Assembly (NCBI GenBank): GCA_964016885.1
Contig: OZ024743.1
Coordinates: 309,938,001-310,002,000, forward strand
Direction of reading: 5' to 3'
DNA length: 64,000 nucleotides
Origin: Eledone cirrhosa
Taxonomy: Eukaryota
In this document: positions 1 through 64,000 of the stretch, in pieces
Position numbering within the stretch: the stretch's first letter is position 1
How the letters are laid out: every line of letters starts with the position of its first letter
Position numbers and translations under genes: made by a program
The notes under the pieces: generated by a model
The model's database searches: none
Told to the model about the DNA's origin: nothing
What the model saw: only the letters and a program-made list of their open reading frames with translations

Positions 1-928
1 AACACATGAGATGGGACACTCGCAGATTTGCATTTGATGTGTAAACACAGGTAGTTAAGTCTTCCCCCCTTGCTGAAGATTCGAGATTTGACTACTGTGA
101 CTTTACAGATTAATGGTGAATATTAATACTGAATAATTTAATGTAGAGATACGAAATGTTAACTTTTATTTCCCCATCCGAAATACATCACTTGTCTTCT
201 TTCCCAGAGAATAATATATACATCACAGTTTTAAAAGTGTGTATATGTTATTTGTCGAGTCTGAAAGTAGCTACAGATTTTACAGCTTATTGTTTTATAA
301 TATTTGACTGATACATATCAATATTCATATCTTGTCCATAATCAATCAGCGAACGGAATCGTGTCGCAAATTTGATTCTAGTTTTTCGTTAGTGTTGTCT
401 TTCGCAAATTATGCAACTGGAAATATGTATGAAAGTTGTCGTCTATCTTTATAAATTATCTCTTGTTCTAGACAATATTTTTCTGAAATCGATATCAGTT
501 TTTATAATGTTAATGCAGAAACTTGTAATTGATTGTATAAGTCGTCACTTCTGCTGCACAGAGCTAGAAGATTATGAATCTTGTAACATTTAGGTAAAAT
601 ATCATCGATTAATTGAAGAGGAAAAGAACACAGCTTATAACATTATCAAGTGCACGATTTGTGTAAACGAGCTGAATTAATTTTATACCTAAATTCAATT
701 TGTTCTCGACACAGGAGACAGCTCGTATTTTACATATTAAACTTATTAAAACTATTGCTCTTCATGGAAAAAATATTTATATCTTATGAATTTAAAGAAA
801 CCATATATTAAATAAAATGTTGTTTACACAATCTCAAACTACAACGCCTTTCTAAATATATTAAGGCCTCGATACATATGTTGTCATTTATTTAATTTAC
901 TGTCTTTTTATTGTATTTTCGTAAACAG

Positions 929-1043
929 TATTATTACAATGGAGAAAAACGAATGGCTCTACAAGCATGGATGAAAGCAATTGAATTAAATTCTACAGAT
1001 TCTGCAGCTTGGGAGAGCGTAATTGTTTACCTACATCACTTAG
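929..1043 (+). CDS. Internal exon of a TPR-repeat protein (TMTC4-like)
   Basis: Pyrimidine tract+CAG acceptor and GTGAGT donor. The 115 nt open exon reads YYYNGEKRMALQAWMKAIELNSTDSAAWESVIVYLHHL(G), a TPR pattern. It resembles the ALxAWxxAxxL...SxAW TPR of TMTC4 (recalled from memory, not searched). Confidence 0.7.
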
Positions 1044-1558
1044 GTGAGTGATCATGTCATGAGCAATATCTTTGTCAAAGTATTTCAGTTATTACAAATA
1101 TTATAGTATCATTGCCATTGTTAACAATCTTAATGCTGTTAAAGGTAAAACTATTTTCAAACTCAGAATTTTACTCACGAACTCATAAGCATCAATATCA
1201 AATTCGTATTACACGCATACTTTGAGAGATTGATCAATATCTTCCTCATATTGTTATGTCATTTAACTGAATTTTATCGAAGACAAATTTGATTTTTTTC
1301 CTTGCAAATTTCTTAAATACAACATCTATGACATTTAAAATAACATAATGAAAGACTGTAATGAAAAAAACCCATTCCTATTAGAAACAGCACCAACATT
1401 CAAGAATAAGAATAAGAATAAGAAGATGAATGCTTTCTTTATTATACACTTATATCTAAAATATTCCTATATAAAATACATGGTGATTGCTATATATGGG
1501 AATTTGGTGTAGCCTTAAAATAATTAAATAAAACCTCTTTATTGGAAGTACTGCAAAA

Positions 1559-1985
1559 TAATTGTTTCTACTTTAGGCACAAGGCCAGCAATTATCCAGT
1601 GCATTACTGGTACTTTATTTTATCGACCCCTGGAAAATAATGCAATATATATGCTTATATATTATAAAATGGTAAAATGAGTGAATTGTAAGATTGAACC
1701 AATGAAACTATGTTTAAGAAGCTCTTTCTATTGCTGAAACTAGCTACCCTTTTCAAATTATAGTAGAGGCGTCACCACGTTGAGAGGAGGCAGGATTTAA
1801 ACTCAGACTGCACTGAGCCAGAACAGATACCACAAAAGTTCCCCCAACCCACCACGCTTTTATATTGGGACTTTATTTATCGGCCCCGAAAGAATGAGAG
1901 GTTCAATTTCCCTTCATTGAGTTTGAACTCAGAGCACTGAATGTCGAAACAAATGCGGAGACATTTATTCCGACGCCCTTACGAC
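1559..1985 (-). mobile_element. Cluster of truncated tRNA-derived SINEs
   Basis: Same 3' tail and ACTTTATTTTATCGACCCC core as the full copies at 41920 and 42763; reverse B-box-like TTTGAACTC. Confidence 0.65.
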
Positions 1986-2723
1986 TTCTATATTCACAAT
2001 TTAAATTTCAACTGCTTAAACTCTTCTTTTTTTTTCATTAAATATTAATAGAACATCTATTATCAATAATTCTAATAATTATCAAGTTCAAAACAGAGAT
2101 TATAAAAATGAAGTTTAAATGCGTGCTACTGATATGTTTATTAAATATATTTTTTTAGAATTAGAATAACTTCATTTATGTAAGTTATAGATTTAGTTGC
2201 AAATGTAGGCCAGCATTTTAATAAGTGTGCGTGTTAGAGTGCATATATTTGATTATTACTTGAATTCATAATTATCTTTACATTAGAGAAATAGTGAAAA
2301 ACCTTCTTATCCTTAAAATATTATATGATCTTGTTGTTAGTTTTACTCATTATTTTTTCTTAAACTGACCACACCCACGAAAAACAACATTCATAAATAA
2401 TTTCTAATATTCTTTTTCTAATACTAAATTCAGGTTCTAAAGGTATTTAGGAAATTAGTATTTAGATCTGACAGATTGCGACAACAAATTTGAACAGCTT
2501 CCATTCTATGGTGTGTTTATTTTGGTTATTAGGATTTGATATACAAGTAGGAGAATAAATACCACCACATCCCAGTAGACTGATAGACAACTGAAAACAA
2601 TGAACAATTGAACGCGATGTAACAATACAAGGGAAAAACTAAATATATATACAAAACAGAAGCTGATACATTTGATGTGTAAAATTATATGTATGCTTAC
2701 AGAAATGATGAAAATTATACCTA

Positions 2724-2917
2724 TACAAGGGTCGGCTCAAAGGTTCATAGGCTGACTATGATGGAATGATGCTAGAGCTGTGAATTAATTTCAACTCTTA
2801 TATTAATAACTGCAATGTATCTTTTAGGGACTATGTTGAAAAATAAATCTCATTTCGATGAAGGTATCTTGATCAGCCTATATACTTTCCTGCTTATGAA
2901 CTCTACAGCCATTCCTC

Positions 2918-2920
<3 letters not shown>
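2724..2920. mobile_element. Degenerate mariner/Tc1-like MITE
   Basis: Ends TACAAGGGTCGGCTCAAAGGTTCATAGGC and GCTTATGAACTCTACAGCCATTCCTCGTA form imperfect ~29 nt TIRs with TA ends. Confidence 0.45.
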
Positions 2921-2955
<35 letters not shown>

Positions 2956-3001
<46 letters not shown>

Positions 3002-3200
3002 GTCGTCATCATCATAATCAGCGTTTTACGTCAATTTTCCTTGCTAGCATGGATTAGCTGAGTTCTCCTGTTGTGGGCTATGCTAGGTCAGGTGACCATG
3101 TTTTGCTCATACAGAACTGATTCTGGCTTGGTTTCTATCTGGATGCCCTTCCTAATGCCAACCTTATTTACAGTGTGGACTGGGTGTTTTTCTGTTGTGA
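2956..3200 (-). mobile_element. SINE 3' part with (CAT)n tail
   Basis: (CAT)n run followed by TGGATGCCCTTCCTAATGCCAACC, a SINE central-domain-like motif in reverse. Confidence 0.5.
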
Positions 3201-3434
3201 CACCTACACACACCTACACACACACACACACATATATATATACGCAAACACATTTATATATATATATATATATATATAGATATATATAATTTAATTATAA
3301 TGGAGTTAAAGTGTGTAAAGCTCAATGCGCACTTGAGGTCGACAGCAGGCAGGAATCCAGATCTAATGAAAGGTGTAATTCCAAAGGCTAAGATAATTTA
3401 GGTTGAAAACGGTGTATGTATATATATCTATCTA

Positions 3435-4257
3435 GGGCGGGTAAAATTCCCGAGATCCATGGACGAGTTCTCTCCATCAGTCTCTGTCCCTCATTATCGC
3501 TGCCATGCCCTGCCTCGCCAACAGACCAGTGTCTGTCCTTAGGGTATCAACATACGTTAACCTAGGTCTTCCTCTTCCAGTGTGTGCATGCAGGGGCTCT
3601 CATAGGAGCACTGACTGCAGTGTCAACTGTGGATGTCGGTGAGCATGTCCAGCTAACCTCAGTCTCCTCTGTATCACTTTTGAGCTGACTCTTGGGAGGC
3701 TCCCATACAGCTCTGAGTTTTTCATCCTCAGTGTATACAGATTAATGTTCAGAGCGATCCTCAGCATTATCGTGTAGCACCGATCCACCATCTGAGTGAG
3801 TTTCTTGGTCAGTGTCCAAGATCCGTACAGCAGCACAGACTCCACTACAGCAATGAAGAGGCGGATGTTCAGGTCTTCACGAAGGTCCGACTTCCACACT
3901 AGGACTCTGGCTTTACTGTAACACCGGCTCAGAGCAGGAGAGTTAAGGCGAAAAAGGTATCGGATGCAGAATTTGCCGACGACATAGTTTGGTGACAAAT
4001 ACAGTGAAGGAGGCAGAGGTTTTGATGCAGGAGGTTGAGACTGTGTCGATGAGTGTGGGGCTGAGAAAGAATGAGACTAAGACAACATTTCTGGTACAGA
4101 ATGTTGAGATTCCAGAGGGGATTACTAAGGTAGGCGGGAAGACGCTAGAATTGGTTAAGGACTTCCTATATTTGGGAGCAAAGATTGGGAATACGGAAGA
4201 TGATGTGGTTGAGAGGAAGAGCAAAGCCTGGGCGGCGCGTGCCACAGCTTGAGATCA

Positions 4258-4258
<1 letters not shown>
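3435..4258 (-). mobile_element. 5'-truncated RTE-clade LINE with 5' inversion
   Basis: Minus 3435-3900 encodes the RT C-terminus (VWKSDL...VESVLLYGS...RRLRLAGH). Plus 3897-4258 encodes the preceding part (AEFADDIV...FLYLG...KAWAA). Confidence 0.85.
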
Positions 4259-4310
<52 letters not shown>

Positions 4311-4315
<5 letters not shown>

Positions 4316-5300
4316 ATGCTTTGGGAGGGTCATGTTGCCAATAAGAAACACACGCACTAATTGCTTTCACTCCAATTTACTATAAATAAAATTTATAAAT
4401 TTAAGAATTTCTAAATTTCCGGTTGCTTGGTTCCACAACTGGACGGTTGTTCGTGTATTGTCAAAGTTCTTTCGTCACACATTCTGTGACCACTTCAGTG
4501 ACTGGGGATTCATTTCTTTGTTTTTGTGCCCCTCCTTTGTTCTGTCCTACGTCATCTTGTTTTTGAAGGGCCCTAGATAAATATAAACTCAATATTAAGA
4601 TAGTAGAAAGACCAGGTACTTCCATAAAAACACTTATTAGCAATACATACCCTTTTCAAAGACCTCCCTGTATAGATAAGTAATGTATAATCTGTAAACT
4701 AAGCCCTCATATTAACTGTAAAACAAGAAATTTAGTATATAGCATAAGATGTACTGAAGGACAATGTAGAGATAAGAATATAGTGTACATAGGTGAGACA
4801 GCTCGTAGTATAGGAGAACGGATAAATGAACACTGGCGAGAGCTTCAAGATGGAAAAGAATCATTTGTACTCCACCAACATGCTAACATAGAATATAAGG
4901 GTAAATTAGAGAACATAGAAATAAAAATAGAATCTACACACAGAAAAGACGCATTGTTTAGACAAATCACAGAGGCAATAAACATAAATGAACTGCAACC
5001 AAAGTTAAATAGAAAACATGAAAGGAATAGCAACATCACAACTTACAATTAAGGACAAAATGAAAGAACACACACACAGATCCCCGGATGTAACACATGC
5101 GCAAACTAAGCACACAACACAAACACAAACAAGATGGCGTAGGACAGAACAAAAAAGAGGCACAAACACAAAGAAAAGAATCCCCAGTCACTGAAGAGGT
5201 CACAGAATGTGTGACGAAAGAACTTTGACAAAATATGAACAACCGTCCGGTTGTGGAACCAACCAAACAACCTGAACTTTATAAATTCTTAAATTTATAA
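4311..5300 (+). mobile_element. Penelope-like element 3' fragment: GIY-YIG endonuclease flanked by inverted (4311-4562) and direct (5125-5300) pseudo-LTR
   Basis: 4575-5052 reads Cys-rich linker + NLVYSIRC..C...VYIGETARSIGERINEH...RQITEAININELQPKLN with one stop. The pLTR copies carry an HHR. Confidence 0.85.
5187..5229 (+). ncRNA. Minimal type I hammerhead ribozyme, pLTR family A (copies 4460-4502 -, 44548-44590 -)
   Basis: gtca CTGAAGA g gtcaca-gaatg-tgtgac GAAA gaac TT tgac; stems I and II pair, stem III is minimal. Confidence 0.65.
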
Positions 5301-5691
5301 ATATTAATAGAACATCTATTTAAGGATAAGAAGGTTTTTCGCTATTTCTCTAATGTAAAGATAATTATGAATTCAAGTAATAATCAAATATATGCACTCT
5401 AACACGCACACTTATTAAAATGCTGGCCTACATTTGCAACTAAATCTATAACTTACATAAATCAAGTTATTCTAATTCTAAACAAATATATTTAGTAAAC
5501 ATATCAGTAGTATGCATTTAAACTTCATTTTTTATAATCTCTGTTTTGAACTTGATAATTATTAGAATTATTGATAATAGATGTTCTATTAATATTTATA
5601 AATTTCAACACACGTTTTCAGATAAAGAATCTTGCTAAACAAATTCAGAAACGAAATATATACGTATATATGTGTATATGTATATATATAT

Positions 5692-6482
5692 ATTGTTATA
5701 GTTGGGGAGGGTCATATTTGTGTAATAATATTGCCAGAACTATACGAACATGCTAGACAACAACACGACATAGTCAACATAGGAATTAGAATGTCTAAAC
5801 ATAGAAATGACCCAGCAGATAGGCAAATCAGAGAGTCCAGCGAAATAGAACTTAGAAGGCCAAGGCTAAACAGAACAAATGAATGGAATAACAACACCCA
5901 AACAAACAACACTCACCTAAGAGAAGTATAAATAAATAAATAAATACATACACAAGCACAATAACAACAAACACATATAACAGACACTAGTAAACTAAGA
6001 TAGAATACAATAACCAATACACAGTCACCCAAACACGAACACACATCAAACAAAACACTATACACACACGCAAACCCATGCGCAGAGAAGACAAAAAAAA
6101 TAAATAAATAAATAAATAAATAAATAAACAGACTAAATAAAGATGGCGTAAGCATACAATACAACGGGAGGAAAGATAATAGCACCACTGACGATGTTGC
6201 AGATGTGCAACGAAAGAACTTTGTTAGACTATATATATGTGTTTGTGTCTATATTGTATCTGTATTTTTGACCGTTGGTCAGTCAATGGTAACATTGAGG
6301 ACCGAATAAATTAAATTAACCGATATAAAAGACACAGAAGCGAAAACCAACCAAACAATGAGTGTGTTTCGTTATTAATTCTGGCAATATTATTACACAA
6401 ATATAACCCTCCCCAAGTATAACAATATTTGTTTCAACACACGATTTCATATCAAAAACATCGCAAAACTAATTCATCGCCG

Positions 6483-6485
<3 letters not shown>
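5692..6485 (+). mobile_element. Second PLE 3' fragment with pLTR and short inverted end; HHR at 6184-6225
   Basis: HARQQH...RQIRESSEIELRRPRLNRTNEW is a GIY-YIG C-terminus. 5692-5740 is inverted at ~6379-6428. HHR reads CTGACGA t gttgca-gatg-tgcaac GAAA gaac TT. Confidence 0.7.
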
Positions 6486-6546
<61 letters not shown>

Positions 6547-6549
<3 letters not shown>

Positions 6550-8507
6550 TATAGACATAGAATATTCGAAAATATTCTGTATGTTTATAATAAACATTTT
6601 GAAGACCTAATCGCTATAGAATAGAATACGTCACGTATTACAATTAGATTCTCGATAAAAGCAAGGGAAGTAATCTACGCGTTTCATTCTTGTTAGAAAT
6701 CATCAGGACTACATATCCGGTGCTTTTATCGAGAATGACACAGCTAGAGACTTATAGAATACTTAGCTGTGTACAGGAACTGGTTTGAAAGAGCGGTTGC
6801 CGGTCCGGCAGAAATTAGAAATTGGAATAAATGCTCTGAAATAGCGATATATATGTGAATATAGACATAGAATATTCGAAAATATTCTGTATGTTTATAA
6901 TAAACATTTTGAAGACCTAATCGCTATAGAATAGAATACGTCACGTATTACAATTAGATTCTCGATAAAAGCAAGGGAAGTAATCTACGCGTTTCATTCT
7001 TGTTAGAAATCATCAGGACTACATATCCGGTGCTTTTATCGAGAATGACACAGCTAGAGACTTATAGAATACTTAGCTGTGTACAGGAACTGGTTTGAAA
7101 GAGCGGTTGCCGGTCCGGCAGAAATTAGAAATTGGAATAAATGCTCTGAAATAGCGATATATATGTGAATATAGACATAGAATATTCGAAAATATTCTGT
7201 ATGTTTATAATAAACATTTTGAAGACCTAATCGCTATAGAATAGAATACGTCACGTATTACAATTAGATTCTCGATAAAAGCAAGGGAAGTAATCTACGC
7301 GTTTCATTCTTGTTAGAAATCATCAGGACTACATATCCGGTGCTTTTATCGAGAATGACACAGCTAGAGACTTATAGAATACTTAGCTGTGTACAGGAAC
7401 TGGTTTGAAAGAGCGGTTGCCGGTCCGGCAGAAATTAGAAATTGGAATAAATGCTCTGAAATAGCGATATATATGTGAATATAGACATAGAATATTCGAA
7501 AATATTCTGTATGTTTATAATAAACATTTTGAAGACCTAATCGCTATAGAATAGAATACGTCACGTATTACAATTAGATTCTCGATAAAAGCAAGGGAAG
7601 TAATCTACGCGTTTCATTCTTGTTAGAAATCATCAGGACTACATATCCGGTGCTTTTATCGAGAATGACACAGCTAGAGACTTATAGAATACTTAGCTGT
7701 GTACAGGAACTGGTTTGAAAGAGCGGTTGCCGGTCCGGCAGAAATTAGAAATTGGAATAAATGCTCTGAAATAGCGATATATATGTGAATATAGACATAG
7801 AATATTCGAAAAAACATACAGAATATTTTCGAATATTCTATGTCTATATTCACATATATATCGCTATTTCAGAGCATTTATTCCAATTTCTAATTTCTGC
7901 CGGACCGGCAACCGCTCTTTCAAACCAGTTCCTGTACACAGCTAAGTATTCTATAAGTCTCTAGCTGTGTCATTCTCGATAAAAGCACCGGATATGTAGT
8001 CCTGATGATTTCTAACAAGAATGAAACGCGTAGATTACTTCCCTTGCTTTTATCGAGAATCTAATTGTAATACGTGACGTATTCTATTCTATAGCGATTA
8101 GGTCTTCAAAATGTTTATTATAAACATACAGAATATTTTCGAATATTCTATGTCTATATTCACATATATATCGCTATTTCAGAGCATTTATTCCAATTTC
8201 TAATTTCTGCCGGACCGGCAACCGCTCTTTCAAACCAGTTCCTGTACACAGCTAAGTATTCTATAAGTCTCTAGCTGTGTCATTCTCGATAAAAGCACCG
8301 GATATGTAGTCCTGATGATTTCTAACAAGAATGAAACGCGTAGATTACTTCCCTTGCTTTTATCGAGAATCTAATTGTAATACGTGACGTATTCTATTCT
8401 ATAGCGATTAGGTCTTCAAAATGTTTATTATAAACATACAGAATATTTTCGAATATTCTATGTCTATATTCACATATATATCGCTATTTCAGAGCATTTA
8501 TTCCAAT
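6547..8507. repeat. 310-bp HHR-containing tandem array (retrozyme-like) with central inversion
   Basis: Unit starts at 6547, 6857, 7167, 7477, 7787 (period 310, apparently identical). It flips at ~7812 and continues ~2.2 units reversed. Flanked by (TA)n. Confidence 0.95.
7996..8038 (+). ncRNA. Minimal type I HHR of the 310-bp unit (also 8306-8348 +; 6670-6712, 6980-7022, 7290-7332, 7600-7642 -)
   Basis: gtagtc CTGATGA tttct-aaca-agaat GAAA cgcg TA gattac: 6-bp stem I, canonical core, palindromic ACGCGT stem III, GUA site. Confidence 0.85.
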
Positions 8508-8520
8508 ATATATATATATA

Positions 8521-9066
8521 TTTATTAAAATAACAGATTAAAATTTAAGCAAAGAATCGCTGCTTTCACCCTTAACGGGATCTTCTGAAACAAAACAAAT
8601 CAATTTGTGAACGCAGGAAGTAAATATTTCGAAAAACATTGCAACCAAAGGAAGGCAGGAAGACGATATTTTGGTTCGTGGATACGTTCCCTGGCAAAGA
8701 ACGGAAAAAAGGAAGATAATACGTAATTATTTGGAGCGGTGAAAACAATTACACGCAAAGACAAAACCACGTTAATGGTATAAATGAAGTCGTAGACTAA
8801 TATTCTATTGGGTGGTTCGTGGAGACGTTCTGTGGCAATGAACGGAAAAATAAAGATAATGACATATTATCTTCGTTTTTTTCCGTTCTTTGCCAGGGAA
8901 CGTTTCCATGAACCAAAGTTTCGTCTTCCTGTCTTCCTTCGGTTGCAACATTTTTCGAAATATTTACTTCTGCGTTCACAGATTGATTTTTTTAGTTTCA
9001 GAAGATCCCGTTAAGGGTGAAAGCAGCGATTCTTTGCTTAAACTTTAATCTGTTATTTTAATAAAT
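8521..9066. repeat. Inverted repeat (~200 bp arms) with variant HHR (8994-9044 +)
   Basis: Arms 8521-8722 and 8865-9066. Motif: agttt CAGAAGA tccc-gttaa-gggt GAAA gca...tgc TT aaact. Confidence 0.8.
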
Positions 9067-9150
9067 ATTTGCTCTACGGTTCTTGTATATTTGATATATA
9101 TTTATCCTTATCGAGGCCCCTTTGCACTTTATTCTTCAAATTAATTATTA

Positions 9151-9211
<61 letters not shown>

Positions 9212-9361
9212 AATTAGTATATCTACCAACATATATATACAGATGCATACCTATGCTAGCAAATATATAGGTTTTGTCTTAGTAACTTTGTGGTTCAATG
9301 CGAGGGGATAGAACAATTATATGAAAGACGTAAAATAAGAAAATTATAAAAGTTAACTTAT

Positions 9362-9817
9362 TTACTAAAATTTCACTCCAACTAATTAGTTTCTGAAAGG
9401 GAATAAACATGGTTTCCGAATGGAACCCATGGAGAAAGCCTTTCATCTTCAGGAAGTCTTTTCTCACCTAATTTCCCAGGCGATGCGTGGACACAGGGAA
9501 TTTATACAAAAATAATTCAGTGGATGGAAAAAAGCAGGCGTGGACTAAATTCCAAGACATTGAAAAAATCACTGCCTACATGGTAGGTGGCAAATTCAAA
9601 AGAATCAATCACGTGACATCGAGGTTAATCCATAAGGAGTGGGGTGTTAAGATTTTTTCCATCCACTGAATTATTTTTGTTCTCTGTGTCCACGCATCAC
9701 CTGGGAAATTAGCTGAGAATAGACTTCTGATGACGAAAGGCTTTCTCCATGGGTTCCATTCGGAAACCATGTTTATTCCCTTTCAGAAACTAATTAGATG
9801 GAGTGAAATTTTAGTAA
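9362..9817. repeat. Inverted repeat (~165 bp arms)
   Basis: 9362-9531 is the reverse complement of 9655-9817 with a few mismatches. Confidence 0.85.
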
Positions 9818-9862
9818 GTTAATTTTTATAATTTTCTTATTTTACCTCTTTCATATATATAT

Positions 9863-9928
<66 letters not shown>

Positions 9929-10052
9929 AGTTGAATAAATGAACAGAGAACAAAAAACAGAGAGGCAGTACAAATGATCTGGTTTTTAGTTTCACGCTTG
10001 ATATAGGGATATATATATGTGTATACATATATATATATAAATATGTATATAC

Positions 10053-10125
<73 letters not shown>

Positions 10126-10391
10126 TTATTAAGGATACTATTTATGGTTATGTATATACTAAAACGTTTTATAGATATATATGTATATGTATGTATATAA
10201 ATATATATATATGTATATATATATGTGTGTGTGTATATATGTGTGTATATATGTATGTATGTATATATATATATGTATGTATATATATATATGTATGTAT
10301 ATATATATATACATATGTATATATATATATATATATATGCATATACGTATGTATATATATATATATATGTATATATATATGTATGTATATA

Positions 10392-10503
<112 letters not shown>

Positions 10504-10603
10504 CATGTATATTTGAATAAATGAACAGAGAACAAAAAACAGAGAGGCAGTACAAATGATCTGGTTTTTAGTTTCACGCTTGATATAGGGCTATATATAT
10601 GTG

Positions 10604-10635
<32 letters not shown>

Positions 10636-10647
10636 CGTGTATATATA

Positions 10648-10687
<40 letters not shown>

Positions 10688-10757
10688 TTAAGTATACTAT
10701 TTTTGGTTATGTATATACTCAAACTTTTTATAGTTATATATATATGTATGTATATAA

Positions 10758-10788
<31 letters not shown>

Positions 10789-10945
10789 GGTGTGTGTATA
10801 TATGTATGTATATATGTATGTATGTATATATTTATATGTATGTATATATATATATATGTATGTATATATATATACATATGTATATATATATATATATAGA
10901 TATATATTTCGTTTCTGAATTGGCAACATGACCCTCCCAAAGTAT

Positions 10946-11023
<78 letters not shown>

Positions 11024-11024
11024 G

Positions 11025-11101
<77 letters not shown>

Positions 11102-11190
11102 GTATATATATATACATACATATATATATATATATACATACATATAAATATATACATCCATACATATATACATCCATATATACACACACC

Positions 11191-11221
<31 letters not shown>

Positions 11222-11292
11222 TTATATATATGTATATGTATATTTATATATATATATATATGTATGTATGTATATATATATATATATGTATA

Positions 11293-12220
11293 TCCGCAAT
11301 CATTATTATTTTTTCTCTCTATCATAAATCTTTTTAATCTCAATTTCATCCTTAATTTATTATTTTTTTCTCCCCATCAACGAACTCATTATTAATACAT
11401 ATTAACTCTTTATTCGCATATATTATCAATTCAACCAATATACAAACTTTAACTTCACATTATTTTTCTCAAATCCTTCTACACACAAACCTTAATAATT
11501 TTTCTCTTCGTTAATTTTGAAATTGCCACAATACATACATTTCTTTTTTTGACGTTAGAATATTCATCCACAATTATTATTTTTTTCTCTCTATCTTCAT
11601 ACATAATTTCCCTTCGTTAATTTTCAAATTCCTTTAATTTATACATTATCTTCCAACGGTTCCCAACCTCTCTATGTTAAAACAATATATCTTTTTCTCA
11701 GTTATAAAAACTATCTCTTTCTCTCTATCACCCATCTCTCCCTCTCCACCTTCACTCTCATCTCCTCCCCCTTTTTTTTCATCCCCCCCCACCTCCCTAA
11801 ATAAAATATTTTTTCCTTGCACATATCCTCCCTTCGTTAATTTTCAAAATTTTTAATTTATACAATATCTTCCAACGGTTTTTAACCTCTCTATATAAAA
11901 AATATATCTCCTCTCAGTTATAAAAACTATCTCTTTCTCTCTATCACCCATCTCTCCCTCTCATCTCCTTCCCTTTTCATCCTTTCCACCCCCCCCTCTC
12001 TAAATAAAATATTTTTTTCCCAATATCACACATCAATCTAAAACCACTTTTCATATGTTGATTTAAAACTGCACTATCCACAAGTGTTTTTTAGCCTTCA
12101 TATCATGTTCTCCTGTTTTATCTGATGAAAACACAAATATTATTGCATGATGATGTTTGTTTTTGAAATGCGCATAATAAAATACATTGAACTCCTTTAA
12201 CCATCTTTTGATCTTATATT
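11293..12220 (+). mobile_element. PLE pseudo-LTR (~930 bp), solo copy
   Basis: Reverse complement of 50674-51602, which flanks a PLE endonuclease tail; ends in an HHR. Confidence 0.75.
12115..12183 (+). ncRNA. Type I HHR (copies 32351-32419 -, 50710-50778 -, 52073-52141 +)
   Basis: gttttat CTGATGA aaaca...tgttttt GAAA tgcgca TA ataaaat; palindromic ATGCGCAT stem III. Confidence 0.8.
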
Positions 12221-12228
12221 ATATATAT

Positions 12229-12329
<101 letters not shown>

Positions 12330-12479
12330 TACATATATATGTATGTATGTATATATATGTATATATGTGCGTGTGTGTGTGTGTGTGTGATTGTGTAATT
12401 TTGTGTGTGTGCTTGCAAAATTATATATGAACGAAAAGAAAATATTGCACGCTACTTGTATAGTATTACTTTAGTTAAA

Positions 12480-12835
12480 CATGTCGGTAGAGCGTCGGAC
12501 AACTGTATGCTTTGTGTCATATAATTGTCACCCTTTACGTTCTGAGTTCAAATGCCACCAAGTTTAGCTTTAGCTTTCATAATTATGTGGTTGATAAAAT
12601 AATGGACCGTTAACGTGCTGGGGTCGATTTAAACGAATCCCCTTCTTTAAGTTACCGGCGTTGTGCCAAAGATAGAAGCAATTAAGACAACAGTTAAAGC
12701 GTCAAATCAAATGCTATGAAGTAATTAGTGATAACACTTTATCTTCTGAGTTCTAAACCCGCCAAGGTGAGCAGGAGACCATAAAATAAAGTACCATCCA
12801 AGCACTGAGATTGAATTAATCGACTTCAAAGTAAC
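12480..12835 (+). mobile_element. Two degenerate tRNA-derived SINEs
   Basis: CGGTAGAGCGTCGGAC head, GAGTTCAAAT B box, GCTTTCAT...GATAAAATAA core. Confidence 0.6.
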
Positions 12836-14232
12836 CCCATGTTAAAATCCCCTATTACTATATTAGATTCTCAATTGTTGTAACATGTATGTTTATAATA
12901 AGTGACAAATTATTACTCTAGAATAAAGAAATATTTGAGAAACGATGCTTTAACTATAATATATAAATAAGAAATATTGAAATGTAAACAACATCGATTC
13001 AGAGATGTTTATTAATACAAGTTTAATTACACAATTTTTTGAATAATTGAATAAAAGGTTAATATAGTTATCTAGCAGTTATCGATCGATAAGAGCTCAA
13101 ATTTATTCGCTTTCGTAGTAGGTTAGAATTCGTCAAATCGGACCAAGAAAACGACATTCCTGTTCGTGTTTCCATTGCTGATACTACCTAAGGGTCGCAT
13201 CTGATGGCAGTAAGAGCAATGTGAAATAAAGCCGCATGCTGAAGGATATAATGCATCGCCTGGTCTCGAAATCGACCACGCAACCCTACGATTGTGAATC
13301 TAATTCTCTTACTACTAAACCCCACGCCTCTTCAACTAACAGTTGTGAAAATTAAAAAGTATTTATCGATATAACCAATTATGATTCAGTCCCCAAGCAA
13401 CTGCCGAATAATTATCTAAAGTTTAATACTATAACATGAAAGTGAACATTTCCTTATATATATCTTATATATTGATGATATATTCCAGAAATCTTTTATA
13501 TGTCATATTGGCAGATACCAGTCTAGTACTGAGGTGGAATCTTCCCCTATATCTCTTTCGCATTTTCCTCTCTCACTTTCTATCTTTCTCTGGAAGAAAT
13601 CTGCTGTCTGGAGAGGAATGGGCCCCGCCAGGCTTAAAAATGCCCAATAAACGCCGTATGTCAACAGGGCTCCTCTATGACTCTATCAGGAGTTACGGGA
13701 TACATATATATATATATAGATACATACATATATACATACATACATATATACATACATACATATATACATATATAGATACAAATAAAGTCATCTGAAGACA
13801 TTCTGAGCCATGGTAACCACATCATTTGTTTTCACATACAGTAAATCTTGGACTACATTGCTCAATGCATCCTTCCCTTTAAGTGAGGGAATGTTTTCTG
13901 ACTGCAATTTCTAGCTAGTCGAGTGGCTCAAAGTGGAAAATAGAAAGTTCTTCATGGAAGTTGGAAACCTCCATGATAAATGAGCGTTAAATGCATAATT
14001 GAATAGATTTTAAACAGAATAGTGGTAATAGAAAATATCTGATGATATCTTAGAACAGCTTCAGTCATTTATGAGTAGAAATAATAATCTAATTTCAATA
14101 AGCTTAATAGTAGAACATTCAATTCGATTAGGATATATGATTTTCAAATCTAACATTTCCATTGAGAAATATGAGTCAATATGTGTTAATTGGTTTGTCG
14201 CCAGTAAACTATGACTAAGGCGGTGAAATGTT

Positions 14233-14276
<44 letters not shown>

Positions 14277-14302
14277 CATGTATACACACACACATATATA
14301 TG

Positions 14303-14387
<85 letters not shown>

Positions 14388-14408
14388 ACACACACACATA
14401 TATATGTA

Positions 14409-14484
<76 letters not shown>

Positions 14485-14497
14485 TATGTGTGTGTGT

Positions 14498-14546
<49 letters not shown>

Positions 14547-14558
14547 GGACTGCGAGAG

Positions 14559-14710
<152 letters not shown>

Positions 14711-15329
14711 TTTGTGTCTAGATATTCACTTGTCAGTAAAACAATAATTCAATAATTATGTTATGTTAATAGTTTTCGTTTTGCAAGTATTATCATATAG
14801 AAAATTCAATTTGTACAATTTACGGAATTTCTTTTTATCCTTCACAGATTATATAAATCACTAAATCTTTTATAAACTACTTTTTCCTCTCTTCTCTTCA
14901 TAAATCATCCACCCTCTTTTCTTCTTTTATTCTACATCTACTCACCCCTCTCCATCTTTTTCCTTCTTCGCTTTTAACACTCACCATCTTTTACTTGTTT
15001 GTTCATCATCCCGCTCTCGGACACTCATTTCCACCAATTTCTTTTGTTTATCTCTTTTCTCATTTCCCTTCCTTTATCCTTCTCTCTTCTTTCCCTTGTA
15101 TCTCGTACTGGTTAATATTTCTTAATCCTTTCCTTACTCAAACCTACGATTCAATTGCATTATGATATTAGTTCCGGCTTTCTGTGCTCTGAATCCAAAT
15201 TTGTGTTTATAAATCACATTAGTTGTATTATAACTCTTCATAAAGGAGTCCAATTAATCAATACCTGATAATATAATTCATTGATATTATTTCCTGTCAG
15301 GCAGGTCGTTTAACAACCTTATGAGATTG

Positions 15330-16460
15330 TCGGACAAAATGCTTTGCAGTATTTGTTTCGGTTTTTGAGCTCTGAATTCAAATCTCGCGTAGTTCAATCT
15401 TTTTGAGGTCGATAAATAAATTGACATAACAGCTGAGTACTGGAGGAGATTCTTTCTCGCTATTTTTCTCTCACACCCTCTGTCTCCAGAAGAAATTCAT
15501 TATGTTTTGAGCCGGAGAGTGATAGAACCTACCAAGATTTAAAATTCCAGAGACATGCTGTATATCACGAATTCTTCCCCTACAACCTCATTAGGAAACT
15601 CTATAAAAATAAAAGTACTAATATTAGAATAATTTATTCAGTTGCATACAGAGACAAAAGAATACGTTTTATTAAAATAGAAAAATAGAAATTTCTTGTT
15701 AATTAAAATTGGCGATGTTGTTTAGAATTTCGCTTCACAACCACGTGGGTTGCGAATCAGTCCCACAGCTTGGCAACTTGAATGGGTGTGTTTCTTTTAA
15801 ACCTCAAGCTGGCCAATATACCTCGTAAGTGAGAATTTGTAGATGTGTTTGTGTTTGTGCCTGGGTTTATGTTTAATGTTTGTCTCTTGTAATTTAGCGA
15901 TTCGACAAATAGTACACGTTATAAAAGTACCAAGCCGTAAAAATGAATACTGTGATTGATAAGATCGAGAAACATCTCTTCAAGTTGATACTGTAACATG
16001 GCTGGGCTCTAATGGCTGATACTAATAAAAGAATACACATGTTACATATTAAACCCTATCTATACCGGAGAAAGACAACAAAACATAAATAATATATTTA
16101 TGAATGTATTTAGTGTTTTATCAGTTGAGTTAGACAAACATGCAGGAGGCTTGTATTTTAAATTATAGAACGCCGCTGCATTTATCGTATGCCCCAATTC
16201 AAAGTACCATTTCCAATCTCAGACCTCATGAGTTGAATAATTGTTTCTAATTCAAGCTCAAGGAGAGAAAATATTAGGGGAGGAGGAAGTCGATTAAATT
16301 GACCTCGGTACTTTATTTTATCGACCCAGGATTCGAACAGTTGATAATGAGTCTGAACAGATAGTGTACAGCATTTTTGTCAGTAAAATACTGAGGGCAA
16401 TTTATTCGACTTACCTACCCCGTAGATTGCTTGCTCTTCGTCTAAATTAGAAACAATTAT
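15330..16460. mobile_element. Cluster of degenerate SINEs
   Basis: GAATTCAAATC B-box-like motif, GTCGATAAA core and ACTTTATTTTATCGACCC motifs on both strands. Confidence 0.5.
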
Positions 16461-16681
16461 TATGATTTAAACATAATATGCAATACGGAAATTCAGGTAG
16501 ATTTATGCTTGAGTTCGTAGACCTAATCTGTCACCCTGCTTATCTCACCTCCGACTTTCTTTATTTGGCTTTAATAGAATTTACTGTTACAGATATTCGC
16601 TCGAAATCTTTGTTGTGAGGAACAATTTCTACTTCGAAAATTTCCATGGGCGTTGTCTTTCTTAGCTTATAGTATGCTGTA

Positions 16682-18439
16682 ACATATGGAAAGGGGGGGG
16701 GGGGGAGAAAGACGAGAGAGAAAACGAAAATACAGTTATATGCACAACCGGCAAAATTACGAAATCAAACTATCACATCAAAATAAAAATAATATTGATA
16801 ATAAAGATACAGACAGAAAGAAGGGGGGATAGATGTGGTAAAGGTAGAGAACAAAAAGAAGGATGAAGAGGAAAAAGGGAAAGAGATAGAGAAAGATGAA
16901 GAAGGAAACAGAAAAACAGGTAGAGACATCATGTGGAAGACAGAAGAATTAAGGCGTGCGTTCGGATGAGTAATTGTTGATGAGTGAGAGAAGAAGGAAG
17001 ATAAACAGACAGGCGAATATACGTTAATACAAGAATGAAAGCAAGTAAAAATAGAGATTTAAGCATAGAAACAAATAAAAAAATAAATAAATAAGTAAAT
17101 AAATAAATAAATAAATAAAAGGATAAATAAATAAATAAAAAAGATAGATGAGTAAATAAACAATTTACATCTATTGTTATATAAAATGGTATAGTATCTG
17201 AGACGTAGAGATGAGAATAAATAAATAAATAAATGCGTTGAAGAGACTAATACGAGTAATATTATTGTTGTTAATGTTATTGTGCATAGATATAGATGAT
17301 TATTAAATGTGGATAGATGTTAAGTTGAAAATATCATAATATTGGATATATTTATGTGTGTATTGGATATCTTAGTAAGTAAATTAACTAGTTTAAGATG
17401 CATTATATGATAGAATAAAATGATCGAAATGAAGTAGGTTTAAGTAGAGAAAAGCAAAGGCAAATGGTGAAAGATCGAGGTGTATAAAATAAGAATGTCA
17501 ATACAAGATGTTCTGGTGTTGTTCTTTGGTAATAATAAGGGTGACAATGTGAAATCGTAGTAGATTCTAATGGCATAAAAGGGATAAGGAATAGAAAATG
17601 GAATTAAGCTGGTCTAATGTTCACATTGTTATTCCTTATCCCTTTCATACCATCGATCTTTCAATATTATGATATTTTCAACTTAACATCTATCCACATG
17701 TAATAATCATCAATAACTATTCACAATAATATTAACACCATTAATATTACTCTTATTAGTCTCTTCAACGCATTTATTTATTTATTTATTCTCATCTCTA
17801 CGTTTCAGATACTATACCATTTTATATAACAATATATGTAAATTGTTTATTTACTCATCTATCTTTTTATTTATTTATTTATCCTTTTATTTATTTATTT
17901 ATTTACTTATTTATTTATTTATTTATTTATTTATTTTTTTATTTGTTTCTATGCTTAAATCTCTATTTTTACTTGCTTTCATTCTTGTATTAACGTATAT
18001 TCGTCTGTCTGTTTATCTTCCTTCTTCTCTCACTCATCAACAATTACTCATCCGATCCCACGCCTTAATTCTTCTGTCTTCCACATGATGTCTCTACCTG
18101 TTTTTCTGTTTCCTTCTTCATCTTTCTCTATATCTTTCACTTTTTTCTTCTTCATCCTTCTTTTTCTTCTCTACCTTTACTACATCTATGCCCCCTTCTT
18201 TCTATCTGTATCTTGATTATCAATATTATTTTTACCCGCCAAGGTTGACTTTGACTTTCATCCTTACGGGGTCGACAAAATAAAGTACCAGTAATGCACT
18301 GGGTATTTGCTGGCCTTGTGCCTAAAGTAGAAACAATTATTTTTATTTTAATGTGATAGTTTGATTTCGTAATTTTGCCGGTTGTGCATATTTTCGTTTT
18401 CTCTTTCGTCTTACTCACCCACCCCTCCATTCCATATGT
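16682..18439. repeat. Long inverted repeat (~660 bp arms) with a SINE inserted in the right arm (18234-18338)
   Basis: 16682-17344 versus 17662-18439 reverse complement. The SINE is present in one arm only and is flanked by ATTATTTTTA-like repeats. Confidence 0.85.
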
Positions 18440-18700
18440 CCCCTTCCTTTATTTCTCTCTATATCTTTATTATTAATATCATTATTGATGTGGTAATTTG
18501 AATTTATAAATTTAGCGTTACGTATATATTTTGTATTTTCTATTAGTCTCTGACGAAATGATGGGTTGCATGTATTTTAAATTGAGTGCCACTACCTTCA
18601 GTGTTTACCATTTCTAGACATCTCTATCATGAAAACAATTGTTAGACTGCAAATAAATTTCCTTGTTTGTACTGTTGACCATGTTATTCTTCACCTTTTC

Positions 18701-18743
<43 letters not shown>

Positions 18744-18789
18744 TAAATACATATACATATATATATATATATAAATACACATATATATA

Positions 18790-18851
<62 letters not shown>

Positions 18852-18956
18852 CATACATATATATATATATATATAAATACATACATACATATATATATAA
18901 TATTTATTATAAAATAACAGGAGGTTGGACTGGTGTAAATCCTTGAAAGGTTTATT

Positions 18957-19014
18957 ATACTATGATCATTTCAATGACCGGGTTCCGTATGAATCCGGTG
19001 ATATCATCAGGTAT
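18957..19014 (-). ncRNA. Type I HHR
   Basis: Reverse complement: atac CTGATGA t-atc-accgg...ccggt-cat-t GAAA tgatca TA gtat; palindromic ATGATCAT. Confidence 0.75.
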
Positions 19015-19142
19015 TCGAAATATAAAAAAAGAATTATAAAATATAAAATCCATGGGGCTGAAAATCATAGACAAGAGGACGACCGACCATCTAGCAGCTT
19101 CTACCTCAGTCGGTCGCCCTCAAGTGTTGGCTATTCGGTCTA

Positions 19143-19922
19143 CTTATGACCAATAACACCATAGACCTGGGAGTAATTGTGGACAACAATATAATCTGGG
19201 CCACTCATATAAACAGCAAAGTAGATATGGCCCGCAAAATGTGTTCCTGGATTCTTAGAACTTTCCAGTCGAGAGATATCCACACTGTTATCCTTCTCTT
19301 CTCCACATTTGCCCCACCCCACCTTGAATACTGTTGTCCACTGTGGTCACCCCAGACGAAACAAAGTATCATGAAAGTTGAAGCACCCCAAAGGTCAATT
19401 ACAAAAAAGATAGATGGCATGACAGGCCTTGACTATTGGAGTCGGTTAGAAAAGCTAAAACTTTATTCTCTCCAGCGTCGCCTTGAGCGATACATTATCT
19501 GTATGATGTGGAAAATATTCTATCAACTTTGCCCAAATGATGTTGGCATTACCTTTAGTAGTGTACACCCAAGGCTTGGGCCCAGTGCTATCCGCCCACG
19601 ACAAAAATCTCACTCGCATCACATAACAACAATACGGCACAATTATTTCACCTCAATTGGCCCTGCACTCTTTAACATTACACCAAGACACATCAAAGCA
19701 GAGACAGACCCCATCAAGTTCAAGAAGTCTTTGGATAAATTCCTTCAAGAAATCCCGGATCAGCCTCCTACACCCGGATATGCCTCCGTAAACAATAACT
19801 CTCTGCTCGAGTTGGCAATGGTACCCAAACCCTGATTTGTAAGGCTCGCCAGGTGGTGCTATTAAGTTAGACAAGGCCTGGGCCAATACTGGCTGAAACC
19901 TATCAAAGTTATCAAAGTTATA
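19143..19922 (+). mobile_element. CR1-clade LINE, 3' end of RT ORF and tail
   Basis: DLGVIVD...PHLEYCCPLWSP...RLEKLKLYSLQRRLERY; short 3' UTR ending (TATCAAAGT)2. Confidence 0.9.
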
Positions 19923-19927
19923 TATAT

Positions 19928-19975
<48 letters not shown>

Positions 19976-20286
19976 TTATATATATATATATGCAAATACA
20001 TATATATATATATATATGTAAATACATATATATATATATAAATACATATATATATATATAAATACATACATATATATAGAGAGAATTCACAAGAATCAAA
20101 GCTATGTTCAAAGCATTTAATCACTTACAATTGTTTCATCCAAACCTAGGCTTGGGGTCTTGGGATCATTTTTCAATGCTTGTACACATAATTGACCTCC
20201 TTTCCAACGCAAGAGACATACAGATACATATATATACATTGATGTACAGTGGAGTGGCATATATTATACTATATTATTTTTGTACA

Positions 20287-20332
<46 letters not shown>

Positions 20333-20350
20333 CATATATATATATATTTC

Positions 20351-20454
<104 letters not shown>

Positions 20455-20467
20455 TATATATATATAT

Positions 20468-20563
<96 letters not shown>

Positions 20564-20588
20564 ATATATAAAAATATATACACATATA

Positions 20589-20624
<36 letters not shown>

Positions 20625-20625
<1 letters not shown>

Positions 20626-21070
20626 TTCGTTTCTGAATTTGTTTAGCAAGATTCTTTATCTGAAATCGTGTGTTGAAACCGATATTGTTATACTTTGGGA
20701 GGGTCATGTTGCCAATAAGAAACACACGCACCAGTTGCTTTCACTTTAATTTATTATATATTTATAAATTTATAAATTTACAAATCTACAAATCTATAAA
20801 TTTCTGGTTGGTTGGTTGGTTCCACAACCAGATAGTTGTTTATATATAGTCATAGTCCTTTCGACACACACTCTGTGACCTATTCAGTGACTGGGGATTC
20901 CTTTCTTTGTTTCTGTGCCTTTCCTTTCTTCTGTCCTACGCCATTTTGTTTCAAAGAAATTTATAGATTTGTAGATTTGTAAATTTATAAATTTATAAAT
21001 ATATAATAAATTGAAGTGAATGCAACTGGTGCGTGTGTTTCTTATTGGCAACATGACCCTCCCAAAGTAT

Positions 21071-21077
<7 letters not shown>
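20625..21077. mobile_element. Solo pLTR family A with inverted ends
   Basis: 20683-20803 is inverted at 20957-21077; same sequence family as 4311-4562; HHR degenerate. Confidence 0.7.
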
Positions 21078-21130
<53 letters not shown>

Positions 21131-21142
21131 TTAATATAGAGG

Positions 21143-21193
21143 AGATTCTACAGGACTAGAACTGTTTCATTCTTTAGAAATCATCAGGAATCT
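21143..21193 (-). ncRNA. Type I HHR, pLTR family B (copies 26417-26467 +, 33419-33468 +)
   Basis: agattc CTGATGA tttct-aa-agaat GAAA cag-ttctagtc-ctg TA gaatct; all three stems pair. Confidence 0.85.
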
Positions 21194-21514
21194 GGGTATC
21201 AAAAAATAAATATGGTATTTATAGGTCTCTTCAGGTGGTAGGAGAGGGTAGGGAGGGGGATGGGTGTAGGTCATTGGTTGATAGAAAAGGGAATTCATTA
21301 AAAGCTAATTCTTCAAAGCTATAGTTTATATTTAGACTAACAAAGGCAGAAAGAATTCTATAAACAAGTTCAGGATGGGGTGCCACTCCATATTTTTAAG
21401 TGTCTCTTAAGCTAACAAAGCCTTGATTTCAGGTGTCCATAAGATCATTGGTGGTCAGTCATGGTTGATGGATTTAAAGAAAAGGGAAATTCTTTAAAAG
21501 CTAATTCTAATTAA

Positions 21515-22078
21515 GTAAAGGTAACCATATTAAGTAAAGTTAATTTTTAAAAATTTATTTTGAAACTTTTTCTTATTTGCTAAACCATGATTATATATGT
21601 TCTGGCTCGTTAATTTATTACCTGCCATTGAACCACATTGGCATATGGTTGGAAAATACTTGTGTCCCTTAGCGCCTTGTGCGTGTAGGAACATATACTC
21701 AATTATTACTATTCTCCTCTTGGTTGAGAAAGAAATTTGGTCGCTCTGACTGCTGCTAGTTATAGAGGGAGCCGATTGACCTCCCTGCCTCTGCCTCTAT
21801 CTTTACACACAGCACTTGAAAGAATTGATTCCACTTCATTTTCACTCATCTCGGGAACAATTTTGAATAGCGCGAGTTCGTAATTTGAACTCGGGAATTT
21901 TATATTCTCCGAGAAAAGATCCTTCTGACGAGAGTTTATCTTTGCAACGGATGCCGTATGGACTACCTTTATTTTTGAGACTCGAAACCGATTCGGTAAA
22001 GGTAACCATAGTAAGTAAAGTTAATTTTTTAAAATATATTTTGAAACTTTTTCTTATTTGCTAAACCTTGATTATATA
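21515..22078 (+). mobile_element. 481-nt HHR-bounded unit plus ~80 nt terminal redundancy (retrozyme-like); HHR 21921-22002
   Basis: cctt CTGACGA gagttt...agactc GAAA ccg-att-cgg TA aagg. 21515-21598 repeats at 21996-22078. Confidence 0.75.
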
Positions 22079-22265
22079 TATATATATACATATACATATA
22101 CATACATATATATATATACACATACACACACACATACATACATATGCATACATACACACATACATATATATACATACATACACGCATACATACATATATA
22201 TACATATATACACATATACACACATACACACGTATGCATATATACATATATACACACGCACATAC

Positions 22266-22299
<34 letters not shown>

Positions 22300-22449
22300 G
22301 CACATATACATACATACATATATATAAATTCACATACACACATATACACACATACACATACTTACATACACATATATACACGTACACACACATACATACA
22401 TACAAATACATATATATATATATACATATATACATACATACATATACAT

Positions 22450-22502
<53 letters not shown>

Positions 22503-22839
22503 CATACACATACACTCACATATATATATATATATATATACACACATACACACACAGACATACACACACACACAAATATACATATATACATACACATATA
22601 TATATACACACATATATATATATATACATACACATATATACATATATACATATATACACATACAAACATACATACATATACATATATACACATATACATA
22701 TATATATGCAAAAGTTCTATTTAAAATTGTTGGGATACAACAAGTAAATATTTTATAACTGATATAAAGCACTCGACAAGTTTTTGGAGTAGATATACGA
22801 TATTAAATAAATGGAAACTATATTTATAAAACCATATTT

Positions 22840-22902
22840 ATTTCATTATACATATTTTAGGGATACCAAATTAAAATATGGTATGCCTTCATCAGACAAA
22901 AT
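22840..22902 (-). ncRNA. Degenerate HHR (G12A)
   Basis: attttgt CTGATGA agg...cct AAAA tatgta TA atgaaat. Confidence 0.45.
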
Positions 22903-24112
22903 ACAATATATAAACAGTTTTATAAATAATTTTGACATACCCTATTAGAAGCGACCATTACTTTTGGAAGCTGTCTGGATAGTGAGATGTTTATAATTAT
23001 TTTATTAGTTGTAGTGTTAAGCACAGTTAGAAAAAAGACGGAGAGAAAAGAAAAACGGAGAGAGAGAAGGAGAGAGAAAAAGAAGGAGAGAAAGAAAAGG
23101 AAGATATATATCAATAGATAGGAGGAAATGAAAAAGAAAGAAAAAAGAAAGAAATAAGAAAGACAAAAGAAAGCAACAGAGAGATAATAATTCATCATAC
23201 AGATAGAGAAACTCAAGAGAGAGGAAGTACTATATAGAGAGGGGAGGATATAGTGACACTTTACGTCATGTCATATTAAGTTAAATTAACAATTCATATG
23301 AAATGAATAATAAAAATGTAAATATCAATATTCATGAATGAGACATAGATATATAATATGAGAAAATAATATTGTTCAATAATGACCATATGTTTAGTTT
23401 AAAACCTTGAGGTCAATATACCAAAATCTGAGTTAAAACCTTAAAGAATTACCCTATTTATAAAAATACGGATACACATATGTATATATATATACACGCA
23501 TATGTACGTTCTAAAAAAAGAGAAAATTATGTCTACTCCAGTCAACAATATAGACATACAAATGATTTCACTTGATCACTACTATATATTTCTTGTGTTA
23601 TAAACATTTCACAGCATCTATACATAAAAATACGATTAATATTCATGTCCTCACATATATGATTACCGTTCATGTATTTAATATTATGCATATCTGCACC
23701 ACACATCAACATATACACACACAACCATACATACACAAATATATGTATAAATAAACATCTGCGTGAGTATTCCAGCATCGTTATGCATATATACAGACAT
23801 ATATACGAACACATAAATAAACTCTATAAACCTTTTATATGCATGTTAATACACACAAATGGCATTTGTATAGAGATAATCAAATATCAATATATTAATA
23901 CAGAAATATCAAAGCATTAAATATCTTTAACACACTATAGAGTATCTCAAGTTAAAAACAATATGTTTTATATATTTATTATAGAAAGCTATCCTACCTA
24001 TATCTCAAACAAGATATTGCAAGGGTAGACATATGAAAGTTATTAGAAGCTATAAGAGTAAAAAAAACAAATAAAAAACAAAAATAATTTAAAAGATTTA
24101 GAAGACCTAGTG

Positions 24113-24173
24113 ATTCTACGGATGACCTTATATTTAGTATAGTATATACTAAATATAAGGTCATCCGTAGAAT
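24113..24173. repeat. Perfect 29-bp hairpin
   Basis: ATTCTACGGATGACCTTATATTTAGTATA-gta-reverse complement. Confidence 0.9.
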
Positions 24174-24479
24174 ATATATATGTGTGTGTATATGTATGTA
24201 TATTTGTATGTATGTGTATATATGTTGTGTATATGTGTACATGTGTGTATGTGTGTATATGTATGTATGTGTATATGTATGTATGAGAGCAAACAGCACG
24301 GACACTCTATCTCAAAATTATTTTTGAAAAGCATTTAGAAATGCGCAACCGGTAAAAACTTAAAAACTTAAAACCACAACTGAATACTAACCCATACAAT
24401 CACTAATACTCTCTTATTCCTAATTAAACCATTTTTCAACTGTGAACAATTTGTCAGCATTTTCTATTCCGTTTACCAA

Positions 24480-24510
<31 letters not shown>

Positions 24511-24661
24511 GTGTGTATATGTGTGTATGTGTATGTATATATATATGCATATATGATTATATGGTTCTATGTGTGTATATATATATGTATGTATATGTGT
24601 ATATATGTGTATATATGTGTGTATATGTATATATGTGTATATATATATATAAATATATACA

Positions 24662-24694
<33 letters not shown>

Positions 24695-24700
<6 letters not shown>

Positions 24701-25651
24701 GTTAAAAATGTACATCCACATATGTATACTGAAATACTAGTATGCATATGAATACACACACGTATACATATGTAGATGTACCGAGTTTTTCACTGGTCAC
24801 TTTACTGTGGGTGTCCAGCTATTCTGTATGTAAACACACAGACAAACCGGTTTTTAGAGTCATACTGGTTTTTGAGGAAACACCTTTCCTCTATTCTCCA
24901 GAAAGCCAGACAATGAATATTGAACTAGTTTCGATGTTGTTACATCTCATCAGCAATATTTACCTATCTTCCGGCCTCTCTAGAGAATCGTAAAAGCACA
25001 TATCGTTATATGCTTTTTCTATGAAAATTAGTAGTGGGCAGACTAATTTGCATAGAGCGTGAGTACTTACCGGTTCAACGGAGACGATAAAAACAAATAA
25101 CGAAACGAAATTAAATTTCGTTTCGTTTGTAACTCACTTTTGTATGACTGACGCTTAAACAATTAAGTTAAAAATGTACATCCACATATGTATACTGAAA
25201 TACTTACGTACTCACGCTCTATGCAAATTAGTCTGCCCACTACTAATTTTCATAGAAAAAGCATATAACGATATGTGCTTTTACGATTCTCTAGAGAGGC
25301 CGGAAGATAGGTAAATATTGCTGATGAGATGTAACAACATCGAAACTAGTTCAATATTCCTTGTCTGGCTTTCTGGAGAATAGAGGAAAGGTGTTTCCTC
25401 AAAAACCAGTATGACTCTAAAAACCGGTTTGTCTGTGTGTTTACATACAGAATAGCTGGACACTCACAGTAAAGTGACCAGTGAAAAACTCGGTACATCT
25501 ACATATGTATACGTGTGTGTATTCATATGCATACTAGTATTTCAGTATACATATGTGGATGTACATTTTTAACTTAATTGTTTAAGCGTCAGTCATACAA
25601 AAGTGAGTTACAAACGAAACGAAATTTAATTTCGTTTCGTTATTTGTTTTT
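24695..25651. mobile_element. 466-bp HHR unit, ~1.1 copies then ~0.95 inverted copy; HHRs 24916-24960 (-) and 25314-25358 (+)
   Basis: The unit restarts at 25161 and inverts at ~25206. HHR reads aatattg CTGATGA gatgt-aaca-acatc GAAA ctag TT caatatt. Confidence 0.85.
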
Positions 25652-25734
25652 ATATATATATATATATGTGTATATGTATATATGTATATATATATATATA
25701 TATGTATATGTAGGTGTATGTATATATGTATATA

Positions 25735-25833
<99 letters not shown>

Positions 25834-25879
25834 GTTATTCCGGGTTGAATCGGAGGTAACCACAGTAAGTATATATATA

Positions 25880-25910
<31 letters not shown>

Positions 25911-26597
25911 GTGTGTATATATGTATGTGTATATATGTATGTGGTTGCGCGTGAATGTGTGAGAGAGTGTGTTTGTGAATGTGTCCGTTGACTTTTGGAA
26001 TATAGTTTAAGAGAAATTGGAAGATAATGGTATGATATACATTCAATATTTTGAATTGGTCTATAGAATTCTCTTGGCCTTTGTCATTAACTAGAACCTT
26101 AAAGAATTAGCTTTTAAACAATTTCCCTTTTCTTTAAATCCATCAACCATGACTGACCCCAATGATCTTATAGACACCTGAAATCTATGCATTGTTAGCT
26201 TAAGAGAAAATTAAAAATAAGGAGTGGCACCCCATCCTGAACTTGTTTATAGAATTCTTTCTACCTTTGTTACTCTAAATATAAACTATAGCTTTGAAGA
26301 ATTAGCTTTTAATGAATTCCCTTTTCTATCAACCAATGACCTACACCCATCCCACACCCTACCCTCTCCTACCACCTGAAGAGACCTATAAATACCATAT
26401 TTATTTTTTGATACCCAGATTCCTGATGATTTCTAAAGAATGAAACAGTTCTAGTCCTGTAGAAACTCATCTATATTAAAACTTTTATACTCTGCAAAGT
26501 ATTGAGTACCTTACTTACTGTGGTTACCTCCGATTCAACCCGGAATAACGTACCTTTTAGCACTCTCTGTGCCCCTTATAACCATCATCAAGAAACT

Positions 26598-28749
26598 ATG
26601 CTGACCAAACTCGACCTTGATGTCTCCATGAAGAACATCCCTATCCCTCCAAGGAAACTATACCTAAAAACACTCATCAGACGTACCGACGAGTTCATTA
26701 AGCGAATTAGATGGAGAGCCTTCTTCCTCAACAACCCTGATGTAGCATCTACCAATGATGAGAAGTTCGGCTTCAAAACGAATAAGACACCACCCACCAA
26801 CAGCCTACTTAAACCATTTAAAGAAGACCTCTTCAAGATGATCAAAGATATAAAATTCCGTAGAGCCACCACACCATTCCAGGCCTACTTAAATACTGAA
26901 TTGCGGAATATAAAAAAATGCCCTAATCTTTATGTCTCCTCCGATAAAACCAAAAACCTTTATGAGATAGACCCACAGGACCTACAATAAGCTGGCAAAA
27001 AATTCCATCACGACCACCTACAAAAAGGTAATAGAGATGGCATTGACTGAGACAAACGCGGCCGGAAAAGAAATCGCCAAGTCGCTTAAATTACATGACC
27101 GAACCGAACCGAACCTTTAAGGGTAAAGACTCCGCACTTTACCCTGAAGGACCATAAGGGAAACTTCCTCAACAAACCATCAATCAGACTTATCAACCCC
27201 ACTCGTTCAGACATCGGCTCTATCAGTAAGAAGATCCTGGATAGTGTTCTACCATCATTGCGGGTTGCCTCACCACAAACACTCTGGAGCAGAACATCTG
27301 AGGCAATATCCTGGTTCCAAGAATTACCCGACAAACACAACACTCGCTTCCTGCAACTCGACATAGAAAACTACTATGCTTCTATCTCGGAGCCCCTCCT
27401 GAAGGACGCAATTAACTTTGCCAGGAATTTTACCACCATTACCGTTGCTGAGCAAGCTGTTATCCTCCACGCCCGTAAGACCTTTCATTACAACGATGGA
27501 TTTTACTGGATCAACAAGAAGTCTCAGACCCCATTTGACTTTAGCATGGGAGCGAGTGACTCGGCTGAAATTAGCGACCTTGTGGGCTTGTACATCCTAC
27601 ATCACTGAAGAACCTCTTTACCGGCCTAACGGGAGGTTTATACCGAGACGACGGCCTTCGCCCTGCACAAGATTAACCCCAGAACCACCGATGGGTTTCG
27701 GAGAAACTTAAGCTCGGTCTTCTCTAATCTAGGATTTAGTATAACTATAGAATCTAATATGACTAAGGCCATCTTCTTAGATGTCACTCTCGACCTAGAT
27801 ACTTCCCTCTATTACCCGTACCACAAACCTAACGAGTCCCTTAGATATATTAATGTTAATTCTAACCAACCCCAAAACATCACTGATAACTTAGTAAAAA
27901 GCGTCTCTATTAGAATCTCTGGCCTCTCTGCCAACAAAGATATTTTTAACGCCTCTGCCTCCTACTACAACGACGCCCTCGCCCGCAGCGGATTTAAAGA
28001 TAAGATAACCTACCTAGAAACCACCGCAAGATTGCAGAGGGGGAATAGGCATAGGCAGATTAGCTGGTACAACCCTCCTTTCAATAGAGAGGTCTCTACA
28101 CCGACAGCTAGGATTTTCTTCACTTTGCTGAAAACACACCTCCCCATACAACATAGGTACTACACCATCTTTAATAAGAACACAATAAGACTCTCCTACT
28201 CCACCACACCTAACCTAGCTAGGAATATAGTCAACCACAATTCTAAAAAATTAAATAAGCCAACCACCTCCGAACCCAATCCCCGGACTGGGCTTTGTGT
28301 AATTGCCTAAATAAGGAAGCATGCCCACTTGAAAACAAATGCCTCACAAATGATATTGTATACAAATGCGATGTCATCTCAGGCACCGATGATTGCAATA
28401 ACAAAAAAACTTACATTGTTATGACTTCCAATAATTTTAAGACCCGTTGGTATGCCCATACCCACTCCTTCAGAAGACCGGACAATTCAAACCAGACAAC
28501 ACTCGCCTCCTATGTTTGGGACCTCAAAAGGAACTCCACCCCTTCACGCTTAAATGAAAAATACTCCAGAAAGCGCGCTCTTACAACGGAGGACACAAGG
28601 GCTGCGACCTTTGTATCTCAGAGAGCTACGAAATTTTATTCGCCAAGGGCCGGCTACTGAACAGACTCTCTGAACACTGCCTGAACTGCATGCACAAGAA
28701 CTTTGCAACTTTCAAATATCTTAAGCCAGTGTTAAAGGCTGATGGCTAA
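26598..28749 (+). pseudogene. Frameshifted PLE reverse transcriptase + GIY-YIG endonuclease ORF
   Basis: SMKNIP...IRLINP...LDIENYY...MGASDSAEISDLVGLY...YRDDGL...FLDVTLDL...CNCLNKEACPL..CL..IVYKC...YI..T...FKTRW..H; several frameshifts and stops. Confidence 0.9.
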
Positions 28750-28932
28750 AAATGACCCCCTCCTTTTATCCCCTCTACCTCCTTCCCACCCTAACCCCAC
28801 CCCTCCTCAACCTGAAATACGGCCACTATGGTTATGTGAGTACTTCTTACCTATCTGCATTTTCTGCCTGTAGATTGTTTTTATGTGCCTGTGTATATGC
28901 GTATATTTATTGAGTACTTATTTGTATGTATA

Positions 28933-28983
<51 letters not shown>

Positions 28984-29284
28984 GTATGTGTACGTGTATG
29001 TGTATGTGTGTGTCTATATATATGTGTATATGTGTATATGTTTCTGTATATATATACATATATATATATAATGTATAATAAACAATACAATATAATTACC
29101 TCATTACCAGAGGTTTCCCGAATAAGACGAATACGAAAAAAACGTCCTCATTCGTTCGTCGGACGAGGTAATATAGAACATAGTGAAATATTTGGAAAGT
29201 CTCCTCAAGAAATGCAAAACATATATTAAAAAATATAGAAAATATATAAAAAATATAAGGAAATATAGTTAGGTATGTGTATAT

Positions 29285-31832
29285 GAACCTCCCGCATCAA
29301 ATGCTCTGCCTCCTTCACTGTATTTGTCACCAAAACTATGTCGTCGGCAAATTCAGCATCCGATACCTTTTTCGCCATAACTCTTCTGCTCTGAGCCAGT
29401 AAAGCCAGAGTCCTGGTGTTTCTCCAGTGCAAGGCGCATACAATAGTCCACTACGATGATAAAAATGTAGGGAGCCAATGCATCTCCCTGGAGCACTCCA
29501 GCCAGTATCTCAAAGAACTCTGTCATCCCATCAGGCGTAATGACTTGGGCTTTGGTGTTGGTGTAGAGCAGTGATATCAGGTCCACTATATTCTTGGGGA
29601 TTCCATAAGCCTGTAAGATCTTCATCAGGCAGTAACGGTCCACAGAGTCAAAGGCCTTCCTAAAGTCAATGAAAACCATGACCACAGGAAGGCAATTTGC
29701 TCTAGCTCCCTCTAATATCCTCCTAAGCATCAGGATGTGACTGGTGGTTGATCTATCCTCTCTGAAGCCGTTCTGGTTGTCCCTGAGCTTCTTCTCCATC
29801 TCAGGCTGGATCCTGTTAAGAATCATCCTGTTGAGGGTCTTTGCCACAAGTGACGTCAGTGAGATCCCCCTGTAGTTGTTGGTCTTAGAGAGATCTCCCT
29901 TCTTTGGCACTGGGACGATGTTACTGATCCTCCACTGAATCCGGGCAACTCCCTTCTCCAGTGCCCCGTTACAGAACCCCAGGATGATATCATCAAAATC
30001 ACACCTCTTCATCACCTCTGATGCCACTCCATCTTCTCCATGAGCCTTGCCCTCCTTGATCCTCTTCTTGGCTCTCTGACGCTCCTGTCTGGTGAAGGGC
30101 TCTGTCTCAACATCCAGTTCCTCAAACAGCCACCTGATCTGCCCAGTGCTCTGGGCTGTGGAGGGTGGCCCTCCTAGTAGGGTCCTAAAATGGTCTAGCC
30201 ATTTCCTCTTCCTATCCTCGGGCCCCGTTCCCTGGATCTGACTCGAACACCTTCTCTTCCTCCCTGTGATCTCGTTGATGATCATCCAGCTCTCCTTACA
30301 TCCAGATTTGTCAACCGCTCTCTCCACACTTCTGATCTTCTCTATCAGTGCCTCCTCTCTGACCTCAGTGTAAGCGGTACAGAGTTCTTCCCCAATCACC
30401 TCCACAGTCTCCATCCTCTCCTCCGTAGGATCAGCATAGAATTGGACCTTGGCAGCCTTCAGGTGTTCTCTGGCTGCACACACTTTTGGGTTTGCAGAGC
30501 TGACGTGCTTCCCTTTGTTCTTTTTCCTCGGCATCAGGGTTTCATTTGCTTCCGCCACTGCATTGGTGAAGTGCCCGTACCTCCATGCAATCTCTCTCTC
30601 CTCTGACTCTCCACACAGAGCACTAAACCTGTTTCTCACTTCCACTGTGAACCTCTCCTGTAACTTATCATCTTCCTTGAAAGCTCTCCAGTCATGGATT
30701 GCTCTCCGGGGTCGAGCCTTGCTCTTTCTTAAGCTCACCCGGACCTCACTCATAACAAGCCGGTGGTCACTACCCAGTGTACTGAAATAACTGTATGGTT
30801 CTGTGTTCAGAACACTTTTTCCTCACCAGAATGAAATCAATCTGGGACTTGGACAGGTGCACATCTGAGATGTAGGTCCACATCTTCCCCAGATTCTTCC
30901 TAAACCTTAGGTTGGTCGCCATCAAGTTCGCCTCCAGCAGGCTGTCTCTCAGTAGTCTTCCATTTCGGTTGGTGTTGTTATGGAAGTACCAGAAAGGATC
31001 TTCACTGCCCTCCTTACTCAGATGTGCATTGAAGTCCCCCAAAACAAGCAGGATATTGTGTGCCTGAGTGGTGTTGACAGCTCTACACACCTCATGGAAC
31101 TCGGTTGGACTATAGGCTGAGATGACTGTCAGTCTTGGGTTTCCATTGAAGGTCACCCTCAACACTCGCGGGGAGATAGGCATTATTTCCCTCACCAACA
31201 GATTGGTTCCTGCACTGAACACAAAACCCACTCCTCCTACTGCAGCATTTGTTGTGTTCTTCCCTGCCGATGTAGTGATGAGCTGGCTCCTCTTCCCGAT
31301 CATCACACTCCTCACGGGCTCATCGTGTAGGATCCTGTGTTCTTGGATCGCAAGTATCTGTATACCACTCTCCTCGAACAGATGTCCCAACTCCTCTCTC
31401 TTCTCCAGTGTCCGAATAGTCCTCACATTCAAAGTGCCCATTTTGATGGCTCTTCAGCAGGACAAATCTGCATTCTTTATATTTGTCTCAGAGACAGCTG
31501 ACCCATCATCCACTGGCCCCCTCTGTGGCTCTAAGCCAGCAGAGTCATAACGACCAGGCTGCTCCTTGACAGTGTAATTAGGGGCTCTAACCCTAGTGCT
31601 GTTAGATCGACTCTCCATATTTCTTTTCAAATGGCTGACAATACCTTACCGGCGCCACGCGAATAAGATAGTTATTTAACCCATAAATGGAGCCCTAACG
31701 GGTACTAGCACCCCAGGCCAGGGCAGACCTGGGAGTCATGACAACTAAGGGGTAACTCCACATTCCCCACAACACCTGAACTCCCGAACTGGAGCCTTGC
31801 CACTGGATGTAGTTTAATGTCATACCCAGGAC
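29285..31832 (-). mobile_element. RTE-clade LINE, 3'-truncated: 5' UTR, AP endonuclease and RT
   Basis: GTLNVRT..IQEHR..SAYSPT..LGDFNA..QIDFIL (30770-31441); NYRGISL..QNGFR..FIDFRKAFDSV..GVLQG (29353-30753); FADD after an 8-nt deletion. Confidence 0.92.
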
Positions 31833-32042
<210 letters not shown>

Positions 32043-32250
32043 GTATGTATGTATATATGTTAATATATATTTATATATGTATGTGTATATATGTATGTGT
32101 GTGTGTATGTTGTATTGCGTGTATATGTATGGTTTTGTGTATGTGTGCATGTTTATATATGTATATATGTATATATGTGTGTATTTGTGTGTTTATATAT
32201 GTGTATGTGTATACATGTGTATATATGTATATGTGTGTGTGTGTATATAT

Positions 32251-32296
<46 letters not shown>

Positions 32297-32481
32297 ATAT
32301 ATATATATATATATATATAAGAACAAAAGATGGTTAAAGGAGTTCCATGTATTTTATTATGCGCATTTCAAAAACAAATATCATCATGCAATAATATTTG
32401 TGTTTTCATCAGATAAAACAGGAGGTCATGATATGAAGGCTAAAAAATATTTGTGGGTAGTTCAGTTTTAAATCAACATAT

Positions 32482-32546
<65 letters not shown>

Positions 32547-32614
32547 ATATGTATGTATATTTGTATGTATGTGTATATATGTTGTGTATATGTGCACATG
32601 TGTGTATATGTCTG

Positions 32615-32662
<48 letters not shown>

Positions 32663-32884
32663 TATATGTTTATATTGTTCTATGTGTGTATATATATATG
32701 CATGTATATGTGTATATATGTGTATATATGTGTGTATATGTATATATGTGTATATATATGTATATATATATATACATATACGTGTATATATATATATATG
32801 TATATATGTGTATATGTATATATGTATATATATATATATGTATATATGTATATGTAGGTGTATGTATATATGTATATATATGAG

Positions 32885-32923
<39 letters not shown>

Positions 32924-33572
32924 ATATATGTATGTGTGAGTGTATGTCGGTGCGCGCGTGTGAGTGAGTGTGTTTGTGAATGTGTCTCTTGACTTTTGGA
33001 ATATAGTTTAAGAGATATTTGAAGATAATGGTATGATATGCACTCAATATTTTGAACTGATCTATAGAATTCTCTAGTTTTTTGTCACTAAGGAGTACCT
33101 CAAATTATTAGCTTCGAAAGAATTTCTCTTTTCTTTAAATCCATCAACCATGACTGACCCACAATGATATTATAGACATCTGAAATATAGGCATTGTTAG
33201 CTTAAGAGAAACTTTAAAATAATGAGTGGCACTCCATCCTGAACTTGATTATAGAATTCTTTCTGCCTTTGTTACTCTAAATATAAACTATAGCTTTGAA
33301 GAATTAGCTTTTAATGAATTCCCTTTTCTATCAACCAATGACCTACACCCATTCCCCTCCCGACCCTCTACGACCACCTGAAGAAACCTATAAATACCAT
33401 ATTTATTTTTTGATACCCAGATTCCTGATGATTTCTAAAAATGAAACAGTTCTAGTCCTGTAGAATCTCATGTATATTAAAACTTTTATACTCTGCAATG
33501 TATTGAGTATCTTACTTACTGTGTTTACCTCCGATTCAACCCGGAATAACGTATATATATATATATATGTAT

Positions 33573-33668
<96 letters not shown>

Positions 33669-33759
33669 TGAAATTTCCGTTGGAAACAGAAAAGGTCATA
33701 GAAATGAAGAGTGTTCTATGTAAGTATCAGAGCAAAATTTAATGTATAAAATCAATACA

Positions 33760-33837
33760 ATTACCTCATTACCAGAGGTTTCCCGAATGAGGCGAATACG
33801 AAATAAACGACTTCATTCGTTCGTCAGACGAGGCAAT
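33760..33837 (-). ncRNA. Type I HHR (copy with U4C at 29095-29172 -)
   Basis: attgcctcgt CTGACGA acgaatga...tcattcgg GAAA cc-tct-gg TA atgaggtaat; 10-bp stem I. Confidence 0.85.
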
Positions 33838-34212
33838 ATAAAACATGGGCAAATACTTAGAAAAACACATCAAGAAAATCAAAAAAAATATATAGATAAA
33901 TGAAATAGAAATTGAAATATATAAAAATCTATCAAGAAAAATAGTTAGGTGTGTGTATGTGTATGTATATACGCTCACAGATATGCATATATGTATATAT
34001 GCACATGTAAATGTATAGTTAGAAAGTGTGCGTAATTATAAAAATTTAGGGCAAATGTATCTATATGTCTGTATTATACAGACAGAAATGGTTACATCGT
34101 AAATATAAGAATATAAAGTCGCGCGCACAAAAACGCCTGGACATTCGTACATTTAGATGTGGAAAGAAAGGAGGTAAAGATATATATATATATGTATTTA
34201 TATATATATACG

Positions 34213-34379
<167 letters not shown>

Positions 34380-34621
34380 TTATATATATATATATATTAC
34401 TGTACAAAAATAGTATAGTTTAATATATGCCACTCCAATGTACATCAATATATATATATGTATCTGTATGTCTCTTGCGTTGGAAAGGAGGGCAATTATG
34501 TGTACAAACATTGAAAAATGTTCCGAAGAGATCAAGCCTAGGTTTGGATGAAACAATTGTAACTGAATAAATGGTTTGAACTTAGCTTTGATATAAATAC
34601 ATATATATATATATATATAAA

Positions 34622-34708
<87 letters not shown>

Positions 34709-34721
34709 CATATATATAAAT

Positions 34722-34778
<57 letters not shown>

Positions 34779-34785
34779 TATAAAT

Positions 34786-34849
<64 letters not shown>

Positions 34850-34851
34850 AT

Positions 34852-34886
<35 letters not shown>

Positions 34887-34905
34887 CATTTATATATATA
34901 TATAC

Positions 34906-35014
<109 letters not shown>

Positions 35015-35024
35015 AGGTATAGAA

Positions 35025-35124
<100 letters not shown>

Positions 35125-35760
35125 ACATATATATATATATGTATACATATATATTCGGGACTCAGAATTATTATCTCGTACAAGTTCACGTTGCTGCACT
35201 GGGTCGTTGCTGGCCCGGGATGGAAACCTTTATTGTTTATTTCGTGGTAGTCTCTTTAGTATTTTGGCCCCTTTTGTTGACCCGTCACCGTATCATTTAC
35301 GTACTTATACCTCTTAAAAGGGTTCTTGCCTCTTCCGTCCCACCTAGTTCTTTTACTTATTTCGTTATTTCTTTATATATTTCTTTCTTTACTTCTTTCT
35401 TTCTTTCTTTATTTTATTCTAGCCTAACAATAGCCTGAGACCTAGGTCGTAGAATTTAATTTACTTTACTTTTTTCTTTACACTTATTTGCTTTTCTTCA
35501 CTCTCAGTATTTTTTCTTTCCTATATATTTCTACCCCACATTGTTCTACCTACCGTTCCGACTTCCTCCCCCTCCCCCTCTCCTGTATCTTCTTTGACCT
35601 CATGCCCAGCTGTAGCTGGCACTACCAACGCTTGATTGGGTCTACTCCACCCTCTCCCCTCTTTCTCCTACTGGCAGGTTTAGCCACCATCTCCCCTACT
35701 AATTTGCAACCACAGAATTACTACTGATTTTTGACAATCACTTTGACCATATATGGAATT

Positions 35761-35854
35761 ACCCCTTGAGAAGATCGGCTATTTAAATACCAGGATAAAT
35801 TTTCATTTAGTCCAGAATTAGCCGTCGAAACGGCTTGAGCTCAGCTGTCGGGGT
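35761..35854 (+). ncRNA. Type I HHR, U3-A8 core variant
   Basis: acccc TTGAGAA gatcggcta...tagccgtc GAAA cggct-tgagctc-agctg TC ggggt. Confidence 0.65.
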
Positions 35855-35862
35855 CTTACTGG

Positions 35863-35929
<67 letters not shown>

Positions 35930-37530
35930 TTACATAAATACATATATATATAAATACATATTCATATATATTTATTTTTTTCATTTTATGTCTAATGTTT
36001 CTTCTTTCTTTATAATGTATTATATAACTCTGATATCGAATCAATCTAATCCATCCAGATTATTTTGTCCCTATTATTCATAGAGCAACAACGGTTAAGG
36101 TTGGCACCACACACATTCAGGGATATATGTGGGTATATGCATGTATATGTATGTATTCGCATGTGTCTGTGTATTTCTTTGTATTGTTTATAACTCCCTA
36201 CGGTAGATAACCACTGAAGTGTAATGACTGCTATAAAGCTTGCACTACCCACACTTCTCGCTTTCCTAGCCAACTCGTCTATGGCCTTGACATAAATACA
36301 CCGTCTGTCTTTCGTGGTATTTTTCTCTTGGTTGTAAGAGGCTTAACTCTGTTTCTTGACCACTGTATCACGTGATAAGTTCCCTCTCCGCCTTTAGGGA
36401 GTCTATCTCGCGTCCTACTGACGTGTTTTGAAACTCTAATTGAGGTATTCTCTTGATAAGTCGGCAAACCTCACAAAAATACTGCATCTCTATGATGTAA
36501 TGTTTTTGCAAAGTAGCCACGAAACTACGTATTCGAGGACAATGAAGGAGTTCAGGTATATTATATATTTTTTAATTTTATGTGTAATGTTTCTTCTTTC
36601 TTTATAATGTATAAATACATACATATATATATATATATTTATATATATATATATATTAACAAAAGACTACAGATTTAGTTAAGTCAGTAATAATTGATTG
36701 AAATGTAATCCTTAAAAAATATGTTTAATCTCGTTCTAAACTACATTAAAGAACTTCATCTATAGTAGAAGACAGTCCAGACGCTAGAGATTTGGGGCTT
36801 ATCCTATATTTTGCTGTTTCCAAAGAAACATATTGTCATGGTAAATATATCTCTTAGATGCATAATATATTGTCGATAGTTTGTTTTGTTGGAGTTCAGA
36901 TGGATTTGTATTTGTTATCATCTTAAAGAGAAAAATACTCTATAAGATAAAGATATATCCAATCTATACATTATTATTAATATTCTAACGACTGCGTATC
37001 TATGTTTTATTTGGTGGTTAATCACAGCATGCATGCAGGGAATACACTGAAGTATTGCTGGAATCGTAGTAGTGTGGTTGCGACATATGATAGGCCTTAT
37101 GTATTTAAACCTGGCGAAGCCTATCCCTTTAGAAACGGGAGGGAGGGTGAGAGTGTGGAATGAAAACTGAGAAATTGTGAACGAATAAAAATCATACCCT
37201 GTATCGTACTAGTACTCCATTTATTGACCTCGAAATGATGAAAAGCAAAGATAAGCATGGTGGAATTAAGAGTGTACATGATCAGAATTAATACAGTAAA
37301 GCAATTTTCTATCTGACGTTCTAATGACGCTGCCAACTTACCGTTTTTATAGCATGTGCAGAGTAATCTATATCGGTCTTGGCATTCTTCTACTTTTCCA
37401 CAATACAAAGACAAAATCCTCAGTGGTTTCGCTTTATCGTGATAGCATTTATGTTTTGATCATACATTCAAATTGCTATAATTTCATACTTCCCGTCTTG
37501 CAATATAAGTGTCACACATCGAAAACTATA

Positions 37531-38051
37531 GCCGTTCTAACCATCCTAGATACATCACCAATAACCTGGTTAAAAACATCTCCCTCCGCATATCTCGTTT
37601 GTCCGCTAATGAGCAGATATTCGACGAACATGCGCCTCATTACAACCAGGCCCTCAAGTAGAGTAGCTTCCGGGAGGAAATATTCTTTTATCCAGCTTCC
37701 CTTAGCGGAACCAGCAGGCGACGCCGTCGCTCACGCCACGTAACGTGGTTCAATCCTCCCCACAATGCCGAGGTGGCAACACCTATCGGGAAAATCTTCT
37801 TTAGGCTCCACGAAAAATACTTACCACCACAACACCGCTACCACAACATGATCAACAAAAACACTATCAAGCTCCCCTACAGCACCACACCTAACTTCGC
37901 ACAAAACATCGTCTCCTCAAAACAACAAAAACTCAACCCCTCTGGAAGAAACAACCTATACATTAGTGGAGAGCCGACCAGGAGGTGTAACTGCCCTGAT
38001 AGAGCTACGTGCCCCCTCAACAACAGATGCCGAGAACGTAACGTGATCTAC
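37531..38051 (+). mobile_element. Internal PLE fragment (RT thumb/linker)
   Basis: TWFNPP...KNTIKLPYSTTPN...RCNCPDRATCPLNNRC..NVIY, paralogous to 27850-28370. Confidence 0.8.
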
Positions 38052-38302
38052 CACACATCGAACACTATATCTCTCCTGTGTATAGAAGCTGTTTCAATTT
38101 CAATTCACGTACATATCAGTTATTTCTATATATTCCTTTCTAATCATAATGAAATGACATTAAGCCATTTGAGACAAGCTTATAACATGTTGCTGAAGGT
38201 AAGTAGTGGACTGTGATCATTTCAGTACAAGATGTAGCGGTCGCTGAAGAAACAACTTGGAATTATTTCTAAATGATAAAACACAGCCAAAATAGGTGCT
38301 TT

Positions 38303-38622
38303 GGATGATGTTAATGATGATGATGATGCTGATGCTGATGATTGTGGTGGTAGTCTTGGTGGTGATGATGATGATAATGTTGATGGTGATGATGATAATG
38401 ATGGTGATGAGGATGATGATGATAATGGTGCTAATAGTGATGATTGGGATGGTGGTGGTGATGATTATGTTGATGATTATGATGATAATGATGATGATAA
38501 AGAGGGTGGTTGTGGCGGTGGTAGTGGTGGTGAAGATGATGATGATGATGATGATGAGGAGGAGGAGGATGAGGAGGAGGAGGAGGGGATGAGGAGAGGG
38601 GATGAGGTGGTGGAGGAGGAAG
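38303..38622. repeat. (GAT/GGT/GAG)n low-complexity tract
   Basis: Degenerate trinucleotide repeats. Confidence 0.9.
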
Positions 38623-39382
38623 GCAGAATTATGAGTATATAATTAACATTCAATAGGTTCAAAGTGCCTAATTTTATGTTCAATTATATCAATTATGTGA
38701 AAACGCCGAACAATTAACATTATAGTAATTAATTACATATCTAGTTTCAGAGCCATACATCCTGTAACAGAATTCCCCGAATTAAATATAAGCATTCACC
38801 ATAATCAGCGACCTTACAATAAAATATGCAATATCAATGTACTTTAAATTATTTAGCAACATATTAATTATTCTATAATGTAAAGTAATAGCAGCCTAAT
38901 ACTGCTTCATAGTTCAGGTCATCATTCCACCCTTTCTTCTGTTATACAAACGTTCATGATACAATAGGCTAAGTTAAAAATATTCAAATGGCTGATTAAA
39001 TATTCATATTTTACTTTAACTGATATATTTCTATTGAATACATTTAAATATTATCTGTTCTAGCGTTATGATTGTATGTACACGATAGGGTTTAGGACCA
39101 CACATATTTCTCATCATGTTTTGTAAAATGTAGATATTTTACATTGAAGCAATTTTTCACACCATATGCTATCTTAATGGTTGAGAATGTCTGTACATAT
39201 ACAAATATATACTGCATTTATTGGGCTCATATTGGCAGATTTGTAACGTTTAAATGTTATCTATTAAACTTTTATAAATATAGGCATATTCGTTAAAACA
39301 CGGCCTTGACCATGGACACTGAATTAGTGATGAAGTCGAGAGATCGCGATAGAGAGAGAGAGATAGAGAGAGAGAGAGAGGG

Positions 39383-39420
<38 letters not shown>

Positions 39421-40114
39421 GAGCGACAAGAATGTGAGGAAGGGAAATAGAAGAATCGACACAGGCACTAGACTCGTAATTTATTTATCGACTTTGCAAA
39501 CATGAAAAACAAAGTTGGCCCCTGCAAAATTAAATCAGAGCACAGAAAACCAAAACGATTGCTGCAAAGATTTTTCTCCGAGGTGCTAACGGCTCTGTCA
39601 ATTCTCTGCCTTCGTAAGGACAGAATATTCTATAAAAACAAAAGCAAATAAAGATACAGTTGACCGTAGATTCAAGAAATCTAGATAATATTGTTTCAAG
39701 TATTGTTTATTTATTCCTTTTATCATTTAAACTATCAGCGTGAATCTCGCTGGGGCCCCGTTTGTTTTTATTAAGCAAATGCAAACCACGCTTTATCCTT
39801 TATAAGTACTGGAAATGTAAACAATATATTGATTGGAACTTTGCTATGCCTGTCGTCGAATGGATTTTATGCATTCAGGTTTAGATAAGGCATATATATA
39901 TATATATGATACCCATGAAGTATTTATGCTTGATTACAACATGGTTGATTTTTGAAATATATATATAAAAGAAATAGGATTTTGCTTCAAGCATAGCTTT
40001 ATACAATATGTATAAATATTTCGAATCTCTAAAGAAATCCAGTTTTAGGAACCCGTAGCTATGCAAACACCGGGGGGTGGGGGGGTGGGGGGGGGGGGGT
40101 AACGCCCTGTGGTG

Positions 40115-40292
40115 ATGTCCAGCAGAAGCAAGGGGGACAACCGTCTATTCATTTCAGGCTTAACTGACCTTCGTCACGACAGCCCCTCCCACCGCTTGCG
40201 GCAAGTGGCAAGCGGTGGGAGGGACCGTCCTGACGAAGGCCAGTTAAGCCTGAAATGCATAGACGGTTGTCACCCTTGCTTCTGCTGGACAT
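40115..40292. repeat. 178-bp palindrome containing an HHR
   Basis: ~85-bp arms with an 8-nt loop and several mismatches. Confidence 0.9.
40224..40267 (+). ncRNA. Minimal type I HHR
   Basis: accgtc CTGACGA aggc-cagttaa-gcct GAAA tgca TA gacggt; palindromic ATGCAT. Confidence 0.88.
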
Positions 40293-40880
40293 TAAATTAA
40301 AAGCTATATAACCGTAGCAGGTATATATATATATGTATATAACTAGGGAGACACGAAGTAGGCATGAGTAAGTAGATGTGTGTAAACCATATATGTCATT
40401 ATATATGTATTTTCTCCCAGTTAACAGACAACGAGTAACGTAAGTAAGTTGCATTAATTTCATTTTAAATTCTCTGTTTCCGTACAATCCTGTTTTAATT
40501 TTTCCCAAACTGGTTGAGATCTAAATATGGCTAATGAAGTGAAAGTTTCCCGTCATTTGGCACTATCCTATGGCGAACGAGAGACGTTCTCGCTCAAGTG
40601 GCATCACTGCCTGTCGCAAACAATTTTGTCATAGCAGTAATATTCTCACACGTTCATAATTCATCGACTGCTGTATCGCAATGTTCAGCAAGTTGTAAAT
40701 TACATTCAACGTAACGTTCTGCGTTTGCAGAAGCCCGGGTCTAGACGTATAAGTGCAAAAGCCACATTACGAAAATACACTTTGTTAGCACTCGGAAAAA
40801 GATTTTGCTCGGTACAAGTTCCTAAAAATCTCATTGAGTGAGTGAGTACATGTGAGCAAACAAGAATATAGCTAACCTTG

Positions 40881-40915
<35 letters not shown>

Positions 40916-41004
40916 ATCTACTTTTCTACTAATACTAGATTTGCGAATCAATGTGTTTACTACTCTATCATTTATTGCTACTCACTCTCCCTCTCCTTCT
41001 CTTT

Positions 41005-41046
<42 letters not shown>

Positions 41047-41050
<4 letters not shown>

Positions 41051-41780
41051 ATGAGAAGAAAGAGGAATACTGCTTGGTTGCACATGGGTTACATATTATA
41101 AAATTAGTCCCTCGTCAGTGATTTGCCAACCATCATTGATATTTCATCGCATTAAAAATCATATACCTCAGGTTGGTGCGAGCAATAACTAAAAAAAGCT
41201 ATTGGGACAAGTGAGTCGCGTAAAGCGAGTGAGACAAGTAAACAACATAGAAGGATAAAAGCAAACCGAAGATAGGGAAAAAAACAAGCAACATGGTTAT
41301 CCGGTCAGCAATAGCTGGGTGAATTTCATGAGCGTTCAGCATACAGACCGTCCGACGTGAGTGTGATGTGAGCAAGAAAGGACCCCACTATCAACGAAAC
41401 GGGAGGAAGTGAGAAGGGGAGAAACAGAGAGTGAGTGAGTGGAAGTGCGAGGAAGAGGTCAGTCGAGAGAAAGTCTAACTGACAGAGGGGGCGAAAGAAG
41501 GTGAGAGAAACAGAGAGAACGGGGGAGCAGTAAGAGAGAAAGAGAGAAACAGACAAACGCAGCCGAGGTAAATATGTATAAAAAACATGAGAAGAAAGAG
41601 GAATACTGCGTGGTTGCACATGGGTTACATATTATAAAATTAGTCCCTCGTCAGTGATTTGCCAACCATCATTGTTATTTCATCGCATTAAAAATCATAT
41701 ACCTCAGGTTGGTGCGAGCAATAACTAAAAAAAGCTATTGGGACAAGTGAGTCGAGTAAAGCGAGTGAGACAAGTAAACA
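41047..41780. repeat. 536-bp unit with ~198-bp terminal direct repeat
   Basis: 41047-41244 recurs at 41583-41780. Confidence 0.85.
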
Positions 41781-41919
41781 TATATTCTATTATAACAACC
41801 TCTCAGTTCAACTCACCCATTTCTTCTCTTACGTCTCATTCTTTTTCACTAGCTTTCTATCTCATGCACTCTGTCCCTTATTATTTCAGTTTCTCTATAG
41901 ACGTAAATCTGTACAGATA

Positions 41920-42102
41920 ATTGTTTCTACTTTTGGCACAAGGCCAAAAATTAACCAGTGTATTACTGGTACTTTATTTTATCGACCCCGTAAGGATGAA
42001 AGGCAAAGTTAACCTTGGCGGGATTTGAACGCAGAATGGAAAGAGCCGTAACTCTATGCGTCAAAGCATGGCGTCCGACCCTCTACCGATACTGCCAATC
42101 CA
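41920..42102 (-). mobile_element. Full-length tRNA-derived SINE with TSD
   Basis: A box TGGCAGTATCGG, B box GTTCAAATCC, GCCTTTCATCCTTACGGGGTCGATAAAATAAAGTACC core; TSD GTACAGATAAT at 41911 and 42103. Confidence 0.85.
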
Positions 42103-42369
42103 GTACAGATAATATATTGTAATTCTTTAATATCGTATTACTACATTTCCATCTAAACTAATTATACAATTATTTATGGCTTTCTCTTTAGCTTATAATG
42201 TAATGCTTGCTTGGCTTTTTCTACAAACACCTGTGTATTTAGAGCATTATTTATCTGTGTTTGAACACACGGGAACACAATTGAAATTAATAGAGGCAGG
42301 AAATAAAGCGGAAACTATTGGTTATTTTTCAAATAAATAAGTAACATTTATTATTTTTATTTCCAACAG

Positions 42370-42509
42370 ATCGTCGAAGAGAGAGTGAAGAAGTATTCCT
42401 TAAGGCATTGAATCATGTCACTGAACCAGAGTCTCTACATAGTATATGGGCGAGTCTTCACAAGAAGGAACATTATTCACTCGGAGAAACTCATTATAAA
42501 AAGCACTGA
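42370..42509 (+). CDS. Probable terminal exon of the same TPR protein
   Basis: T-rich tract+CAG acceptor. The phase-1 join with exon 929-1043 gives ...HHL-DRRRESEEVFLKALNHVTEPESLHSIWASLHKKEHYSLGETHYKKH*, completing a 34-aa TPR across the junction. TGA at 42507-42509; TPR-like text continues in other frames to 42561. Confidence 0.6.
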
Positions 42510-42762
42510 TACATGTCCAAATAAGGAAAGATATTCTAAGGAATTAAATAAAATTTTGTAACCTTGTATTCAATATGATATCAATCTGTGTGATTTTGAT
42601 AGATGGGAGAATAAGTACTGAATACCGAAATCATGTTTGAATAGTCTTTATTATGTCTAAGTTTTGAGCCTTGTTAACCTGGAGTTTCATCTGTGTACTC
42701 TAAGACACAGGTTCATCACACATAAACATCCGGAGTGACAAGACTCAATATATATATATAGT

Positions 42763-42943
42763 AATTGTTTCTACTTTAGGCACAAGGCCAGCAATTATCC
42801 AGTGCATTACTGGTACTTTATTTTATCGACCCCGTAAGGATGAAAGGCAAAGTCAACCTCGGCGGGATTTGAACTCAGATCGTAAAGGGACGTAACTATG
42901 CTCGAAAGCATGGCGTCCGACCCTCTACCGATACTGCCAATCC
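42763..42943 (-). mobile_element. Full-length tRNA-derived SINE
   Basis: Same family as 41920-42102. Confidence 0.85.
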
Positions 42944-42981
42944 AAATTTGAAGACTAATTTGCTTAAACTTCAATCTGTTA

Positions 42982-43736
<755 letters not shown>

Positions 43737-43810
43737 ATTATACTCTGCTCTGTAAGAGCATCGAGTGCTCAAACAGTTTACTGCATACGGACGCTTTAAA
43801 CATCCCACAC

Positions 43811-43908
<98 letters not shown>

Positions 43909-43959
43909 TATATATATATAAATATATATATAAATAAATATATATATATATATATATAG

Positions 43960-44068
43960 GAAAAAGTATGAATCCAACGGCAGAGCCCAAGCCGTTTCGA
44001 CGGCGATTTCTGGACCAGAAATAGCCGTCGAAACGGCTTGAGCTCTGCCGTCGGGGTCATACTTTTTC
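43960..44068. repeat. Fold-back palindrome of an HHR 3' half
   Basis: Related to 35811-35855 and 55562-55643. Confidence 0.8.
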
Positions 44069-44143
44069 ATATTTCACACTACCCTAAGTATTGAGTACTC
44101 TGGTGCGTTATGGTCCATTTGGTTCCTTACCACAACTCCTTTG

Positions 44144-44275
<132 letters not shown>

Positions 44276-44289
44276 ATATACATGTATAC

Positions 44290-44322
<33 letters not shown>

Positions 44323-44327
44323 TACAT

Positions 44328-44385
<58 letters not shown>

Positions 44386-44391
<6 letters not shown>

Positions 44392-44645
44392 ATACTTTGG
44401 GAGGGTCATGTTGCCAATAAGAAACACACGCACCTCATGTTTCACTTCAATTTATTACAATAAATTTATAATAAATTTATAAATTTAGGAGTTTATAAAT
44501 TTCTGGTTCTTTGGTTGGTTCCACAACCAGATAGTTGTTTATATATTGTCAAAGTTCTTTCGTCACACATTCTGTGACCTCTTCAGTGACTGGGGATTCT
44601 TTGTTTTGTTTTTGTGCCTCTCCTTTGTTCTGTCCTACGCCACAG
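44386..44645 (-). mobile_element. Solo pLTR family A with intact HHR core
   Basis: High identity to 4311-4555. Confidence 0.75.
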
Positions 44646-44672
44646 AAACGATATATATATATATATATATAC

Positions 44673-47356
<2,684 letters not shown>

Positions 47357-47474
47357 ACATATATATATATATATATATTTTGAGTATATGTTGGTTGTAT
47401 ACCAACACCTCAGTATGCAGATTGGAACACTCGACGAAGTGCGCAGGTTCGTTTGGTTACTCCGGAGTAATGTA

Positions 47475-47894
47475 AAATAAAATAAAATAAAATAAAATAA
47501 ATAAGTCAAATGTTTAAAATTTGGCTTCGTTTATTACTGCTATATATATTTTGGTGACAGCCATATTTGGCTGTGACCTCTTCAGGCAGTCCGAATTAGT
47601 GTGGTAGAGACGAGTACACATGTTGTTGAGGTGTATAACTTTGTCAATACTCTGATATGCCCAGTTCCTCATATGATTCCAGTTCCTCAGTGAAATAACA
47701 ACCCAACCAGGAACTGGGCATATCAGAGTATTGACAAATTTATACACCTCAACAACATGTGTACTCGTCTCTACCACATTAATTCGGACAACCTCAACAG
47801 TTCACAGCCAAAGATGGCTGTCACCAAAATATATATAGCAGTAATGAACGAAGCCAAATTTTAAACATTTGACTTTTTTATTTTATTTTATTTT
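47475..47894. repeat. Inverted repeat (~190 bp arms) with G12A HHR 47536-47590 (-)
   Basis: actgc CTGAAGA ggtcacagcc...ggctgtcacc AAAA tatata TA gcagt. Confidence 0.8.
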
Positions 47895-48588
47895 ATATAT
47901 ATATATATATATATATACATACATATATACACATAAATATATATATATATACATACATATATACATATACGTATATACGCGTTTATATAGACATGTATAC
48001 ATATATATATATATATACATAAATATGTACATACATATATATATATATATACATACATATATAAACATACATATATATATATATATATACATACATACAT
48101 ATATATAAACATACATATATATTATATATATATACATACATGTATATATATATATATATGTCCACTTCCTCATTTTTTGAATCAGTTTGAGCACTTCTTT
48201 AAAACTGCTGGACTGGCAACCTGACAGATACCTCAGGCACAGAGGATGATGATTATCGCTAAATGCTGATATTGGTTAGATTATCAATATTACTATTATT
48301 GGGGCACCCACTGATAAATTATAGGAGCCCACTTGAATATATATCTATTGATGGTATACAAGCTCCTACATAAATTGGTATAATTTCACCCAAATTGTAG
48401 GAATCCTATAATGAAACGAGACGTCCGTCTGGGAAGAGATATATTAGATATGTCTCATATGAAATAATACAGCCAATTTTCCACCCCGAACGCATAATTG
48501 GGAATATACTCACTTATTTCCTAATGTTTGTTGAGTAAGTTGGAATTTGGCCGGAGTATCGCTAAGAAGCTTTCTCCGATATTGTATA

Positions 48589-48658
<70 letters not shown>

Positions 48659-48691
48659 CATATATACATACATACATGTATATACATACAT

Positions 48692-49672
48692 ATAACTTTG
48701 ATAAATTTGATAGATTTCGGTCAGTATTGGCCCAGGCCTTGTCTAACTTAATAGGACCACATGGCGAAGTCTTATAAATCACTCTTTGGGCACCATGGCC
48801 TACTCGAGCAGAGAGTTATTATTTACGGAGGCATATCCTGGTGTAGGAGGCTTATCCAGGATTTCCTGAAGGAATTTATCCAAAGATTTCTTGAACTTGA
48901 TGGGGTCTGTCTCTGCTTTGATGTGTCTTGGTGTAATGTTAAAGAGTGCAGGGCCAATTGAGGTGAAATAATTGAGCCGTATTGTTGTTATGTGATGCGA
49001 GTGAGATTTTTATCGTGGGCGGATAGCACTGGGCCCAAACCTTGGGTGTACACTAAAGGTGATGCTAACATCATTTGGGCAAAGGTGATAGAATATTTTC
49101 CGCATCATACAGATAACGTAGCGCTCACGGCGACGTTGGAGAGAATAAAGTTTGAGCTTCTCTTATCGAGTCCAATAGTCAAGGCCTGTCATGCCATCTA
49201 TCTTTTTTGTAATTGACCTTTTAGGTGCTTCAACTTTCATAATACTTTGTTTTGTGTGGGGTGACCACAGCGGACAACAGTATTCAAAGTGGGGTCGGGC
49301 AAACGTGGAGAAGAGAAGGATAATAGTGTGGATATCTCTCGACTGGAAAGTGCTATGAATCCAGGAACACATTCTGCGGGCCATATCAACTTTGCTGTTT
49401 ATATGAGTAGCCCAGCTTTTGTTGTTGTCCACAATTACTCCCAGGTCTCTGATGTTATTGGATGCCACTAGAGTTTCACCCGAAGGAAGAGAGCATGGTA
49501 GTTTCAGGGCATCCTTTTTTCCAAAGTGGATTATTTCAAAGGTATCCTCATTCAACAACATATTATTCATTTCTGCCCATTGATAACAGCCAGTAGGTCT
49601 GACTGAAGGCAAGTCCGGTCACCCACCCCATTGATGAACCTTTGGAGCTTGGAATCATCTGCGAAGATTCTC
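48692..49672 (-). mobile_element. CR1-clade LINE, 5'-truncated
   Basis: RIFADDSKL...DLGVIVD...PHFEYCCPLWSP; same family and tail as 19143-19922. Confidence 0.9.
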
Positions 49673-49690
49673 ATATATATATATACATAT

Positions 49691-50218
49691 ATTAGAATTG
49701 GCGCTCTGAAATAGCGATATATATATGAATGTATATATAGTGTACTTTGCAATACAGCGTATGCTTAATTAAAAGCATTTCGAAAACTATTGTTTTAGAG
49801 TAGTGACAGTCTCACTTACTTTTAATTTTCAGCAAACATGGGAGATAAAGCTGACAGAGCTGTGTTTCGTACTGATTGGTACTTATCAAAGCCAAGTACT
49901 CCACCTATATCGCTATTTCAGAGCGCCAATTCTAATTTTAAATTTCTGCTTGACCGGCAATCGTTCTGTATAATCAGTTCCTGATTATTACTAGAAATTC
50001 TATAAGAATCAAACATTCATGATTTTCAGCAAACAGGTGGAGTACTTGGCTTTGATAAGTACCAATCAGTACGAAACACAGCTCTGTCAGCTTTATCTCC
50101 CCTGTTTGCTGAAAACTAAAATTAAGTGAGACTGTCACTACTCTAAAACAATAGCGTAAGGTCTTCGAAATGCTTTTAGTTAAGCATACGGTGTATTGCA
50201 AAATACACTATATATGCA

Positions 50219-50223
<5 letters not shown>
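49691..50223. mobile_element. ~317-nt HHR unit (49907-50223) preceded by an inverted partial copy; HHRs 50048-50092 (+) and 49849-49893 (-)
   Basis: ggct TTGATAA gtac-caatca-gtac GAAA ca-cagctc-tg TC agct; backbone homologous to the 310-bp unit. Confidence 0.8.
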
Positions 50224-50307
<84 letters not shown>

Positions 50308-50446
50308 GTGTGTATGATTGTGTATAGAAGATTATATTAATAAAATGAATTCCACCTTTGTCTGATTTACTCGTTTTATTTACAATCCTTTAAACTTTAT
50401 AATGGTATTAGAATGAAATAGTATGGTAGAATATTAAATGTTAAGT

Positions 50447-50610
50447 TTTAATTGAACAAGTACTTTCATGCTTTCGCAATCTTCAGGTTCATATTCTGTG
50501 GTGACTGTCAAGTTTGCAATTTTCAACAGTTGAAAATTGCAAACTCTACTGTCATCACAGAACATGAACCTGAAGATTTTGAAAGCATGAAAGTGCTTGT
50601 TCAATTAACT
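50447..50610. repeat. Palindrome with stem-II-less HHR-like motif 50565-50603 (+); further copy 52406-52444 (-)
   Basis: tgaac CTGAAGA tttt GAAA gcat-gaaa-gtgc TT gttca. Confidence 0.7.
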
Positions 50611-50644
50611 TGTTCAATTAACAAAGTTGGAATTCCTTTTATTA

Positions 50645-50673
<29 letters not shown>

Positions 50674-50678
<5 letters not shown>

Positions 50679-52268
50679 AGATCAAAAGATGGTTAAAGGA
50701 GTTCCATGTATTTTATTATGCGCATTTCAAAAACAAACATCATCATGCAATAATATTTGTGTTTTCATCAGATAAAACAGGAGAACATGATATGAAGGCT
50801 AAAAAACACTTGTGGATAGTGCAGTTTTAAATCAACATATGAAAAGTGGTTTTAGATTGATGTGTGATATTGGGAAAAATATTTTATTTAGAGAGGGGGG
50901 TGGGGGTGGAAAGGATGAAAAAGGGGAGGAGATGAGAGGGAGAGATGGGTGATAGAGAGAAAGAGATAGTTTTTATAACTGAGAGGAGATATATTGTTTT
51001 ACATAGAGAGGTTGAAAACCGTTGGAAGATAATGTATAAATTAAAAAAAATTGAAAATTAACGAAAGGAGGATATGTGCGAGGAAAAAGTATTTTATTTA
51101 GGGAGGGGGGGATGAAAAAAGGGGGAGGAGATGAGAGTGAAGGTGGAGAGGGAGAGATGGGTGATAGAGAGAAAGAGATAGTTTTTATAACTGAGAGAAA
51201 GATATATTGTTTTACATAGAGAGGTTGAGAACCGTTGGAAGATAATGTATAAATTAAAGGAACTTGAAAATTAACGAAGGGAATTTATGTATGAAGATAG
51301 AGAGAAGAAATAATAATTGTGGATGAATATGCTAACGTCAAAAAAGGGTATGTTGATAAGTATTGTGGCAATTTCAAAATTAACGAAGAGAAAAATTATT
51401 AAGGTTTGTGTGTAGAAGGATTTGAGAAAAATAATGTGAAGTTAAAGTTTGTATATTGGTTGAATTGATAATATATGCGAATAAAGAGTTAATATGTATT
51501 AATAATGAGTTCGTTGATGGGGAGAAAAAAATAATAAATTAAGGATGAAATTGAGATTAAAAAGATTTATGATAGAGAGAAAAAATAATAATGATTGCGG
51601 ATGAATATTCTAACGTCAAAAAACAACAAATGTGTATACAGATTTTAGATAGAGAAATCTGTAATCTCTGCCTAAATGAAAAATTTACCATTATCTCTAA
51701 CCTAGATTCTATAATAAATAGACGCACAGATTTGTTTTCTATCTGCCTGCATAAATTCCATAGAACTTTTCACAAAGTATACAGTTAATATTCAATTCTT
51801 TATCAATTTAGAATCTTTTCTCAAAGGCACATATACATACACCTCTTTAAAATATACCCATCTACCTTACTTTAAAGGGCATTATACACTCTATAATACT
51901 TGTTTACTCATTACCCTCATTCTATCTTCACCTCATAACATACACATTTGTTGTTTTTTGACGTTAGAATATTCATCCGCAATCATTATTATTTTTTCTC
52001 TCTATCATAAATCTTTTTAATCTCAATTTCATCCTTAATTTATTATTTTCTCCTGTTTTATCATGTTCTCCTGTTTTATCTGATGAAAACACAAATATTA
52101 TTGCATGATGATGTTTGTTTTTGAAATGCGCATAATAAAATACACGGAACTCCTTTAACCATCTTTTGATATTATATATTATGTATACTCCAGTCCTACA
52201 AACTGTAGAGTGCTTCTTATCCGATATCTGCATTGCTTTATTGTACTACAATAAAACTCACCTCCTAC

Positions 52269-52270
<2 letters not shown>
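50674..52270 (+). mobile_element. PLE 3' end with inverted pLTR upstream and deleted direct pLTR downstream
   Basis: CNLCLNEKFTII...INRRTDLFSICLH (51650-51788) is an endonuclease C-terminus; HHRs in both pLTRs. Confidence 0.75.
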
Positions 52271-52346
<76 letters not shown>

Positions 52347-52490
52347 TATATTAATAAAAGGAATTACAACTTTGTTAATTGAACAAGCTAATTGAACAAG
52401 TTAATTGAACAAGTACTTTCATGCTTTCAAAATCTTCAGGTTCATGTTCTGTGGAGACAGTAAAGTTTGCAAGATACGTAAACATACATA

Positions 52491-52526
<36 letters not shown>

Positions 52527-52692
52527 CATACGTAAACATACATATATATATACATATATATATATATACATACATACATCTATATACATACATATATATA
52601 TAAATATATATATATATACGTACATATATATACATACATATATATATATACATACATATCTATATATACATACACCTATAGATACATACAAA

Positions 52693-53984
<1,292 letters not shown>

Positions 53985-54034
53985 CACATATACATACATA
54001 CATACACATATATATACATACATATATATCATTA

Positions 54035-54354
54035 TCTATAAAAGGCAGATTGTTGTTGTTGTGAGTGTGTGTGCATGTTCCATGTTTATACATTTGCACA
54101 ATTTCAAACCGATCCGACTCAACGCCCGTAAGAATGTTGTGAATGGAATAACTTAGTTCAACGACTATTTATTTCATTCAAAGTCACCCAGAATTACGGA
54201 AATAATCGATCAAACTAAATGCATGACGCTTTATCCCTGTAATACAATCAGATTTCCTCTCTCTACTCCTCTTCATCAGAGAAAGTTGCATGTATGCAGT
54301 TTTATCGAATAGATAATGATGATGATTAAACTTACAAACTTTAAGAGAGAGAGA

Positions 54355-54424
<70 letters not shown>

Positions 54425-55286
54425 GAACGTTTGTTTTTGAGTGTGGAACGGTCAAACATTTATTTACTTCAATGACAAAGAGAACTTATTACATTTCATA
54501 CGAAACAACAATTATTCAAAAGCAACAGATAAATTTATTCAACAACAAAAGAAAAATAGCGATAAATCTGTTTTAAAATATCTATCAACGAACGTGGAAG
54601 AAAGAAGTATCAGTTCATTTACTATACACAATAATATCCTCTATCATGTCACTAAACCTGCTAGAAACAGGAGCTAACTCTCCCCCATATCACACCACTC
54701 CCTACTGTCTTAAATATAGAAAAGATATCCTCTATGAGGTCACTAAACCTGCTAGAAACAGCAGCTAACTCTACCCCATATTCAAAAGCAACAGATAAAT
54801 TTATTCAAAAACAAAAAAAAAAGCGATAAATCTTGTTTAAAACATCTATCAACGAACGTGGAAGAAAGAAGTATCAGTTCATTTACTATACACAATAATA
54901 TCCTCTATGTGGTCACTAAACCTGCTAGAAACAGCAGCTAACTCTCCCCCATATCACACTCCTCCCTACTGTCTAAAATTTAGAAAGCACACATAGACAA
55001 CCATGCAGAACAACTCCATCGCAGCTCTGTTGTTCGGCTGGCATCGTCTACGCGCGTGTTGCGCAAGTACTGGGAAACAATAAATTTCAACACTTCTTTG
55101 CACAGAGAAAATATCCATAGGCGAAACTACAATTGTCACTGCTGGTGCAGCTCCTGCTTCGGCATTCCAGGTCTGCAATTCATTCACCCAGCATCTGGCA
55201 GTCAAAAAAGTGCTGCCAAAAAATGGGTGGTGCAACCTATCTTTGGTAACTTACTGACACCAAGCAACGCCGGGCTTTAATGCTAG
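54035..55286 (+). mobile_element. Non-autonomous Helitron-like element
   Basis: A|TC start, subterminal CCAAGCAACGCCGGG hairpin remnant, CTAG|T end; internal tandem repeats 54515-54975. Confidence 0.6.
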
Positions 55287-55291
55287 TATAT

Positions 55292-55334
<43 letters not shown>

Positions 55335-55335
55335 C

Positions 55336-55496
<161 letters not shown>

Positions 55497-55497
55497 T

Positions 55498-55546
<49 letters not shown>

Positions 55547-55561
55547 GGAACGAGTGGGACA

Positions 55562-55643
55562 CCGACGGCTGAGCTCAAGCCGTTTCGACGGCTAATTCTG
55601 AGTCCAGAATTAGCCGTCGAAACGGCTTGAGCTCAGCCGTCGG
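55562..55643. repeat. Perfect 39-bp hairpin (HHR 3' half fold-back)
   Basis: Arms 55562-55600 and 55605-55643, loop AGTC. Confidence 0.9.
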
Positions 55644-55743
55644 GGTCCACTCCTTACTATTACCCACTCTACTACCCTAAGTATTGAGTACTTTGGTGCG
55701 TTAGGGTCCACCTGGTTCCTTACCACATTTTCTTCGTTATATT

Positions 55744-55777
<34 letters not shown>

Positions 55778-55782
55778 CATGC

Positions 55783-55815
<33 letters not shown>

Positions 55816-55924
55816 CATATATATATACATATATAAATATACATACATTTATACATACATATATAAATATACATACATATATATATATATATATGTATAT
55901 ACATACACATATATATATACATAC

Positions 55925-55959
<35 letters not shown>

Positions 55960-56016
55960 CATGCATATATATATATACAAACATATATATACACACATAT
56001 ATATACACACATATAT

Positions 56017-56105
<89 letters not shown>

Positions 56106-56128
56106 AATATATATATATCCGTCATCAT

Positions 56129-56830
56129 GAAATACATATGATGGCTAGTAGACCACTGATGACGAATATTCCTGGCTTCTATTTCTAATTCTTCATTTAT
56201 TATATATACCCTATATGCAACATCACAGCTCGCCATTTTTCATTCATATATGCTTTCCTCTTCGCTGTGACCTGTCTTTTTCTCTTATCTTACTGCTATC
56301 CTCATTCTCTCTCCCCCTTCTCTCTCCTTCTCCCTCTTACTTTCATTCACCCCCTCTGCTAGTCACCCTCTCTCGGCTAGCGTCTTCTTCACACTTTCAC
56401 TCACTCACTCTCTGCTACTCATCCTCTCTATCTCTCTCTCACTTCCTCCATCGTCCCACACCGTACGAGATTGTTTCCTCGATCACATCCGCACGGCCAA
56501 GATGTGTCTTTGCCTGCTCGTAAATATTCGCAAGTTCGTATGTTCAAAATGAATTATTGACTTGATTTTCTCTTTGATTTTCTCATTTTTTCCTCTCTTT
56601 ACGTTGCCTCACCATTCGTGTTTTTCTACCTGTCTCTCTTTCTCCACCCAACATTTTTTTATCCCAATAACTTAATTTAGTTATTGTATCGCCCTATCTT
56701 GAGGTCTGTAATGCGAAGAAATACCTATATATGGCTAGTAGACCACTGGTGACGGTTATTCCTGGCTTCCATTTTTAATTCTTCATTTATTATAAATATC
56801 CTATTTGTAACAACACAGCTCGCCATTTTT
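56129..56830. repeat. 590-bp unit with ~100-bp terminal direct repeat
   Basis: ATGGCTAGTAGACCACTG...GCTCGCCATTTT at 56141 and 56731. Confidence 0.75.
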
Positions 56831-56866
56831 TATTTATATATATATATATATGTGTGTGTATGCATG

Positions 56867-56898
<32 letters not shown>

Positions 56899-57328
56899 TG
56901 TATGTATGTATGTATGCATGTATGTATGTATGTATGTATGTATATATGTATGTGTGTATGTATGAATGAATGTATGTATGTACCTACGTGTGTATGCATG
57001 TATATATTTATTTATGCATGTATGTATATATGAATTTATGTGTGTATGTATGTATGCATGTACGTATGTATGTGTGTATGTATGCATGTATGTATGTGTG
57101 AATTTATGAATATATGTTAGTATTTTTCTATAAAAACTATCAAATCGTTGGGTAATTGAAAATTGACTTATGCAGGTAAAATTCAGAAGTGTCTTTTAAT
57201 CGGTTGGCCACTCAGTCAGTGTCTAAGATTTTCTGATAAAAGTTTCATTGGAAGTGTAATATAAACTGAAGGAATATGTTGAACAAATTTCAGTTGAGCA
57301 AAACTCTGGATAATGGTATCCACACACA

Positions 57329-57468
<140 letters not shown>

Positions 57469-59028
57469 AATATGTATATATATATATATAACACCGCTAT
57501 TGCTCCAGTCTGCTTACCCTCACCAAATACCATAAACTAAATGGTAAACTGTATCCATGACTCCTCCCAAAAAACGTACTCACACACCAAATTCGTCAAA
57601 TCATACGCGGACTAGTCATTCTCCCAAACCCGGCTTACGCAACCAGGTCTTAATAGCCAGGTAATGGGGAAAACAGACGTTATCTAGATACAGCTGTTAT
57701 ATTACGTAGTTTCTATGCAATAAAGTTAAAGTTATTATTATCTGCAGCGACGACGACCCCCATTAGGTAATAGGACGTGCTCCACCCTTCCTTGTATATT
57801 CTCGACCTTAGACTCTCAAACAATCCACTTAGATGATATGATGCAACGCATCAGGAAGTCTAGTTCTTACAACACAACATATAAACCTAAATCTAAACTA
57901 TAATAAAGTAAGAAGCGCGGGACTGCGTACGGTTTATGTTTTTTTTTATCCCATTAGTAAAATAAGATTACTTTGAATAAATAATTGTTTCTACGTTAGG
58001 CACAATGAATATTACATAATTTATCTACTAAATTTCGTGGCTGTTCATTAAATATATTTTATTATTTATTTAAAGATTCACTTTAAAATTTTCAAATGTC
58101 AACACTTCCGGATGTCGACCGCTTAAATAAACATATTAATTTTCTGTCACTAATTTTCTCCTAATGCAGTTTATATATATCGTCTTTTTTAATGTATCAT
58201 GGATTACGTTATTGACTACATAAGACAGTGTAACACAGACTCTCTTCAATTTCTGTGTATATTGTCAATTACGATTTTATTTGACGTATCATATCTACAT
58301 GTATATATACTTGCGTATAATATCAATATACACAATACAGAATCTGGTAGAAAACCACCCGAAGGGTGGTTTTTCTGTTAGTAATAATAATCAAGAAAAA
58401 TACCTAAATTAAATAAGCGAAATGAATCCAAGAGGAAAAATATAAAAATGATATTAGAAAATCCGATAATAAAAGGCGACGCAAAAGTTATAAACCACAG
58501 TGTCATAAATTTATATAAAATAGATATATTACATACACACGAATGTAAAACAATTAAGATTAAATAATGTATATACAAACCAATATGTATATATATAAAT
58601 ATATATTATTTATAAATATAATGATGTTATCAGACTTGTCTGCCACTCTGACTACAATCTTAGAATAAGGGAAAACCGTGGTTAAATATCTGTAAATAAC
58701 TGTGTGATATTGCAGTGTTAGTATTTAATGTTTGCAGAAATAAGCTAAACAGATTCCAGTTGAACGAGCCTGTGGATATGAATATATTGGCAGAAGTACG
58801 CTACAGAAAATACATTATTTTGGCAGAGTTACGTAACAGTAAAAAAACATTATATTGGCAAATGTATGTGTGCGATTAAAAAAAAGACATTACTTAGGTA
58901 GAGTTATGCAATGGAGGCAACAATTGTATTAGCAGAGGAACCCGACAGAAAAAGCATTATTTTAGCAGAGATTTATAAATCAAATGGATGAATTACTCAA
59001 TATATAAAATTAGCACTAAGGACTCCAC

Positions 59029-60360
59029 TTATTCATATATAGGAACTACGTCTAACCAATTTAAAGTAAGATTTAATACCCACAAACATAGTTTTTAAAA
59101 TGCCGCATTAGCTAATACAACATCCTTGGCTGAAACAATTAATAATTATAGAAAGAAGAACATCGATTACAACCTGACCTGGAGAGTGCTCAAAAGGGCC
59201 ACCCCTTATAAAAATAGCAGATACGAGTGTAGGTTATGCTCCTAAGAACTTTTTGAAATCATGAAATCTAAGGATATCCTATTAAATAAGCGACAAGAAT
59301 TAATTATATCTTGCAATCATAGCATTAGTAGAACCTTCAAATATTATAAACCTAATTAATATACGCGTTACTCTTATATTTTACAAATTATTATAAGTTT
59401 ATTTTAATTTAGTTAACCTATAATTAGTATTTTACTACAGCTCCCTTTTCCTAAAATTAATTTTAACCACACTACTTCATTTAATCGCATCCCCTATTTA
59501 TCACATTTAATACCTATGATTATTGGATATAATTAATATATTTAATATCATCAATGTCCGTATAGATACAATACTCTTTATAAAAAATTTGTTATCTACT
59601 TCAGTTTTTCCATATATTTATTTTTAATTTTTATTGCTTTAATTTCTTACATCTTTATTTATCACATTCATATGAATTAATATAATTTTATCCCTGTAAG
59701 TATACCTATAAATTAATTTAATTTCCTGTTATGTATTTAGATTCCTGGTAGTTTAAATAAGATTGGTATTTCTCACTAATACCCTTACCCCAAAATGTTA
59801 TTTTCCTTCGTTTTTAACAACACTCTTTAATAACATCAAGTTAGTTTTTATTTATCACATTCATATTAATTAATATAACTTTATCCCTGTAAGTATACCT
59901 ATCAATTAATTTAATTTCTTGTTATATATCTAGATTCCTTATGGTTTAAATAAGATAGGTATTTCTCACTAATACCTTTACCCTAAAATTTTATTTTCCT
60001 TCGGTTTTAACAATATTATTTAATAACATCAAATTTTTGTGTACCCTTCACTATCTTCTTGACTTGACCTCATTTCATCGCCATAGTATTCTTTTCATTC
60101 AAAGCATAAGTCTGCACTCCCATACCCCTTGATTTAATTTCTACTACTGTCATTCTATCACCTTGACCTCTAACTCCTTTTCTATTGGTCAAATCAAAAC
60201 CTGTTCCCAAACAGACCCTTTATAATAATTCTTTATTTTTTTTCAATAAACGCATCTCAATAAATATATATTCCCTCTGATTATTTGTAATATTTTTACA
60301 TAGATCTATACGATATACATACCAACACACATATACATCCCAGAAACGATCGTAAAATGA
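59029..60360 (+). mobile_element. Degenerate PLE GIY-YIG C-terminus and AT-rich 3' region
   Basis: YIGTTSNQFKVRFNTHKHSF...WRVLKRATPY...CRLC...LLNKRQELIISCNH (59029-59358); ~190-bp tandem duplication 59655-60035. Confidence 0.7.
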
Positions 60361-60374
60361 TGAATTTTTTAATA

Positions 60375-61148
60375 TAAAGAACTTGTATATGTCAGTACCC
60401 ACATACCATTTACAGTTTGCAACCGATTTTCTTCAAATTTGGAACAAACATACGTTATGTTCCCAGAGGTGTTTTCAAGTTTTTGTCTCATGCGGCCCCT
60501 AGGTGGATGAAGGCTGTCTCTGGATCACCGTGACAATCATGTCACATGTGGGAAACTTAAATAATTGTTGGTTAACATTTTACTCATCTTAGTGTGTTAC
60601 ATACTCTTTAGTTACAAGGAAAAGATCCACCATTGGTCGAAAAACGGCGTATGCTGAGAGAGGGAAAAGAAGAAAAGTAAATTAATCGTCAATGGAGGCT
60701 GCAATTAGTTGATCCCAAGATGATGAACGTAAGGATACTGAAAGAGCGTTAGAAAACTACGAGCAGCGTTGTATTTAAGACATAGGTTACTTATGTGCTC
60801 CGGATGGTCATGGACACTTTCATTTTTCCAGATATTGATTTTAGGACCCCGGAGGAAGATAACCGCTTCCTTGGAGTCGACTAAAGCACTGCAGTGCAAT
60901 GCAACAAAACGTCATAACTTCTGGAGCTCGCAGCTAATTTTCACCAAACTTCACACATGGGCTACGTATGTTTGAACACTCAGAATTGTCACACATTGAG
61001 AAGGGAACCCCTGGGGGCAGGAAACCCCATTTGGAAAAAGCCGATGATGTTGTACAAGTATAGTTTTCGAAACAGCCCTGAAGTATTGATATGATTGCTA
61101 TACAGGACTGTTATTTAATACCCGAGCAACGCCGGGTACCTCTGCTAA
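60375..61148 (+). mobile_element. Second Helitron-like non-autonomous element (5' limit uncertain)
   Basis: AACCGATTTTCTTCAAA near the 5' end, CCCGAGCAACGCCGGG hairpin, CTAA in place of CTAG. Confidence 0.45.
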
Positions 61149-61505
61149 TAGTTATATAAAACCACGAACAAAAAGAAAGTAATTAGAATTTGATTTAACA
61201 CATTTCTTTATCTTCTATATGGGACAAACGTGTGTGTGTGTTTGTATTATGAAGGTAGTACCATTAACATTTTAAATAAACAGAGAGATCAAAAGTAAAA
61301 TTAAAATAAACCAAAACACTGCCTTACGCTGTTTTAATATCACTTTAATTAGAGTAATTGAAAGATAGTAACACGCTTCATCAATGTCAGGATATAATTC
61401 TGTACACACATTCAATTCAGTTTCAAATATACATATACATGTACGCACATACACATACACATATATTTATATATATATGTGTGCGTATTTATGTATGTAT
61501 TTATG

Positions 61506-61539
<34 letters not shown>

Positions 61540-61903
61540 TGCATGCATGCCTGTATATATGTACGTGTGTGTATGCAGGTATCTATGTATTTATGTTTGC
61601 AGGACTTGTGTGGGCATACGTAGGTATACGTATTTACATATGCATGTATGGGTATGTAGATCGGGTGGTGGCCAGTTAAATCTAGTTAACCTAATATCAA
61701 ATGTTTTGACGATCCAAAACGGAGAAAACATGCTTTGCTAATATCAATCCTTTATACATGTTTTAAAGATCCTTTTTATATGTATGTATTTTTTGTATAC
61801 CAAGTGCGCTTTTTAAACCTTTCTTTGAATCATTTTCATCATATATATATATAAACAATTGTAAGTGAACAGGTTAAAATTAACTGCGTTTATTCATAGT
61901 CGA

Positions 61904-61958
61904 TGTTATATATATTTCGGTAATAACCATTATGCAACAGCTATGTCCTCATCAGACA
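61904..61958 (-). ncRNA. Type I HHR
   Basis: tgt CTGATGA gg..atagc...gttat..cc GAAA tatata TA aca; short stem I. Confidence 0.55.
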
Positions 61959-62022
61959 GTTAGAATTTGAACAGAAGAAACAGAAAAACAACGATGGAAT
62001 ATAGCTTACTTCTGTTATTTCG

Positions 62023-62066
<44 letters not shown>

Positions 62067-63109
62067 CTCTCTCTTTTGTTAGGAGCAAGTGGATCGAATG
62101 GCAAATCCCACATTTGCTTCCCGTCGTCCAGAACAGCTGCCACCTCTCCAGGTGACTGTTTAGCCACCACCAAGTTCTGTAAGGTGGTCGATTTACGCAA
62201 AGTGTGTTTCGCTAAGGGCTACAATGCTCACGGTGTAGCAAGCTAGACGTTTCGCTACCTTTGCTGTTTTCTTTCTGCTTTGTCTGTTTTGATGTTGTCT
62301 AGCAGAATTTAGAATTCCCTCTTGCCACGTGTGTAGACCTTAACATTTACGTTGGCTGTCCTAGTTGTTCTACTGCATGCTGGCCAGAGTGTGATGAAGT
62401 AGGCTATATTTAGAGCAATTTTACTAGAGCAATTCATAGAAATGGTTGCTGAGTTCAAATACTACTTCGTTCAGAGGAGAGCAACACTATGCCCTGTGTA
62501 GTCTGTGTGAAGATTTGGGACCACAGCTTCCAGCATATCTGCACCTGCTGTTTCACCAATTGTTCATCACCACAGGACTTGGGGTGTGGGAATGAGTTTA
62601 AAGATTTCATTTGAAGTCATAAATTGCGCTTGGCTTGGATTAAACCGTGTGAAAGTTGCACAAATTGTTCAACTTCACCTTCCTGCCCTGGCCTATCTGT
62701 ATCCAATGTCAAGTGTAGACGGCTGGAAGTAGGTCGACATGCAGTGTATGGCCACCAGTATCATACGCGTCTAAATATTCCCTAACTGCGCTCCACAACT
62801 TTAATGGGTCCACTTTCCTATGTGTTGGACCACGCAGTGCACCGTATCCATTATTCACATATTTAGGTAGACAGGCCCTAGCTCTGTATTAGATGGCCGG
62901 TTGATTTTCATGAGGTTCCCTGCCCTTTCATTAGTTTTAGTTTTCATCCAACATGCTGCTAAAACATCACCCTCCTCATCAAGCAGGCTTAGTCGGGGTG
63001 CCGTTTATCACCGATGATCCGACCGTGCAACAGGTTGTACTGGGTTACACGTTACCAATATCAATATAAGGCAACCTGATTATGATAAAATAATTGTTGA
63101 ACGCCAACT

Positions 63110-63560
63110 CAAAATAAAATGCAGGGTGCAGTACAATGACCTATTCTTGGTTTTCGTAGCTGTGACTAAGGCATTTGATACCGCAAGCATGGATGGACTA
63201 TGGAAGAGGATACGATGGTTTGGCTGCCCAAGCAAGTTCATCGTTGTTGTTGCGGTTACATGATGGTATAATAGTGAATGTTTTGAACGATGATGACGAA
63301 TAAGAAATCTTCCCAGAGACGAATGGTGGGAAGGAAGAATGCCTTCTAGTCCCTGAAGTGTTTGGTATGATATTTTCTACTATGCTGCATCTGATACACG
63401 ACTTCTGATACGGGACTTATTTAATTTCCGACGTCTGTAGACGGTCACAGTTAAAAGCCACCGTGACCAGAGACCTCCTATTCGCTAATAATTACAGCCT
63501 CAATACTAGTTCACAGCAGACTACTTCTCATAAACTTTTGAAAAGTTTGGACTCACAAAT
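63110..63560 (+). pseudogene. Decayed RTE/BovB-like RT fragment
   Basis: TKAFDT...LWK...GCPSKFI...HDG...TNG...FNFRRL...RDLLFA with stops and frameshifts. Confidence 0.7.
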
Positions 63561-63564
63561 TATG

Positions 63565-63690
63565 CTGAATGTAGCTTTACATTACGGGGTCGATAAAATA
63601 AAGTAGCAGTAATTTAACTGGAGTCGATTTCATCGACTTTCCTCTTCACCAAACCTATTAGCCTTGTACCTAAATCAGGAACCATTATAA
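63565..63690 (+). mobile_element. SINE 3' fragment
   Basis: CGGGGTCGATAAAATAAAGTA core and GCCTTGTACCTAAA tail. Confidence 0.6.
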
Positions 63691-64000
63691 GTCAACATGA
63701 TTTCACAGACTAACAATCCTTGAGTTCACTAGTCCTACTTCAAAGCTATTGAAAACAGCCTCTCCTTTATAGCGATACCTGTATTATTATACAGTTACAA
63801 TAATTCATTTGTTCTTACTTTATCAAATTTCCACATACTAAAGCACTAATTGTGTGTGTGTGTTTGTATATGTGTCTCTGTTTGTGTGCGGCTTTTAAGT
63901 GTCCGAGAGAGTGAGATAGAATGCGTATAAGAGTATGTGTATATATGAAGCATTTTAAAAGTATGCACATAAACTTAGGGTTAGATATTGAAGTCATTAA

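What the first reader, a model, noticed from the sequence alone, without database searches (positions are those of the whole stretch)
49907..50223. Two divergent ~310-nt hammerhead RNAs share a covarying multi-hairpin architecture (candidate structured, possibly circular, RNA family)
Seen: this unit and the array unit (7858-8167) are collinear. Both have ATATCGCTATTTCAGAGC, AATTTCTGC..GACCGGCAA, CAGTTCCTG, ATTCTATAAG and ATAGCG..AGGTCTTC.AAATG. The paired regions differ in sequence but still pair. The helix enclosing the HHR is ATTCTCGATAAAAGCA/TGCTTTTATCGAGAAT (16 bp) versus TTTTCAGCAAACAGG/CCTGTTTGCTGAAAA (15 bp). Distal hairpins are ATGTTTA..TAAACAT versus ATGCTT..AAGCAT, and GAATATT..AATATTC versus GTGTATT..AATACAC. 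The HHRs also differ (CUGAUGA with GUA versus UUGAUAA with GUC). Both loci read through the tail-to-head junction. Known: metazoan non-LTR retrozymes are small HHR repeats that yield circRNAs and are thought to be mobilised by PLEs. Inference: selection acts on an RNA fold well beyond the ribozyme, perhaps an RT-recognition or replication scaffold. I cannot tell whether this family is already described.
Basis: partly seen in the sequence, partly recalled or inferred. Interest (0 to 1): 0.88.

Follow-up and report, generated by a model that had tools for sequence, protein, structure and literature searches.

The report
Retrozyme lineage with conserved RNA scaffold
These two repeats are distant members of one very abundant family of protein-free jumping elements carrying a hammerhead self-cutting RNA motif (a known kind), and paired mutations across twelve successive versions show that base-pairing outside the hammerhead has been kept, likely including the part that a Penelope-type copying enzyme would grip.

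Summary
Observation confirmed. The two units (64% identical) are end members of one non-LTR retrozyme lineage; I recovered 12 subfamilies of 310-329 nt; one 19-mer alone has 21,257 genome matches. Both carry type I hammerheads (GUA; GUC with a U3-A8 swap). Covariation outside the ribozyme is strong for the helix that clamps it (9 of 13 pairs, P about 0.001), moderate for three distal hairpins (6 of 24, P about 0.02), and weak where sequence is near-invariant. New: a predicted long-range GACC/GGUC pair with one compensatory change, beside the two fixed insertion ends. The flagged locus is half of a two-armed inverted insertion (49691-50231) in (TA)n with one 30-nt tail, the Penelope footprint; 57 of 57 young insertions have one tail (most were picked by tail; one two-tailed copy exists in family B). 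Units share array-wide variants that keep pairing, and truncations ignore the cleavage site, which favours rolling-circle copying of a circle (about 60%). No RNA data; no partner element found. The class is published, and this scan already noted the two-armed pattern for the 310-nt family on other DNA; the subfamily covariation map is what this adds.

The parts
49673..49690 (.). (TA)n target remnant left of the insertion
49691..49720 (-). 30-nt tail (unit positions 1-30) ending the left arm; inferred reverse-transcription start site 1
   Evidence: tail = distance between two RT start sites in PMC11167929
49721..49906 (-). Left arm: 5'-truncated inverted copy (unit 129-321) with second hammerhead (core at 49889, cleavage after 49853); shares three variants with the right arm
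49907..50227 (+). Right arm: one full family B unit (321 nt), no tail
49911..49967 (+). Near-invariant 5' domain: 5' strand of P1, helix P2, single-stranded linker with start site 1, hairpin P3 whose loop holds GACC (49952-49955)
49998..50006 (+). Invariant cap of hairpin P5; outer stem differs between subfamilies
50023..50115 (+). Clamp helix P6 (50023-50037 with 50101-50115) enclosing the hammerhead; 9 of 13 pairs with compensatory change
50039..50100 (+). Type I hammerhead, U3-A8 core variant (core 50052-50058), predicted cleavage after 50088 (GUC); stem III weakened in this haplotype
50122..50143 (+). Hairpin P7
50151..50166 (+). 3' strand of P1 (50151-50156) and conserved GGUC (50160-50163), predicted partner of the P3 loop (pseudoknot-type pair)
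   Evidence: counter-example
50170..50209 (+). Distal hairpins P8 and P9, just upstream of inferred start site 2
50222..50298 (.). (TA)n target remnant at the tail-less end
6537..7812 (-). Family A left arm: 4 full 310-nt units plus 279-310, no tail, ends in (TA)n
7812..8507 (+). Family A right arm: 265-310, 2 full units, 30-nt tail (8478-8507); hammerhead cleavage after 8032 and 8342

Best explanation
Both units are members of one non-coding, hammerhead-bearing repeat lineage (a non-LTR retrozyme) with Penelope-type insertion ends, whose base-pairing outside the hammerhead is conserved across 12 subfamilies, and which is likely copied from a circular RNA by a Penelope-type enzyme that would recognise the conserved fold. 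Steps. (1, inferred) Arrays are transcribed into multimers. (2, inferred from anatomy and PMC4209133) The hammerhead has a short palindromic stem III, so it would cut well in multimers and poorly in a monomer, sparing the circle. (3, covariation shown, role inferred) The 13-16 bp clamp P6 extends stem I and would hold the two cut ends together for ligation. (4, invariance shown, role inferred) P1-P3, the predicted GACC/GGUC contact and P8/P9 surround two fixed end points 30 nt apart and would form the enzyme's binding and start site. (5, footprint shown, chemistry inferred) Both strands of a (TA)n target prime, one at each start site; each cDNA runs through the unit many times without stopping at the cleavage site; the two cDNA ends are joined by short complementarity, giving two inverted arms with one tail.
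For: Architecture: 63 of 71 family A loci parsed are two-armed (the other 8: cut by my fetch or a gap, single-armed, or one skipped complex locus); 57 of 57 with both ends visible have exactly one tail; 4 of 126 truncation points lie within 5 nt of the cleavage site (4.5 expected); central microhomology >=2 nt in 68% of 47 blunt/overlapping joints vs 18% simulated; arm lengths correlate (rho 0.39, P=0.003). One template: 59 insertions with >=2 units (505 units) fall into 30 array-wide haplotypes; unit-private change is 0.06% per base against 4.3 fixed differences between insertions. Array-wide variants in helices keep pairing in 11 of 14 cases and none of 40 hits the core; unit-private ones keep pairing in 8 and break a helix or the core in 30 (Fisher P=2.5e-4). 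Subfamily covariation: P6 9/13 pairs (null 4.1+-1.5, P=0.001), P7+P8+P9 6/24 (null 2.7+-1.3, P=0.016), all non-hammerhead helices except P6 and P4 8/49 (P=0.002); C3-G8 to U3-A8 swap in S0, B2, B and G. RNAalifold on 27 real copies recovers P6, stem I, P7, P9 and the long-range pair unprompted; 94% of cells paired, 13 of 49 pairs with double change vs 5-11 in slid controls. Literature: class and circle model PMC7229834; tail, inverted arm and (TA)n bias PMC8557442; two internal start sites, both strands extended PMC11167929.
Against: No cleavage, circle or transcript was observed. In PMC11167929 hammerhead mutants insert normally in vitro and uncut RNA is the main substrate; in the 2026 preprint 8 of 9 Xenopus dimers did not cleave. 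L304 switches haplotype after two units in both arms and L165 has one variant in the first unit of both arms, which fits a multimer template; long arrays show irregular repeated variants (DNA-level exchange). Core sparing alone is not significant (0/40 vs 6/81, P=0.18). 60 of the 71 A loci were chosen by a tail pattern, so tail-less insertions are under-sampled; in family B one insertion has no tail (L029) and one has two (L383). The long-range pair rests on one event on the tree, and one S1b insertion carries the unpaired combination in its template (L380). No coding partner with the same tail was found. My null model is home-made and the structure was derived from the same sequences; four subfamily consensuses rest on 3-4 copies.
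Confidence: 0.62

Rival explanations
1. Same element and same enzyme, but the template is an uncut linear multimer transcribed from an existing array; arrays are re-expanded and homogenised at the DNA level, and the hammerhead acts at another stage.
For: In-register variants in both arms of L304 and L165; irregular repeated variants in L301-L303; a 2-kb higher-order repeat of B units in L348; hammerhead dispensable in vitro for PAc.
Against: Pure linear copying can only shorten arrays, yet very young arrays reach 20-30 units with array-wide rare variants in both inverted arms (L301, L305, L306); unit-private variants recur between insertions in only 3 internal positions; L154 switches out of register.
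Confidence: 0.24
2. The template is a cut monomer whose ends are held by the clamp helix (a nicked circle); the enzyme jumps the nick each round.
For: The clamp would juxtapose the ends; array-wide 1-nt insertions occur at position 177, two bases past the cleavage site, in 6 of 59 insertions.
Against: No excess of truncations at the site (4 of 126); those insertions are also compatible with stem I pairing.
Confidence: 0.08
3. The paired changes come from mutation, not selection: template switching between hairpin arms perfects quasi-palindromes, and A-to-I editing of double-stranded RNA supplies the A-to-G changes.
For: Central joints often use hairpin arms (overlaps of 11-22 nt in 6 loci), so arm-to-arm switching happens; 8 of the 11 pairing-compatible array-wide changes are A-to-G, and A>G outnumbers T>C 11 to 4 among array-wide variants vs 5 to 10 among private ones.
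Against: G.U intermediates that lower DNA palindromy are kept in many subfamilies; the non-hairpin C3-G8/U3-A8 swap and the GACC/GGUC change cannot arise by palindrome repair; editing would itself need the helices to form in RNA.
Confidence: 0.06

Closest known systems
Metazoan non-LTR retrozymes (Cervera and de la Pena 2020, PMC7229834; parts 2-4 of 6 read: results and discussion; supplement not read)
   Same: Short AT-rich tandem units with one type I hammerhead; axolotl-like weak stem III and U.U at the base of stem II in family A; proposed circle-to-tandem-cDNA cycle.
   Different: There circles and cleavage were shown and the insertion step proposed; here no RNA data, but insertion footprints and a 12-subfamily covariation map. 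That text does not describe conserved helices outside the ribozyme by covariation.
Vertebrate retrozymes as non-autonomous PLE derivatives (Li, Clavereau, Pollet 2026, 10.64898/2026.07.22.740005; parts 1-3 of 5 read; supplements closed)
   Same: Co-occurrence with Penelope-like elements, monomer-to-multimer insertions, unit size near 310.
   Different: They link families to pLTRs by sequence; I found no matching coding element. They do not analyse tails, arms or structure in the parts read.
Penelope-like element insertions (Craig et al. 2021, PMC8557442, passages; Frangieh et al. 2024, PMC11167929, parts 1-2 of 4)
   Same: Inverted 5'-truncated copy, 30-40 nt tail at one end, (TA)n bias, two internal start sites, both strands extended; non-autonomous head-to-tail families known in Chlamydomonas.
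   Different: No ORF; arms of up to 30 units; start sites partition almost strictly one per arm, whereas PAc in vitro showed no strand difference.
U3-A8 and dimer-dependent hammerheads of PLEs (Cervera and de la Pena 2014, PMC4209133, passages)
   Same: U3-A8 core variant; short palindromic helix III proposed to spare monomeric circles.
   Different: Here the swap is seen changing state along one dated lineage inside a 13-16 bp clamp.

Membership tests
Non-LTR retrozyme | Type I hammerhead in each unit | tested here: met
   (sequence and structure only)
Non-LTR retrozyme | Short (150-450 bp), GC<50% tandem units in many copies | tested here: met
   310-329 nt; family A 34% GC; 21,257 motif matches
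Non-LTR retrozyme | No protein coding, no LTR architecture | tested here: met
   No ORF of 120 aa over either locus; ends as parsed. PBS/PPT not searched separately.
Non-LTR retrozyme | Transcribed, self-cleaving, accumulates as linear and circular monomer | not testable with these tools
   No RNA holder listed
Non-LTR retrozyme | Target-site duplications longer than 4 bp when present | tested here: inconclusive
   Ends lie in (TA)n
Non-autonomous Penelope-like element | Tail at one end, inverted 5'-truncated arm, microsatellite target | tested here: met
Non-autonomous Penelope-like element | Penelope-like coding elements in the same genome | tested here: met
   GIY-YIG fragment with 35,124 first-look candidates, 150 scored; clade labels are from recall
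Non-autonomous Penelope-like element | Terminal sequence shared with an identified coding partner | tested here: inconclusive
   None among GIY-YIG/RT hits in about 1 Mb of fetched DNA or one family search; not a genome-wide test
Viroid-like self-replicating RNA | Ribozymes in both polarities and RNA-to-RNA replication | tested here: not met
   The scan finds one hammerhead per unit, sense polarity only; replication not testable

The most novel reading that the evidence does not exclude
The conserved domain is a compact, pseudoknotted RNA template-positioning module, loosely like telomerase RNA for the telomerase-related Penelope RT: the P3 loop pairs with GGUC beyond P1, presenting two start sites 30 nt apart to the two active sites of an enzyme dimer, which then copies one RNA circle from both strands of a DNA break. 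The 310-nt circle would be a minimal natural substrate that explains the Penelope tail and inverted arms and makes programmable multi-copy insertion testable.
Probability: 0.25. Interest if true: 0.8.

Novelty: new member of a known kind. Interest (0 to 1): 0.52.

Why it matters
How animal retrozymes are written back into DNA, and what RNA feature a Penelope RT recognises, are open questions. This lineage offers a dated series of twelve natural variants that separates a fast-changing but always-paired clamp from a near-invariant domain around the two insertion ends, plus hundreds of very young insertions that record the copying. That gives a short list of pairs to mutate and a 310-nt substrate for the in vitro Penelope assay. 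The element class itself is not new.

Tried and rejected
No RNA holder listed for the 310-nt unit; this says nothing on expression. Laying four runs of unknown kind: X1 behaves like whole-genome DNA (492 contigs, depth about 5e5); X2-X4 each give one 340-nt self-closing contig at depth 10-26, which a collapsed tandem repeat or cross-contamination gives as well as a circle; not used. The same test for family B gave no result, so relative read depth of A and B is open. Metagenome pattern scan: 0 matches. Rfam gathering scan: 0. Partner search: the window's two Penelope-like remnants (4684-5052; 26463-28660) and others in fetched flanks end in different tails; patterns meant to catch diverged contexts returned only length variants or mutated copies. 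Idea that the hammerhead was swapped between A and B: rejected, the subfamily series changes it stepwise. Idea that 5' truncations pile up at the cleavage site: rejected. First regex extraction of helices mis-anchored P4, P6, P7 and was redone. Rows left out: S1c from P9, A from P7, all of P4. Earlier run with 11 subfamilies gave weaker distal support (non-P6 double changes P=0.17); adding subfamily G raised it. Literature searches (listings only unless a paper is named as read) found no covariation study of an animal retrozyme scaffold and no twin-priming account for Penelope elements; subscription papers, Repbase/Dfam and the preprint's supplements were not visible and may hold this family.

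Full report
Check of the observation. The unit at 49907 and the array unit at 7858 are collinear: global score 259 against 95 +- 10 for 200 shuffles, 64% identity between family consensuses. A descriptor scan finds type I hammerheads in both, with predicted cleavage after 8032 and 50088; Rfam sees them only weakly. Family A has a minimal palindromic stem III and a U.U at the base of stem II, like the axolotl motifs in PMC7229834. Family B has the U3-A8 core known from PMC4209133. The flagged unit folds at z = -4.9; circular folds of four consensuses at z = -3.9 to -7.9 (40 shuffles each).

The locus is larger than flagged. It runs 49691-50231: an inverted arm (unit 129-321 plus a 30-nt tail) and a full 321-nt arm without tail, both ending in (TA)n. 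The arms share three variants, one seen in only this insertion among those parsed, so they came from one template. The array at 6537-8507 has the same design.

Abundance and lineage. One 19-mer has 21,257 exact matches in the 3.0-Gb genome; tail-into-(TA)n patterns give 1,143 (family A) and 859 (B/S3 type); a motif of older copies gives 3,234. From 86 aligned rows (84 older copies plus the A and B consensuses) and 27 further loci I defined 12 subfamilies: a ladder S0, S1a-d, S2, S2b, S3, B2, B (main steps 93-100% bootstrap) and a second branch with G and A (87%). Divergence from own consensus falls from 8% (S0, heterogeneous) through 5% (S1a), 3.7% (S3) to 2.1% (B); A is almost undiverged. Groups were drawn by eye from the tree; S1c, S2b and B2 rest on 3-4 copies, S0, S1d and S2 on 5. 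The host is an animal; earlier AI notes call it octopod-like, which I did not test.

Individually folded consensuses share nine helices. Against a null that keeps the tree and the number of changes per column: the clamp P6 has 9 of 13 pairs with compensatory change (null 4.1 +- 1.5, P = 0.001) and one mispair type (null 16.7); P7+P8+P9 have 6 of 24 (null 2.7 +- 1.3, P = 0.016); P8+P9 alone 3 of 14 (P = 0.13); P1-P3 1 of 18 (P = 0.30) because they hardly vary; P5's outer stem is rebuilt rather than covarying (6 mispair types, null 3.7). With 11 subfamilies the non-P6 count was not significant (P = 0.17). As a check on unedited data, RNAalifold on 27 real copies recovered P6, stem I, P7 and P9, and pair counting gave 94.2% paired cells and 13 of 49 pairs with double change, against 9.5 +- 1.6 in shuffles (13 of 500) and 5-11 in slid controls; three of the 13 come from family A's shifted P7. 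These are not R-scape values, and the structure came from the same sequences.

RNAalifold joined GACC in the P3 loop to the conserved GGUC after P1. It is A-U in 75 of 76 older non-G copies and G-C in 13 of 15 informative G copies. The base before GACC varies in family B, as a one-base pseudoknot loop would allow (inference). This is one event on the tree, and insertion L380 carries GGCC in both arms with an unchanged loop in the arm that covers it. I give the contact about 40%. It would explain why both stretches stay fixed, and it links the two flanks of the tail.

Insertion footprint. Of 71 family A loci, 63 are two-armed; all 57 with both ends visible have one tail, 33 right and 24 left. 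Sixty of the 71 were picked by a tail pattern, so this tests two tails, not none. In family B, 13 of 23 two-armed parses are cleanly one tail plus one junction end, one has no tail, and the rest are partial or mis-parsed; of two opposed tail pairs in the first 100 listed places, one is two adjacent insertions and one a true two-tailed copy. The tail-less end often overwrites unit base 306 with target sequence (25 units), as target priming would. Truncation points ignore the cleavage site (4 of 126 within 5 nt, 4.5 expected), central joints are rich in microhomology, and arm lengths correlate. Tail, inverted arm and (TA)n bias are the Penelope hallmarks of PMC8557442; PMC11167929 shows the tail is the distance between two internal RT start sites and that both strands are extended.

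Template. In 59 insertions with two or more units there are 30 array-wide haplotypes, while unit-private change is 0.06% per base. Array-wide changes avoid the core (0 of 40 vs 6 of 81, not significant alone) and keep helices paired (11 of 14) where private ones mostly do not (Fisher P = 2.5e-4 with core hits). Eight of the 11 are A-to-G, so editing of double-stranded RNA may contribute; either way they point to an RNA template with this fold. Arrays of 20-30 units carrying a rare variant throughout need repeated copying of one unit. Against a pure monomer circle: L304 and L165 show in-register differences in both arms, L193 differs between arms, and long arrays have been reshuffled as DNA.

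Mechanism. Most likely: multimer transcript, dimer-assisted hammerhead cutting, clamp-assisted ligation, then a Penelope RT-endonuclease binding the conserved domain, priming from both target strands at the two start sites, rolling round the circle and joining the cDNAs by microhomology. Shown: fold conservation, ends, homogeneity. Inferred: transcription, cleavage, circle, enzyme. Retrozyme membership about 0.9, selection on P6 about 0.95, on distal hairpins about 0.75, circle as main template about 0.6.

Comparison and novelty. The class, the circles and the rolling-copy proposal are in PMC7229834 and PMC4209133; the Penelope origin in the 2026 preprint. Searches found no covariation study of an animal retrozyme scaffold. 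This scan had already reported the two-armed footprint for the 310-nt family and sister families on other DNA; I reached it independently before looking. A sequence look-up for the 321-nt unit found nothing. What this finding adds is the subfamily series, the split between a variable clamp and an invariant end domain, and the candidate long-range pair. Verdict: real, a new member of a known kind, with testable mechanistic detail; interest 0.52.

Noticed in passing
window 24690-25640: Another two-armed inverted hammerhead repeat in (TA)n with a longer tail (about 75 nt) and a weak profile match to this lineage (E 0.02; sequence).
   Followed up: partly
window 12122, 32412, 50771, 52080: Four copies of a further type I hammerhead family with a long stem II.
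   Followed up: no
window 26300-28660 (also 21080-21300, 33300-33560): Broken Penelope-like element whose pLTR hammerhead core resembles family A's stem II region; different tail.
   Followed up: partly
window 4271-5660: Truncated Penelope-like GIY-YIG copy with inverted arm and hammerhead-like pLTR; very abundant family; its tail start is loosely similar to the retrozyme tail start.
   Followed up: partly
window 33827, 40230, 50486: Three more hammerhead motifs of other families.
   Followed up: no
L348 (G000:C28:5643000-5650000): Family B units amplified as a roughly 2-kb higher-order repeat: a retrozyme turning into satellite DNA.
   Followed up: no
family A loci L141-L200: Array-wide variants show A>G 11 vs T>C 4, private ones 5 vs 10: possible A-to-I editing captured by reverse transcription.
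   Followed up: partly
L154:306-4321: An A-to-G change appears after the fourth unit of the tail arm and in the whole other arm, suggesting the tail arm is begun first.
   Followed up: partly
L382:395-1547: Two subfamilies inserted back to back in one (TA)n; the B-like one has yet another stem II/III sequence.
   Followed up: no
family B unit position 173 (window 50079): Common variants (8 and 11 loci) break the third pair of stem III, as if weaker monomer cleavage were tolerated or favoured.
   Followed up: no
window 29353-31453: LINE-type endonuclease and RT frames on the minus strand, unrelated to the finding.
   Followed up: no
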